A DNA stretch of 58,650 nucleotides from Alphaproteobacteria bacterium. Its GTDB lineage: Bacteria; Pseudomonadota; Alphaproteobacteria; MPNO01; UBA830. The notes beneath the pieces were generated by a model, which had not been told where the DNA came from, did no database searches, and worked only from the letters and a program-made list of their open reading frames with translations. Where the stretch lies: contig JAYOEF010000005.1 in assembly GCA_038106605.1 (NCBI GenBank), positions 1 to 58,650 on the forward strand, in the 5' to 3' direction. Below, in pieces: positions 1-58,650 of the stretch; the first letter of the stretch is position 1; every line of letters starts with the position of its first letter. A program made the translations under genes and the position numbers.

Positions 1-459
1 AACCTGATCTACCGCGAGTCGACGCTGCTCGACCGCCGCGAATGGTACGACTGGATCGATCTCTATACCGAGGACGCCGTCTACTGGGTGCCGTCCTGGG
101 CGAACGAGGAGGAGACGACGGACGATCCCGAGCTCCAGCTCAACCTGATCTACCTGCGTAACCGGGGCGGTCTCGAAGACCGTGTGTTCCGCATCGAATC
201 ACGGGATTCCTACGCATCGGTGCCGCTCGATCGCACCGTCCATGTCGTCGGCAACGTCCTCGTCGAGGAGGACGGGGAAGAGGTCCAGGCGACCGCGAAC
301 TGCATCGTCCATTCCTACGGCAAGAAGGGCAGCCTCACGCGCGGCAGCCTCTACGACTTCACGCTGCGCCGCGTCGACGGCGAGCTGAAGATCTGCCGGA
401 AGAAGATCGTTTTCGTCGACGATCGGCTTGAGGGGCCGATCGACGTGTATCACCTCTGA
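1..459 (+). CDS. Aromatic-ring-hydroxylating dioxygenase beta (small) subunit, 5'-truncated by window edge
   Basis: Frame 1 is open from base 1 (NLIYRESTLLDRREWYDWIDLYTEDAVYWVP...RGGLEDRVFRI...LKICRKKI..DVYHL), resembling BenB/XylY; a BenC-like reductase follows. Confidence 0.85.
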   Translation, partial: NLIYRESTLLDRREWYDWIDLYTEDAVYWVPSWANEEETTDDPELQLNLIYLRNRGGLEDRVFRIESRDSYASVPLDRTVHVVGNVLVEEDGEEVQATANCIVHSYGKKGSLTRGSLYDFTLRRVDGELKICRKKIVFVDDRLEGPIDVYHL

Positions 460-1496
460 TGCTCGCGCTGTGCAAGGTCGCGGCCATGCCGGGCGGCGTC
501 GCCGTCCGGTCGTGGGAGCCCCGGGATGCCGGTCCGGGCGAGATCCGTCTCAAGGTGGGCGCCGCGGGCATCTGCGGCACCGACATGCAGATCTACAACT
601 GGGCGCCCCGGATGGCGCGGCGGATGTCGCTGCCGCGCGTCCTCGGCCATGAGGTGAGCGGCGTCGTCGACCAGGTCGGCGAGGGCGTCACCAACGTCGT
701 GCTCGGCGATCATGTCAGCTTGGAGAGCCACATCTATTGCGGCGTCTGCCGTCCGTGCCGGCTGGGCCGCGCGCATCTCTGCAACGCGACGAAGTATCCC
801 GGCATCGACATCGACGGCGCCTTCGCCGACTACGTGACGGTTCCCTCGGTCATCGCGTGGAAGAACCCGAAGGACCTGCCGCACTACACAGGCGCGATGC
901 TGGAGCCGTTCGGCATCGCGGTGCATGCCTGCCTCGAAGGCTCGGGCGTGTCGGGGCAGACCGTGCTCGTCAACGGCTGCGGGCCGATCGGGCTGATGGC
1001 GGTCGCCGTCGCACGCGTCCTGGGCGCGTCCAAGGTGATCGCCGCGGATCTCAACCCGATCCGTCTCAAGACGGCGGAGACCATGGGCGCCGACCGCGTC
1101 CTCAATCCCCGCGAGGATAACGTTGCCGCCGCGGTGCGCGACATGACGGGCGGCGAGGGCGCTGACGTCGGCATCGAGTTCTCGGGCTCCGAGGGCGGCT
1201 TCCGGGCGGTGTTCGACGCGCTCTGCAAGGGCGGCGACTTCCGCCTCGTCGGCGCCCCCCCTCGCGAGATCGCGGTCGACTTCACCTTCTGGCTTCTCAA
1301 GTGCCCGCGGATGATCAACATCCACGGAAGGCGGATCTGGGACACGTGGCAGAAATCGACCGAGTTGGTCTATTCCGGCGCGATCGACCTCACGCCGATC
1401 CAGAGCCACGTCCTGCCCCTGTCCGAGGCGACCGAAGGGTTCGAGTTGATCCGGCGCGGCGATGCGGTTAAGCCGCTTCTCGTACCGGAAGGATAG
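459..1496 (+). CDS. Zn-dependent medium-chain dehydrogenase, L-threonine 3-dehydrogenase-like
   Basis: CGTD, GHE, structural-Zn CxxCxxC-x7-C and GCGPIG motifs; start overlaps the upstream stop (TGATG). Confidence 0.85.
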   Translation: MLALCKVAAMPGGVAVRSWEPRDAGPGEIRLKVGAAGICGTDMQIYNWAPRMARRMSLPRVLGHEVSGVVDQVGEGVTNVVLGDHVSLESHIYCGVCRPCRLGRAHLCNATKYPGIDIDGAFADYVTVPSVIAWKNPKDLPHYTGAMLEPFGIAVHACLEGSGVSGQTVLVNGCGPIGLMAVAVARVLGASKVIAADLNPIRLKTAETMGADRVLNPREDNVAAAVRDMTGGEGADVGIEFSGSEGGFRAVFDALCKGGDFRLVGAPPREIAVDFTFWLLKCPRMINIHGRRIWDTWQKSTELVYSGAIDLTPIQSHVLPLSEATEGFELIRRGDAVKPLLVPEG

Positions 1497-1502
1497 GAGC
1501 CG

Positions 1503-2525
1503 ATGAGCACGCACAAGGTGACGCTCGTCTTCGAGGACGGGCGGGTGGTCAAGTTCGACGCGAGCGAGACCGACACGATCTATTTCGCGGCGCTGAAGAA
1601 CCGGGTCCGCATCCTGACCGATTGCCTAGAAGGCGCGTGTGCGACCTGCAAGGGCCTCTGTACGACGGGCGAGTACGCGCTCGACGACCATTCGGACGAG
1701 GCGCTTTCGGCCGACGAGGCGGCACGGCGGGAAGTTCTCACCTGCCGCATGCACGTGAAGTCCGACTGCGTCATCGAGTTTCCGTACGAGTCGAAACTCG
1801 CCCTGAAATCCGCGCCGGAAATGCGGAAGGCCAAGGTCGCCGAGGTCGGCATGATCTCGTCGACCGTCGCGCGCCTCGTCGTCGAGCCCGCGGCCGGCAG
1901 CCCGCCGATCTCGTTCATTCCCGGCCAGTACGTGCATCTCTCGGTGCCGGGCACGTCGGATCACCGGTCCTACTCGTTCGCGAACGGCGCGTTCGAGACC
2001 GGGCGATACACCTTCTACGTCAAGGTGCTGGAGCAGGGCGCGATGAGCGATTACCTGTCGCAGCGCGCCGCGCCCGGCGACGATATGAATGTGACCGGCC
2101 CGTTCGGGCGGTTCTATCTGCGTCCCGTGCAGCGCCCGGTCCTGATGGTCGCCGGCGGCACCGGCCTCGCGCCGATGCTGAGCATGCTCGATACGATCGC
2201 GGCCGACGGCGGAACCGACCGGCCCATCCATCTGCTCTACGGCGCAAACGACCCGGCCGAGCTGTTCGCGCTCGATCAGCTCCAGGGTTACGACCAGCAG
2301 GGGATCGATCTCACGACCGAGCTCTGCGTCGTCGACGGGGGCGGGGGGTGGACCGGCGCGACCGGTCACGTCACCTCGCTGCTGCGGCCCGAACTGCTCA
2401 ACGGCGGCGACTGCGAGGTCTATCTGTGCGGCCCGCCGCCGATGATCGACGCGGCCGAGAAATGGCTCGCCGACAAAGGCGCTCCCGCGGCGCTCATCCA
2501 TGCGGAGAAGTTCGTCCCGAGCTGA
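1503..2525 (+). CDS. BenC/XylZ-type oxygenase reductase (2Fe-2S + FAD + NAD domains)
   Basis: CLEGACATC...LTC ferredoxin motif, RSYS, GAMS, AGGTGLAP, YLCGPPPM, EKF; GGAG RBS. Confidence 0.9.
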   Translation: MSTHKVTLVFEDGRVVKFDASETDTIYFAALKNRVRILTDCLEGACATCKGLCTTGEYALDDHSDEALSADEAARREVLTCRMHVKSDCVIEFPYESKLALKSAPEMRKAKVAEVGMISSTVARLVVEPAAGSPPISFIPGQYVHLSVPGTSDHRSYSFANGAFETGRYTFYVKVLEQGAMSDYLSQRAAPGDDMNVTGPFGRFYLRPVQRPVLMVAGGTGLAPMLSMLDTIAADGGTDRPIHLLYGANDPAELFALDQLQGYDQQGIDLTTELCVVDGGGGWTGATGHVTSLLRPELLNGGDCEVYLCGPPPMIDAAEKWLADKGAPAALIHAEKFVPS

Positions 2526-2548
2526 ATGCGGGGAAATATCCCGGAATT

Positions 2549-2576
2549 AAAAAAGGCGGCCTCAGGCCGCCTTTTT
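2549..2576. terminator. Bidirectional intrinsic terminator
   Basis: AAAAAA-GGCGGCC-tca-GGCCGCC-TTTTT between convergent genes. Confidence 0.85.
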
Positions 2577-2594
2577 CGTTTGTTTGTCCGCGTA

Positions 2595-3407
2595 TCAGGC
2601 GTTGCGGCGCCGGCTCAGGCCGAGACCGAGGAGGCCGAGGCCGAAGACCGCGAGCATGCCGGGCTCGGGCACCTGGAACATCTGGTCGCCGGTGAGGGCC
2701 ACGTTGGAGATACGGATGTCGGTGAGCGTGCCGTTGAAGAACGCGAACTGGTTCTCGACCGATCCGATCCAGAGGTCGCTGTCCGTATCGCCGTAGTAGG
2801 GCACGTTGCTGCCGATGTTGACGCTCGCGACTTCCGTCTGGTCGACGAAGATCCGCATGAAGTTGTCGGTATCGTTGATGTCGTCGAAGTCGAATACGGT
2901 CGCGATGTTCTGGCTTGCGTTCGTCGAGACCGCGCCGGCCGTCGTCGAAAGGTCGAAATTCCCGCCGGTACCGGTGTAGAGATGGAAGATCAGGCTACCG
3001 TCGGGGTTGAGGACGATGTAGTAGGGGTCCTTGCCGGGATCGGGGTCGCCCATGAAGATCGGCAGCGAGCCGCCGATGGTCGAGCCCGTGATCACGCCGA
3101 CCTCGATGGTGAAGTCGCCGGTGAGCTCGAGGTCGCCGCCGCTGGTGCTGTCGACGAAAACGGTCTGATTGACGCCGTTGAAGCTCAGCCCGGTCGTTCC
3201 GAAGTTGCTGACCGCGCCGCTTACATAGACAGGGCCGTTGATCGCGACGCCGTTGTTTCCGCCGACAGAGTCGATCACCGTCGTCGCGGGCGATCCTGGA
3301 ATTCCGTCTTCGAACGTCCAGTGCGCGATTGTCGCCGCGCGCGCCGTCGATAGTCCGACGAAGACCGCAAGCAGCGAGACGACGTAAAGGGCGAGAAACT
3401 TTTTCAT
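2595..3407 (-). CDS. PEP-CTERM sorting-domain surface protein with LamG-like (concanavalin A-like) domain
   Basis: Signal peptide MKKFLAL...ARA; AHWTFED, GLSFNG, FTIE, LWIG, FNGTLTDIRISNVALT; C-terminal VPEPG + TM + RRR. Start moved from the ORF track to ATG 3407. Confidence 0.9.
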   Translation of the reverse strand: MKKFLALYVVSLLAVFVGLSTARAATIAHWTFEDGIPGSPATTVIDSVGGNNGVAINGPVYVSGAVSNFGTTGLSFNGVNQTVFVDSTSGGDLELTGDFTIEVGVITGSTIGGSLPIFMGDPDPGKDPYYIVLNPDGSLIFHLYTGTGGNFDLSTTAGAVSTNASQNIATVFDFDDINDTDNFMRIFVDQTEVASVNIGSNVPYYGDTDSDLWIGSVENQFAFFNGTLTDIRISNVALTGDQMFQVPEPGMLAVFGLGLLGLGLSRRRNA

Positions 3408-3526
3408 CGTGACACCTTTGTTACGCGCTGTTTCTGTGCGGCGTCCGGCCGGGCACCCGGATCCGCCAGCCCGTCGAGTCGTTAAGGATAGTGAACAACC
3501 GTGCGAACAATAGCTGGAGGTCGTCA

Positions 3527-3542
3527 TGCAATTTCCGTGCCA
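3527..3542 (-). promoter_or_regulatory. sigma54 (-24/-12) promoter of the PEP-CTERM gene
   Basis: Minus strand TGGCAC-GGAAA-TTGCA, matching the consensus, about 120 bp upstream of the start. Confidence 0.85.
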
Positions 3543-3606
3543 GATTTCGATTCTTGCGTAGATTCAACCGGTTGAATGGATTTCAGAGGCGTCGGCGTCT
3601 GTCCGG

Positions 3607-3665
3607 CGTAAAATATCTCGACAACTTTGGGGCGGCTTTTCACACGGCTGTAAAAAAATTTAACG
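3607..3665. promoter_or_regulatory. Putative enhancer sites for a PrsR-type sigma54 activator
   Basis: 17-mers CGTAAAATATCTCGACA (3607-3623) and TGTAAAAAAATTTAACG (3649-3665), 65-125 bp upstream of the -24 box; they resemble the GTAAA-N5-CGACA motif I recall upstream of PEP-CTERM genes. Confidence 0.55.
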
Positions 3666-3814
3666 CCCTTGCAGGTCGTCTGCGGCCCGGTCCCCGAGAC
3701 GGGAAAGGGCCGAGCATATGTGTCGCAAATCGCTTTACAGGCTGTTAACGACTGCGGCCGCCGGGACATTCCGACGCAGGACGCACCATTCGGGGAAATA
3801 GCGGAGATGCGCGG

Positions 3815-3865
3815 TTGACACGCGGGCGCGAAAGCTTATTTTCCCTTTGTGTACCGATCTGGTGC
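3815..3865 (+). promoter_or_regulatory. Putative sigma70 promoter and Rrf2 operator of the suf operon
   Basis: TTGACA (3815-3820), TATTTT 16 bp later, then imperfect palindrome GTACC-GATCT-GGTGC (3851-3865). Confidence 0.4.
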
Positions 3866-3891
3866 GAATTTATGCAAGCGGCTGAAAATCA

Positions 3892-4341
3892 ATGATTAAA
3901 TTGAGCCGAATGGCGGATTACGGGGTCATCCTGATGGTCCAGCTTGCCCGGGCGTCCACCCAGAGGACGACCGCGGCGGAGCTGGCCGACTCGACCGCGC
4001 TTCCGCTGCCCACGGTCAGCAAGCTCCTGAAGCAGCTGGCCTCGGCCGGACTTCTCGTTTCGCACCGGGGCGCCGCAGGCGGCTACGGCCTGTCGCGCCA
4101 GCCCGCGGACATCTCGGTCGCACAGGTCATCGCCGCACTCGACGGGCCGATCGCGCTGACCGAGTGCATCACCGCCGAAGGCGCCGCCTGCGAGATGGAG
4201 GCGCTCTGCCCGACCCGCACCAACTGGCGCCAGATTAACGATGCGCTCGTCGGCGCCCTGGCGAAGGTGAGCGTTGCCGACATGGCGCGCCCCGTGTTCG
4301 ACACGGTCCCGCCGGCGCAACCCGTCGCCGCGGCGCTCTGA
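3892..4341 (+). CDS. SUF-system Rrf2/IscR-family transcriptional regulator
   Basis: [11 protein letters not shown], w[10 protein letters not shown], three Cys (C-x7-C-x5-C); first gene of the suf operon. Confidence 0.9.
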
Positions 4342-4351
4342 GGTAACGAAT

Positions 4352-5824
4352 ATGGCCACTCCCGCCGAAACCGCTCCCGCGATGCCTGCTCCCTCGATGG
4401 AGGATGTCGCCCGCCGCGACTACAAGTACGGCTTCGTCACCGACATCGATTCCGAGTTCGCGCCCCAGGGACTGAACGAGGATATCGTCCGTTTCATCTC
4501 GGCCAAGAAGGGCGAGCCGGAATGGCTGCTCGAATGGCGCCTGACGGCCTACCGCCACTGGCTGACCATGACCGAGCCGGAGTGGGCGTTCGTCCATTAT
4601 CCCAAGATCGATTTCCAGGACGCCTACTACTACGCGGCGCCGAAGAGCAGCGCCGACAAGCCGAAGAGCCTCGACGAGGTCGATCCGAAGCTCCTGGAGA
4701 CCTACGAGAAGCTCGGCATTCCGCTGGCGGAACGCGCGATCCTCGCGGGTGTCGCGGTCGATGCGGTGTTCGACAGCGTCTCGGTCGCGACCACCTTCAA
4801 GGAGAAGCTGACCGAGAAGGGCGTCGTGTTCTGCCCGATTTCCGAGGCGGTCCACAGCCACCCCGAGCTGGTGAAGAAGTATCTCGGCACCGTCGTGCCC
4901 TACGCCGACAACTTCTATGCGACGCTCAATTCCGCCGTGTTCAGCGACGGCACCTTCGTCTACGTGCCGAAGGGCGTGCGCTGCCCGATGGAGCTCAGCA
5001 CCTATTTCCGCATCAACGCCGCGAAGACCGGCCAGTTCGAGCGCACGCTTATCATTGCGGACGAGGGGAGCTACGTTTCCTACCTCGAAGGCTGCACCGC
5101 GCCGATGCGGGACGAGAACCAGATGCATGCCGCGGTGGTCGAGCTGGTCGCCATGGACAACGCCGAGATCAAGTACTCGACCGTCCAGAACTGGTTCCCG
5201 GGCGACGAGAACGGCAAGGGCGGCATCTACAACTTCGTCACCAAGCGCGCAGCATGCCGCGGGCGGAATTCGAAGGTCTCCTGGACCCAGGTCGAGACCG
5301 GTTCCGCCGTTACCTGGAAATATCCGAGCTGCATCCTCGAAGGCGACGGCTCGATCGGCGAGTTCTACTCGGTCGCGATCACCAACAACTACCAGCAGGC
5401 CGATACCGGCACCAAGATGATCCATATCGGGAAGAACACCCGGAGCACGATCATCTCGAAGGGCATCTCGGCCGGGAAGGGCCAGAACACCTATCGCGGC
5501 CTCGTCAAGGCGATGGCCGGTGCGGACGGTGCGCGCAACTACACCCAGTGCGACTCGCTCCTGATCGGCGACGAGTGCGGCGCGCACACGGTCCCCTACA
5601 TCGAGGTCTCGAACCCGAGCGTTCAGGTCGAGCACGAGGCGACGACCTCGAAGATCAGCGAGGACCAGATGTTCTACTGCCAGCAGCGCGGGCTCGACCC
5701 CGAGGCGGCGGTGTCGCTGATCGTCAACGGCTTCTGCAAGGAGGTGCTGCAGGAGCTGCCGATGGAATTCGCCGTCGAGGCGCAAAAGCTGCTGGGCGTG
5801 ACGCTCGAAGGCAGCGTGGGATGA
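4352..5824 (+). CDS. sufB: Fe-S cluster assembly scaffold SufB
   Basis: [52 protein letters not shown]; GAGG RBS before ATG 4352. Confidence 0.97.
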
Positions 5825-5834
5825 GGAACTTACG

Positions 5835-6602
<768 letters not shown>

Positions 6603-6618
6603 GGGCGGCGAAGCAGGC

Positions 6619-7923
6619 ATGATGGCAGACAGCAGCGTCGAGACGTTCGTCGAGAGCTTCGAACGCGCACGCAATGCGCTTCCGGGCTCGAAGCTCTCCG
6701 AGATGCGCGGCAGCGCGATTGCCGCGTTCGCGCGGGATGGTTTCCCGACGCCTCGCCTCGAATCCTGGAAATACACCAACCTCAACCGGCTTTCGCGCGC
6801 CGCGTTCGATCCGCTCGCCGACGTCGCATCTGTCGAGGCCTCGGCTTGGGCGGATCTCCGCATCGCCGGCGCCGACGTGATCGTGATCGCGAACGGCCGC
6901 TACGACGCGGCGGCGTCGTCCGTCGGCAGCCTGCCGGCCGGGACCGTGCTTTCGCCGTTGTCCGAGGCAATCGACGGTGTTGAGGCCGAGTTCCGCGAGG
7001 CGGAAGAGGGCGCTGCAGGCTCTCTCGTCGCCCTCAATACGGCCTTCATGCGCGACGGCCTCGTCCTTCGCCTGCCTAAAGGCGCCGTGCTCGCGCGTCC
7101 CGTCCAGATTCTCCATGTCGTCGACGGCGGCGCGAAAAGCCTTTCGGTCCATCCGCGCACGCTGATCGTCACGGGCGAGAATTCCGAGGCGACCGTGATC
7201 GAGACCTTCGCAGGCGCCGGCGAGGCGGCCTACTGGACCAACGCCGTCACAGAGATCCGCGTCGGTGCGAACGCCGGCATCCGCCACTACAAGCGCCAGT
7301 CCGAGGCGGTCTCCGCTTTCCACACGGCGGTCTCCCGCGTCCGGCTCGACCGCGACGCACGCTACGAGGCGGTCGCCTTGGCGACCGGTGCCGCACTTTC
7401 GCGGAACGAGCTCCGCGTCTCCTTCGAGGGCTCAGGCGCCGATGCCGAACTCAGGGGCGGAGCGCTGCTGCGCGGACGCCAGCATGCCGACAACACGACC
7501 GAGGCCGACCACCGCGTGCCCCATACGTCGAGCCGCCAGGTCTTCCGCAACGTGCTCGACGGCCGGTCGCGCTCGGTGTTCCAGGGCGGCGTGATCGTCG
7601 AGAAGGACGCGCAGAAGACGGATTCGAGCCAGTCGAACCGCAACCTGCTGCTGTCCGCGGGCGCCCAGGCCGACACGAAGCCCGAGCTCCGCATCTTCGC
7701 CGACGACGTGAAGTGCGCTCATGGCGCGACCGTCGGCGACCTCGACCGCACGGCGCTGTTCTACCTCAACAGCCGCGGCATTCCGCCCGACGAGGCGAAG
7801 GCCCTGCTGATCGGCGCGTTCGTCGGCGAGATCGCCGAGACCATCGCCGACGAGGCGGTGAAGGCGCATTTCGACGCGGCGATCGCGGGCTGGATGACCG
7901 GCCTCGGCGGGGAAGGGGCGTAA
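6619..7923 (+). CDS. sufD: Fe-S cluster assembly protein SufD
   Basis: ESWKYT, AQKTDS.Q.NRNLLL, KPELRIFADDVKCAHGATVG. Confidence 0.95.
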   Translation: MMADSSVETFVESFERARNALPGSKLSEMRGSAIAAFARDGFPTPRLESWKYTNLNRLSRAAFDPLADVASVEASAWADLRIAGADVIVIANGRYDAAASSVGSLPAGTVLSPLSEAIDGVEAEFREAEEGAAGSLVALNTAFMRDGLVLRLPKGAVLARPVQILHVVDGGAKSLSVHPRTLIVTGENSEATVIETFAGAGEAAYWTNAVTEIRVGANAGIRHYKRQSEAVSAFHTAVSRVRLDRDARYEAVALATGAALSRNELRVSFEGSGADAELRGGALLRGRQHADNTTEADHRVPHTSSRQVFRNVLDGRSRSVFQGGVIVEKDAQKTDSSQSNRNLLLSAGAQADTKPELRIFADDVKCAHGATVGDLDRTALFYLNSRGIPPDEAKALLIGAFVGEIAETIADEAVKAHFDAAIAGWMTGLGGEGA

Positions 7924-7924
7924 A

Positions 7925-9160
7925 ATGACCGGAAGCGCCGGCGCCTATCCCATCGACCGCATCCGGAGCGATTTCCCGATCCTGTCGGAGAAGATCCGCG
8001 GCAAGGCGCTCGTCTATCTCGACAACGGCGCCAGCGCGCAGAAGCCGCGTGCGGTGATCGATCGTATCTCGAAGACCTACGAGACCGAGTACGCGAACGT
8101 CCATCGCGGCGTCCACTACATGAGCCAGAAGGCAACCGACGCCATGGAGGCCGCGCGCCTCCGGGTGAAAGAGTTCCTAAACGCGGCCTCCGAAAAGGAA
8201 TGCATCTTCGTCCGAGGCGCGACGGAGGGAATAAATCTGGTCGCGTCGAGCTGGGGCCGAGCCAGTCTCAAACCCGGCGACGAGATCGTCCTTTCGGTGC
8301 TGGAGCACCATTCGAACATCGTCCCGTGGCAGATGATCGCCGAACAGACCGGCGCGGTAATCCGCGTCGTCCCGGTCGACGACCGCGGCGTTTTCCTGAT
8401 GGACGAATACGAGAAGCTCCTGTCGCCGAAGACCCGGATGGTCGCCGTCACGCACGTCTCGAACGCGCTCGGCACAGTGGTGCCGGTGAAGGACGTCGTC
8501 CGGATGGCGCACGGGGTCGGCGCGGTCGTGCTCCTCGACGGCTGCCAGGCAGCGCCCCACATCCGCCTCGACATGCAGGATCTGGGCGCCGATTTCTACG
8601 TCTTCTCCGGCCACAAGCTCTACGGGCCGAGCGGGATCGGCGTGCTCTACGGCCGGGAGGCGCTCCTGGACGCCATGCCGCCCTACCAGGGCGGCGGCGA
8701 GATGATCAACCGCGTCACCTTCGAGAAGACGACCTACGCCGAGCTGCCGTTCAAGTTCGAGGCGGGGACGCCCCACATCGCCGGCATCATTGCGCTGGGC
8801 TCGGCCATCGATTACGTGGAAAGCATCGGCTTCGAGGCGATTGCCGCCCACGAGCACGACCTCCTGTCCTACGCGACGGAAAAGCTCGCCGGGATCAACA
8901 GCGTCGAGATCATCGGCACCGCGCCGGAGAAGGCGGCGATCCTGTCGTTCAACATCCGCGACGTCCACCCGCATGACGTCGGCACCATCCTCGATTACGA
9001 CGGAATCGCGGTGCGCACCGGGCACCATTGCGCCCAGCCGATTATGGACCGGTTCGACGTTGCGGCCACCGTGCGGGCCTCGTTCGGGCTCTACAACACG
9101 CGCGCCGAGGTGGATGCGCTCGTCGAGGGCATCAAGCGCGTGCAGGAGATGTTCGCATGA
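7925..9160 (+). CDS. sufS: Cysteine desulfurase SufS
   Basis: YLDNGASAQKP, EHHSN, SGHK (PLP Lys), RTGHHCA (group II catalytic Cys). Confidence 0.97.
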   Translation: MTGSAGAYPIDRIRSDFPILSEKIRGKALVYLDNGASAQKPRAVIDRISKTYETEYANVHRGVHYMSQKATDAMEAARLRVKEFLNAASEKECIFVRGATEGINLVASSWGRASLKPGDEIVLSVLEHHSNIVPWQMIAEQTGAVIRVVPVDDRGVFLMDEYEKLLSPKTRMVAVTHVSNALGTVVPVKDVVRMAHGVGAVVLLDGCQAAPHIRLDMQDLGADFYVFSGHKLYGPSGIGVLYGREALLDAMPPYQGGGEMINRVTFEKTTYAELPFKFEAGTPHIAGIIALGSAIDYVESIGFEAIAAHEHDLLSYATEKLAGINSVEIIGTAPEKAAILSFNIRDVHPHDVGTILDYDGIAVRTGHHCAQPIMDRFDVAATVRASFGLYNTRAEVDALVEGIKRVQEMFA

Positions 9161-9603
9161 GCGACCTGCGCGAGCTCTATCAGGAGATCATCCTCGACCA
9201 CAGCCGCCATCCCCGGAACGCGGGGAAGATGGAGGATGCGACCGGCGAGGCGCAGGGCAACAACCCGCTGTGCGGCGACCGGGTCACTGTTTTCGTGAAG
9301 CTCGACGGCGACCGCATCGTGGACGCGCGCTTCGATGCGCGCGGCTGCGCGATCTCGGTCGCGTCCGCCTCGATGATGACCGAGCTGATCAAGGGCAAAA
9401 CCGTCGCCGAGGCCGAAGCGATCTTCCAGCGCTTCCACGAGCAGCTGACCGGAAAAGCCGCGCCCGTGACGGACGAGAACGACGAACTCGCCGCGCTCAT
9501 GGGCGTCCGCGAGTTTCCGACGCGGATCAAATGCGCGACGCTGCCCTGGCACACGTTCAGGGCTGCGCTCGAAGGCGAAAAAGACAGGGTGACGACGGAA
9601 TGA
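9157..9603 (+). CDS. sufU: SUF-system NifU-family sulfur-transfer protein SufU
   Basis: LYQEIILDH, NPLCGD, GCAIS, RIKCATLPWH; ATGA overlap with sufS. Confidence 0.92.
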   Translation: MSDLRELYQEIILDHSRHPRNAGKMEDATGEAQGNNPLCGDRVTVFVKLDGDRIVDARFDARGCAISVASASMMTELIKGKTVAEAEAIFQRFHEQLTGKAAPVTDENDELAALMGVREFPTRIKCATLPWHTFRAALEGEKDRVTTE

Positions 9604-9986
9604 GCGAGCTTCCGATGGACGATGCGATCAAGGCCGCGGCAGACAGCAGGGCGGCAGGCGATATCGAGGCGGGCGAGGGCGGCTCGCCGCTCCGCGCCGC
9701 CGTGATCGCGGCGATCTGCGAGTGCTACGACCCGGAAATCCCGGTGAACATCTACGAGCTCGGCCTAATCTACGACGTCGAGGTGAACGACGCGGGCAAG
9801 GTCAACCTCGTCATGACGCTGACCTCGCCCCATTGCCCGGTGGCCGAGATCCTGCCGGCGCAGGTGAAGACGAAGGTCGAGGAGGTCGAAGGCGTGGACG
9901 AGGTCGAGCTCGAGCTCACCTGGGACCCGCCCTGGAGCCCCGACATGATGTCGGAAGCCGCCAAGCTGGAACTCGGCTTCTTCTGA
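9600..9986 (+). CDS. DUF59/SufT-like Fe-S maturation protein
   Basis: DPEIPVNIYELGLIY, MTLTSPHCP, WDPPWS..MSEAAKLELG; ATGA overlap with sufU. Confidence 0.9.
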   Translation: MSELPMDDAIKAAADSRAAGDIEAGEGGSPLRAAVIAAICECYDPEIPVNIYELGLIYDVEVNDAGKVNLVMTLTSPHCPVAEILPAQVKTKVEEVEGVDEVELELTWDPPWSPDMMSEAAKLELGFF

Positions 9987-10033
9987 GAAAGAATATTAGG
10001 AAATTCCGGTGACTATCGGAAAAACGGAGAGAA

Positions 10034-10372
10034 ATGATGTCGAAAACGGTGATGACGCTGACGGACGCTGCAGCGAATCGGGTCAAATACCTGATGTCGA
10101 CGCGCGCCGAACCGGCCGACGGACTGCGCATCGGCATCCGCACCGGCGGCTGTTCCGGCATGGCCTACGAGATGGAGTTCGCCAAGGACAAGCAGCCGCT
10201 CGACGAGGTCGTCGAGGAGAAGGGCGTGCGCCTGTTCGTCGATTCCAAGGCGCTGATGTTCCTGATCGGGACCGAGATGGACTACGTCGAGGACAAGCTC
10301 CAGTCCGGCTTCGTGTTCAACAACCCGAATGAGAAGGGCCGCTGCGGCTGCGGGGAATCCTTCCACGTCTGA
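10034..10372 (+). CDS. A-type Fe-S carrier (SufA/IscA, HesB family)
   Basis: GGCSG and CGCGESF motifs. Confidence 0.95.
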   Translation: MMSKTVMTLTDAAANRVKYLMSTRAEPADGLRIGIRTGGCSGMAYEMEFAKDKQPLDEVVEEKGVRLFVDSKALMFLIGTEMDYVEDKLQSGFVFNNPNEKGRCGCGESFHV

Positions 10373-10442
10373 GCGTTTACGTCGGAAATGGCGGTAGTGC
10401 GTGGCGGCGGGATTGCCCGCCGCTTTCTACGAGGGGTACGAG

Positions 10443-11048
10443 ATGACGACTGTCTACGCGATCGACGGAGTGGTGCCGGTGGTTCATCCGGCCGCCTACG
10501 TCCACCCGACGGCGGTCCTTATCGGCGACGTCATCGTCGGACCCGACTGCTACATCGGCCCGTCGGCATCGCTGCGCGCGGATTTCGGCCCGATCCGCAT
10601 CGGCCGCGGCAGCAATGTCCAGGACAACTGCACGTTCCACTCCTTCGCCGGTCAGGGCACGGAAGTGGGCGAACTGTGCAATGTAGGCCACGGCGCGGTG
10701 CTCCACGGCTGCAAACTTCATGACAGGGTGCTTGTCGGCATGAACGCCGTCGTCATGGACGGCGCGGAGATCGAGAGCGACTCGCTCGTCGCCGCGCTTG
10801 CCTTCGTGCCCGCTGCGATGAAGGTGCCGGCTGGCGTAATCGCAGCCGGTACGCCCGCCAGGATCCTGCGGCCGTTGAGCGATCAGGAGAAACAGTGGAA
10901 GATCGACGGCAACCGGGACTACCTGAACCTCGCCGTCCGCTGTCGCGAGACCATGGTCGCGACCGAGGCGCTGACGGAGATCGCGTCGGATGCCTCAAGG
11001 CTCGACGTGACGGGCTCGAAGCCCCTCTACCAGACCCGGAAGGACTAA
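10443..11048 (+). CDS. Gamma-carbonic-anhydrase-like hexapeptide protein, PaaY/CaiE-like
   Basis: YAIDGVVPVVHP.AYVHPTAVLIGDV, LRADFG, QDNC.FH, GHGAVLHG; GAGGGG RBS. Confidence 0.85.
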   Translation: MTTVYAIDGVVPVVHPAAYVHPTAVLIGDVIVGPDCYIGPSASLRADFGPIRIGRGSNVQDNCTFHSFAGQGTEVGELCNVGHGAVLHGCKLHDRVLVGMNAVVMDGAEIESDSLVAALAFVPAAMKVPAGVIAAGTPARILRPLSDQEKQWKIDGNRDYLNLAVRCRETMVATEALTEIASDASRLDVTGSKPLYQTRKD

Positions 11049-11055
11049 AAAGCGC

Positions 11056-11298
11056 TTAGCTGAAGGCGTTGAAGGCGATCAGCGTGAACGTGTCGCGGAC
11101 GCCGTTGAGCTTCTGGATTTCCTGCGTGACGAAATGGCCGATGTCGGTGTCGTCGGGCAGGGCGCACTTCATCATCAGGTCGTGCTGGCCGGAAATCGAA
11201 TAGACCTCGGACACGTTCTCGACCGTGTCGATCGCCGCGGCGGCCACGTCGTAGGCCTTGCCGAGCTCGCATTTCACCATGATGAAGATCGTCTGCAT
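11056..11298 (-). CDS. Stand-alone Lrp/AsnC ligand-binding (RAM) domain protein
   Basis: 80 aa; EVYSISGQHDL, GVRDTFT; no HTH. Confidence 0.85.
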   Translation of the reverse strand: MQTIFIMVKCELGKAYDVAAAAIDTVENVSEVYSISGQHDLMMKCALPDDTDIGHFVTQEIQKLNGVRDTFTLIAFNAFS

Positions 11299-11321
11299 CG
11301 GGAAGTCTTCCAGAGGGCTGA

Positions 11322-12878
11322 TCAGCTCGCCGAACGCCGCGCCGGCTTGAGCAGGAACGCGGGCACGTGATCGCCGAGACCCACGGGCGACTCGTCGTCG
11401 TCGCGGTCCCGCCGCCGGTTGCGTCCGCGGCCCTTCTCGGACTCGCGGGCCGGCGCTTTGCCGCTGTTGCGCGGGGGATTTCCGCCGCGCGAGGCGCCGG
11501 CATGCGGGTTCTCGCTCATGTCGCGCGGAGTGCGCGTGCGCTCCCAGGGTTCCTCGGCTTTGGGCCGGGTGTCCTGTTCAGGAGCGGCGTCCATCTCGGC
11601 GGCCGGCGCCTTTTCGGGCGCAGGCGCCCGCTCGGACGACTGGCGGCGTGATGACGGCGGCTTGTCGCCGCGCTTCTGCTCGGGCTTGCCCGGCTTGGCC
11701 CCGCGGCGTCCGCGGCCACGTCCCCGGCGTCCGCCCTCCTCGAGCGAGGCGGTTTCGATCCCCTCGACCTCGACGCGCGGAATCTGGTTGCCGAGAAGCT
11801 TCTCGATCGATTCCACGAAAGCGCCGTCGGCAGGCGAAGCGAGCGTGAACGCGCTGCCCGAGCGTCCCGCGCGGCCGGTGCGGCCGATGCGGTGGATGTA
11901 ATCCTCGGAATGGATCGGAACGTCGAAATTGAAGACGAAGGGCAGGTCGTCGACGTCGAGGCCGCGCGCGGCGACGTCGCTCGCGACGAGGAGGCCAATT
12001 TCGCCCCGCTTGAAGCGCTCCAGCGTCTCGTTGCGCGTCGACTGGTCCATGTCGCCGTGGAGGCGGCCGGCGTTGAAGCCGTGCTTGGCGAGCGACTTGT
12101 AGAGGATGTCGACGTCGCGTTTGCGGTTGCAGAAGATGATCGCCGACGCGACGTTCTCCTTTTTCAGGATGCGTCGTAGCGCCTCGCGCTTGTCCATCTC
12201 GTCGACGATGGCGAGGCCCTGGGTCACCGTTTCCGCGGCAGGCCGCGACTGCGGCGCGACGGTGATTTCCTTCGGGTTCGACAGGAACTTGTCGGACAGG
12301 CGCCGGATCTCGGGCGGCATGGTCGCCGAGAAGAACAGCGTCTGGCGGATCCGCGGCAGCAGCGAGACGATGCGCTCGACGTCCGGGATGAAGCCCATGT
12401 CGAGCATGCGGTCCGCTTCGTCGATGACGAGGATCTTGATGTCGTTGAGGAGGATGCGGCCGCGCTCGAAATGGTCGAGGAGGCGGCCTGGCGTCGCGAT
12501 CAGCACGTCGACGCCGCGATCCAGCTTCTTCGTCTGCTCGTCCATCGATACGCCGCCGATCAGCAGCGCCATCGTCAGCTTGCAGTACTTGCCGTAGATC
12601 TCGAAGTTCTCGGAGATCTGCGCCGCGAGCTCGCGCGTCGGCGTCAGGATCAGCGAGCGCGGCATGCGCGCTTTCGCGCGCCCGCTCGACAGGATGTCGA
12701 TCATCGGCAGGGTGAAGGAGGCGGTCTTGCCGGTTCCCGTCTGGGCGCAACCGAGCACGTCCCGCGTCATCAGGACGTATGGGATCGCTTCGCGCTGGAT
12801 CGGCGTCGGCTCAACGTAGCCGGCGTCGGCAATGGCATTAAGGACTTCCGGGCTGAGCCCGAGATCTGAAAAACTCAT
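11322..12878 (-). CDS. DEAD-box RNA helicase (RhlE-like) with a basic disordered C-terminal tail
   Basis: Q motif, AQTGTGKT, PTRELA, DEAD, SAT, ARGLD, HRIGRTGR; start MSFSDLGL. Confidence 0.95.
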   Translation of the reverse strand: MSFSDLGLSPEVLNAIADAGYVEPTPIQREAIPYVLMTRDVLGCAQTGTGKTASFTLPMIDILSSGRAKARMPRSLILTPTRELAAQISENFEIYGKYCKLTMALLIGGVSMDEQTKKLDRGVDVLIATPGRLLDHFERGRILLNDIKILVIDEADRMLDMGFIPDVERIVSLLPRIRQTLFFSATMPPEIRRLSDKFLSNPKEITVAPQSRPAAETVTQGLAIVDEMDKREALRRILKKENVASAIIFCNRKRDVDILYKSLAKHGFNAGRLHGDMDQSTRNETLERFKRGEIGLLVASDVAARGLDVDDLPFVFNFDVPIHSEDYIHRIGRTGRAGRSGSAFTLASPADGAFVESIEKLLGNQIPRVEVEGIETASLEEGGRRGRGRGRRGAKPGKPEQKRGDKPPSSRRQSSERAPAPEKAPAAEMDAAPEQDTRPKAEEPWERTRTPRDMSENPHAGASRGGNPPRNSGKAPARESEKGRGRNRRRDRDDDESPVGLGDHVPAFLLKPARRSAS

Positions 12879-13006
12879 ACTCTCATGCAAGAAGGTGATA
12901 AAACGGGGCTGCGACGACCTGATGTGATCTAGCCGCGAACCCTTATAAGTCAATCAGATATAGCATTATCCCGGAAACAATAAAAGAAATAGGAAACAGC
13001 CCGGCG

Positions 13007-13549
13007 ATGTTAATGAATGCGGCTAGCTCCGCCCTGATGATTGTCGACGTCCAGCACCGGCTGCTGAACGCCATGGACGCGCCGCGCCAGGTGGTCGGCG
13101 GGTGCACGCTTATGATGAAGGCGGCCGGCGTCCTCGGCGTCCCCATGGTCGTCACCGAGCAGTATCCGGAGGGCCTCGGGCCCACGATCGAGCCGCTGGC
13201 CGAACTCGCGCCCGAAGACGCGTTCTTCAGCAAGCTCCACTTCTCGAGCGCAAAAAATCCCGGAATCCGGGGAAAAATAGAGACCATCGCCCCCGAGCAG
13301 ATCGTCATCGCCGGCATCGAGGCCCATGTCTGCGTGCTTCAGACCGCCATCGGCTTCAAGGAGGCGGGATACAGCTGCTTCGTCGCCGCCGACGCCACGT
13401 CGTCCCGCTCGCCCGCCAACCATGCCGCCGCCATGGCCCGGCTCCGGGAGGCCGGGATCGGCATCGTGAGCTCGGAAATGGTCGTTTTCGAATGGCTGGA
13501 GAAGGCCGGAACCCCGCAATTCAAGGAACTGAGCAGGCTGCTGAAATGA
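13007..13549 (+). CDS. Isochorismatase-family hydrolase (YcaC/ISOC-like)
   Basis: VDVQ, TEQYPEGLG.T, K..FS, GIEAHVCVLQT. Confidence 0.9.
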   Translation: MLMNAASSALMIVDVQHRLLNAMDAPRQVVGGCTLMMKAAGVLGVPMVVTEQYPEGLGPTIEPLAELAPEDAFFSKLHFSSAKNPGIRGKIETIAPEQIVIAGIEAHVCVLQTAIGFKEAGYSCFVAADATSSRSPANHAAAMARLREAGIGIVSSEMVVFEWLEKAGTPQFKELSRLLK

Positions 13550-14247
13550 CCGCCAGAACGAATCTCCTCCTGCTGCCCGGACTGCTGTGCGACCCCAGGC
13601 TTTGGGGGGCGCAGGCCGAAGGTCTGTCGGATATCGCCGACGTGACGATCGCCGACATGACGAAGGACGACTCGATCGCCGGGATGGTACGGCGCGCGCT
13701 GGACCGGGCGCCGGACCGTTTCGCGCTCGCCGGTCTCTCCATGGGGGGCTATGCGGCGCTCGAGGCGATGCGCCAGGCGCCGGAGCGGGTCGAGCGCCTC
13801 GCGCTCCTCGACACCGGCGCGCGCGCCGACACGCCGGAGCAGACGACGCGGCGGAAGGACCTGATCTCCCTTGCGAACCGGGGCGAGTTCAAGGCAGTCA
13901 GCCCGCGGCTGCTGCCCCTTTTCATCCACGAGGACCGGCTGTCGGACACGGCGCTCGTCGCCGAGATCGCCGCCATGGCGGACGCCGTCGGCAAGGAGGC
14001 GTTCCTGCGCCAGCAGACGGCGATCATGGGGCGGCCGGACAGCCGTCCGGGGCTCGGCGCGATCGAGTGCCCGACCGTCGTGGTCTGCGGCCGCGAGGAC
14101 CGACTCACGCCATTGGAGCTGAGCGAGGAGATCGTCTCGCTGATCCCGCACGCGACGCTCGAGATCGTCGAGAACTGCGGCCACCTGTCGACCATGGAGC
14201 GGCCCGACGAAGTGAACGCGATCCTCCGCGCCTGGCTCGCCGCCTGA
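13546..14247 (+). CDS. Alpha/beta-fold hydrolase
   Basis: PGLLCD, GLSMGG nucleophile elbow, GRED, CGH; ATGA overlap. Confidence 0.9.
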   Translation: MTARTNLLLLPGLLCDPRLWGAQAEGLSDIADVTIADMTKDDSIAGMVRRALDRAPDRFALAGLSMGGYAALEAMRQAPERVERLALLDTGARADTPEQTTRRKDLISLANRGEFKAVSPRLLPLFIHEDRLSDTALVAEIAAMADAVGKEAFLRQQTAIMGRPDSRPGLGAIECPTVVVCGREDRLTPLELSEEIVSLIPHATLEIVENCGHLSTMERPDEVNAILRAWLAA

Positions 14248-14265
14248 TCTGTTTCGTCGCCCGGC

Positions 14266-14754
14266 TTACTTCGTCGCTTCCAGGGCGATCTTCGCGAAGA
14301 TCCCGTCGAGCTCCTTGGCCATCTCGTCGAGCGCCGCGCTTCCATAGGGTTTGAAGACGCCGGATGGCGTGCGGTAGGTCAGTGTGGCCTTTCCCGTCCG
14401 CGCGTCCTCGGTGACGTAGAGCCGGAGCGGCGCCTCGATGCCCGAGGGCACGCTCGCCTTCAGCATGCGCACCGCGAAGTCCGGCCGGAAGACCATGATC
14501 ACCATGTTGCCCGGGATGTCGACGCCGATGCTCTTGGCGCCGACGGTCGCGCTCGCGCGCGCGACGATGCCCATGCGGTTCGCCTCGACGGCCGCGTTCA
14601 CGCGCTTCACCAGCTCGCCGTAGGAATGCGCCGTCGGCAGGACGCGCGTATCGGGGTAGGGCGCGGGGTTTTCCGCACGGATCGGCGCCGCGGCCGTGAG
14701 CGCGATGAGGAAGCCTGCGGCGGCGGGGCGCAGAGCGTGCGATAGTCTGACCAT
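14266..14754 (-). CDS. Exported DUF302-domain protein
   Basis: Signal peptide; GIEAPLRLYVTE, YRTPS..F..Y; GGAG RBS. Confidence 0.8.
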   Translation of the reverse strand: MVRLSHALRPAAAGFLIALTAAAPIRAENPAPYPDTRVLPTAHSYGELVKRVNAAVEANRMGIVARASATVGAKSIGVDIPGNMVIMVFRPDFAVRMLKASVPSGIEAPLRLYVTEDARTGKATLTYRTPSGVFKPYGSAALDEMAKELDGIFAKIALEATK

Positions 14755-14841
14755 GTCCGTTGTCCTCTCCGGCATCGTGAATGCGGCAAGGGTAACGGGC
14801 GGCCTCCGGGGAACAACACAACTCCCCGTGAGTTTTCGTGA

Positions 14842-14913
14842 TCAGGCGTTGGGCTCGTCGACGGGTTCAGGCGTCGATGCAGTCGCCGCGACGCTCAAGC
14901 GTCGATGTAATCG
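14842..14913. repeat. Degenerate tandem duplication of the parE 3' end
   Basis: TCAGGCGTCGATGCAGTCG (14867-14885) matches TCAAGCGTCGATGTAATCG (14895-14913) at 16/19; weaker third copy TCAGGCGT at 14842. Confidence 0.5.
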
Positions 14914-16907
14914 ACCGTCTCGGCGTTATCCTGGATGAACTTCAGGCGTTCTTCGGGCTTCCGGCCCATCAGGCGCTCGACGAGATCCGCCGTCGTGCCG
15001 GACTTCGCCTTCTTGGTGCGGCTCGGCTTATGGGCGGATGCCGCCATCTCGTCCTCGGGCAGCACGACCTTGGCGAGGACGCGGGTCGCCGGGTTCATCG
15101 TGGTTTCCTTGAGCTGGATCGGCGGCATCTCGCCGAGGCCCTTGAAGCGGCTGATCTCGACATTGCCGCGACCGGTGAAGACGGTCTTCATCAGCACGTC
15201 CTTGTGCGCGTCGTCGCGGGCGTACTGGACGACGCCGCCCTGGGCGATGCGGTAGAGCGGCGGCATCGCGAGATAGAGGTTCCCGTCGGCGACGAGCTGC
15301 GGCATCTCGCGGAAGAAGAACGTCATCAGCAGCGAGGCGATGTGGGCGCCGTCGACGTCGGCGTCCGTCATAATGATGACCCGCTCGTAACGCAGCTTCG
15401 AGGCGTCGTAGCTCGCGCCGTAGCCGCAGCCGAGCGCCTGGATCAGGTCGGTGATTTCCTGGTTGGCGCGAAGCTTGTCCTCGCTCGCGCTCGCGACGTT
15501 GAGGATCTTGCCCCGGAGAGGCAGGATCGCCTGCGTCTTGCGGTCGCGCGCCTGCTTGGCGGAGCCGCCGGCGGAATCGCCCTCGACGAGGAAGATCTCG
15601 GTGCCGGCCGCGGACTCGGCGGCACAGTCGGCGAGCTTGCCGGGCAGCCTCACTCTACGTGTGGGCGTCTTCCGCGCGAACTCGCGGTCCTTGCGGCGCT
15701 GCAGGCGTTCCTCGGCGCGTTCGAGCACGTGTTCGAGCAGCGCGTTCGCCGCTTGCGGATTCCCTGTCAGGAAGTGATCGAAATGGTCCTTCACCGAGGT
15801 CTCGACGAGGCGCGCGACGCCGGGCGAGGAGAGCTTCTCCTTGGTCTGGCCCTGGAACTCGGGATTGGACACGAACACGGAGAGGATGGCGACGCAACCG
15901 TTCGCCACGTCGTCGCTCGTGACGATCGAGGCGCGCTTGTTGCCGGTCATCTCGGCGTAGGACTTGAGACCGCGGGCGAGGGCGGAGCGGAATCCGCTCT
16001 CGTGCGTGCCGCCTTCCGGCGTCGGCACCGTGTTGCAGTAGGAGATGACGGAGGTGTCGCCGAGATCGGTCCACGAGATCGCCCACTCGGCGCGGCCCGA
16101 GCCGCCGTTGAGGTCGGCCTCGCCGGCGAACGGGATGCCGGTGACCGTCTCCCGGCCTTCGAGCGTGGTGTCGAGATAGTCGGCGAGCCCGCCCGGGAAG
16201 TGGAGCGTCGCCTTCTCGGGGATCTCGTCCTTGCCGCGAAGGAGCGCGGGCGCGCAGGACCAGCGGATCTCGACGCCCTTGAACAGGTAGGCCTTCGCCT
16301 TCGCCATGGTGTAGAGCGTGGCGGGGCGGAATTTCGCATTGTCGCCGAAGATCTCGGGATCGGGATGGAAGGAGATCGAGGTGCCGCGGCGGTTGGCGAC
16401 GCTGCCCGCGTTCTTGATCTTGCCCTTGGGCTTGCCGCGGACGTAGGTCTGCGTCCACAGCGTGCGGTCGCGCGCGACCTCGACGCGGAGCTCGGAGGAG
16501 AGCGCGTTGACGACCGAAAGGCCGACGCCGTGGAGGCCGCCCGACGTCTTGTACGCATCGCCGCCGAACTTGCCGCCGGAATGCAGCGTCGTCAGCACGA
16601 CTTCGAGGGCGGACTTGTCCTTGAACTTCGGGTGCGGATCGACCGGGATGCCGCGGCCGTTGTCGGCCACCGTCACGTAGCCGTCTTCCGACAGCGAGAA
16701 TTCGATCCAGTTGGCGTGGCCGGCGACGGCCTCGTCCATCGAGTTGTCGAGAATTTCGGCGGCGAGGTGGTGCAGGGCGCGCTCGTCGGTGCCGCCGATA
16801 TACATGCCGGGGCGCTTGCGGACGGGTTCGAGACCCTCGAGGACCTCGATGTCCTTCGCCGAATACTGCTTCTTCTTCGATCCGGGATTTTCGAACAGGT
16901 CTGACAT
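14895..16907 (-). CDS. parE: DNA topoisomerase IV subunit B
   Basis: [62 protein letters not shown]; no GyrB-type large insertion. Confidence 0.93.
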
Positions 16908-17017
16908 GACGCCCTATATAACCGCTGCACGCCCCGTCCAGAAGCTCCGGACGTCCGTTAACATGCTACCCGATGGAGTGTTGGCGGATACTATAACCGC
17001 GATATATTGTTGAAAAC

Positions 17018-17419
17018 ATGACGGAAAGCGCATCCATGGCGAATCGCCCGCCGGACATCGATCCGGCCATCCGGACCATTGCGATGCCGGCCGACGCCAA
17101 CGGCAACGGCGACATCTTCGGCGGCTGGATCATGTCGCAGATGGACCTCGCGGGCGGCAACGTCGCCTCGATCCGGGCGCGCAGCCGCGTTGTGACGGTG
17201 GGCGTGAAGGAGATCGCGTTTCACGTTCCCGTCGCGGTCGGCGACGTCGTGACCTGTTTCGCGCGGGTCACGCGGGTCGGCCGGACCTCGATCACCACCG
17301 ATGTCGAGGTCTGGGTGCGGCGGCGGAACGAGGCGACCGAGCTCAAGGTGACCGAGGGCGAATTCACGTACGTGGCGATCGACGAGCGCGGCCGGCCGGT
17401 CGCGGTTGCAGCGGCATGA
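17018..17419 (+). CDS. Acyl-CoA thioesterase (YciA-like hotdog fold)
   Basis: MPADANGNGDIFGGWIMSQMD, VGRTSI, FTYVAID; alternative start at 17036. Confidence 0.92.
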   Translation: MTESASMANRPPDIDPAIRTIAMPADANGNGDIFGGWIMSQMDLAGGNVASIRARSRVVTVGVKEIAFHVPVAVGDVVTCFARVTRVGRTSITTDVEVWVRRRNEATELKVTEGEFTYVAIDERGRPVAVAAA

Positions 17420-17850
17420 GGGGGAAGGGGACATCGGCGTCGGTGCTGTTGCGGCGGCTCGCTGCGTCTGGCGTCGCGCTGCTGTTCCTTGCCGGCATGC
17501 ACGTTCCTTCCGCGTCTGCGAACGAACCGCGTATCGTCAATGCCCGCGTCGTGAAGATCGGTAAGGAAAGCTACATCTTCGAGGTCACGGTCGCACACGC
17601 CGACGACAGCTGGGAGCACTATCTCGACAAGTGGGAGGTCGTCGGTCCCGGCGGCAAGATCCTCGGGACGCGGGTTCTCTTCCATCCCCATATCGGCGAA
17701 ACCCATTTCACCCGGGCGATCCGCGGCTTCGTCGTTCCGGAGGGCGTGGAGCACGTGATCATACGGGTTCATGACAAGGTCCATGGCTACGGGCCGGAGA
17801 AGCTCGTCGCCATGCCGACGGACGCGAATCCCGACACAGGCTGGAAATGA
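17416..17850 (+). CDS. Exported His-rich hypothetical protein
   Basis: Signal peptide (..SASA); HADDSWEHY, LFHPH, HDKVHG; ATGA overlap with the thioesterase. Confidence 0.75.
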   Translation: MRGKGTSASVLLRRLAASGVALLFLAGMHVPSASANEPRIVNARVVKIGKESYIFEVTVAHADDSWEHYLDKWEVVGPGGKILGTRVLFHPHIGETHFTRAIRGFVVPEGVEHVIIRVHDKVHGYGPEKLVAMPTDANPDTGWK

Positions 17851-17895
17851 ACTTTGCGCGATAGCAGTCCGGAATGGGGATAATTTCATTAAGAG

Positions 17896-17914
17896 AATGC
17901 GAATGACCCGCAAT
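17896..17914. promoter_or_regulatory. Putative alphaproteobacterial Fur box
   Basis: AATGCGAATGACCCGCAAT, a 19-bp 9-1-9-type near-palindrome resembling AWTGCGAATnATTCGCAWT, in an AT-rich patch. Confidence 0.55.
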
Positions 17915-17997
17915 TGCATTGACGTCGCGACGCAGCTTTCGTATCGTCCGGAGCAGGGGCGAACATCGCCCCGGCGGAAAACGACGCGGAGAAAACG

Positions 17998-18528
17998 GTG
18001 CAGGGACGGGATTTCCGTTTCGACGGACTCGAGGGCGCGGAGGGCGCATGCGGCAAGGGCCTGCGGTTCAGCGAGCGGTTCGTCATCTGGGGCGTCCGCG
18101 TCTGGGCGCAGTCGCAGGCGCAGAGCAGCGGCACCGCCCATTATCATTGCGCCACGCTCCGCCGCGCGTTCGACCTCGCCGGCATCGGCGAGGCCCATCT
18201 CGTCTTCGACCGGCTGATGACGGCAATCCAGGCGCACAGCGTTCGCGACATCGGGCTTCACGCGCCGCGGTGCCGGTCGGTCTCGCCGGACGAGCTTTCC
18301 ATCCTCGGGATCGTTGCCGAGGGGCAGGCAGGTGTGGTGTCCGATGCCTTGATGTCCAAGCTGATTGTCGCCGAAGGACGGGACGAGGTCGGCCGGGCGG
18401 CGCAGCAGCTCGCGTTCCTGCTGGCGCGGCGCGGCATGTATGTGCGCGCGCTTTCGCCGGTCCAGGGAAACGCACCGGACGGGCGGATGGCGCAGGCTGA
18501 GGCGGGCGAGACGCGCCTCCTGCACTGA
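17998..18528 (+). CDS. Hypothetical protein, possibly iron-regulated
   Basis: GGAG RBS + GTG; fills the gap before the glnA terminator; ERFVIWGVRVW and C-x3-SPDE segments. Confidence 0.7.
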   Translation: MQGRDFRFDGLEGAEGACGKGLRFSERFVIWGVRVWAQSQAQSSGTAHYHCATLRRAFDLAGIGEAHLVFDRLMTAIQAHSVRDIGLHAPRCRSVSPDELSILGIVAEGQAGVVSDALMSKLIVAEGRDEVGRAAQQLAFLLARRGMYVRALSPVQGNAPDGRMAQAEAGETRLLH

Positions 18529-18555
18529 CGCCAGGAAGCGCGCTTTCCGCGAAAG

Positions 18556-18584
18556 AAAAAAGGCCGCCCCGGAGGGCGGCCTTT
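18556..18584. terminator. Intrinsic terminator of glnA, probably bidirectional
   Basis: AAAAAA-GGCCGCCC-cgga-GGGCGGCC-TTT. Confidence 0.85.
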
Positions 18585-18610
18585 CCCGTTGGCCCGAAAG
18601 CCGGTCGAAA

Positions 18611-20023
18611 TCAGCAGCTGTAGTACATCTGGAATTCGATCGGGTGCGGCGCATGCTCGAAGGCATAGACCTCCTGCCACTTGAGCTCGAGGTAACCGTC
18701 GATCAGATCGTCCGGGAACACGTCGCCCTTCGTGAGGAACGCACGGTCGGCGTCGAGCGCGTTCAGCGCCTCGCGCAGGCTGTGGCAGACGGTCGGGATG
18801 TCCTTAAGCTCCTCGGGCGGCAGATCGTACAGGTTCTTGTCCATCGGATCGCCGGGGTGGATCTTGTTCTGGATGCCGTCGATGCCGGCCATCAGCATCG
18901 CCGCGAAACCGAAGTAGGGGTTGGACGTCGGGTCCGGGAAGCGGACTTCGACGCGCTTGCCCTTCGGCGAGGTGGCGTGCGGGATACGGCAGGAGGCCGA
19001 GCGGTTGCGCGCGGAGTAGGCGAGCAGGACCGGGGCTTCGAAGCCGGGGATCAGGCGCTTGTAGCTGTTGGTCGAGGCGTTGGTGAAGGCGTTGATGGCC
19101 TTGGCATGCTTGATGATGCCGCCGATGTAGTAGAGCGCCATCTCCGACAGGTCGGCGTAGCTCGACCCCGCGAAAAGCGGCTTTCCGTCCTTCCAGATCG
19201 ACTGGTGGACGTGCATGCCCGAACCGTTGTCGCCGTAGATCGGCTTCGGCATGAAGGTCGCCGTCTTGCCGTAGGAGTGCGCGACGTTGTGGACGCAGTA
19301 CTTGTAGATCTGCACCCAGTCGGCGACCTTGAGCATCTCCGAACCGCGGATGCCCAGCTCCTGCTGGCTCGCGGCGACTTCATGGTGATGCTTCTCGACC
19401 GAGACGCCCATGTCTTCCATGACGGTGAGCATTTCGGCGCGGAGATCGGTCATCGAGTCGACCGGCGGGACGGGGAAGTAGCCGCCCTTGATGCCCGGAC
19501 GGTGACCGGTGTTGCCACCCTCGAGCTCGGCGCCCGAGTTATAGGGGCCTTCCTCTTCGTTCAGCATGAACATCGACTTGTTCATGCTGACTTCGAAGCG
19601 CACGTCGTCGAACACGAAGAACTCGAGTTCGGGGCCGAAGAACGCCATGTCGCCCAGGCCGCTCTGCGCCAGGTAGGCCTCGGCGCGCTTCGCGGTCGAG
19701 CGCGGGTCGCGGCTGTAGGGCTGTCCGGTGGAGGGCTCGATGACGTCGCAGAAGATGATCAGCTGTTCCTGGGCGGCGAACGGATCCATGACGGCCGTCG
19801 TGCAGTCCGGCATCAGCGTCATGTCAGATTCGTTGATTTCCTTCCAGCCCGCGATCGAGGAGCCGTCGAACATGAGGCCTTCGGTCAGCATGTCCTCGTC
19901 GACGGTGCAGATGTGCTGCGCCGTGTGGTGCCACTTGCCGCGGGGATCCGTGAACCGGAAGTCCACGTATTTGACGTTCTTTTCCTCAATCATCTTGAGG
20001 ACATTCTTAACTGCGTCCGCCAT
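18611..20023 (-). CDS. glnA: Glutamine synthetase type I
   Basis: [43 protein letters not shown], adenylylation site NLYDLP. Confidence 0.98.
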
Positions 20024-20154
20024 CTCTGATTTCCTTTCTGTGACGTGCGTGTGCTGTTTTGTTCATCGGGCGTGCCGATGGTCCCGGGAGTCCAGGTTGT
20101 CGGGGCTGCCCTGAGGTGCGACGACCTCGGGAGGGGTGGCCGTTTGGGCCGGCC

Positions 20155-20686
<532 letters not shown>

Positions 20687-20770
20687 TGCTATATGTTTTC
20701 GGTAGAAATTACAGCGCAATACAGCCTAAAGTTTACCGGGGCGGCCGACATGGGACTAGGAGATGTCATC

Positions 20771-21202
20771 ATGCAGGTATCATCCATTCTTCGTGAAAAG
20801 GGAGACACGGTCTACACGATCGTGCCCGAGGCCAAGGTCTCGACGGCGGTTGCGCGCCTTCGCGAACTCGGGATCGGCGCGCTCGTCGTCTCCCGCAACG
20901 GCGTGACGGTGGAAGGCATCGTTTCGGAACGCGACATCGTGCAGGGCCTGGCGGAGCAGGGGGGCGACCTTCTCAACTCCCCGGTCGCCTGGATCATGAC
21001 CGCGCGCGTTCTGTCCTGCCGCCGCACGGACAGCGTCGCCGACATCACGGCCAACATGACGCGGCATCGCATCCGCCACGTACCGGTGATCGAGAACGAC
21101 CGGCTCGCCGGCATGATCAGCATCGGCGACGTGGTGAAGAACCGTCTCGACGAGGTCAGTCACGAGGCCGCGGCGCTCCGCGACTACATCGCGCACACCT
21201 GA
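20771..21202 (+). CDS. CBS-domain pair protein
   Basis: MQVSSILREKG, IGALVV, GIVSERD, RIRHVPV, GMISIGDVVK. Confidence 0.92.
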   Translation: MQVSSILREKGDTVYTIVPEAKVSTAVARLRELGIGALVVSRNGVTVEGIVSERDIVQGLAEQGGDLLNSPVAWIMTARVLSCRRTDSVADITANMTRHRIRHVPVIENDRLAGMISIGDVVKNRLDEVSHEAAALRDYIAHT

Positions 21203-21234
21203 ACGAAGCCTGTCCCGGAACGAGGCGGCGGCGT

Positions 21235-21420
21235 TCAGCCGCCGCCGTCGGCTTCGAGGTAGGCGTCGCGTTTCGTCCATTTGGTCTCTGTGTCGCAGGC
21301 GGCGCAGCGCACCGTTGCGCCCTGGATTTCGACCCACTCGAACATGAACCACTGTTCGACGCCGAGGCCGGTATAGACCGCCCGGTCGCAGTTCGAGCAG
21401 CGAACGAGTACGCGTGGCAT
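21235..21420 (-). CDS. Small zinc-ribbon-like protein (61 aa)
   Basis: CSNC...CAAC pairs; GGAGG RBS. Confidence 0.7.
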   Translation of the reverse strand: MPRVLVRCSNCDRAVYTGLGVEQWFMFEWVEIQGATVRCAACDTETKWTKRDAYLEADGGG

Positions 21421-21561
21421 GGCAAACCTCCACGGTCCGTTGGGGCATAAGTTTCGGCCGTTTCCATCCTACCGGTCAACTGCGCTTGGGCGAGTGTGAA
21501 TGAACCGGCGCCTGTGCTACAGAAGCGCGCAGATACAACGCTAAGACGCTGGGAGGCGCGC

Positions 21562-22722
21562 GTGAAGCCGGGCAACACGGTCCTGTCGAGCTTCGGGACG
21601 ACGATTTTCGAGGTCATGTCGCGTCTGGCGCAGGCCCATGGCGCGGTGAACCTGGGACAGGGCTTCCCGGATGGCAACGGTCCGGACGACGTGGTCGAGG
21701 CCGGCGTCGAGTACCTGCGGAACGGCGTCAACCAGTACCCGTCGATGTACGGCATCCCGGACCTCCGCCAGGCCGTCGCGGAGCATGCGAAGCGTTTCTA
21801 CGGTCTCGACGTCGACTGGCAGACGGAGACGATGGTCACGTCGGGCGGCACCGAGGCGCTCGGCGCCGCGCTCCTCGGCCTGATCGAGCCGGGCGACGAG
21901 GTGATCCTGATCGAGCCGCTCTACGATTCCTATCTGCCGATCGTGCAGCGGGGCGGCGGCATCGCGAAGTTCGTCCGCCTGCAGCCGCCGCTCTGGGAGC
22001 TGCCGCGCGCGGAACTCGAAGCGGCGTTCTCCGACAAGACCAAGCTCATCCTCGTCAACACGCCGATGAACCCGTGCGCCAAGGTGTTCAGCCGCGACGA
22101 GCTCGAGTTCATCGCGAAGCTCTGCATCAGGCACGATGCCTATGCGGTGTGCGACGAGGTCTACGAGCATCTCGCCTACGACGGCGTGCCGCACGTGCCG
22201 ATGATCACGCTGCCCGGCATGCGCGACCGCACGGTGCGTATCCAGTCGGCGGGCAAGATCTTCTCGCTCACCGGCTGGAAGATCGGGATGATCACGGCGG
22301 CGCCCGAGGTGCTGCTCCCCGTCGCCAAGGCGCACCAGTACCTGACCTTCACCACGCCCCCCAACCTGCAGGCCGCGGTGGCCTACGGGCTCCGCAAGGA
22401 CGACGCCTATTTCGAGGGGCTGACCGCCGGCATGCAGGCGAGGCGCGACCATCTCGCCCGGGGCCTGAAGGAGGTCGGCTTCGAGGTCATCCCTTGCCAG
22501 GGCACGTACTTCATCACCACCGACTTCCGCCCCCTCGGCTACAACGGCGGGGACACGGAGTTCTGCAAGTACCTGACCACCGAGGCGGGCGTCGCCGCGG
22601 TGCCGGTCAGCGCCTTCTACACCGGCGGCGGGGTAAGCCATTTCGCCCGGTTTTCCTTCTGCAAGAAGGCGGAAACCATCGACGAGGCGATACGCCGTCT
22701 GAAGGCCCATTTCGGCCGCTGA
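21562..22722 (+). CDS. PLP-dependent class I/II aminotransferase (YbdL/kynurenine aminotransferase-like)
   Basis: TTIFEVMS, NLGQGFPD, NTPMNP, DEVY, SAGKIFSLTGWKIG; GGGAGG RBS + GTG. Confidence 0.92.
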   Translation: MKPGNTVLSSFGTTIFEVMSRLAQAHGAVNLGQGFPDGNGPDDVVEAGVEYLRNGVNQYPSMYGIPDLRQAVAEHAKRFYGLDVDWQTETMVTSGGTEALGAALLGLIEPGDEVILIEPLYDSYLPIVQRGGGIAKFVRLQPPLWELPRAELEAAFSDKTKLILVNTPMNPCAKVFSRDELEFIAKLCIRHDAYAVCDEVYEHLAYDGVPHVPMITLPGMRDRTVRIQSAGKIFSLTGWKIGMITAAPEVLLPVAKAHQYLTFTTPPNLQAAVAYGLRKDDAYFEGLTAGMQARRDHLARGLKEVGFEVIPCQGTYFITTDFRPLGYNGGDTEFCKYLTTEAGVAAVPVSAFYTGGGVSHFARFSFCKKAETIDEAIRRLKAHFGR

Positions 22723-22785
22723 ACCGCGTTCGATCCGCTTGACGCCATGCGGTGCGGGGGCTACTTACTGCGCCTCCGATCCGGT

Positions 22786-22863
22786 GGTGGCTGTAGCTCA
22801 GTTGGTTAGAGCACCTGGTTGTGGTCCAGGGGGTCGTGGGTTCGAATCCCATCAGCCACCCCA
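22786..22863 (+). tRNA. tRNA-His(GUG) with encoded G-1, C73 and CCA
   Basis: Acceptor GTGGCTG/CAGCCAC, D arm GCTC..GAGC, anticodon stem CCTGG-ttGTGgt-CCAGG, T loop GTTCGAATC; TTGACG -35 at 22739. Confidence 0.97.
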
Positions 22864-22901
22864 TTCGGTAAAATCCCCGCCAGACACCTGAAAGACGTCC
22901 T

Positions 22902-22923
22902 GACCGCCGCATGGCGGTCTTTT
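22902..22923 (+). terminator. Intrinsic terminator after tRNA-His
   Basis: GACCGCC-gcat-GGCGGTC-TTTT. Confidence 0.75.
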
Positions 22924-23045
22924 GATATCGCATTGGATTTCGGGTGCTTTTGCCGCCAATATGAAATCCGGGTGAGCGAACCTCGTTGCACAGGGCCGCA
23001 CCGCCGCCGGAAGGGCGGCGCATGGCCGGAACAGAGATTTCGAGT

Positions 23046-24050
23046 ATGGCGCTGACGTTCGAAGACGACCCCATCGACGATCCCGTGATGACCCGCGAAT
23101 GGCTGGTCGTCGGACGCTCCGAGGACCTCAAGGACGGCGAGGTGATGCCGGCGACGCTGCTCGGCACCGATATCGTGCTGTGGCGCTCCGGCGACAGGGT
23201 GATGGCGTGGCGCGATCTCTGCGTCCATCGCGGGTCCCGGCTGTCGCTCGGCACCGTGAAGGACGGGCGGCTTCTCTGCCCGTACCACGCGTGGGAATAC
23301 GACTGCACCGGCGCCTGCACCCACATTCCGGCGATGCCGAACGTCAAGCCGCCGCCCAAGGCAAAGGCACAGGTATTCAAAGCGAAGGAGGCCTACGGCT
23401 TCATCTGGGCGTGCCTCGGCGAGCCGCGCTGCGATGTGGCGCCGTTCCCGGAATGGGAGATGAACTCGTTCCGGAAGCAGATCGTCGGGCCCTACGTGTT
23501 CCACGCGAGCCCGTTCCGCACCATCGAGAACTTCACCGACATCCCGCATTTCCCGTTCGTCCACCCGATGGTAAACGGCGATCCCGACAAGCCCGACGTG
23601 ATCCCGGACTACGAGGTCTACAGCGACGACGTCGACGGTATCAGCATGAGCCCCGTCGAGGTCTGGCAGCCCTATGCGGATCACCGCGGCGTACCGGCGA
23701 TGGCCGAATACCGCTATTCGATCTTCCGGCCGCTCACCGCCTACTTCAAGAAGGCGACGGGCGAGGGCAACATGTTCTGCATGATGCTGTCTGCGACGCC
23801 GGTGGCGGAGGACGAGACCCTCGTCTGGCTCCTCGTCGCGATCAATTTCGGCGACCAGGTGACCGAGCAGCAGATCATCGACCGGCAGAACACCGTGTTC
23901 GCGCAGGACAAGTGGATCGTCGAGTCCCAGCGTCCCGTGGGCATCCCGCTCGACCTGCAGGACGAGCTCCATGTCCGCGTCGACAAGTTCTCGGTCGCCT
24001 ACCGGCGCTGGCTCAAGGATCTCGGCCTCACTTGGGGCGTGGCGCACTGA
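23046..24050 (+). CDS. Rieske non-heme iron oxygenase, VanA/O- or N-demethylase-like
   Basis: CVH-x16-CPYH Rieske motif, ENFTDIPHFPFVH, QDKWIVESQ; alternative start at 23022. Confidence 0.9.
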   Translation: MALTFEDDPIDDPVMTREWLVVGRSEDLKDGEVMPATLLGTDIVLWRSGDRVMAWRDLCVHRGSRLSLGTVKDGRLLCPYHAWEYDCTGACTHIPAMPNVKPPPKAKAQVFKAKEAYGFIWACLGEPRCDVAPFPEWEMNSFRKQIVGPYVFHASPFRTIENFTDIPHFPFVHPMVNGDPDKPDVIPDYEVYSDDVDGISMSPVEVWQPYADHRGVPAMAEYRYSIFRPLTAYFKKATGEGNMFCMMLSATPVAEDETLVWLLVAINFGDQVTEQQIIDRQNTVFAQDKWIVESQRPVGIPLDLQDELHVRVDKFSVAYRRWLKDLGLTWGVAH

Positions 24051-24131
24051 GGCTGCGTCGCCGTGCGGGTTGAAATGAGGGCGCGGCCGGCCGATATGTG
24101 ATCCGTCAGGGCGACCGAAGGCATCCGTTTC

Positions 24132-24620
24132 GTGGCATCCACCGCCGACACCGCGGCTTCCGACCGCCTGATCCTCCCGCTGCTTCTGATTGCCGCGGCG
24201 GCGCTGGCCGCCGGTATCCTGCTGCCCGTTGTCGAGGTGACCAACCTCGCGATCTTCGCCAGCCGTTTCTCGATCGCCGAGGCGGCGTACCAGCTTCTGA
24301 ACGACGGCCAGTATCTCCTCGGCTTCGTGATCGTCGTCTTTTCGGTGGTCTTTCCGTTCGGCAAGATCGTCTCGGCCGCGTTCGTCTACCTGCGTCTCCG
24401 CCGGACCGGCGCGCGCCCCGGAAAGATACTCGGCTGGCTCGAATTCTTCGGCCGCTGGTCGAGCGCCGACGTGCTCCTCGTCGCCATCGCCATCGTCGTT
24501 GCCAAGTCGAGCGGCATCGCGAACGCGAAGATGGAGGTCGGGCTCTGGTTCTTCGCCGGGTCCATCGTGCTCACGGGCGCGGCGCTGCACCGGCTGCGGC
24601 GTGCCACCGCCGCCGCCTGA
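24132..24620 (+). CDS. Single-domain paraquat-inducible protein A (PqiA)-family membrane protein
   Basis: Four TM segments, FSVVFPFGK, GRWSSADVLLVA, GLWFF. Confidence 0.8.
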   Translation: MASTADTAASDRLILPLLLIAAAALAAGILLPVVEVTNLAIFASRFSIAEAAYQLLNDGQYLLGFVIVVFSVVFPFGKIVSAAFVYLRLRRTGARPGKILGWLEFFGRWSSADVLLVAIAIVVAKSSGIANAKMEVGLWFFAGSIVLTGAALHRLRRATAAA

Positions 24621-24642
24621 CCGCCGCCTGACCGCCGATTGA
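24610..24642 (+). repeat. Triple 11-bp tandem repeat containing the stop codon of the PqiA-like gene
   Basis: CCGCCGCCTGA CCGCCGCCTGA CCGCCGATTGA. Confidence 0.7.
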
Positions 24643-24711
24643 CCCCTCGGTAGCCGTTTCCTAAAGTCGCCCCGGAACGACCCGTGGCAAGACGGGCAGG
24701 GAGGGAACGGC

Positions 24712-25938
24712 ATGACGCCAGATGGCACGAAGGACGGCACGCAGGGTTACTCGGGCGACGGTTCCGGCTACGGGCGCATCGGCGCGCCGGTCGAGGAGAA
24801 CCGCATTCTTCAGCAGACCGCGTTCGGCACGCCGATGGGCGAATTGCTGCGCCGTTACTGGCAGCCGGTGTGCCTGTCGGCCGAGCTCGGCGATCTGCCG
24901 AAGCGCATCCGCATCCTGGGCGAGGACCTCGTCGCCTTCCGCGACGGCAGCGGCCGCGCCGGGCTCCTCTACGCCCACTGCATCCACCGCGGCGCGTCGC
25001 TCGAATACGGCCAGATCGCCGACGGCGGCATCCGCTGCTGCTATCACGGCTGGTACTTCGACACGGAAGGGCGCTGTCTCGATATGCCCGCCGAGCCGCC
25101 CGGCAGCGATTATCCGTCGAAGGTGCGCCAGCCCTGGTACCCGGTGCGGGAGTATCACGGGCTCGTCTTCGCCTACATGGGCCCGCCCGACCGCATGCCG
25201 GCGTTCCCGCGCTACGACATCCTCGACGACCCGGAAGGCGAGCGCATCGCCTACCGCAACGAGACCCGCGGCGAGATCGCGGCGTGCAACTGGCTGCAGC
25301 TCCAGGAGAACGCCATCGATGCGGCGCATCTCTTCATCCTTCACACCTGGCACCACGGGATGCACGAGTTCACGGATGCCTACGGCGCCCGTCCCGAGCT
25401 CGGCTTCACGCGCACCGGCTTCACCGTCCAGTACCATCGCGAGGCCGAGCTGCCTAACGGCAACCGCTTCCTGAGAGTTGGCGAGGTGCTGGTGCCGACG
25501 GCGCGCTCCATCGCCGCGCCGACGGTGACCGGCGACGATCCCGAGAACGAGACCGAGCCCGCGCGCATGGTCGGCTGGTGGGTGCCGGTCGACGACGAGA
25601 ACACCGTAGGCTTCCACATCGAGGTGCGCCCGCCGCTGCCGGATGGAAGACCTCACAAGGCCTACCAGCCCGCCGTGATCCCGGAGCGCTCCTACGAGGA
25701 ACGCCAGCGCCGCCCCGACGACTGGGAGGCGCAGATCGGGCAGGGCGCGATGGCGAGCCACGCGCGCGAGCATCTCGGCACATCGGACATGGGGATCGTC
25801 CATTTCCGGCGGCTGTTGCGCGCGGGCCTCGATGCGATCGCGAAGGGAGAGGATCCGCCGGGCGCGCTGAGAACGGGCGAGACCATGCGAGTCCGCGTCG
25901 GCGCGCGGAATGAGGTGACGCCGCCCGTCGGGGCCTGA
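24712..25938 (+). CDS. Rieske oxygenase alpha subunit, phthalate 4,5-dioxygenase-like
   Basis: GTPMGELLRRYWQP, CIH..CCYHGW, CNWLQLQEN..D..H....H, EHLGTSD.G. Confidence 0.9.
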   Translation: MTPDGTKDGTQGYSGDGSGYGRIGAPVEENRILQQTAFGTPMGELLRRYWQPVCLSAELGDLPKRIRILGEDLVAFRDGSGRAGLLYAHCIHRGASLEYGQIADGGIRCCYHGWYFDTEGRCLDMPAEPPGSDYPSKVRQPWYPVREYHGLVFAYMGPPDRMPAFPRYDILDDPEGERIAYRNETRGEIAACNWLQLQENAIDAAHLFILHTWHHGMHEFTDAYGARPELGFTRTGFTVQYHREAELPNGNRFLRVGEVLVPTARSIAAPTVTGDDPENETEPARMVGWWVPVDDENTVGFHIEVRPPLPDGRPHKAYQPAVIPERSYEERQRRPDDWEAQIGQGAMASHAREHLGTSDMGIVHFRRLLRAGLDAIAKGEDPPGALRTGETMRVRVGARNEVTPPVGA

Positions 25939-25941
25939 GCG

Positions 25942-26886
25942 TCAGATCACGCGGTGGAGCAGGGGTTCGCCGTCCCGGAGGCGGCGGCAGTTCTCGAAGG
26001 CGACGCCGAGGCTGCGCGACAGCGTCTCCGGCGTCAGCCACGCGATGTGCGGCATCAGCACGACGTTCGGGAGATCGAACAGCGGATTGCCGGCGGGCGC
26101 CGGCTCGACCGTCACGACGTCCAGTCCGGCGGCGCGGAGCTTCCCCGATTTCAGCGCGGCGACCAGCGCCGCCTCGTCGACGAGCCCGCCGCGCGCGGTG
26201 TTGACGAGGACGGCGCCCGGCTTCATCGCAGCAATGGCAGATGCGTCGATCAGCCGTTTGGTCTCGGCGATCAGCGGCAGATGGAGCGAGACGATGTCGG
26301 ATTCCTTGAGGAGCTGCGGCAGCGTCCGCCACTCGGCCTCGGCATCGTCCTTCTTCGACGTCGCGGTGTAGATCACCTGCGCGCCCATCGCCTTCAGGAT
26401 GGGGGCGAGGATGCGCGCGACCTCGCCATAGCCGACGAGGCCGACCGTGCGGCCCGCCACCTCGCCGAGCCCGTCGAAGGCATCAAGCTCGGCCGTCCAG
26501 CCTTCGCCCGCGCGCATCCTGGGATCGAAATAGGAGACGCGTCGGAGCGCCGCGAGCATCAGCGCGAGGGTCATCTCGGCGACCGCGCGCGAATTCGTGC
26601 CCGGCATGTTGGCGACGGCGATCTTCTTCGCCTTCGCGTGTTCGAGATCGATGGTGTTCACGCCGACGCCGATCTTCTGGATCAGGCGGAGCTTCGGCGC
26701 GCCGTCCATTGCCTCTGCCGTCACGCGTTCCAGTACGTGGAGGAGCACGTCGGCATCCTTCATCTCGCGGGCGAAAGTCTCCTTGTCCGCCTCGTCGACC
26801 ACGGCGACCTCGATCCAGCCGGGTTTCGCGGCTTCGATCTGCACCCGGAACCCCGGGCTTGCGCGGTACTGGAGGACGGCTTTCAC
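25942..26886 (-). CDS. D-isomer-specific 2-hydroxyacid dehydrogenase
   Basis: GVGVN.ID, N..AVAE, GYGEVA, NTARG, EP, PHIAW; GTG start 10 bp after the enolase stop. Confidence 0.92.
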   Translation of the reverse strand: MKAVLQYRASPGFRVQIEAAKPGWIEVAVVDEADKETFAREMKDADVLLHVLERVTAEAMDGAPKLRLIQKIGVGVNTIDLEHAKAKKIAVANMPGTNSRAVAEMTLALMLAALRRVSYFDPRMRAGEGWTAELDAFDGLGEVAGRTVGLVGYGEVARILAPILKAMGAQVIYTATSKKDDAEAEWRTLPQLLKESDIVSLHLPLIAETKRLIDASAIAAMKPGAVLVNTARGGLVDEAALVAALKSGKLRAAGLDVVTVEPAPAGNPLFDLPNVVLMPHIAWLTPETLSRSLGVAFENCRRLRDGEPLLHRVI

Positions 26887-26896
26887 GGTGCCGCCT

Positions 26897-28162
26897 TCAG
26901 GTCCCGGCGAGGCGGGCGTCGTTCCCGAGGGCTTCCTCGATGCGGAGCACTTCGTTCCACTTCGCCATGCGCTCCGAGCGCGCGAACGAGCCGACCTTGA
27001 GCTGGCCCGCGTTCCAACCGACCGCAAGGTGGGCGATGGTGACGTCCTCGGTCTCGCCGGAGCGCGCCGAGACGACCGTGCCCCAGCCGGCATTCCTCGC
27101 CGCATCGAGCGCCGCCTTGGTCTCGGTGATCGTGCCCGCCTGGTTCGGCTTGATCAGAGCGGCGTTGCAGATGCCGGCGTCGGCGGCGTTCGCGATGCGC
27201 GTCGAGTTGGTGACGAGGAAGTCGTCGCCGATGATCTGCACCGTCTCGCCGTAGGCCTCGGTGAACGCCTTGAAGGCTTCGGGATCGTCCTCGCCGAGCG
27301 GATCCTCGATGAAGTAGATCGGGTAGCGGTCGATCCAGCGCCCGAGCATTTCGATCATGCCGTCGCCGTCGAGCTCGCGCTTCTCGAGCCCGAGGAGGTA
27401 GCGACCGTTCTCGCCGAACTCGGAGGCGGCGATGTCGAGCGAGATCGCGATGTCCTCGCCGGGCTCCCAACCCGCGTCCTCGATGGCGCGCACCAGCATG
27501 TCGAGCGCTTCCTCGTTGGTCGAGAAGGAGGGCCAGTAGCCGCCCTCGTCGGCGACGCCCGCGAGCTTGCCGGCCTCGCTCATCAGCCGGCGCGCGGAGA
27601 TATAGACCTCGGCCACCATCTCGAGCGCGTCGTCGAAGCTCTCCGCGCCGACCGGGACCGCCATGAAGTCCTGGATGTCGACGCGGCGGCCTGCATGCGC
27701 GCCGCCGCCGAAGATCTGGATCTCCGGCATCGGGATGCGGACGGGTGCGCCGCGTGCGAGGTAGCGCCACAACGGCTGCTTGTGTGCGGACGCAACCGCC
27801 TGGAGCACGGCCATCGATACCGAGATCATGGCGTTGCCGCCGAGGCGGGATTTGGTGTCGGTGTCGTCCTTCTCGATCATGCGGAGGTCCACGTCCTCCT
27901 GGTCGATCGCGTCCATGCCGCGCAGCAGTTCGGCGATTTCGCCGTTGACGTTGTCGAGCGCGTTCTCGACGCCGTAGCCTGCGAGATCGTCGCCGCCGTC
28001 CCGGAGGTCGATCGCCTCGAAGCGGCCGCGCGAGGCGCCGGCGGGCGCGATCGCGCGTCCCGTCGCGCCGCCCGCGAGCGTGACCTCGGCCTCGACGGTA
28101 GGTCGTCCGCGCGAATCCCAGACGCGCCGTCCCATGACGGATGTGATGACGGTGTCGCTCAT
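26897..28162 (-). CDS. Enolase-family protein (divergent phosphopyruvate hydratase paralogue)
   Basis: DSRGRPTVE, GAS, GGGAHA, DEGG, D.AASEF, IEDP, GDD..VTN, LIKPNQ, RSGETED, RSER.AK.N; atypical QDFM and SARS; ATGA overlap with the kinase. Confidence 0.92.
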   Translation of the reverse strand: MSDTVITSVMGRRVWDSRGRPTVEAEVTLAGGATGRAIAPAGASRGRFEAIDLRDGGDDLAGYGVENALDNVNGEIAELLRGMDAIDQEDVDLRMIEKDDTDTKSRLGGNAMISVSMAVLQAVASAHKQPLWRYLARGAPVRIPMPEIQIFGGGAHAGRRVDIQDFMAVPVGAESFDDALEMVAEVYISARRLMSEAGKLAGVADEGGYWPSFSTNEEALDMLVRAIEDAGWEPGEDIAISLDIAASEFGENGRYLLGLEKRELDGDGMIEMLGRWIDRYPIYFIEDPLGEDDPEAFKAFTEAYGETVQIIGDDFLVTNSTRIANAADAGICNAALIKPNQAGTITETKAALDAARNAGWGTVVSARSGETEDVTIAHLAVGWNAGQLKVGSFARSERMAKWNEVLRIEEALGNDARLAGT

Positions 28163-29157
28163 TCGAAAGCCTCTTCCAAGTACACGCGGCAGACGCCCGC
28201 GAGGGTTTCCGGCATTCGCAACAGCGCCGCCCGTGCCGCCCGCCGCACGCGCGCCTTGTCGCCGTCGTCCGTGATGTACTCCACGGGCGACGTCCCGTCG
28301 ATACGCGCAAGCAGGAGGCCGGGAAGAAGTGCCGCCGTGCGGCGTTCGAGCAACAGCCGGTCTTCCCAGCTCGCATGTGCGAAATAGGCGTGCGAGAGAG
28401 CGGCGAAGGCGTCGAGATAGCGGTCGCGCCACTGCGGCCGCCAGACGCACTTGAGGAGGAGGTGGTTGAGGCAGAAGGCGAGGTCGAAAGCGGGATCGCC
28501 GTACCATGCGCATTCGGCGTCGAGGAACACGGGCCCCTTCGGTCCGATCAGGATGTTTTTCGGGCTCACGTCGCCGTGGACGAGCGTGCGCTTGGTCTCC
28601 GCCGTGTTTTTTGCAATTGCACGAAGCCGGTCGCCGAGGTCGGGGTGCGCTTCGGCGGTATCGAGCAGGTAGGGCGCGATGCGGATCGGATGGAAGATGT
28701 GGTCGTTCGCGAACCGCGCCGCGATGTCGGTGTCTCCCGCGGTGCCGGCATGGATACGCCCGAGCGCGTCGCCTACGGCGGCGGCGTCCTCGCTCCGGAT
28801 CCGCCCGTCGCGCAGCTCGGACTTCCAGACCGGATGGTCGTCGGGGTCGAGATATTCCATCGCGAAGAGACCGTCCTCGCGGGATTCCGCGAGGAGCCGG
28901 GGCACGTTCGCGGGGACGATCGCGGCGGCGACCCGCATCCACTCGGCCTCGCAGGCATTGCGCTCGACCGGCGCCTTCCACTCGCGCGCGGTGCGGAGCT
29001 GGGCCAGCGCGCGCTTGACGCAGATCGGCCCGGCGGCGCGCTCGACCTTCCAGATGTCGGACGACACGCCGCCCGTGAGCGGCGTCAGCACCGGCGTCTC
29101 GTCCGGCCCGGCGAGCCCGCGCCGTCGCAGCGCCGCGACGATGTCTGCGTCGCTCAT
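28159..29157 (-). CDS. APH-superfamily small-molecule kinase (methylthioribose-kinase-like)
   Basis: LTGGVSS, VKRAL, HGDVSPKN, LDAEC.WYGDPAFD; ATGA overlap with the AbrB-family gene. Confidence 0.88.
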   Translation of the reverse strand: MSDADIVAALRRRGLAGPDETPVLTPLTGGVSSDIWKVERAAGPICVKRALAQLRTAREWKAPVERNACEAEWMRVAAAIVPANVPRLLAESREDGLFAMEYLDPDDHPVWKSELRDGRIRSEDAAAVGDALGRIHAGTAGDTDIAARFANDHIFHPIRIAPYLLDTAEAHPDLGDRLRAIAKNTAETKRTLVHGDVSPKNILIGPKGPVFLDAECAWYGDPAFDLAFCLNHLLLKCVWRPQWRDRYLDAFAALSHAYFAHASWEDRLLLERRTAALLPGLLLARIDGTSPVEYITDDGDKARVRRAARAALLRMPETLAGVCRVYLEEAFE

Positions 29158-30269
29158 TCGCCCGGCGCGGGGCGCGCGCCGAGGAAGCGCCGGGCGAGAT
29201 GGAACGCGGGCAGGGTCAGCGTCGTGATCATGAGAATCCGGACGACGTGGTAGGCCGTCACCAGCGGCACGCCGAGCTTGAGGACGGCGGCGGTGAGGCT
29301 CATCTCGGCGAGGCCGCCCGGCGCGGTCGCCGCGATCATCGCGGTCGCGACGATATTCGTATGGTGCGCGATGAAGACCGCGAGGCCGAAGGCGACGGCC
29401 ATCATCACGACCGTCGTGATCGCCGAACCCAGGATGACCCGGGGCGCCGATGCCATCGCCGTGCGGTCGAAGCGTTCGCCGAGTGCCGTGCCGATGAACA
29501 CCTGCGCGGCGCTCAGGAGGACGCGGGGCATCGCCGACAGCTCGATGTCGAACACGGTCAGCAGGCTGGTGACGATCGCGGCACCGAGCATCCAGCAATT
29601 GGGGACGCGGAGGCGGTAGAGCGTCAGCGCGCCCAATAGCGCGATGGCGAGGAGGAGGGCGAGGTACTTCGCATCGACCGTCTTCACCAGCGGAACGAAC
29701 ACGTCTTCGCCGGTCTGGCCGAAGAACGTGAGCGCCGGCGGGATCGACAGGATGACGATGGTGACCCGGGTGAGCTGCGACAGGGTGAGCTGCACGGGCC
29801 GCGCACCGAAGCGGTCGCCGAGCGCGAGCATCTCGGCCATGCCGCCCGGCACGTTGCCGAAGAAGGCGGTCGCGCCGTCCACCCGGGCGACGCGCATCAG
29901 GATCGCGCCGCCGACCGCGCCGAGGCCGATCGAGACCAGCGCGGCGAGGATCATCCAGGGCAGGTGAGAGGCGACGATCGCCGCGACCGTGGGCGTGAAG
30001 TAGAGGCCGATCGTCGTCCCGATGAAGATCTGACCGAGCTGTCGCGAGCCCTTCGGTCCCCTGATCCGGGGGCCCGCGAGATTGACGGCCGCGACCGCGA
30101 AAAGCGATCCGAAGAACCATGGAAGCGGGGCGTGGACGAGGAAGAGCAGCCAGCCGCCGAACGTGCCGAGCGCGAGCGTCGGCAGGCATTTTGCGATATC
30201 GAGGAGCGTCGGGCGGTGGCGTTTCACGCGCCGGTTAGACGGCAAGGCGCGGGGCTTGTCAAATTCCAT
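29154..30269 (-). CDS. AbrB-family duplicated membrane protein (putative ammonia monooxygenase-like family)
   Basis: Two repeats: PLPW..G, Q.FIG, PGGMAEM / PGGLAEM, about 10 TM segments; alternative GTG start near 30227. Confidence 0.88.
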   Translation of the reverse strand: MEFDKPRALPSNRRVKRHRPTLLDIAKCLPTLALGTFGGWLLFLVHAPLPWFFGSLFAVAAVNLAGPRIRGPKGSRQLGQIFIGTTIGLYFTPTVAAIVASHLPWMILAALVSIGLGAVGGAILMRVARVDGATAFFGNVPGGMAEMLALGDRFGARPVQLTLSQLTRVTIVILSIPPALTFFGQTGEDVFVPLVKTVDAKYLALLLAIALLGALTLYRLRVPNCWMLGAAIVTSLLTVFDIELSAMPRVLLSAAQVFIGTALGERFDRTAMASAPRVILGSAITTVVMMAVAFGLAVFIAHHTNIVATAMIAATAPGGLAEMSLTAAVLKLGVPLVTAYHVVRILMITTLTLPAFHLARRFLGARPAPGE

Positions 30270-30290
30270 TCGCGGGCGTTTCGCGGCGCC

Positions 30291-30324
30291 GAAACGAAGA
30301 GAGGCGGGACTATGCCCGCCTCTC
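30291..30324 (-). terminator. Hairpin or terminator after the solute-binding protein gene
   Basis: GAGAGGCGGG-catagt-CCCGCCTCTC then TTCGTTTC on the minus strand. Confidence 0.6.
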
Positions 30325-30347
30325 CCGGTTCCCTGCGGAACTCCTGC

Positions 30348-31544
30348 TTACTTGCAGGGCAGCGCCGGATGCTCTTCCAGCAGCTCCCACTGCTTGTTCT
30401 TCATCGTCAGCACGTAGCCCGGAAGCTGGGCGTCGCCCGTCTTCTCGAAGCAGATGTTGCCGATGATGCCCGAGTAGGTGAGCGTGCCGAGCGTGTCGCG
30501 GATCGCGGTGCGTTCCGCCTTCACCTTGGCCGGGTCGCCGGTGACGCCCGCCTTCTCGATCGCCGCCTTGAGGATGTAGACGATGTCGTAGGCCGAGGCG
30601 TCGACATGGTGCGGGAACGGCTTCTCGATGCCCTGGGCCTTGGACGCGGCGACGAACTTGTCGCTGAAGTCCTGCGAGCGCTTGTCGCGCTTGTACCAGT
30701 ACCAGGTGGCGAAGACCGAGCCGTCGCCGTCGGTGCCGAACTTGTCGACGATTTCGGGATCGGCCCAGATCTGCGCGCCGATAAGGGGCGTGTTGATGCC
30801 CTGGCGGCGCATCTCCTTGAGCACGCGGATCGCGATCGGCGTGATGCCGGCGACGCCGACATAGTCGATGTCCTTGCCCTTGAGCTCGGAGACCTGCGCC
30901 GAAACGTCGAACGCCTTGGAGGCGAAGCCGATCGGGCCGGTGATCTTGACGCCTTCCTTGTCGAAGATCGGCTTCATGATCGAGAGGCCGACCGCCTTGG
31001 AGACGACGTCGTCGGTGCCGTACATGATCGCGACCGACTTCGAGAGCGCGTTGCGCTTCTTCTGGGTGTTCACCACGCGGATGAACTGGAGGTATTCGCT
31101 CTCGGTCACCCGGAAGGCGTAGGAGAATTTGTCGGCGAGGTTGGGCGCGGACGACGCGTTCGGGATCTGGACGATGCCCTCGCGCTCGCCGGCCGCGAAG
31201 GCGACCTGCGCCTCGCTCGACGAGAACGGGCCGATGACGGCGAGCGCCTTGTCGTCCTGAGCGAACTTGCGCACCGCGACGACGGCCTGCTTGGGATCGC
31301 CCGCGGTGTCGAACTTCACCATGCGGATCTTCTTGCCGCCGATGCCGCCCGCGGCGTTGATTTCGGCGACCGCTATGTCGACGGCGACCTCGGTGGTCTT
31401 GTTGATCGTCGAATAGAGGCCGGTCCGGCCGAAGCTGAGGCCGAGTACGATCTCGTCCGCCGCCATGGCGGCCGGGCCGGCCGCGGCCACGGCCGCGAAG
31501 GCGCCGATCGCCAGCGCCGGCAGTCTAAAGGCTTTACGCATCAC
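30348..31544 (-). CDS. ABC transporter substrate-binding protein, Liv/HAAT family
   Basis: Signal peptide; AVAEINAAGGI.GK, DTAGDP, IGPFSS, YD.VY. Confidence 0.9.
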   Translation of the reverse strand: MMRKAFRLPALAIGAFAAVAAAGPAAMAADEIVLGLSFGRTGLYSTINKTTEVAVDIAVAEINAAGGIGGKKIRMVKFDTAGDPKQAVVAVRKFAQDDKALAVIGPFSSSEAQVAFAAGEREGIVQIPNASSAPNLADKFSYAFRVTESEYLQFIRVVNTQKKRNALSKSVAIMYGTDDVVSKAVGLSIMKPIFDKEGVKITGPIGFASKAFDVSAQVSELKGKDIDYVGVAGITPIAIRVLKEMRRQGINTPLIGAQIWADPEIVDKFGTDGDGSVFATWYWYKRDKRSQDFSDKFVAASKAQGIEKPFPHHVDASAYDIVYILKAAIEKAGVTGDPAKVKAERTAIRDTLGTLTYSGIIGNICFEKTGDAQLPGYVLTMKNKQWELLEEHPALPCK

Positions 31545-31597
31545 GTCTCTCCTGCGTCCCCGTCGGTTTATGCGGGCCGTTCCCGGGCGTCGGGGTC

Positions 31598-32296
31598 TTA
31601 TCCGCCGAGATAGGCCTCTTCCAGTCGGCTGTCCCCGGCAAGCGTATCAGAAGCGCCTTCGAGGACAACTCTGCCGAGTTCGAGCACGTAGGCGCGGTCC
31701 GAGTGGGCGAGCGCCATGTGCGTGTTCTGTTCGACGAGCAGGATGGTGAGCCCGCCGTCGTTGAGTTCGCGGATCAGGTCGAATAGCTGGCGGACGAGGA
31801 GCGGGCTGAGCCCGAGCGACGGCTCGTCGAGCATCATCAGCCGCGGCTTCGCGAGGAGCGCGCGGCCGATCGCGAGCATCTGCTGTTCGCCGCCGGAGAG
31901 CACCGACGCCGGCATGGACCGGCGCTTCGCGAGATTGGGGAAGCGGTCGTAGATCGCCTCGATCTCGGCGGAAAATTCGTCGTTCCGGCAGTATGCGCCC
32001 ATCTGCAGGTTCTCGTGGACGGTGAGGCTGACGAAGATCTGCCGCCCCTCGGGAACGAGGACGAGCCCGCCGCGCACGCGCTTCGGCGCCGACCAGCCGG
32101 AAATGTCGGTGCCGTCGAAGATCACCGATCCCGTCGATTTCTCGGTGCCCTGGATCGCCTTGAGGAGAGAGCTCTTGCCGGCGCCGTTCGCGCCGAGCAC
32201 CGTCACGATCTCGCCCGCGTCGAGCCGCAGGCCCACGGACTTCACGGCATGGTTCCGCCCGTAGCGGACGTCGAGACCGTTGACCTCAAGCAGCAT
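31598..32296 (-). CDS. ABC ATP-binding protein, LivF-like
   Basis: GANGAGKS, VPEGR, LSGGEQQM, LDEPSLGL. Confidence 0.93.
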   Translation of the reverse strand: MLLEVNGLDVRYGRNHAVKSVGLRLDAGEIVTVLGANGAGKSSLLKAIQGTEKSTGSVIFDGTDISGWSAPKRVRGGLVLVPEGRQIFVSLTVHENLQMGAYCRNDEFSAEIEAIYDRFPNLAKRRSMPASVLSGGEQQMLAIGRALLAKPRLMMLDEPSLGLSPLLVRQLFDLIRELNDGGLTILLVEQNTHMALAHSDRAYVLELGRVVLEGASDTLAGDSRLEEAYLGG

Positions 32297-33059
32297 GGCT
32301 GTCCCCGTCGCCGCCAAGATAGGCCTCGAGAACGCCCGGATCGCGATGGACCTCCTCCGGCGTCCCCTCGAAGATCTTGCGTCCGAAATTAAGCACGACC
32401 ACGTGGTCGCACAGGTTGCGGACGAAATGCATGTCGTGCTCGACCACGAGGATCGTGACCCCGGTCGCCGACACGCGCTGCAGCAGCTCCTGGAGCTGGC
32501 GGGTCTCGGTCTCGTTGAGGCCCGCCGCCGGCTCGTCGAGCAGCAGGAGCTTCGGCTGCGAGACCATTGCGCGGACGACCTCGATCCGCTTCTGCACGCC
32601 GTAGGGCAGGTTGGCGACGACCTCGCCCGGATAGGTGTCGAGACCCGCGTCGTGCAGCGCGGCCTCGGCCTGCGTCCGCCACCTGTTGCGGGCGATCAGG
32701 CCGATGGGGAACAGGAGGTCGCCGAGGCCCCGGGCCCGCGCGTGCTGGCCGAGCATCACGTTTTCGACGGTCGACAGATGCGGCATCAGCCGGATGTTCT
32801 GGAAGCTGCGCGACATGCCGTGGACGACGCGGTTCCGGGCGGGCACGTTCGTGATGTCGGCGCCGTCGAGCGTGATCCTGCCCGCGTCGATCGGATAGAC
32901 GCCGGTGAGGAGGTTGAAGACCGTGGTCTTGCCCGCGCCGTTCGGGCCGATCAGCGCGGTGCGGCTGCCGCGGCGGACGTCGAAGGACACGTCGTCGATG
33001 ACGAGGAGCCCGCCGAAGCTTTTCGAGAGGCCGGCGATGGTGAGGACGTTGCCGCTCAT
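32286..33059 (-). CDS. ABC ATP-binding protein, LivG-like
   Basis: [30 protein letters not shown]. Confidence 0.93.
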
Positions 33060-33958
33060 GGCGCGGCGTCCCCGGCGGGGCGCGCGCGCCCGCGCCCGGT
33101 GAGCACGCCCTTGCAGCGGTCGATGAACGTCCGCGTCACGACGCCCTCGGGGCGGAAGACCATCATCAGCACGATGAAGGCGCCGAAGAAGATGAACCGG
33201 CTATCGGCGAGCCATTTCCAGTCCATCGCGTTCGCGAGTTGACGGAAGGCCTCGGGCACGATGGTGAAGAAGGCCGCGCCGACGATCGGGCCCCACGCGG
33301 TCTGGGTGCCGCCGAGGAGGACGTAAAGGAGGATGTAGATGCTGAGGAGGACGTTGAAGGTCTGCGCCTCGATGAAGTTGTACTGGTGGCCGTAGAGGGC
33401 CCCGCCGAGCCCCATCAGCATGCCGCCGAGGGTGAAGGCGGCCACCTTGGCGGTCCGGACGTCGACGCCGAACAGGGTCGCGACGCTCTCGTCGTCGTGG
33501 ATCGAGCGGAAGGCGAGGCCGAGGCGGGTCGACATCAGGTAGAAGCAGAACAGGATGACGGCGAAGGTGACCGGCACGATGACGGCGACCGAGATGTAGC
33601 CCTCGACCGGCATGCCGGCGGCGCCGCCGAGGAACTCCATGTTGATGGCGAGCCCGGAGACCACCTCGGCGAAGGCGAACGTCGCGAGCACCATGTAGAC
33701 GCCGCGGGTTCTCAATATCGGGAACGAGATCAGGAACGAGATCGCCCCGGTGAAGGCCATGGAAAGGGGAATGCTGACCGCGACCGGCAGGTTGAGGCCC
33801 ACCTGCGCGTTGAACCACGAGCTCGCATAGGCGCCGAGGGTGACGAACCCGGCGGCGCCGAGGTTGAGCTGGCCCGAGGCGGCGGGCAGGAAGACGCCGT
33901 AGGCGTAGACCGTGCTCAGGCAGAAGATGATGAGCTGGGATTCGAGGTAGCCGCTCAT
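33056..33958 (-). CDS. ABC permease, LivM-like
   Basis: GQLNLG, G.Y..LAT, GPIVGA, RPEG. Confidence 0.9.
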
Positions 33959-33959
33959 C

Positions 33960-34904
33960 TCAGAACTTCCCCTTGCCGATGCGGCTGTGGCCGAACAGGC
34001 CGGTCGGGCGCAGCACCAGCGTCAGCAGGAGGAGACCCCAGATCGGGACCTTCACGAAATCGGCGCCGACGATGTAGATCGACAGCACCTCCAGCACGCC
34101 GACGAGGAGGCCGCCCACGATCGCGCCCCAGACATTGCCGAGCCCGCCGAGCACCATGCCGGCGATGGCGACGGTCGCCACGGTGTCGCCCACGTAGGCG
34201 TCGATGGTGGTGTAGTTGATCGTGAACAGGATGCCGGAGACCGCGCAGAGGAGACCGGTGATCACGTAGACCACGGGAACGATGCGCAACACCTCGACGC
34301 CCATCAGGGTCGCGGTATCCGGCCTTTCTGCAATGGAGCGGAGCGCCCGGCCGAGGCGAGTCGACTTGATGATGTAGCTGAGGAGCGCGACGATCCCGAG
34401 CGAGAGCCCGAGACTGATGATCTGCGGCCAGCTGAACAGGATCTTGCCGATGGTGAAGGTCGCATTGCCGAAGGGGGACGTGATCTGCAGCGGATCGGAG
34501 CCCCATGCGCTGATCACCGTGTGCTCGAAGATGATCAGGAAGCCGAGCGAGGAGACCAGCGGCAGCGCATGCTCCGTCGCGTCGCCGTACTTCGCCTTCA
34601 TGTAGCGGTAGGTGAAGCGCTCGACCACCAGCGAGATCAGCGCGGTCACGACGAGAGAGACGACGATGCCGGCGATCCAAAGATTGGCGTTTCCGAACAG
34701 GGCTTCGAGCGCTTCGTTGCCGAAGGGCAGGTTGCCCGTCATCGTCGCCCACATCAGCACCGCGGCGAACATGAACAGCGCCGGGATGGTGAAGTTGAGG
34801 AAGTTCAGCATGCCGATGATGAGCGTGAAGGCCACCGCGACCATCACGTACACACCGCCAAGCATCAGCCCGTTTATGAGCTGCTGAAGGAGGAGAAAGT
34901 CCAA
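33960..34904 (-). CDS. ABC permease, LivH-like
   Basis: QQLINGL.LG, LGRALR, GGLGN..G, RPTGLFG; TTG start with AGGGAAG RBS. Confidence 0.9.
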   Translation of the reverse strand: MDFLLLQQLINGLMLGGVYVMVAVAFTLIIGMLNFLNFTIPALFMFAAVLMWATMTGNLPFGNEALEALFGNANLWIAGIVVSLVVTALISLVVERFTYRYMKAKYGDATEHALPLVSSLGFLIIFEHTVISAWGSDPLQITSPFGNATFTIGKILFSWPQIISLGLSLGIVALLSYIIKSTRLGRALRSIAERPDTATLMGVEVLRIVPVVYVITGLLCAVSGILFTINYTTIDAYVGDTVATVAIAGMVLGGLGNVWGAIVGGLLVGVLEVLSIYIVGADFVKVPIWGLLLLTLVLRPTGLFGHSRIGKGKF

Positions 34905-34945
34905 ACGCGTCTTCCCTGTTATGGGAACATTACAGTCCGAACTGT

Positions 34946-34963
34946 TTGTGCATTGCAATACGA
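34946..34963. promoter_or_regulatory. Possible operator upstream of the ABC operon
   Basis: Palindromic core ATTGCAAT within TTGTGCATTGCAATACGA, overlapping a plausible minus-strand -10. Confidence 0.3.
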
Positions 34964-35043
34964 ATCGTGGGACTCCGTCCAATCATCGTCCCGCAAGCGG
35001 GAAACGGCCGCGGCCGGCCGCTTCCCCGGTACGGCTGGTTCCC

Positions 35044-36015
35044 TTACTTCTTCTTCCGGCGCCCGCGCTTCTGGTTCTCGGGCGTCTCGGTGCGGCCCTT
35101 CCGGCGCTTCTTCGTCGGGATGTGGCTTTCGTGGTTCTTCAGGTACCACTTCGCGATCTCCTCGCGCGTCGTCCACCAGACGTCGGGGAACTGCTTCGCG
35201 TAGTCGATGAACTCGCGCACGCAGCGCGCGCGGAACGGCTGGCCGACGACGTGGGGATGGAGGCCGAGATTCATCAGCCGTCCGCTCGTCGCGCCCTCGG
35301 CGTAGAGCGTGTCGAACTGCTCCTTGAACAACTCGAACGCCTCGGTCGTCGTGTTGCCGCGGCGCATGAAGATCATGAAGTCGTTCACTTCGTTCGTGTA
35401 CGGCACCGAGACGATCGGCCCGTGATCGGTGTGGATCAGGTAGGGCTGGTCGTCGTTGAGATAGTCGGTGGTGTAGAGAAGCCCTTGCTCGGCGAGGATC
35501 TCGACCGTCGACGGATTGGCGCGGAGCGACGAGGACAGCCAGCCGGTGGCGGGTTTGCCGACCACGTCCTTGTAGACGCGGAGCGTCTCGAGCACGAGTT
35601 CGCGCTCGCCTTCCTCGTCGAAGTAGTAGTTCGTCAGCAGGTCGGACTGGACGTAGTTGTGGGCGACGAGCTCCCAGTTGCGGTCGATGCAGTACTGCAC
35701 CGCCTGCGGCCGTTCGAGGCCCATCTTGGCGTTCATCGTGCAGCTCGCCGGCACGCCCGCGCGCTCCATGATGTCGAACAGGCGCCAGATGCCGACGCGC
35801 TGGCCGTACTCGCGCCAGGTGTAGTTCGGGATGTCGGCGACGTTGCCGGGCAGGGGATCCGGGAGGATCGCCGGGCCGCCCGCGTAGTAGGCCTCCTCGG
35901 TGTCCTTGGTCAGGTCCCAGTATTCGAGATTGAACGTGATGAGCATCGCGATGCGCGCGCCGTTCGGCCATTTGAGCGGCTTGCGTTCCGGCATCGGTAC
36001 GAAATCGTAGTACAT
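35044..36015 (-). CDS. Polysaccharide-deacetylase-family protein, PuuE/allantoinase-like
   Basis: WPNGARIA, N.E.W, REYG.RVG.WR, GWL, DDQP, LHPH..G.P.R; GAGG RBS. Confidence 0.88.
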   Translation of the reverse strand: MYYDFVPMPERKPLKWPNGARIAMLITFNLEYWDLTKDTEEAYYAGGPAILPDPLPGNVADIPNYTWREYGQRVGIWRLFDIMERAGVPASCTMNAKMGLERPQAVQYCIDRNWELVAHNYVQSDLLTNYYFDEEGERELVLETLRVYKDVVGKPATGWLSSSLRANPSTVEILAEQGLLYTTDYLNDDQPYLIHTDHGPIVSVPYTNEVNDFMIFMRRGNTTTEAFELFKEQFDTLYAEGATSGRLMNLGLHPHVVGQPFRARCVREFIDYAKQFPDVWWTTREEIAKWYLKNHESHIPTKKRRKGRTETPENQKRGRRKKK

Positions 36016-36134
36016 GGTCCCCTCTGTGGCGTTGTTGTCCCCACTTCGATCATAATGGAACGATCGCGGCGCCGGGAAACGAATCCCGGAACCGTTAGAA
36101 AGACGAGGGAAGAGGAACGATGGAGGAGGGCGCG

Positions 36135-36767
36135 ATGAGGATCGATGCACCCGCGACGACGACGGACGGCATGCTGCCCGCCGCCGCGCGTTTCGTCGGC
36201 GAGATGAGGGCGCTGTTCGCGGAGGGCCTCGACGAGAGGGCGCTCTGGACCGAGGCCTGCGATCGTCTCCGCGATCTCCTCGCCGATCCCGAGCTCCAGC
36301 GTCATGCGCAGACCTGGCCCGACAGCCTCGCGGCCGGCGGACGTCCGTCGAACCTGCTGTTCTACGAGGATCCCGACCACGGCTTCGTCCTCAACGCTCT
36401 GATCAAGGCGCCGGACGCGAACAGTTCCGTGCATGACCACGGCCGTTCGTGGACGCTCTACGGCGTGCTGGAGGGGGCGGAACGGGTGACGCGTTACGTA
36501 CGAGACGACGAGGGCGCACCGACCGGGGCGGAAGCAGATCCGGCACGGCTGAGCGAGACCGGGACGCACGACGTCGTTCCCGGATACATCGATTTCGTCC
36601 CGCCGTGGGAGATCCACCAGGAATGCAACGGGCCCGCGCGCACCGTCGGCTTCATCGTGCGCAGCCAGCGTTCGGGAACGTTCGTGCAGAACCGCTTCGA
36701 CCGGGCCGCCGGGTCGGTCGTGCAATACGACGGACCCGTGCAGGTGCCCTATCGGCTGGGATGGTGA
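36135..36767 (+). CDS. Cysteine-dioxygenase-like cupin
   Basis: VHDHG.SW..YGV..G.E and later IH (three-His metal site); GGAGG RBS. Confidence 0.75.
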   Translation: MRIDAPATTTDGMLPAAARFVGEMRALFAEGLDERALWTEACDRLRDLLADPELQRHAQTWPDSLAAGGRPSNLLFYEDPDHGFVLNALIKAPDANSSVHDHGRSWTLYGVLEGAERVTRYVRDDEGAPTGAEADPARLSETGTHDVVPGYIDFVPPWEIHQECNGPARTVGFIVRSQRSGTFVQNRFDRAAGSVVQYDGPVQVPYRLGW

Positions 36768-36770
36768 AGG

Positions 36771-36794
36771 CCCGCTTCAGGCCCCGCTTCAGGC
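36771..36794. repeat. Exact 12-bp tandem duplication containing the parvulin stop codon
   Basis: CCCGCTTCAGGC x2. Confidence 0.7.
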
Positions 36795-37109
36795 AGTGCG
36801 CTTGATGAGGTGAAATCCGAAATCGGTCTCAACGACATCGCTCGTAGCGCCGACGTCGAGCCCGAAGGCGGCCGTTTCGAATTCGGGAACCATCATTCCG
36901 CGCCCGAAGGATCCGAGGTCGCCGCCCTGCGACGATGACGGGCAGTCGGAATTCTGACGGGCGACGGATCCGAAATCCGCACCTCCGTCGATCTCCGCCT
37001 TGAGCTCGGCGATCTTCTTTCTTGCTTCTTCTTCGGATCGCGTAGCCGTGGAACGGAGCGAGCCGTCGAACATCAGCAGGATGTGCGACGCCTGAATCTG
37101 GTCTGCCAT
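36789..37109 (-). CDS. Parvulin-type peptidyl-prolyl isomerase (single domain)
   Basis: ASHIL, SDCPS..GGDLG.F.RG.M.PEFE..AF, T.FGFHLI; AAAGGA RBS. Confidence 0.93.
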   Translation of the reverse strand: MADQIQASHILLMFDGSLRSTATRSEEEARKKIAELKAEIDGGADFGSVARQNSDCPSSSQGGDLGSFGRGMMVPEFETAAFGLDVGATSDVVETDFGFHLIKRTA

Positions 37110-37345
37110 TTCGATTGATCCTTTCTTTATCCCGTACGCCTCTGATTTTGGACGGTCGCGTTCCGGCAGGACCCCGATATCGGTCGCGAACGTCAGCGGC
37201 AGACTACGCCGTTTGGATTGCTGCGGCCACCGCGAATCCGCGGCGGTCACGACAAACTGAAGCGTTCCGGAGAGACACCGCGGCGCGGTTGCAACGTGGC
37301 CCGATTGTGGTCGAAGGCAGTTCCGTTTCGGTTTAGATTTCGCGG

Positions 37346-40147
37346 ATGCACGGGAGGGAATCAAACAGGCCGGACTCGCCGAGTCGCGAGGACCTGATCG
37401 CCGAAGTGAGCGAGCTTCGCGGGCGCGTCGCAAGTCTCGAAGGCGGCGAAAATGCTGCTTCGTCGTTCGAGGTTCTGCGCCGGGCGCTCGACAACGTTCC
37501 CGCGCTGGTCTCCTTCGTCGATGCCGATCGCCGCTTTCGGATTGCGAACGGTATGTATGCGGAGTGGCTTGGCATCGCGCCCGAGGACGTGATCGGGGAG
37601 ACGACGCGCGAGGTCCTCGGGCAGGACGCGAACGATCGGCTTTCCGAGCACCTCAAGCGGGTGCTCGACGGCGACGCGGTGTCCTTCAGGAATGCGCTGA
37701 CCTTCAAGGACGGAACGCATCACGACATGAACGTGAAGCTCGTTCCGTATTTCGACGGAGAGGGAACCTATCGCGGGTATTTCGCCCTCGTTCTCGACAT
37801 CACCGAGGAAGTCGCCGCGCAGCGGGCTCTGGAGGACAGCGAGGCGCGCTTCCGCAGCCTGCTCGAGTTCAATCCGGATGCGGTCTATGTCCACTCCGGT
37901 CTGCAGATCAGATACATGAATCCCGCCGCGTCGCGGATGTTCGGCGCGGCGTACCCGGGCGAGTTCGTCGGCCGCTCGATCCTCGATTTCGTCGAGCCGT
38001 CGGAGCATGACGCGGTCCGCCAACGCTATGAGGGTATTCTTCAAAGCGTGCCGCAACCGACACGCGAATTTCAGATGCGGAGGCTCGACGGCAGGCGTTT
38101 CGATCTGCGTGCATCGATCGAGCCCGTCGTCTGGGAAGGGCAGCGCGCGGTTCTGGCGGTCGCGCAGGACATCACCGGTCAGAAGCGGATCGAGCGGGAA
38201 CTCGAAGGGGCGCACGTCTCGGCCGAAGTGGCGCGGAACCGCCTGATCGATGCCGTCGAAAACATCCCCGAAGCGTTTGCGATCTTCACCGCGGACGAGA
38301 AGATCGAGTTCTTCAATTCGAACTATGTCGAGAAGATCTGGCCGCAGGCGCGCGACCTTCTCGTTCCGGGCGCCTCGCTCGAAGACGTCGTGCGGGAAGC
38401 GGCGCGGCGTGCGCTCGATCCCGACGGAGACGGCACGTCACCCGCAGTAGAGCAGTTCGTCTCCGACGCGCTTCACCGCCATCGTTCAGCGCCCTCGACG
38501 ACGGAGCTCCGCCGCTCCGACGGGCGCTGGCTGCGCATTGCGAAGCGGCGGACGCCGGACGGGCGGATCGTCGGGGTCTATGCCGACATTACGGATTCGA
38601 AACGGCGGGAGGTCGATCTCGCGGAAAGCGAAGAACGTTACCGGCGCGTCGTCGAGGATTCGCCGGATGCGATCCTCGTCAGCTGCGCAGGCGCGATCGT
38701 CTATGCGAACGAAGCGGCGGTGCGTCTGTTCGGGGCCCGCTCGAAGTCCGATCTCGTCGGCAGGGAGGCAGCGGACCTCCGCGCGCCGGGCGAGGAGGAT
38801 CTGCCGGAAATCCGGACCGAACGGCTGCGCTCGCCGCGCGCGTCGAGCCGGGGATACCAGAAGCGGCGCCGTCTCGACGGGACCCTGGTCGACGTCGACG
38901 TCTCGGCCGTCCGCATCCTGTGGTACGGCCGCGAGGCGGTGCTCACGACGATGCGCGACGTCAGCGCGCGTATCCGTGCGCAGACCGCGCTCGAGGAAGC
39001 CGAGCGACGTCTTTCCGTCGCCGCGCGGAATTTCCCTGGCGCGATCTATCAGCGTCTGCTCCGCCCGGACGGGACGATCACTTTCCCCTACGTGAGCAGC
39101 GGCATCGTCGACATCCTCGGGCTCGAAGCGGACGAGATCGTCTCGAACGCGCGTCTGATCATGGATCTCGTCGAGAAGGAACGGCGCGCGCCCCTGCGCG
39201 AGGCGATCGAGGACTCGGCACGGCGCATGACGCCGTTCGCGATGGAGATCCCGATGTCGTCCCGGAAGGGCGGAACGGTTTGGCTCCGGAGCGTCGCGCG
39301 CCCGCGTGCGCTCGAGGACGGCTCGATCATCTGGGACGGCGTGTGGCTCGATATCACCGAACGCAATCTCGCGCGCCAGGCGCTTCAGGCGGCGAAGGAC
39401 GAGGCGGAAGCGGCGAATGCCGCGAAATCGAGTTTCCTCGCGAATGTGAGCCACGAACTGCGTACGCCGCTCAATGCGGTCATCGGCTACGCGGAAGTGA
39501 TCCGCGACCGGATACTCGGGGACGATGCGGACGATCGCTACCGGCAGTACGCCGCCGACATCCATGCGAGCGGAATGCACCTTCTGTCGCTGATCAACGA
39601 CATCCTCGACCTGTCCAAGATCGAAGCCGGAAAACAGATTCTCGACGAGGCGGACGTTCCGATCGAGCGTCTCCTCGAGGAAACGCTTCGCATCGCGAGC
39701 CCCGCGGTACTGCGGAGCGACGCGCATCTCCGCGTCGAGGTGGCGCCCGACGTGCCGCTGCTCCGCGTCGACGAGCTGAAGTTCCGTCAGGTGCTGATCA
39801 ATCTCCTGTCGAACGCCTACAAATTCTCGCCGCCCGGCGGCGACGTCGTCCTGTCGGTCTCGGTGCTGCCCGATCGCTCCATAAGGTTCGCGATCCGCGA
39901 CCATGGGCCGGGGATCGCGGCGGCCGATATCGAGAAGGTCCTCGTGCCGTTCGGTCAGGTGCCGCACGAGCGCCGGGGCGGGCGGACCGGAACCGGCCTC
40001 GGCCTGCCGCTCAGCAAGGCGCTCGTCGAGGTCCACGGCGGGACCTTCGCGATCGAGAGCGAAGTGGGCGCGGGGACGGAAGTTGTCATCGTCCTGCCCG
40101 AGACCCGCGGCGTCTGGCAGGAATCTTTCGCCTTCGGCAACGGCTGA
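37346..40147 (+). CDS. Cytoplasmic multi-PAS sensor histidine kinase (PleC/DivJ-like)
   Basis: About five PAS/PAC units ending in DIT/DVS; SHELRTPLNAVIG H-box, NLLSNA.KF, D.G.G, GTGLGL; no TM segment. Confidence 0.92.
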   Translation: MHGRESNRPDSPSREDLIAEVSELRGRVASLEGGENAASSFEVLRRALDNVPALVSFVDADRRFRIANGMYAEWLGIAPEDVIGETTREVLGQDANDRLSEHLKRVLDGDAVSFRNALTFKDGTHHDMNVKLVPYFDGEGTYRGYFALVLDITEEVAAQRALEDSEARFRSLLEFNPDAVYVHSGLQIRYMNPAASRMFGAAYPGEFVGRSILDFVEPSEHDAVRQRYEGILQSVPQPTREFQMRRLDGRRFDLRASIEPVVWEGQRAVLAVAQDITGQKRIERELEGAHVSAEVARNRLIDAVENIPEAFAIFTADEKIEFFNSNYVEKIWPQARDLLVPGASLEDVVREAARRALDPDGDGTSPAVEQFVSDALHRHRSAPSTTELRRSDGRWLRIAKRRTPDGRIVGVYADITDSKRREVDLAESEERYRRVVEDSPDAILVSCAGAIVYANEAAVRLFGARSKSDLVGREAADLRAPGEEDLPEIRTERLRSPRASSRGYQKRRRLDGTLVDVDVSAVRILWYGREAVLTTMRDVSARIRAQTALEEAERRLSVAARNFPGAIYQRLLRPDGTITFPYVSSGIVDILGLEADEIVSNARLIMDLVEKERRAPLREAIEDSARRMTPFAMEIPMSSRKGGTVWLRSVARPRALEDGSIIWDGVWLDITERNLARQALQAAKDEAEAANAAKSSFLANVSHELRTPLNAVIGYAEVIRDRILGDDADDRYRQYAADIHASGMHLLSLINDILDLSKIEAGKQILDEADVPIERLLEETLRIASPAVLRSDAHLRVEVAPDVPLLRVDELKFRQVLINLLSNAYKFSPPGGDVVLSVSVLPDRSIRFAIRDHGPGIAAADIEKVLVPFGQVPHERRGGRTGTGLGLPLSKALVEVHGGTFAIESEVGAGTEVVIVLPETRGVWQESFAFGNG

Positions 40148-40218
40148 GACCCGCGCTAGGATGGGCGGCCGGCGCGCCGTCGGTGCATTCGTTCGAACGA
40201 CAGGAGAAGAAGGGCCAC

Positions 40219-40905
40219 ATGCCGCGCGATTTCGAAGACCATTGCTGGAAGGACATCGTTCCCGCTGAGATTCTGAAGATCTACGAGCCCTACCGGCGCG
40301 AGGTCTTTGTCGGGCCGCGGCCGGCGCTTCTCGCGATCGATCTCTACAAACTCGTCTTCCGCGGCGGCGCGAAAGAGCCGCAGGACATCATCGCGGACTA
40401 TCCGAGTACCTGCGGACGCTATGCCTGGGAAGCGATCGAGCCGACGAAGCGGTTGTTCGCGGCGGCCCGAGCGGCGGGGCTGCCGATCCTCTACACCACC
40501 TCGCCGACATCCTCCGCAGTGGTCGCGACCAACCGCCAGAAGGGTTTGGGCAAGAGCGACGACGATTTCGAAATCTTCGAGGCCTTCAAGCCGCAGGACG
40601 GCGACATCGTGATCGTCAAGGAGCGCGCGAGCGCATTCTACGGCACGCCGATCGTCGCCCAGCTCAACCGGCTGGGCGTCTCCAGTCTGATCGTCTGCGG
40701 CGAAAGCACGTCGGGATGCGTGAGGGCGTCGGCGGTCGACGCCTATTCGGCGGGATACCACGTGACCGTGGCCGAGGAGGCGGTGTTCGACCGCTCGATC
40801 CTGTCGCACAAGGTCAACCTGTTCGACCTGCACCACAAGTACGCGGACGTGATGGGCGTCGACGAGATCGTCGCGCATCTCGAGCGGGTGCGGGCGGCGG
40901 CCTGA
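40219..40905 (+). CDS. Isochorismatase-family cysteine amidase (N-carbamoylsarcosine/maleamate amidase-like)
   Basis: PALLAID, K..ASAFYGT, GESTSGCVRASAVD, K.ADV. Confidence 0.88.
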   Translation: MPRDFEDHCWKDIVPAEILKIYEPYRREVFVGPRPALLAIDLYKLVFRGGAKEPQDIIADYPSTCGRYAWEAIEPTKRLFAAARAAGLPILYTTSPTSSAVVATNRQKGLGKSDDDFEIFEAFKPQDGDIVIVKERASAFYGTPIVAQLNRLGVSSLIVCGESTSGCVRASAVDAYSAGYHVTVAEEAVFDRSILSHKVNLFDLHHKYADVMGVDEIVAHLERVRAAA

Positions 40906-40925
40906 CGCGGCTGCGGCGAACGAAC

Positions 40926-40949
40926 GGCCCGGCGGATGCCGGGCCTTTT
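40926..40949 (+). terminator. Intrinsic terminator
   Basis: GGCCCGGC-ggat-GCCGGGCC-TTTT. Confidence 0.8.
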
Positions 40950-40951
40950 CG

Positions 40952-41329
40952 TCAGACCATCACGAAGACGATGAGGAACGTGCTCGCCACGGCGGCCAGC
41001 GCGCTGCCGAGATTGACGTTGCGATGGATGCGTTTCGCGCGTTCCTGGTGAAGATCGAGGATCCGCGAGGCGGCGCGAGCCGTGTCGAGCGCCTTGCGGC
41101 GGTCTTCGCGTTCGCGAAGCTCGGTCTCGAGCAGGGACAAGCGGCTCCGGATCACGTCGCGGAGCTCGGTGTGGGACATGCGCCGCAGCCGGTCGAACCC
41201 GACCGTCATTTCGCGCATCAACCTGTCTTCGTCGACCTGGTTCTCCGGTTGGTCGTCCTCGTTGTTGGCGATGAGGTCGAGCGGAAGGGGGGTCAGCCCC
41301 GGCATGTTTTCGGCAAGTGCGGCCTGCAT
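40952..41329 (-). CDS. Hypothetical coiled-coil protein with a C-terminal membrane anchor
   Basis: AGGAGA RBS; helical charged core; hydrophobic C-terminus ALAAVASTFLIVFVMV. Confidence 0.7.
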   Translation of the reverse strand: MQAALAENMPGLTPLPLDLIANNEDDQPENQVDEDRLMREMTVGFDRLRRMSHTELRDVIRSRLSLLETELREREDRRKALDTARAASRILDLHQERAKRIHRNVNLGSALAAVASTFLIVFVMV

Positions 41330-41363
41330 GGATCTCTCCTGCGTGAAGCGTTGGCAGAACCGC

Positions 41364-41477
41364 TGGAGGAATCGTGCCAGTTTGTAAGTTCAATAAAAAC
41401 AATTGGTTAGAAAAGAAGGGCCGTGCGATTTCTTCCTTCCCGGCAAACATCGCGCGGCCCTCCGGCAGAATCTGCCG
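41364..41477 (-). promoter_or_regulatory. Putative sigma54 promoter with IHF-like site and tandem FlbD(ftr)-like enhancers
   Basis: TGGCAC-GATTC-CTCCA (non-canonical -12); AT-rich AAACAATTGGTTA; CGGCAAACATCGCGC (41441) and perfect palindrome CGGCAGA-A-TCTGCCG (41463-41477), 22 bp apart. Confidence 0.45.
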
Positions 41478-41502
41478 CGCCGGACGGTCTTTCGCGATGC
41501 CT

Positions 41503-42306
41503 TCAGCGCCCGCGGAACGTGGGCGTGCGCTTGTCCAGCATCGCGGTGACCGCCTCGATATGATCGTCCGTGCTGTGGCAGATCGCCTGCAGCGCGGCGC
41601 AATTGTCGAGGAAATCGTAAAGGCCGGAACTGAGCGACTGGCGGAGCAGCGACTTCAGCATCCGCGCCGTCACCGGCGGGCGCGAGGCGATCTGCGTGGC
41701 GAGCTCCATCGCGCGCGGCATCAGTGCCTCGGGCTCTAGGCATTCGAGGGCGAGGCCGATCTCGGCGGCTTCCTTGCCCTCGACGATGCGGCCCGTGAAG
41801 ATCAGTTCTGCCGCTCGCTGGAGCCCGACCTTGCGCGGTACGATCCAGGCGCCGCCGTCGCCCGGGATGATCCCGATGTTGATGAAGGTCTCGCCGAACT
41901 TCGCCTTCGTCGAGGCGAGGACGATGTCGCAGTAGAGCGCGAGGTCGCAGCCGGCGCCGACAGCGGGGCCCTGGACCGCGGAGATCGACGGGATGTCGAG
42001 CGTGTAGAGCGCTTTCGGCACCTTCTGGATGCCTTCGATATAGCCGCGCCGCGTACCCGCGGGCCCGCCGCCGAAGATGCCTTTCCGGTCCTTCATGTCC
42101 TTGACGTTGCCGCCTGCGGAGAAGGCCGAGCCTTCCGCCGACAGCACGAGGACGCGGGCTTCGTCGCTGAGCTGCGCCTGGCCGATGGCATCGACGATCT
42201 CGTCGGTGAAGTCCTGTTCCGAGAAGGCGTTTCTGATATCGTCGCGGGCGAGTACGAGATGGGCGATGCCGTTCTCGATGCCGAACTTGATGTTCTTGTA
42301 GTCCAT
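41503..42306 (-). CDS. Enoyl-CoA hydratase/isomerase (crotonase) family protein
   Basis: AFSAGG, GPAVGAGCDLA, FGETF..GIIPGDGG. Confidence 0.92.
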   Translation of the reverse strand: MDYKNIKFGIENGIAHLVLARDDIRNAFSEQDFTDEIVDAIGQAQLSDEARVLVLSAEGSAFSAGGNVKDMKDRKGIFGGGPAGTRRGYIEGIQKVPKALYTLDIPSISAVQGPAVGAGCDLALYCDIVLASTKAKFGETFINIGIIPGDGGAWIVPRKVGLQRAAELIFTGRIVEGKEAAEIGLALECLEPEALMPRAMELATQIASRPPVTARMLKSLLRQSLSSGLYDFLDNCAALQAICHSTDDHIEAVTAMLDKRTPTFRGR

Positions 42307-42420
42307 GTCCCGATGTCCCTGTGCCGGTGTGACGCCGTATGAGACCCGCCGGATAGGCGCGGGGCCCGGAAGTGTCAAGGCGGTGCGAGTCACGGCGAGG
42401 AAAAGGATCAGGGCACGACG

Positions 42421-43908
42421 ATGACCGATGGCTCGCGCCATGAACTGTTGAGCGTCGCCGAAATGTATGCGGCCGACCGCGGCGCGATCGCCCGCGGGAT
42501 TTCGGGCGTACGGCTGATGGAAGCCGCCGGGCAGGCGATCGCGAACGAGATCCTGAGGCGCTGGGCGAGCCGGCCGGTCGCGATCCTGTGCGGCCCCGGC
42601 AACAATGGCGGCGACGGCTTCGTCGTCGCGCGCCTGCTCCGCGATGCCGGCTGGCCGGTGACCGTCGCGCTGCTCGGCGAACGGGATGCGCTCGCGGGCG
42701 ATGCGAAGATCAATGCCGGGCGCTGGCAGGGCGAGGTGCGTCCGCTCTCGCCGGACGTTCTCGACGGGGCGGAGCTCGCCGTCGATGCGCTGTTCGGCGC
42801 CGGGCTCGCGCGCCCGCTCGACGGGGTCGCGCTCGCGGCCGTCCGCCGCTTGGCTTCGCTCGGCATTCCCTGCGTCGCGGTCGACGTGCCTAGCGGGGTC
42901 CATGGCGACACGGGCCTCGTCCTCGGCGAGGCCGCGGATGCCGATCTCACGGTCACCTTTTTCCGGCGCAAACCCGGTCACCTGCTGCTTCCGGGCCGCG
43001 TGCGGGCGGGGCAGGTGGTCGTCGCCGACATCGGCATTCCGGAGTCCGTTCTGGAGGAGATCGCGCCGCGGACCTGGGCGAACGGCCCGGCGCTTTGGGG
43101 CGGCTTGTTTCCATGGCCGCGGCTCGCCGATCACAAGTACACGCGCGGCCACGCGCTGATCGCCGGCGGAAACGCGATGACCGGTGCCGGGCGCCTCGCC
43201 GCGCGCGCGGCACGGCGGGTGGGGGCGGGACTCCTGACCGTCGCGGCAGGCCCCGCCGCTGTCGGCGTCTATGCGGCCGATGCGCCGGGCGTTCTGACCC
43301 AGCCGTTCACCACCGCCGACGAGTTCGCGGGCATCCTCGACGACCCGCGCTTCAACGCCGCCCTCATCGGGCCCGGCAACGGCGTCAACCGCACCACCCA
43401 CGATATCGCGCTTGCCGTGGCCCGGCACGGCCGCCGGCTGGTGCTCGACGCGGACGGCCTCACGGTCTTCGGCGACGCGCCCGCCGAGCTCTTCGAGGCG
43501 ATCCGCGGCGTCGAATGCGTGCTGACACCGCATGAAGGCGAGTTCTCGCGCCTGTTCCGCATGACCGGCGACAAGCTCACGCGGGCGCGGAAGGCGGCGG
43601 AGATGTCTGGTGCCGTCGTGCTGCTCAAGGGCGCCGATACCGTGATCGCCCATCCCGACGGCCGCGCTGCGATCAACGAGAACGCGCCGCCGGCGCTCGC
43701 CACCGCCGGTGCAGGCGATGTCCTCGCCGGTCTCATCGCCGGGCTTCTCGCCCAGGGCATGCCGTCGTTCGAGGCGGCATGCGCCGGATGCTGGCTTCAC
43801 GGCGATGCGGCATCCGCGTTCGGGCCGGGGCTGATCGCCGAGGACATCTGCGAGGGAATTCCCGACGCGCTCCGCCGTCTTGCCGACCGGCTGCCGGGTT
43901 CCGGGTAG
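42421..43908 (+). CDS. nnr: Bifunctional NAD(P)H-hydrate epimerase/dehydratase (YjeF)
   Basis: LMEAAG, GPGNNGGDG, DALFGAG, DVPSG, HKY.RG, TPHEGE, LKG, AGAGDVL. Confidence 0.93.
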   Translation: MTDGSRHELLSVAEMYAADRGAIARGISGVRLMEAAGQAIANEILRRWASRPVAILCGPGNNGGDGFVVARLLRDAGWPVTVALLGERDALAGDAKINAGRWQGEVRPLSPDVLDGAELAVDALFGAGLARPLDGVALAAVRRLASLGIPCVAVDVPSGVHGDTGLVLGEAADADLTVTFFRRKPGHLLLPGRVRAGQVVVADIGIPESVLEEIAPRTWANGPALWGGLFPWPRLADHKYTRGHALIAGGNAMTGAGRLAARAARRVGAGLLTVAAGPAAVGVYAADAPGVLTQPFTTADEFAGILDDPRFNAALIGPGNGVNRTTHDIALAVARHGRRLVLDADGLTVFGDAPAELFEAIRGVECVLTPHEGEFSRLFRMTGDKLTRARKAAEMSGAVVLLKGADTVIAHPDGRAAINENAPPALATAGAGDVLAGLIAGLLAQGMPSFEAACAGCWLHGDAASAFGPGLIAEDICEGIPDALRRLADRLPGSG

Positions 43909-43990
43909 CGGAACGGGGCGGGAGTACGGCGCGCCGGCATGTGCCGCAAACCCGCATAACCTATGAATTCCAGCGGGTTATGGACATTTC

Positions 43991-44006
43991 GTTAACGCTT
44001 CTTTAA
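43991..44006. promoter_or_regulatory. CtrA binding site
   Basis: Minus strand TTAA-AGAAGCG-TTAAC, a full TTAA-N7-TTAAC; extra GGTTAA half-site about 10 bp downstream. Confidence 0.65.
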
Positions 44007-44049
44007 GAAACGAATGGTTAATTCGAAGCTGGGCCGGAGATGGTCTGAT

Positions 44050-44373
44050 ATGTCGTCGGAGAAAACTGAAGTCATGGGCTGGCTCAAGAACAGCTCTGGA
44101 CGTCCGCTCAGCAGCTTCTTCTTCAAGCGCGGGAGCCCGCTGGAGTACGTCCGGCCCGGTTCGACCTTCCGCAAGGTGCATCACGATGCGATGGTCGAGA
44201 CCGCTCAGGTTCTCTCCGTCGGTACCGACGCCTACGGCATTCCCCACGTCCGCTTCCAGGTGAGCTTCCTCCGCCCCAACCTCAACCGGTTCGACGGCGG
44301 CGCGCGGATGCTGGCTCTCAAGTCCTTCGCCGACCAGTACCGCGAGCGCGTTCCCGCGATCGATGCCGCCTGA
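44050..44373 (+). CDS. Hypothetical protein
   Basis: GC3-rich codons, GGAG RBS, GIPHVRF segment; start may be 44074. Confidence 0.7.
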   Translation: MSSEKTEVMGWLKNSSGRPLSSFFFKRGSPLEYVRPGSTFRKVHHDAMVETAQVLSVGTDAYGIPHVRFQVSFLRPNLNRFDGGARMLALKSFADQYRERVPAIDAA

Positions 44374-44501
44374 TCTTTCGGTTCCCGCAAAATCGGTTTG
44401 CTGACCCGCGCCGTCGTCCGATGCGCGTGTTCTTTCATTATGTTGCACAGATAACAATCGTCCCCTAGTCTGCGGATACCAGATCGAGGGGGACAACGGT
44501 T

Positions 44502-45920
44502 TTGGTATCGTACCGTCGCGCCATTGTGGCTGCGGCGGCCGTCGTTGCGTGTGTACTGACGACTGCGCGTGATGTTTCGGCCGATCCGGTCTTCGCGGAT
44601 ACATTCGCTTCTACGCCGTTCGGAGCCATCGTCGACGGCATGGCCGGCAACAGCTGGGCCAGGCTCAACACCAACAGCTTCTCCGATGTCTGGGTCGATC
44701 CCGCGGACGAGGCCGCCGGCGGCTTCGGCAACCCGGAGCGCGTGATCCTCGCCTGGAGTTCCATGGCGTGGGACAGCAACCGGGGCGACCTGATCTTCTA
44801 CGGCGGCGGCCACGCGAATTACGGCGGCAACGAGGTCTACCGCTGGAGCGCGAACACGCTCGAATGGGAACGCGGCTCGATGCCCACCGAGGTGACGCTC
44901 GTCGATCCGTCGATCTCCCGATACGACACGCTCGACGGCGCGTTCAATTCCCCGGTCGCGGCGCACACTTACGACAACAACGAGTTTCTGCCGATCGTCG
45001 ACCGCTTCGTCACGCTCGGCGGCGCCGCGTTCAATACCGGCGGAAAATACCTGGTCGAGGAGCCAGGCGGGGCGCTCCGGGCGACGGGCCCCTATTTCTG
45101 GGATCCCTCCAAGGCGGATGCCGACAAGGTCGGCGGGCTCACGGGCTCGGCGGTGAACCCCGCCGTCGTGGGCGGCGAGATGTGGCAGAACCGCGACAAT
45201 CTCGAAGACATCAACATGCTGCTCGTCAACGGCACGACCGCCTATGCGAGCGAGAACGGCAAGGACGTGCTCTATATCGGCGGGCGCGACCTCTGGAAAT
45301 ATACGGTCAACGACATCGACGACCCGTCGCAGGATACCTACGAGAAGGTTGGAACCTACTGGAACGCCTTCGACGGCGCGGGGGCAGGGGCCTTCGACCC
45401 GGTCCTCAACGCATATGTCCGCACCGCGAACGGCTCGTTTCTCTACTGGGACCTCGACACGGCGGGCGCCGGAAACAGGAACGTCCTGTTCACCCCGGAG
45501 GACCCGACGGGAGAGTTCGCGCTCTCGGCGCTCTACGGCATGGACTACGACGCGGTGCGCCACCGTTTCGTCCTGTGGGACGGGAACAACGACCTGTGGG
45601 AACTGCTGCCGCCGGAGATTCTCGGGCCGACCGGCTGGGTCGTCTCGCGCATAACGCCGACCGGTCTCGAACAGCCGGACGTCTCGGGCCTTCCGATCTT
45701 CACCGGCGTTTACGGGAAGTGGAAGTACCTGCCGGAACTCGATCTCTACGCGGGTGTCACCGACCCCGTATCGGGCGACATCTGGATCTACAAGCCCGAG
45801 GAATGGTCGCCGGGGCCGATCCCGCAGTTCGCCGTCGCGGCGCCGCCCATGGGCGCGATCCTGCTCGCCGTTCCGGCGCTTCTCCTGCTTCGCCGCCGCC
45901 GCGCAGCGGCTCGCTGCTGA
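44502..45920 (+). CDS. Secreted beta-propeller-like protein with a degenerate PEP-CTERM-like tail
   Basis: Signal peptide; GGGH..Y.GN, W/Y-D-rich repeats; C-terminal VAAPP + hydrophobic stretch + RRRR; GAGGGG RBS + TTG. Confidence 0.78.
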   Translation: MVSYRRAIVAAAAVVACVLTTARDVSADPVFADTFASTPFGAIVDGMAGNSWARLNTNSFSDVWVDPADEAAGGFGNPERVILAWSSMAWDSNRGDLIFYGGGHANYGGNEVYRWSANTLEWERGSMPTEVTLVDPSISRYDTLDGAFNSPVAAHTYDNNEFLPIVDRFVTLGGAAFNTGGKYLVEEPGGALRATGPYFWDPSKADADKVGGLTGSAVNPAVVGGEMWQNRDNLEDINMLLVNGTTAYASENGKDVLYIGGRDLWKYTVNDIDDPSQDTYEKVGTYWNAFDGAGAGAFDPVLNAYVRTANGSFLYWDLDTAGAGNRNVLFTPEDPTGEFALSALYGMDYDAVRHRFVLWDGNNDLWELLPPEILGPTGWVVSRITPTGLEQPDVSGLPIFTGVYGKWKYLPELDLYAGVTDPVSGDIWIYKPEEWSPGPIPQFAVAAPPMGAILLAVPALLLLRRRRAAARC

Positions 45921-45936
45921 TCTTTCCCGTTCTGCA

Positions 45937-45969
45937 AAAGGAAACGGCGGCCGGGTGACCGGCCGCCGT
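45937..45969. terminator. Intrinsic terminator between convergent genes
   Basis: ACGGCGGCCGG-gtga-CCGGCCGCCGT with a T-rich tail on the minus strand. Confidence 0.75.
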
Positions 45970-45994
45970 CTTCGTATCGTTCAGAGCGGAAGAG

Positions 45995-46510
45995 CTATTC
46001 CGCGGCGGTCGCGTGCGCCTTCCTTGCCCGGTGGGCCCGGCGCTTCTCCATCTTCTCGCGTTCCGCGGGATCGGCGGCGACCACGTCCTTGACCGAGCCG
46101 CCCCAGCCGAGATGCGTCGCGTCGATGATGACGCCATGCGGGTCGCGGAACTTCATCTCGTAGAACGTCGTCTCGTCGCTCTTGTCGGGATCGGGGCGGC
46201 CCTGGAAGTACTTGCCGCCGGCAGCCTCGATCTTCTTCTCGGTCTCGTCGATGTCGTCGACCCAGAAACCGATGTGATGGAGCCCGACATACTTTTTCCC
46301 GCGCTCGTCCTCGCCCTTGACGTAGCCGGCCCATTCGTCGGTCTTGTAGGCGAGCAGCGCCACGGTGATGACGCCGTCGGAGACGTAGCAGCCCTTGGCG
46401 AGCGGCGAGTCCGTCTCGCCCACGCGCTCCATGTCGAAGGCGTTGCAGTAGAACTCGGCGGCCTTGTCGGGGTCCGGAACCGAAAGGGCGATGTGTCGAA
46501 GTTTAGCCAT
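45995..46510 (-). CDS. VOC/glyoxalase-family protein
   Basis: LRHIA, SDG.I..ALL, GLHHIGF.V, E.KFRDP.G. Confidence 0.9.
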   Translation of the reverse strand: MAKLRHIALSVPDPDKAAEFYCNAFDMERVGETDSPLAKGCYVSDGVITVALLAYKTDEWAGYVKGEDERGKKYVGLHHIGFWVDDIDETEKKIEAAGGKYFQGRPDPDKSDETTFYEMKFRDPHGVIIDATHLGWGGSVKDVVAADPAEREKMEKRRAHRARKAHATAAE

Positions 46511-46535
46511 TGTATCCTCTCCTTATCGTCCCGCG

Positions 46536-47687
46536 TCAGGCCGCCATCTGCGATGGCTCGGGCCCCGTGAGACCAAACATTTCAAGGCAGCGGTCGAAGA
46601 CGATGCGGCGCCGGATCGCGGGGTCGATCCCCTCGAAAATCCGGTCGATCACGGGGTCGACGTTCGGCCAGATGCCCTGTTCGTGCGGATAGTCTGCACC
46701 CCACATCAGGATGTCCGCAAGTCCCGATTCCGGATGCTGGAGCAGCATTCCGGCGACGTAATCCTCCTCGAAGGTGATCGTCACCTGGCGGCGGACATAG
46801 TCGCTCGGCCGCTCCTTGAGGCCGGTCTCCTTGTAGAGGCTGGGCCGTTCCTCGGCCTGGCGGTCCATCCAGTAGAGCAGCATCGGCGCCCAGCCCGCGC
46901 GGCATTCGCCGTAGGAATATCTCAGCTTCGGATGGCGCATCAGCGTGCCGGAATAGGCGAGCTGCGAGATCGGCTTGGCGGCGCTGAACGGCACGCACGA
47001 GAAATAGGCCATGCGGACGCCGTGGTCGGTCTGCGGGTAGGGCGCGCCGGCGCGGTCGCCGATATGGCTGCAGACGGTGACGTTTCCGTCCTCGCACGCC
47101 GACCAGAAGGGCTCCCAGCAGTCTTCCCAGATCTCCTTCGACATATCGGCGACCGGGAATTCGACGGCCTTGCAGCCGAGCTTCTTCATGCGCTCGAGTT
47201 CGGCGAGCGCCGCTTCGGGATCGAACACCGGCATGATCGGAAGCATGAGAAGGCGGTCCGGATGGACGCCGTTCATCTCCATCATCCAGTCGTTGTAGAC
47301 CCGGTGGATCTCGTGGCGGAGCGGGAGGTCCTTCACCTCCCACTTGCGGACGGCCGCGTAGCCGACATAGGCCCAGATACCCGCCATGTCCATGTGCTTG
47401 AGGATGAGCTCGGCGTCCGCCGGCGGCAGCGCGCCGTCGGGAAGGTTCTTCGCGTGCTCGCCGTAGTATTTGTTCAGGATCTTGCGGTTGTCGGGGCTGT
47501 CCGCGGCGCCGCCGTCGCGGCCGCCGAACACCTTGCCCTCCCACACCCAGACCCAGGCGCCGTCGTCGTTCACGACCTTGGGCGCGTTCTCGCGGAATTT
47601 CGCCGCGACCCGGTCTTGCCAAAGGTTGGCGGGGATCCAGCGCTGATCGATGTGGTTGTCGGCGGAGTTGAAGCGGTAGGACGTCAT
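46536..47687 (-). CDS. Amidohydrolase_2-family metalloenzyme
   Basis: SADNH, YNDW, SHIG, EC.AGW, WGADYPH. Confidence 0.88.
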   Translation of the reverse strand: MTSYRFNSADNHIDQRWIPANLWQDRVAAKFRENAPKVVNDDGAWVWVWEGKVFGGRDGGAADSPDNRKILNKYYGEHAKNLPDGALPPADAELILKHMDMAGIWAYVGYAAVRKWEVKDLPLRHEIHRVYNDWMMEMNGVHPDRLLMLPIMPVFDPEAALAELERMKKLGCKAVEFPVADMSKEIWEDCWEPFWSACEDGNVTVCSHIGDRAGAPYPQTDHGVRMAYFSCVPFSAAKPISQLAYSGTLMRHPKLRYSYGECRAGWAPMLLYWMDRQAEERPSLYKETGLKERPSDYVRRQVTITFEEDYVAGMLLQHPESGLADILMWGADYPHEQGIWPNVDPVIDRIFEGIDPAIRRRIVFDRCLEMFGLTGPEPSQMAA

Positions 47688-47714
47688 TCTTCCATTTACC
47701 TCGGTTTAAACGGT

Positions 47715-47745
47715 CCGGCTCCCCGCAGACTGCGCGGGGAGCCGG
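47715..47745. other. Intercistronic stem-loop after the Bug gene (mRNA stabiliser or attenuator)
   Basis: CCGGCTCCCCGC-N7-GCGGGGAGCCGG, 12-bp stem. Confidence 0.6.
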
Positions 47746-47773
47746 TTCGTGACAAGACGGTCTGTTGCAGGTC

Positions 47774-48802
47774 TTACTTGCCGTAAACGATCTTACTCGC
47801 GGCGGCGACGACCTCGGGCTTTGCGTTGTCGAGGGCGTCGTTCACGGCCTTCTGAACCTCCTCGCCCGACGAGGCGATGATGCGGAGCTTGCGCTTCTTG
47901 GCGTCGGCCAGGAAGGCGGGGTCCGCGACCATCTTTTCCCAGGCGGCGCGCATCGCCTTGACCGCGGGCTCCGGCGTGCCCGCCGGGGCGGCGAGGCCGC
48001 GCCCGATCAGGCCGAGCGTGCCGATGAAATTGACCATCGGCTTGTACTTGGGGTCTGCGACGTCCTGCATCATCGGTACGTCGGCGAGGTCGGGATCCTT
48101 GAAGTAGCCGACCTGGAGGACGGGCACCGCGAAGGCGTCCTCCTTGGTGAACCAGCGCTCGAAGCCCGATTTCCAGAACAGCCAGTTGAAGGCGGCGCCC
48201 CGGACCTCGCCCTGGTCGACGGCGAGGCCGACCTTGGCCGAGCCCTTGTAGCCCGAGACGATCTTCATCTTGGTGCCGAGCACGCCGTTGACGAAGCTCG
48301 GGATGATGTAGGCGGTCGAGGCGAGGCCGGTGTTGCCCATGGGAACCTCGGTATTGCGGAGGTCCTCCCACTTCTTCACGCCGGTGTCGGTGCGGACGAC
48401 GACGATGACGTTCGTCTGGTTGGCGGTGCCGATCCAGTGGAACTTGCGGGCGTCGTACTTCGCCTTCTCGGGCTGCATCAGCTGCACGATCGCCGTGGTG
48501 TCGGGCGGGACGAAGTAGTTGTACCCGTCGGCGACCATGGCATTGCCGACGTAATTGAGCGCGGTCAGACCGCCGGCGCCGGGGCGCGACTCGACGATGA
48601 CGGTCGGTCCGCCCGGAATGTATTTCTTCATGTGATCGGCGAACATCTGGGCGTACTTGCCGTAGGTGCCGCCGACGCCGAAGCCGATGACGATCTTCAC
48701 CTGCTTGTCTTTGAAATCGAAATCCGCCGCCTTGGCGGGAAGGGAGATCGCTGTCGCGAGAAGTGCGGTCCCCAGGAGACCGATTGTTTTCCGTCCGATC
48801 AT
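47774..48802 (-). CDS. Bug/TctC-family tricarboxylate-transporter substrate-binding protein
   Basis: Signal peptide; GFGVGG, PGAGG, ADGY, GYKGSA..LA...GEV, P.GTP. Confidence 0.9.
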   Translation of the reverse strand: MIGRKTIGLLGTALLATAISLPAKAADFDFKDKQVKIVIGFGVGGTYGKYAQMFADHMKKYIPGGPTVIVESRPGAGGLTALNYVGNAMVADGYNYFVPPDTTAIVQLMQPEKAKYDARKFHWIGTANQTNVIVVVRTDTGVKKWEDLRNTEVPMGNTGLASTAYIIPSFVNGVLGTKMKIVSGYKGSAKVGLAVDQGEVRGAAFNWLFWKSGFERWFTKEDAFAVPVLQVGYFKDPDLADVPMMQDVADPKYKPMVNFIGTLGLIGRGLAAPAGTPEPAVKAMRAAWEKMVADPAFLADAKKRKLRIIASSGEEVQKAVNDALDNAKPEVVAAASKIVYGK

Positions 48803-49027
48803 GTAAGCCTCTCCTGTTTTTAATCTCGGTAAGGTTGGTTCCCTATCGTCGGATCCGCTTTTGGAGGTCCTTCGGCGCCCGTCGTTTCCGGAGCGTTAGA
48901 GGTTCGTCCATACGGATTGCTTATGGTTCTAAGTAATTGTTATCAGTCGATATGTCGATTTGCAACTTGACGCGTCGGGGCCCCGGCGGCTAATTCCGCG
49001 TCGTTCCTGACTTTCTTGTGGATTTGG

Positions 49028-49339
49028 ATGATGCCTGACGTTCGTGTCTACCAGCCGCGCAAGAACGCGATGCAGTCCGGCCGCGCCCGTACCCGCCAGT
49101 GGCTCGTCGAGTTCGAACCGGGCGCGCAGCAGCGCAACGATCCGCTCATGGGCTGGGTCGGGCAGGGCGATACGCGGAACCAGCTCCGCATGCGCTTCGA
49201 CACCCGCGAGGCGGCGGTCGCGTTCTGCGAGAAGCACGGGCTCTCCTACCAGGTCAGCGAACCCAAGGCGCGGCGGACGCAGCACAAGTCCTATTCGGAC
49301 AATTTCAAGTACGACCGGGACAAGAACTGGACGCACTGA
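49028..49339 (+). CDS. ETC complex I accessory subunit (NDUFS4 homologue)
   Basis: KNAMQSG, DPLMGW, F.T.E.AVAFC, Y.DNF. Confidence 0.92.
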   Translation: MMPDVRVYQPRKNAMQSGRARTRQWLVEFEPGAQQRNDPLMGWVGQGDTRNQLRMRFDTREAAVAFCEKHGLSYQVSEPKARRTQHKSYSDNFKYDRDKNWTH

Positions 49340-49382
49340 GCGTCCGCTTTCTACCGAACCTGTTTTCGCAACATATTGAAAC

Positions 49383-49405
49383 AAAACGGCGTTTTGCGCC
49401 GTTTT
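49383..49405. terminator. Intrinsic terminator
   Basis: AAAACGGCG-ttttg-CGCCGTTTT. Confidence 0.6.
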
Positions 49406-49565
49406 CTTGCGTGGCCAAACGAATCCGCGTGACCGGACCGGGCTTCGCGGATAGCATTTTCCCGGCAGCAACGGCGGACGGATCCGAACCTGAGCCTAAC
49501 CGGGCGGACCCGCGGCGCGAAAAACCGACTGGCTTGCCGATAAACCGATAGGCGAGGGAAATCCA

Positions 49566-50018
49566 ATGGTTGCTTTTACCGTCAACGGAAAGGCGCAGAA
49601 CGTCGGCGCGGACGGCGACACGCCGCTGCTTTGTGCGCTGCGCGAACATCTGAAGCTCACCGGAACCAAATTCGGTTGCGGTGCCGGTCTTTGCGGCGCC
49701 TGCACCGTCCATGTCGACGGCAAGGCCGTGTTCTCGTGCCAGACCGCGCTGTCGGCGGTCGAGGGCAAGGCAGTCACGACCATCGAGGGCCTGTCGCCGA
49801 CGGGAGAGCATCCGCTGCAGAAGGCCTGGGTCGCCGAGCAGGTGCCGCAGTGCGGCTATTGCCAGTCCGGCCAGATCATGCGCGCTGCCGAGCTTCTCTC
49901 GGAGAAGAAGAACCCGAGCCGGGACGAGATCGTCACGCACATGAACCGCAACATCTGCCGTTGCGGCACGTATCCCCGCATCGTCCGCGCGATCCAGCGC
50001 GCGGCGAAGGAGGCGTGA
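49566..50018 (+). CDS. Molybdenum oxidoreductase 2Fe-2S small subunit (IorA-like)
   Basis: [26 protein letters not shown]. Confidence 0.93.
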
Positions 50019-50020
50019 TC

Positions 50021-52231
50021 ATGAACGGGATTTCGAAGATCCAGGCCCCCGAGCTCACCGTCAGCCGCCGCGGCTTCATGGCCGGCACGGCGGGCCTCAC
50101 CTTCGCGTTCTCCGTCTCCGGCCTCGTCACCGAGGCGATGGCGGCGATGGGCAAGGACGGCGACAACCGCCTCAACGCCTACGTCACCGTCCACACGGAC
50201 GACACCATCACCATCGTCGCGCCGGCGGCCGAGATGGGGCAGGGCATCATGACCTGCCTGCCGCTCATCGTCGCCGAGTACATGGACGCCGACTGGAGCA
50301 AGGTGAAGGTCGAGATGGCCGGCGCCGACCACAAGCTCTACGGCAATCCGAAATTCGGCGGGATCCAGACGACCGTGGCCTCGCTCTCGGTCATGGGCTA
50401 CTGGACGCCGCTTACGACCGTCGGCGCGCAGTCGCGTCAGGTGCTGATCGAGGCGGCCGCACAGAAGTGGGGCGTGCCCGCCGCCGAGGTGACGACCGAG
50501 CCGAGCCGCGCGGTCCACAAGGCGTCCGGCCGGTCGATGAGCTACGGCGAGATCGCCGCGTTCGCGAACCCGCCCGCGGAGATGCCCAAGGTCGATCCGG
50601 CGACCGTGAAGACGCCCGCGACCTACCGGCTTCTCGGCAAGGACGTCGGGCGCGTCGACGTGCCGTCCAAGACCAACGGCACGGCGGTCTACGGTATGGA
50701 CATCCAGCTGCCCGGCATGCTCTACGCCGCGATCCAGCGCTCGCCGGTCTCGAAGGCGAAACCCGTCTCGGTGAACGAGGCGGAGATCCTGAAGGTCAAG
50801 GGCGTGCGCAAGGTCGTGAAGCTGCCCTACGGAGTCGCGGTCGTCGGCGACACCGTTGAGGCGACGAAGGCGGGCCGCGCCGCGCTCGAGACCAAGTGGT
50901 CCGACGCACCGGGCGACGGCTTCACGTCGGATAAGGCCATCGAGGACTACCGCAAGTCGGGCCGCGACGCCTCGAAGGCGGGCGTCGTCTGGAAGTCGAA
51001 GGGCGATGCCGCCGCGGCCATCAAGGGCGCCGCGACGGTGAAGTCGTTCGAATACACGAGCGAGCACACCTACCACGCCCAGATGGAGCCGATGAACGCG
51101 ACCGCGTTCGTCGCGCCTGACGGCAAGTCGGCGGAGGTCTGGGCCTCGACCCAGTCGCCCACGCTCGCCCAGCTCGTCGGCGCCAAGGTGCTCGGTACCG
51201 CGCCGCCCAACGTCAAGGTCCATCCGCAGCTGATCGGCGGCGGCTTCGGCCGACGCTCGCAGCCGGACTTCGTCGTCGACGCGATCCTGATCTCGAAGAT
51301 CGTCGGCGGCGGTACGCCGATAAAGGTGATCTACAGCCGCGAGGACGATCTCGCCGCGGGCCGGATGCGTCCGATGACGGCGCACCGGATCGACGTCGGC
51401 CTCGACGGGGCCGGCAACGTCGTCGGCTGGAACCACCGGGTCGTCGGCGAATCCGCCATCGCCTACATGAGCCCCGAACGGCTGGAGAAGTCGGGCGGCA
51501 AGGACGTGCTCGTCATGGCGGGCTCGGAGCTGCCGCACTACGGCATCCCCAACTGGTCGGCCGAGCATGTGCGCGAGAACCGGGGCGCCCGGCTCTCGGC
51601 ATGGCGCGGCATCGGCGCGGGCTATACCAAGTTCGCGATCGAGACGACCAACGACCGGCTCGCGACCGAGGCGAAGATGGACCCGGTCGAGTACCGGATG
51701 ATGCTGCTGACGAGCGAGAAGGCGCGGAACGTGCTGAAGGCCGCCGCCGACATGGCGGACTGGAAGCGGAAGCGCAAGGGCACCGCCCTCGGCATCGCGT
51801 TCTCTGAACTCCACACCTCGATCGCGGCGGGCGTCGCCGAGGTCTCGGTCGACAGCGACGGGAAGATCCGCGTCCATAACTTTTGGATGGCGGTCGATCC
51901 CGGCATCGCGCTGCAGCCCGACAACATCGTGGCCCAGATGGAATCGAACATCGTCTACGGGCTCAGCCAGTCGCTGAAGGAGCAGGCGACGCTCACCGAC
52001 GGCGTTGTCCAGCAGAGCAACTTCCACGACTACGAGGTGTTCCGCCAGGAAGACGTGCCGAATATCGAGGTCCGCGTGATGGCGCAGGGCGGCATCGCGG
52101 GCGGCATCGGGGAGCTCGGCCTGCCGCCGACCGCTCCGGCTGTCGCGAATGCCGTGCGCGCCCTCAACGGCGCGAAGCTCGCGCACATGCCGTTCACCCC
52201 CGAACGCGTAAAAGCCGCAATGAAAGGGTAG
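50021..52231 (+). CDS. Molybdopterin-binding large subunit (IorB-like) with Tat signal
   Basis: SRRGFM twin-arginine motif, EMGQG, HAQMEP, GGGFGRR, WRG, QSNFHDY, GIGE. Confidence 0.92.
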   Translation: MNGISKIQAPELTVSRRGFMAGTAGLTFAFSVSGLVTEAMAAMGKDGDNRLNAYVTVHTDDTITIVAPAAEMGQGIMTCLPLIVAEYMDADWSKVKVEMAGADHKLYGNPKFGGIQTTVASLSVMGYWTPLTTVGAQSRQVLIEAAAQKWGVPAAEVTTEPSRAVHKASGRSMSYGEIAAFANPPAEMPKVDPATVKTPATYRLLGKDVGRVDVPSKTNGTAVYGMDIQLPGMLYAAIQRSPVSKAKPVSVNEAEILKVKGVRKVVKLPYGVAVVGDTVEATKAGRAALETKWSDAPGDGFTSDKAIEDYRKSGRDASKAGVVWKSKGDAAAAIKGAATVKSFEYTSEHTYHAQMEPMNATAFVAPDGKSAEVWASTQSPTLAQLVGAKVLGTAPPNVKVHPQLIGGGFGRRSQPDFVVDAILISKIVGGGTPIKVIYSREDDLAAGRMRPMTAHRIDVGLDGAGNVVGWNHRVVGESAIAYMSPERLEKSGGKDVLVMAGSELPHYGIPNWSAEHVRENRGARLSAWRGIGAGYTKFAIETTNDRLATEAKMDPVEYRMMLLTSEKARNVLKAAADMADWKRKRKGTALGIAFSELHTSIAAGVAEVSVDSDGKIRVHNFWMAVDPGIALQPDNIVAQMESNIVYGLSQSLKEQATLTDGVVQQSNFHDYEVFRQEDVPNIEVRVMAQGGIAGGIGELGLPPTAPAVANAVRALNGAKLAHMPFTPERVKAAMKG

Positions 52232-52268
52232 GCGCGTCCGGGGTACGTTTCCGGGAGGAAACGTTCGG

Positions 52269-52309
52269 CAGGGCCCGCGGCGGAAACGTCGCGGGCCCTG
52301 TTCGTTTTT
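52269..52309 (+). terminator. Intrinsic terminator
   Basis: CAGGGCCCGCGGCG-gaaa-CGTCGCGGGCCCTG-TTCGTTTTT. Confidence 0.8.
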
Positions 52310-53417
52310 ACGCCGAGAGAGTCCCGAGACCGCGAACGGCGCGCCTGAGGATCTGGCGGCCGCGCACCCAGACTAGTTCCTTCCAGTCGTCCTCGTCGGG
52401 ATAGAGCGCCTTTCGCACCTGGCGCTTGATCTCGCGGCCCAGTTCCGACCGCGGATCGCCCTTCGCGTGCAGCCAGTTGTCGGCGATTAGCGCCATCAGC
52501 ACCTCGCGCACCGAATAGGTGCCGAACTCGACGGTGAGGCTGGTCACCTCGGTTTCCGTCCCGGACATGCGTCGCCGCAGCCCCGAGCCGATGGTTCCCG
52601 TGAGCGGCGCGGACGTCGCCTGTCCCTCGGACGGCGTCGACAGGCCGTTCGTGAACCAGGCGCTCACCCGGTCGCCGTGGGCGCTGCCGGGGCGCGTCAT
52701 GCCGATCAGCTCGCCCGTGCCGTAGGGGCCGAGGCCGGTATGCCAGTCGAGGAAAAGGACATGCTTCGCGCCCACGACATGCGCCTCGACGATCTCCAGG
52801 AAGCGCCGGTGCGCGCCGGTCGGCTCGCGCCCGCCGAAGAAAATGCCGTCGGGATGATCGTACTGCCCGCCGGTCAGCACCGACTGGAGCCGGTAGGCCG
52901 ACGTCTCGCGTGCGTAGGCTTCGAGCTTCTCCGTGGTGTCCCTGATGTCCCGCTCGGTCCAGCCGTCCGGCAGCACCGTGGAATGGAGCTTTGAATACTC
53001 CTCGTTCTTCGGGTGGCCCTGTGCGTGGTCGACGAAGTTGCGGTTGAGGTCGACGTTCTCCTCGGTCGTGCGCCGCAGCCAAGCGAAGCCGTCGCAGTTG
53101 AGCGCGTGGATGAGGACGACGCGCACGCCCTTGGGAAGGTTCGCCGCCTCGCCCGAGGCGAGCCATCCGGTGAACACGCCCGATCCGCAGAAGCCCTCGA
53201 CGCCATGCGTCGCCGAGTTGCAGAGGAGGACGTGCGGTGCGTCGGCGGGGCCGAGGAGCGCGACGTCGGTATAGACCGGCTCGCCGTCCGGCCCGTCCGA
53301 CCCAGCCGGGTAGGCCAGCAGCATCGCGCCGGCGCTTTCGGCCGCATCGCGGAAGGCGGCGCGGCCGCTCCGGTAATCCGGTGGGAAATATCCTGTGCTG
53401 GGAAAGGCGCTCGACAT
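52308..53417 (-). CDS. M14-like zinc metallopeptidase (DUF2817 family)
   Basis: THGVEG, RR...NVDLNRNF, D.HTGLG, EFGT; start uncertain (53417-53462). Confidence 0.85.
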   Translation of the reverse strand: MSSAFPSTGYFPPDYRSGRAAFRDAAESAGAMLLAYPAGSDGPDGEPVYTDVALLGPADAPHVLLCNSATHGVEGFCGSGVFTGWLASGEAANLPKGVRVVLIHALNCDGFAWLRRTTEENVDLNRNFVDHAQGHPKNEEYSKLHSTVLPDGWTERDIRDTTEKLEAYARETSAYRLQSVLTGGQYDHPDGIFFGGREPTGAHRRFLEIVEAHVVGAKHVLFLDWHTGLGPYGTGELIGMTRPGSAHGDRVSAWFTNGLSTPSEGQATSAPLTGTIGSGLRRRMSGTETEVTSLTVEFGTYSVREVLMALIADNWLHAKGDPRSELGREIKRQVRKALYPDEDDWKELVWVRGRQILRRAVRGLGTLSA

Positions 53418-53503
53418 GCGGGGGAACATGGCGAATTGGGGGTATGGCTGTCCAGTTTCCATTCCGCTATGCCTGAACGCGAAACCGACCGGAGGAGGGT
53501 GCC

Positions 53504-54853
53504 ATGCGCACCTGGATCAGGAACCCGCTCGCGATTTTCGCGGGAGGCGGAGAGGGTGCGGCGGACGGCGGCCTCGTCGTCGAGGACGGCGCGATCGCGG
53601 AGCTCGTTCCCGCCGGTGTATCGCCGTCGTCGCCTTGCGACGAGACGTTCGACGCCTCGGCGCACGTTGTCCTGCCCGGGCTCATCAACACGCACCATCA
53701 TTTCTACCAGACGCTGACCCGCGCCTACGGCCCCGCGCTCGACAAGGAACTGTTCGACTGGCTGAAGACGCTCTATCCGGTCTGGGCCGGTCTCGACGCG
53801 GAGGCGCTCGACGTCGCGACGCGGCTCGCGCTTGCCGAGTTGCTGCTGTCCGGCTGCACCACGGCGGCGGATCACCACTATGTCTTTCCGGCGGGGCTGG
53901 AGGAGGCGGTCGATATCCAGGCATCTGCCGCGAAGGATCTCGGCGTCCGGGTAACGTTGACCCGCGGTTCGATGAACCTCTCGGTCGAGGACGGCGGGCT
54001 TCCTCCGAAATCCGTCGTGCAGGACGCGGACGCGATCCTCGCCGACAGCGCGCGCGTGATCGCGAAATTCCACGAGGCGGGGCCGGGCGCCATGGTCCAG
54101 GTCGCGCTCGCGCCGTGCTCGCCTTTCTCGGTGACGCGCGAGATCATGTGCGACACGGCGGACCTCGCAGACCGGGAAGGCGTTCGGCTTCACACCCATC
54201 TCGCCGAGACCGAGGACGAGAACGTCTTCTGCCGCGGAATGTTCGGCTGCCGGCCGCTCGACTACCTGGAGGAGGTCGGCTGGCTGACCGGCCGGACCTG
54301 GCTCGCGCACGGCATTCATTTCGACGATGCGGAAATCGCGCGGCTGGGGAAAGCCGGCGTCGGCATCGCCCATTGTCCGGGCTCGAACATGGTGCTCGCC
54401 TCGGGACTTTGCAGGGGCATCGAACTGGAGGAGGCGGGCGCGCCGGTCGGGATCGGCGTCGACGGCTCGGCGTCGGAAGACGCGTCGAACCTGATGCAGG
54501 AGGTGCGGCACGCGCTCCAGATCGAGCGGCTGCGCTACGGCGCCGCGCGGGTGAGCCACCGCGACGTGCTGCGCTGGGCGACGGAAGGCTCGGCGCGTTG
54601 CCTCGGGCGCGACGACATCGGCGTCATCGAAGTGGGGAAACAGGCGGACCTCGCGCTGTTCCGCCTCGACGAGCCGCGTTTCTCGGGAGCGGGTGATCCG
54701 CTCGCGGCTCTCGTGCTGTGCGGCGCGCACCGCGCCGACCGGGTGATGGTTGGCGGCAAATGGCGCGTGGTCGACGGTGCCATCGTCGGCCTCGACCTCG
54801 ACGCGCTGATGGCGCGCCACCGTTCGGCGGCGCGCCGTCTCACCGGTCTTTAG
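53504..54853 (+). CDS. 8-oxoguanine deaminase (amidohydrolase)
   Basis: HHHFYQ, APCSPFS, HTHLAE, HCP.SN, GVDGSAS; GGAGG RBS. Confidence 0.85.
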   Translation: MRTWIRNPLAIFAGGGEGAADGGLVVEDGAIAELVPAGVSPSSPCDETFDASAHVVLPGLINTHHHFYQTLTRAYGPALDKELFDWLKTLYPVWAGLDAEALDVATRLALAELLLSGCTTAADHHYVFPAGLEEAVDIQASAAKDLGVRVTLTRGSMNLSVEDGGLPPKSVVQDADAILADSARVIAKFHEAGPGAMVQVALAPCSPFSVTREIMCDTADLADREGVRLHTHLAETEDENVFCRGMFGCRPLDYLEEVGWLTGRTWLAHGIHFDDAEIARLGKAGVGIAHCPGSNMVLASGLCRGIELEEAGAPVGIGVDGSASEDASNLMQEVRHALQIERLRYGAARVSHRDVLRWATEGSARCLGRDDIGVIEVGKQADLALFRLDEPRFSGAGDPLAALVLCGAHRADRVMVGGKWRVVDGAIVGLDLDALMARHRSAARRLTGL

Positions 54854-56205
54854 GCGGCCAGCGGCACGCCCTTCAGGATCTTGCGGGCGGACTTGGCGAG
54901 CTCGTCCATCTTCGCGTCCAGCCCGCGATACTTCAGCTTCTTGTTCTGCTTCAGGATGCGGCCCGCGACCATCACCGTGTCGACGTTGCCGCCGTTGGCG
55001 TGGAATACGACCGTCTCCAGCGGGTTGTTGACCGGGAAGAGGTTGAGGTCGCGGCCGTTGATCATGATCACGTCGGCCTGCTTGCCGGGCGTCAGCGTGC
55101 CGATGCGGTCGTTGAGGCCGATCGCGCGTGCGGAATCGATTGTCGCCCATTCGAGCGCTTCCCGCGGAGAGATCGAGATGTGCACGGCGGGCGCTTTCGT
55201 CGCGGCGAGCGTCGCGCGGTTGTCGAGCATTCGCTGCGGCTGCAGCGCCATGCGCATCACCGTGAACATGTCGCCCGAGATGTTGGATTCGACATCGACG
55301 CCGAGCGAGGGGCGGGCGCCGAGCGCGCGCACGCGGCCGATCAGCGGATTGCCGTGGCCCATCTGGATCTCGACCTCGGGGGTGACGGTGACCGAGGCGC
55401 CGGAGCCGACGACGATCGCGAGCTCTTCGTCCGGGATGTAGTTGCCGTGCACCATGTTGTGCTTCGGCCCGAGCAGGCCGAGCTTGGCGAGCCTTGCGTA
55501 GCCGTCCGGATTGAGGCGCGTCGGTGCGCCCCAGACGTGGGTGCTGATCAGGAGATCGAGTTCGCGCGCGAGGCGGAAGTCGTGCTCGCACACGTCCCAG
55601 ACCGAGAAATCGACGCCGAGCGCCGCCATGGCGAGGGTGACGAGGCCCGCATCGTCCGACAGCGCGCCTTTGCGCAGCCGTTCGAGCTCCGAGCGCGGGT
55701 GCGGGATGTGGGTGAAGGGCAGGGCGCCTTCCTTGGCGTCGGGCTTGGGCGAGCCGTGGCCGAACACGGCCCGGATGCCGGTCTCCTTCAGTGCGTCGAT
55801 CGCCGCATCGGTATGGCGCGGCGTCGCGTTGTTGTGGCACCAGTCGAAGATGGTCGTGGCGCCGTTCGAGATCTGGTTGAGCGCGCCGACGAGGTTGCCG
55901 AGATAGGTGTCCTTCGCCGTGTAGCGGGGCGCGATCTTCGCGTGCATCTCGTGGAGATATTCGATGATCGACCAGTTGCCGGCGACGCCGCGGATGCCGG
56001 TCTGCCAGGTATGGATATGGGCGTTGACGAAGCCGGGCAGGACGATCATGCCGCTCGCGTCGACGATTTTGGCGTCGGCGGCGCGGATCGACTTCGCGAC
56101 CTTCTCGATCCGGCTTCCGTTCACGAGGATGTCGCCCTTCGCGAAATCGCCGATCTTCGGATCCATCGAGAGGATCGTTCCGCCCCTGATCAGTGTCTTC
56201 TTCAT
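54850..56205 (-). CDS. Deaminase-type amidohydrolase of unknown substrate
   Basis: PGFVNAHIHTWQ, DWCHN, THV, VHGN, TPEVE.QMG, GVDVE, GKQAD. Confidence 0.88.
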   Translation of the reverse strand: MKKTLIRGGTILSMDPKIGDFAKGDILVNGSRIEKVAKSIRAADAKIVDASGMIVLPGFVNAHIHTWQTGIRGVAGNWSIIEYLHEMHAKIAPRYTAKDTYLGNLVGALNQISNGATTIFDWCHNNATPRHTDAAIDALKETGIRAVFGHGSPKPDAKEGALPFTHIPHPRSELERLRKGALSDDAGLVTLAMAALGVDFSVWDVCEHDFRLARELDLLISTHVWGAPTRLNPDGYARLAKLGLLGPKHNMVHGNYIPDEELAIVVGSGASVTVTPEVEIQMGHGNPLIGRVRALGARPSLGVDVESNISGDMFTVMRMALQPQRMLDNRATLAATKAPAVHISISPREALEWATIDSARAIGLNDRIGTLTPGKQADVIMINGRDLNLFPVNNPLETVVFHANGGNVDTVMVAGRILKQNKKLKYRGLDAKMDELAKSARKILKGVPLAA

Positions 56206-56340
56206 CGCCGTCCGTACTCCCTTCGTTGCGCGCGAGCGCAATTCGCGCTTTGCTGCCCTTTATGATCCGATTGCCGCCGTATGTGTTTGGTGTTGGCTTT
56301 CCGGCGGCTCTCCGCGATAATAACTTTCATAGCAAAGAAG

Positions 56341-56358
56341 TGTGCAATCGTTTGCACA
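56341..56358. promoter_or_regulatory. LacI-family-type operator
   Basis: Palindrome TGTGCAA-TCGT-TTGCACA with central CG, in the divergent amidohydrolase/TRAP intergenic region. Confidence 0.7.
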
Positions 56359-56383
56359 TAAAAAGTAACCCGGAGGTAACGTC

Positions 56384-57457
56384 ATGAAAAAAGTTACGAA
56401 GAGTCTCATTGCGTCCGCGGTCGCCGCCGCGGTTGCAGGTTCGTTCGGCGGCGCGGTCCAGGCCAAGGAGATCAAGCTCACGGCCTCGTCGAGCCATCCG
56501 CCGATCGTTCCCTGGGTGAAGACCATCCAGGATCTGGTCGTTCCCGAAGCCAACAAGCGGCTCGAGAAGATGGGCAGCCCGCACCGCATCAAGTGGACGG
56601 AAGCCTATGCCGGCGCGCTCTATAACTTCCAGAACACGCTGGAAGGCATCGAGCAGGGCCTCGGCGACATCGGCTGGGTCGGCACCCTGTGGGAGCCGAT
56701 CAAGATGCCGCTCCATAACGTCACCTACTATGCGCCGTTCGCGGCGTTCGACGTCGTGCAGCTGCGCGATATCGCGACCGACATGGAGAAGGTTCCGGAA
56801 GTCGCGGCCGAGTGGACGAAGTACAACACCAAATTCCTCGGCACCCAGGTCGCTGACAGCTATCAGCTGATGACCAAGAAGCCGATCACGAAGGTCGAGG
56901 AAATCGAAGGCCTCAAGCTAATCACGCCCGGCGCGATCTCGGCGATGGTCCGCGGCACGGGCGCGATCCCGGTCGATGCCGGCCTTCCGGTGTTCTACAA
57001 CAACATGCAGACCGGCGTTGCCGACGGCTGCATCATCATCACGACGGGCATGCTGCCGTTCAAGCTGCACGAGGTCGCCCCGTACATCACTCGGGTCAAT
57101 CTCGGCGCGGTGAACTCCGGCGCCCTGGCGATGAACATGGACACGTGGAAGTCGCTGCCGAAGGACGTGCAGGAGGTCTTCACCGGTCTCGGCGTCGATT
57201 ACAGCAAGACGGTCGCCGAGCGCGTCGCGGCGTTCGAGAAGGTGTCTTTCGGCAAGCTTCCGACGCTGGGCGCGAAGCTCAGCGAGATGTCGGAAGACGA
57301 GCGCAAGCGTTGGGCGGCGAAGCTCCCGAACATCGCCGGAGAATGGGCGGCGGATCTCGAGAAGAAGGGCATCCCGGGCAAGGCGATCGTCGCCAAGTTC
57401 ATGGAAGCCGTTCGCGCCCGCGGCGGCAAGCCGCTCCGCGACTGGGACAAGGAATAG
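56384..57457 (+). CDS. TRAP transporter substrate-binding protein (DctP family)
   Basis: Signal peptide ..AVQA; G..G.GDIG, GLK, Y..MQTGVADG, L.EV, N...W..LP. Confidence 0.9.
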   Translation: MKKVTKSLIASAVAAAVAGSFGGAVQAKEIKLTASSSHPPIVPWVKTIQDLVVPEANKRLEKMGSPHRIKWTEAYAGALYNFQNTLEGIEQGLGDIGWVGTLWEPIKMPLHNVTYYAPFAAFDVVQLRDIATDMEKVPEVAAEWTKYNTKFLGTQVADSYQLMTKKPITKVEEIEGLKLITPGAISAMVRGTGAIPVDAGLPVFYNNMQTGVADGCIIITTGMLPFKLHEVAPYITRVNLGAVNSGALAMNMDTWKSLPKDVQEVFTGLGVDYSKTVAERVAAFEKVSFGKLPTLGAKLSEMSEDERKRWAAKLPNIAGEWAADLEKKGIPGKAIVAKFMEAVRARGGKPLRDWDKE

Positions 57458-57496
57458 GGAGAACGGGACGCCCGGGATCTCCCAGGCTCTCCGAAA

Positions 57497-58650
57497 ATGA
57501 ACTCTCCTGACGTCCTGAAATCGGCCGGCCCCGGCGTAACGTCGCTTCCGCGGCGCATCGCCGGGGCCTTCGGCCACCTTACCTCCTGGATGAACAGTCT
57601 GGGCACGGTGTGCGTCTTCGCCATGATGTGCCTCGTCTGCGCGGACATCGTCGGCCGTAACATTTTCCTCGCCCCGATCGTCGGCGTACCGGAGCTGATG
57701 GCCTACCTGATGGTAGGCATCGTCTTCCTGCAGATCGCCAATACGCTCTATGTCGGGCGTTTCACCCGCGCGGAGCTGGTGATCGAATGGCTCGCCCAGT
57801 ACCGGCCTGCCGCGGGCAGCCTGCTCGGCGCCGTGTTCGATATCGTCGGTGCCATCGTGTTCGCCGGCATCGCGATCGTTACCTATCCCGAATTCGCCTC
57901 GGCGTTCGCAACGAACGAGGTCGATGGAATGCCGGGCGTCTTCACGATCGTGCTCTGGCCGTTCCGCTTCATCGTGGTCGCCGGGTCGATCGCGACGGCG
58001 GTCGTCTTCGCCATCAATGCGGTCATCAACCTTCACAAGTTCGGGCCCAACGCCCGTGAGGCCATGTCGCGGCTGAACGACAGGCGGAGCGGGTGGCCTG
58101 CGGCGCTCGCCTTCGTCGCGGTCATCGTTTCGGCCTATTTCTTCGCGCAGAGCGGCCCGTCGAACGCCATGATCGGCCTTGTCTCCGTCGTCTTCATGGT
58201 CGCGCTGATCGGCTTCGGCATGCATATCGGCGTGGCGCTGATCGTCGTCGGTTTCGTCGGCATCATCCTGATCCGCGGACGCCCGGTGATCGCCGAACGC
58301 ACCCTCATGCACGCGGCGAACGAGTTCCTGCGGAACCACGTCCTCGCGGTCATCCCGCTGTTCGTGATGATGGGACTCCTCGTCGGCGTCTCGGATATCG
58401 GCCGCGAGACCTTCGACGTCGCGCGCTGGATGCTGCGCCGGATCAAGGGCGGTCTCGGCATCGCGACGGTCGCGGCGAACGCAATCTTCGCGGCGATCAC
58501 GGGATCCTCCATCGCATCGGCTGCGGTGTTCACGAAGATCGCGAGCCCCGAGATGCGGCGCCATGGGTACACCAAGCGCTTCTCGGTCGGCGTGGTCGCG
58601 GGAACGTCGGTGCTCGGCATGCTGATCCCGCCGAGCCTGCTGCTGATCAT
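57497..58650 (+). CDS. Fused TRAP permease DctQ-DctM, 3'-truncated by window edge (absent from the ORF track)
   Basis: One open frame from ATG 57497: DctQ-like ADIVGR...GVPEL...WPFR, then DctM-like IPLFVMMG, ITGSSIAS, PEMRRHGY, LGMLIPPS. Confidence 0.88.
   Translation, partial: MNSPDVLKSAGPGVTSLPRRIAGAFGHLTSWMNSLGTVCVFAMMCLVCADIVGRNIFLAPIVGVPELMAYLMVGIVFLQIANTLYVGRFTRAELVIEWLAQYRPAAGSLLGAVFDIVGAIVFAGIAIVTYPEFASAFATNEVDGMPGVFTIVLWPFRFIVVAGSIATAVVFAINAVINLHKFGPNAREAMSRLNDRRSGWPAALAFVAVIVSAYFFAQSGPSNAMIGLVSVVFMVALIGFGMHIGVALIVVGFVGIILIRGRPVIAERTLMHAANEFLRNHVLAVIPLFVMMGLLVGVSDIGRETFDVARWMLRRIKGGLGIATVAANAIFAAITGSSIASAAVFTKIASPEMRRHGYTKRFSVGVVAGTSVLGMLIPPSLLLI

Follow-up and report, generated by a model that had tools for sequence, protein, structure and literature searches.

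In the serine cycle, the acting enzymes include hydroxypyruvate reductase, glycerate 2-kinase, enolase and phosphoenolpyruvate (PEP) carboxylase, and a glycerate 2-kinase and an enolase form the end of the non-phosphorylative Entner–Doudoroff (ED) route. The non-phosphorylative L-rhamnose and L-fucose routes employ a 2-keto-3-deoxy-acid 4-dehydrogenase, which is an SDR, and a 2,4-diketo-3-deoxy-acid hydrolase of the FAH family; as known, these routes end in lactate, which offers no leaving group to an enolase. To our knowledge, the enolase family proper has been treated as isofunctional. Here we describe a four-gene unit in a 58,650-nt stretch of alphaproteobacterial DNA, referred to as the window, in which a kinase gene and an enolase gene are joined to genes for a 2-hydroxyacid dehydrogenase and an AbrB-type membrane protein. 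The proposed order of chemistry is that of the serine cycle and the non-phosphorylative ED route, and clusters containing the kinase–enolase pair elsewhere include a dehydrogenase partner, ppc (Rhizobium) or sugar-acid genes (Halomarina). However, the kinase is predicted to have the MtnK/APH fold rather than to be of the MOFRL or GK-I type, the enolase appears to be a dedicated, altered paralogue, and the classical MOFRL and eno genes are present in carriers of the pair as well. The kinase and the variant enolase constitute a widespread, uncharacterised pair that probably converts glycerate or a close relative to PEP.

The four genes are co-oriented, tightly packed and translationally coupled (Table 1), arranged exactly as the earlier note had described them. 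Read directly from the sequence, the stop codon of the AbrB gene and the start codon of the kinase gene overlap in ATGA at 29157–29154, and those of the kinase and enolase genes overlap in the same way at 28162–28159. The enolase TGA (26899–26897) is followed by 10 nt (AGGCGGCACC) and then by the GTG of the dehydrogenase gene at 26886. An alternative, longer ORF for the dehydrogenase, extending up to 27105, would overlap the enolase gene. The identical gene order was found in five other loci (L002, L007, L009, L011 and L012).

Table 1. Features of the four-gene unit and of the adjoining importer genes in the window.
Feature	Position	Strand	Remarks
D-isomer-specific 2-hydroxyacid dehydrogenase	25942-26886	minus	314 aa, GTG start
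Enolase, variant paralogue	26897-28162	minus	421 aa
MtnK-fold kinase	28159-29157	minus	332 aa
AbrB-type membrane protein	29154-30269	minus	371 aa
Spacer	30270-30347	minus	78 nt, between binding-protein stop and AbrB start
Liv-type (HAAT) ABC binding protein	30348-31544	minus	
Liv-type ABC ATPases	31598-32317 and 32286-33059	minus	
Liv-type ABC permeases	33056-33958 and 33960-34982	minus	

The kinase matched the APH family of Pfam (PF01636; 71 bits versus a cut-off of 23.2) and scored below the cut-off of the NCBIfam model of 5-methylthioribose kinase, MtnK (TIGR01767; 53.9 bits versus 275). Only APH-type families were matched in Pfam and NCBIfam, and the protein lay outside the two glycerate-kinase families tested, GK-I (PF02595) and MOFRL (PF05161), which bears out the earlier proposal of an APH/MtnK-type kinase distinct from known glycerate kinases. 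In an alignment of 49 sequences, the motifs HGDxxxxN and DAE were invariant (H194, G195, D196, N201 and D213). The top fold matches of the AlphaFold model (pLDDT 94.6) were 5-methylthioribose kinases, with TMq values of 0.81–0.89 and 14–18% identity. MtnK (PDB 2pyw and 2olc) was also the nearest sequence match in NCBIfam and the PDB, and shares the APH catalytic motifs; however, the window kinase is ∼70 residues shorter, and the neighbours of the kinase–enolase pair showed no gene of methionine salvage. According to the model, the protein is an MtnK/APH-fold small-molecule kinase from a very large, uncharacterised family: all 8000 of 8000 scored candidate relatives were significant and their names in the sources were all generic, the family being labelled just 'aminoglycoside phosphotransferase family'. 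That name, together with weak matches to LxmK and the corramycin phosphotransferase, would suit an APH-superfamily resistance or protein kinase (antibiotic, lanthipeptide or similar) accompanied by a non-catalytic or moonlighting enolase. We regard this as very unlikely, as both matches were far under their cut-offs, the nearest fold is that of a small-molecule kinase, and the neighbours of the pair in annotated records and Pfam tallies were largely metabolic enzymes and transporters, with no annotated resistance or peptide-biosynthesis gene among them.

The linkage of the kinase to the enolase is near-obligate. Of 80 loci, spanning Alpha-, Beta- and Gammaproteobacteria, Vicinamibacterales and one Dehalococcoidia genome, 77 had the enolase gene directly behind the kinase gene in the same orientation; two of the three exceptions end 116 and 268 nt past the kinase. 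By a start-codon heuristic, the junction was a 4-nt start/stop overlap in 34 of the 77 linked loci and another overlap in 10. The pair also occurs in cultured Methylobacterium, Rhizobium, Rhodococcus, Paracoccus and Roseibium, and in one haloarchaeon. Moreover, the two proteins are often fused. The enolase motif SxRSGE was present in 87 of the 120 long kinase relatives listed, with Ala as x in all 87 and Asp at the other signature site, described below, in 82; the kinase was N-terminal in 85 of these 87 listed fusions, the same order as that of the genes in the window. The kinase–enolase fusions made up at least 85 protein clusters. The co-occurrence elsewhere on which the earlier proposal depended is therefore extensive. 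A complex prediction for the two proteins (score 0.00, mark 0.32) carries no weight either way.

The window enolase has the two-domain architecture of canonical enolase (EC 4.2.1.11), matching Enolase_N (PF03952; 149.6 bits) and Enolase_C (PF00113; 312.3 bits), and passed the NCBIfam eno model (TIGR01060; 492.6 bits versus a cut-off of 300). Alignment to solved enolases revealed IQDFM in place of the canonical IQEFM and SARSGETED in place of SHRSGETED. The canonical Glu was replaced by Asp in 89 of 89 kinase-linked rows and the canonical His by Ala in 88 of 89, whereas both residues were retained in all five rows of canonical enolases. We take these positions to be Glu168 and His373 of the yeast enzyme, near the C3 hydroxyl, and presumably part of the catalytic network that surrounds this hydroxyl in 2-phosphoglycerate; if so, plain 2-phosphoglycerate may not be the substrate. 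Further changes occur clade-wide: PAGAS for PSGAS, GG[YFW]WP for GGFAP and KPNQAGT for KxNQIGT. The motifs DxAxSE, IEDP, GDD, KxNQ, RSGE and KxGS, shared with canonical enolase, were retained, and we assume that they contain the residues that bind metal, the Lys and Glu of catalysis, and the RS that binds phosphate. That every member retains the presumed metal-ligand, Lys and Glu motifs speaks against a non-catalytic or moonlighting enolase.

An alternative is that this is simply the glycolytic enolase of the organism, its position being without meaning for a pathway. The variant passes the equivalog cut-off and gave the single TIGR01060 match in its own assembly, where a canonical eno was not found. 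However, this assembly is only 60.62% complete, and negatives from it therefore carry no weight; among them are the searches for a MOFRL protein and for a counterpart orthologous to the L002 FAH gene, which gave nothing or distant paralogues only. All 20 relatives of the window genome had a canonical eno with a score of 647 bits or more. A second enolase match of 440–500 bits occurred in 11 of the 12 genomes of the window's family; these copies were called by score, with the signature and kinase neighbour checked in the L004 genome. Similarly, all five chromosome-level carriers held both a canonical eno (590–670 bits) and a kinase-linked copy (440–495 bits), the variant being ∼45–48% identical to the canonical copies of the carriers. 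In the phylogeny, the 82 main-type kinase-linked rows, with the window protein among them, formed one clade (SH-aLRT 100) from which the canonical copies stood apart. A housekeeping role for the window protein, which falls within this clade and bears its signature, thus appears extremely improbable. As judged from its sequence, the window enolase is a paralogue and not the housekeeping copy, in keeping with its earlier description as divergent.

The dehydrogenase matched 2-Hacid_dh_C (PF02826; 191.7 bits) and 2-Hacid_dh (PF00389; 94.3 bits). Against the models of GhrB, glyoxylate reductase (PRK13243) and PGDH it scored 174–211 bits, below the equivalog cut-offs of 454–492. Among solved structures it is closest to phosphoglycerate dehydrogenase and to glycerate dehydrogenase/glyoxylate reductases, and it is likely a 2-oxoacid reductase of the hydroxypyruvate type. 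By tblastn, 27 of 80 loci had an orthologue next to the pair, as against 12 in the Pfam tally, the codon-usage gene caller missing some genes. Annotated records of the Rhizobium, Rhodococcus and Halomarina clusters contained non-orthologous, CtBP-like 2-hydroxyacid dehydrogenases (31–38% identity), and in the unannotated Cupriavidus record the dehydrogenase is known by its tblastn match only. Reductases are also found fused to the kinase: a 2-Hacid_dh domain in P0235, and ApbA-type ketoacid reductase domains in P0210 and P0214. A 2-oxoacid reductase is thus a recurrent partner, in keeping with the reductive step of the earlier proposal. Beyond it, the 146 first and 145 second neighbours of the pair were heterogeneous.

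We consider it probable that, by reduction, phosphorylation at O2 and elimination, the unit channels a three-carbon acid to PEP and thereby into central metabolism. A carboxylate would be taken up via the AbrB-type carrier and possibly also via the neighbouring ABC importer. The dehydrogenase would act on a pyruvate substituted at C3, most likely hydroxypyruvate, and reduce it to the corresponding D-2-hydroxy acid, in that case D-glycerate; the kinase would place a phosphate on the 2-hydroxyl, and the enolase paralogue would remove the C2 proton and expel the C3 substituent to yield PEP. We infer the 2-O regiochemistry and the product, as well as the direction in which the dehydrogenase works and a transport function for AbrB; the substrate is deduced from context only. 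Of the parallel reduce–phosphorylate–dehydrate route put forward in the earlier note, the enolase paralogue, its linkage to the kinase and the reductase partner stand; the place of AbrB is less well supported, and the Liv importer does not hold as a fixed component. A literature search confined to main texts likewise returned no description of a pairing between an APH/MtnK-type kinase and an enolase.

Within this scheme, D-glycerate and 2-phosphoglycerate are slightly ahead of an analogue. Three Rhizobium plasmids carry a cluster that opens ppc–dehydrogenase–kinase, a linkage known from one lineage only; it points to PEP as the product and argues for a C3 skeleton. A context that produces glycerate is suggested by the sugar-acid genes around the pair in Halomarina, by the FAH hydrolase and SDR genes that follow it in Paracoccus and Roseibium, by FAH orthologues after the dehydrogenase in L002, L007, L012 and L004, and by the fusion of an FAH domain to the kinase in P0219. 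FAH and SDR genes beside the pair, as in Paracoccus, Roseibium, L002 and L007, recall the L-rhamnose and L-fucose routes, for whose hydrolase we take NF053535 to be the named model. However, the FAH protein of L002 matched its top NCBIfam model, 2,4-didehydro-3-deoxy-L-rhamnonate hydrolase, weakly (84.5 bits versus a cut-off of 500), and the FAH and SDR genes of the nearest relatives are absent from the window.

It is nevertheless possible, if less probable, that the same scheme operates on a glycerate analogue, as the earlier note proposed, with a substrate other than 2-phosphoglycerate. One kind would be a D-lactate with another C3 leaving group (sulfonate, thiol or amine), releasing sulfite, sulfide or ammonia and still yielding PEP; the other would be a four-carbon 2,3-dihydroxy acid, yielding a PEP homologue. 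Such a substrate would suit the replacement of the Glu and His together with the other clade-wide changes, and the near-obligate coupling and fusion, which suggest that the housekeeping enolase does not handle the product of the kinase. It would also suit the gene content of the five complete carriers, all of which encode a MOFRL-type protein elsewhere (GK-I in none of the five) and a canonical enolase; as we take MOFRL to be a family of glycerate 2-kinases, a route through D-glycerate would duplicate existing functions there. By contrast, the ppc linkage and the sugar-acid and FAH/SDR contexts favour glycerate itself, the nearest solved relatives of the dehydrogenase use glyoxylate, hydroxypyruvate or phosphohydroxypyruvate, and no sulfite-, sulfide- or ammonia-handling family was among the 25 commonest of the first and second neighbours. 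Sulfolactate desulfonation was rejected on the same tally, with regard to sulfite-handling families. L-Glycerate and L-2-phosphoglycerate, the expected yield of L-sugar acids, were ranked low, given that the partner that recurs is a 2-oxoacid reductase of D specificity. A preprint on CpgD and 2-phospho-L-glycerate proved irrelevant to the pair.

With D-glycerate as the substrate, which is the preferred reading, the kinase would add a fourth, non-homologous type to the glycerate kinases, served by an enolase that is dedicated and often fused to it. With any other substrate, the enolase family proper would have a second kind of reaction, and an analogue in particular would mean a new catabolic route, widespread but concealed by annotations as 'phosphopyruvate hydratase'. 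The partner enolases bear that name in every annotated record examined, because they pass the curated eno model. Together with the generic names of the kinases, such labels imply that metabolic reconstructions are likely in error for many bacteria of soil, fresh water and the sea where they count the variants as glycolytic enolases or seek glycerate kinase only in known families.

The AbrB protein matched PF05145 over profile positions 1–312 of 314 (246.7 bits) and TIGR03082 in two stretches, consistent with an internal duplication (206.4 bits versus a cut-off of 94.7). It is a putative secondary carboxylate transporter; one source assigns the family to the CPA/AT transporter superfamily (PMC8396727). 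Orthologues with 68–76% identity lie directly before the kinase in the five loci of identical gene order. These are the only linked cases among the 80 loci and all fall within the window's narrow clade, so that AbrB, listed in the earlier note alongside the enzymes, is not a general partner. The Liv-type importer does lie upstream on the same strand, as had been stated, but does not belong to the conserved unit: it adjoins the unit in the window and in only L002 and L007 of the five nearest loci, and in the other three a PuuE-like gene, not the Liv set, is upstream of AbrB. Solved relatives of its binding protein were distant Leu/Ile/Val binders only and gave no clue to the ligand. The importer is parted from AbrB by a hairpin-rich spacer. 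A scan for consensus terminators did not list a hairpin there. The predicted fold comprises three hairpins, one of them with a perfect 12-bp stem that is rich in G+C and has UUCGUUUC after it, and has a folding energy of −41.1 kcal/mol (z −3.13), with none of 200 shuffled sequences as stable. From this prediction, the spacer may be a terminator or attenuator that parts two transcription units.

The G+C content of the window is 62–70%, so long shadow open reading frames are abundant. All four gene models of the unit nevertheless hold, each on the minus strand, and both ATGA overlaps of start and stop codons, as well as the 10-nt gap between enolase and dehydrogenase, lie exactly where the earlier note placed them. 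The coordinates and family scores are listed in the table. The enolase frame is open for 694 codons (26897–28981, minus strand) and covers most of the kinase gene, which is read in a different frame; gene callers could extend the enolase falsely at its N-terminus.

Features of the window and of related loci (window coordinates unless a locus is named)
Feature	Position	Strand	Remarks
VanA-like and LigXa-like Rieske oxygenase genes, one each	22986-24050, 24712-25938	+
D-isomer-specific 2-hydroxyacid dehydrogenase	25942-26886	-	314 aa; GTG start
Enolase	26897-28162	-	421 aa; TIGR01060 492.6 bits (cut-off 300)
APH-superfamily kinase	28159-29157	-	332 aa; PF01636 71 bits
AbrB-family membrane protein	29154-30269	-	371 aa; PF05145 246.7 bits, TIGR03082 206.4 bits
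Liv-type set: LivK-like binding protein, two ATPases, two permeases	upstream of unit	-
PuuE-allantoinase/polysaccharide-deacetylase-related gene	35044-36150	-	beyond Liv operon; relatives PDB 1z7a, 3cl6
215-aa protein	36120-36767	+	63-69% identity, same divergent position in L009, L011, L012
Inserted VOC/glyoxalase-family gene	L014 8005-8397
Inserted VOC/glyoxalase-family gene	L034 4430-4825
Inserted VOC/glyoxalase-family gene	L035 7951-8370
Inserted VOC/glyoxalase-family gene	L063 7986-8372

The kinase belongs to a very large family: all 8000 scored candidates were significant. Its best 120 relatives (58–93% identity) bear generic source names ('aminoglycoside phosphotransferase family', a Bud32-type label or gene-call strings) or none. 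An AlphaFold model of the kinase (pLDDT 94.6) best matched plant and Bacillus 5-methylthioribose kinases (TMq 0.81–0.89, 14–18% identity), bearing out the APH/MtnK-like label of the earlier note as to fold. MtnK is the best NCBIfam match, but at 53.9 bits it falls far below the curated cut-off of 275, by which the protein is not an MtnK.

By gene order, the kinase and the enolase are the conserved core of the unit. Of the 600 pattern matches listed from species-representative genomes, 584 encode a kinase relative, and neighbours were counted in the best 80 of these at least 584 loci. In 77 of them, the kinase is followed on its own strand by an enolase with 53–81% identity to that of the window, and fusions of the two also occur, in line with the co-occurrence that the earlier note had named as a supporting sign. 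The sequence stops 116 and 268 nt past the kinase in L045 and L079, respectively, leaving L060 as the only real exception. Classed by a start-codon heuristic, the 77 junctions comprise 34 overlaps of 4 nt, 10 other overlaps, 13 gaps of up to 30 nt, 13 gaps of 31–150 nt and seven longer gaps. Four Burkholderiales loci have a VOC/glyoxalase-family gene of 130 aa between kinase and enolase; a VOC gene also adjoins the variant enolase in Rhizobium clusters. A search for kinase relatives in longer proteins yielded 129 matches. Among the 120 listed, 87 contain the enolase SxRSGE motif, in which x is Ala in every case, and 82 of these 87 have Asp at the other site discussed below. The kinase is N-terminal in 85 of the listed proteins, matching the gene order of the window.

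In an alignment with solved enolases, the window enolase reads IQDFM for IQEFM, SARSGETED for SHRSGETED, PAGASRG for PSGASTG, GGYWP for GGFAP and KPNQAGT for KLNQIGT. We take the Glu of IQEFM and the His of SHRSGETED to be the residues that, in yeast enolase, surround the C3 hydroxyl group of 2-phosphoglycerate. These two positions were scored in enolases of the fetched loci, the Halomarina enolase (L103) lying outside the scored rows. Asp was present in all 89 kinase-linked rows, which include the window and five twice-fetched duplicates, and Ala in 88, the remaining row having Gly. The five canonical enolases of the same genomes all keep Glu and His. The enolase of the unit, which fails these two defining residues of the housekeeping enzyme, is a paralogue with a putatively altered active site.

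A quick IQ-TREE search of 89 enolase rows, with duplicates dropped, placed 82 kinase-linked rows, including that of the window, in one clade (SH-aLRT 100). A second, small group consists of the Methylobacterium nodulans and Rhodococcus copies, in which Asp and Ala are present and the other changes are absent. The large clade mixes taxa, with a Dehalococcoidia row and Vicinamibacterales rows interspersed among Proteobacteria, so that the module has apparently spread by horizontal transfer. The Dehalococcoidia carrier (G004) also has a third enolase-like gene (contig 1, 347168–348415; L092; 332 bits). Several of its conserved motif positions differ (MTAAPGETED, SGGMAAT), and it may represent a further non-canonical enolase branch.

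The earlier note had called for a second, canonical eno in the genome. For the window's own assembly, which is 60.62% complete in 147 contigs, this could not be borne out: the unit enolase is the sole enolase found. The expectation held for carriers and relatives. All five chromosome-level carriers of the pair have a canonical eno elsewhere (590–670 bits) besides the kinase-linked copy (440–495 bits), and 20 of 20 relatives have a canonical eno that scores 647 bits or more. Given this universal occurrence and the incomplete assembly, the housekeeping eno of the window's genome most likely lies in the unassembled part. A second enolase match of 440–500 bits, a range that includes the window copy at 493.6 bits, occurs in 11 of 12 genomes of the window's family, these copies being called by score, with signature and kinase neighbour checked in the genome of L004 only. 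The assembly of the genome without one spans 1.1 Mb and is 70% complete. Outside this family, a second match occurs in two of eight genomes from other families of the order.

Of the best 80 loci, 27 contain an orthologue of the window dehydrogenase (45% identity or more, no further than 400 nt from the pair), located before or after the pair. In Rhizobium, Rhodococcus and Halomarina, the annotated clusters contain a different, CtBP-like 2-hydroxyacid dehydrogenase (31–38% identity), and an unannotated Cupriavidus record has a match of this kind by tblastn only. Among the long relatives, the kinase is fused to a 2-Hacid_dh domain (P0235) and to ApbA-type ketoacid reductase domains (P0210, P0214). 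That unrelated 2-oxoacid reductases were recruited repeatedly argues for reduction to a D-2-hydroxy acid as a step of the pathway. The nearest solved relatives of the window dehydrogenase are phosphoglycerate dehydrogenase and glycerate dehydrogenase/glyoxylate reductases; it scores under every NCBIfam equivalog cut-off.

Other neighbours of the pair are more scattered. FAH-family hydrolases make up 5 of the 146 first neighbours. In Paracoccus and Roseibium they come after the pair, accompanied by SDRs and by a sugar ABC system with a LacI regulator; in Rhodococcus they flank the pair, and P0219 is a kinase–FAH fusion. On three Rhizobium plasmids, ppc directly precedes the dehydrogenase and kinase genes, with the variant enolase a few genes off. 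The Halomarina pair is surrounded by sugar-acid dehydratases, a DHDPS-family protein and glucose 1-dehydrogenases. The remaining first neighbours are varied (EamA, 13/146; FGGY kinase, 12/146; hotdog thioesterase, 7/146; ParA, 6/146), and syntenic loci with the label Burkholderiales or Betaproteobacteria contribute many of them.

We consider one general scheme moderately probable. All contexts would share a three-carbon D-2-hydroxy acid with a leaving group on C3, supplied by reduction of a 2-oxo acid, by FAH-type hydrolysis or, perhaps, by a glyoxalase-like VOC route. The kinase would phosphorylate this acid on O2, the enolase paralogue would convert the product to PEP, and the PEP would be open to carboxylation by ppc. 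Within the same scheme, the substrate could be an analogue of D-glycerate: both active-site changes of the variant enolase are invariant, the kinase is hardly ever separated from its own enolase, and all five complete carriers already have a MOFRL-family protein (PF05161) and a canonical enolase, with GK-I (PF02595) present in none of them. D-glycerate itself fits the contexts best, and we place it slightly ahead of an analogue. The unit would work like the reductase/glycerate 2-kinase/enolase segment of the serine cycle, but with a kinase of another fold. A full-text literature search, covering the main texts of papers, found no description of a kinase and variant-enolase pair.

The order AbrB–kinase–enolase–dehydrogenase is common to the window and five fetched loci (L002, L007, L009, L011 and L012), whose enolases form one clade with that of the window (support 95). 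AbrB adjoins the pair in no further locus of the best 80. PMC8396727 places PF05145 in the CPA/AT transporter superfamily and gives it a reentrant-helix fold, for which the citrate carrier CitS served as the model. A role of the AbrB protein as a carboxylate carrier is plausible.

The Liv importer, which the earlier note had placed directly upstream of the unit, is linked to it less firmly: besides the window, L002 and L007 are the only loci in which the two adjoin. Between the binding-protein gene and AbrB, these two loci have a divergent SDR gene, and the window has a 78-nt spacer with three predicted hairpins (−41.1 kcal/mol, z −3.13). In L009, L011 and L012, a PuuE-allantoinase-like gene with 80–87% identity to that of the window lies upstream of AbrB, directly adjacent in L009 and ∼1 kb off in the other two. 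On these grounds, we regard the Liv operon as a separate neighbour that perhaps cooperates with the unit, and not as part of the conserved operon. The PuuE-like gene of the window, which may belong to the same metabolic context as the unit, scores 157 bits against TIGR03212 (cut-off 424.6) and has no Pfam match at E ≤ 0.001; the 215-aa protein divergent from it has neither a Pfam nor an NCBIfam match.

Downstream of the unit, an FAH gene immediately follows the dehydrogenase in L002, L007, L012 and L004; none occurs in the window's 58 kb, and the rest of the assembly holds only distant paralogues. In the window, 3 nt separate the dehydrogenase stop from the end of the second Rieske oxygenase gene (24712–25938), which lies on the opposite strand. 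Relative to the same four loci, the two Rieske genes are an insertion before a conserved aminotransferase gene, and they have no counterparts in any fetched locus. Glutamine synthetase and P-II nitrogen regulator genes (18611–20634, minus strand) adjoin a CBS-domain gene and a class I/II aminotransferase gene; this block is syntenic with relatives and borders the module on one side.
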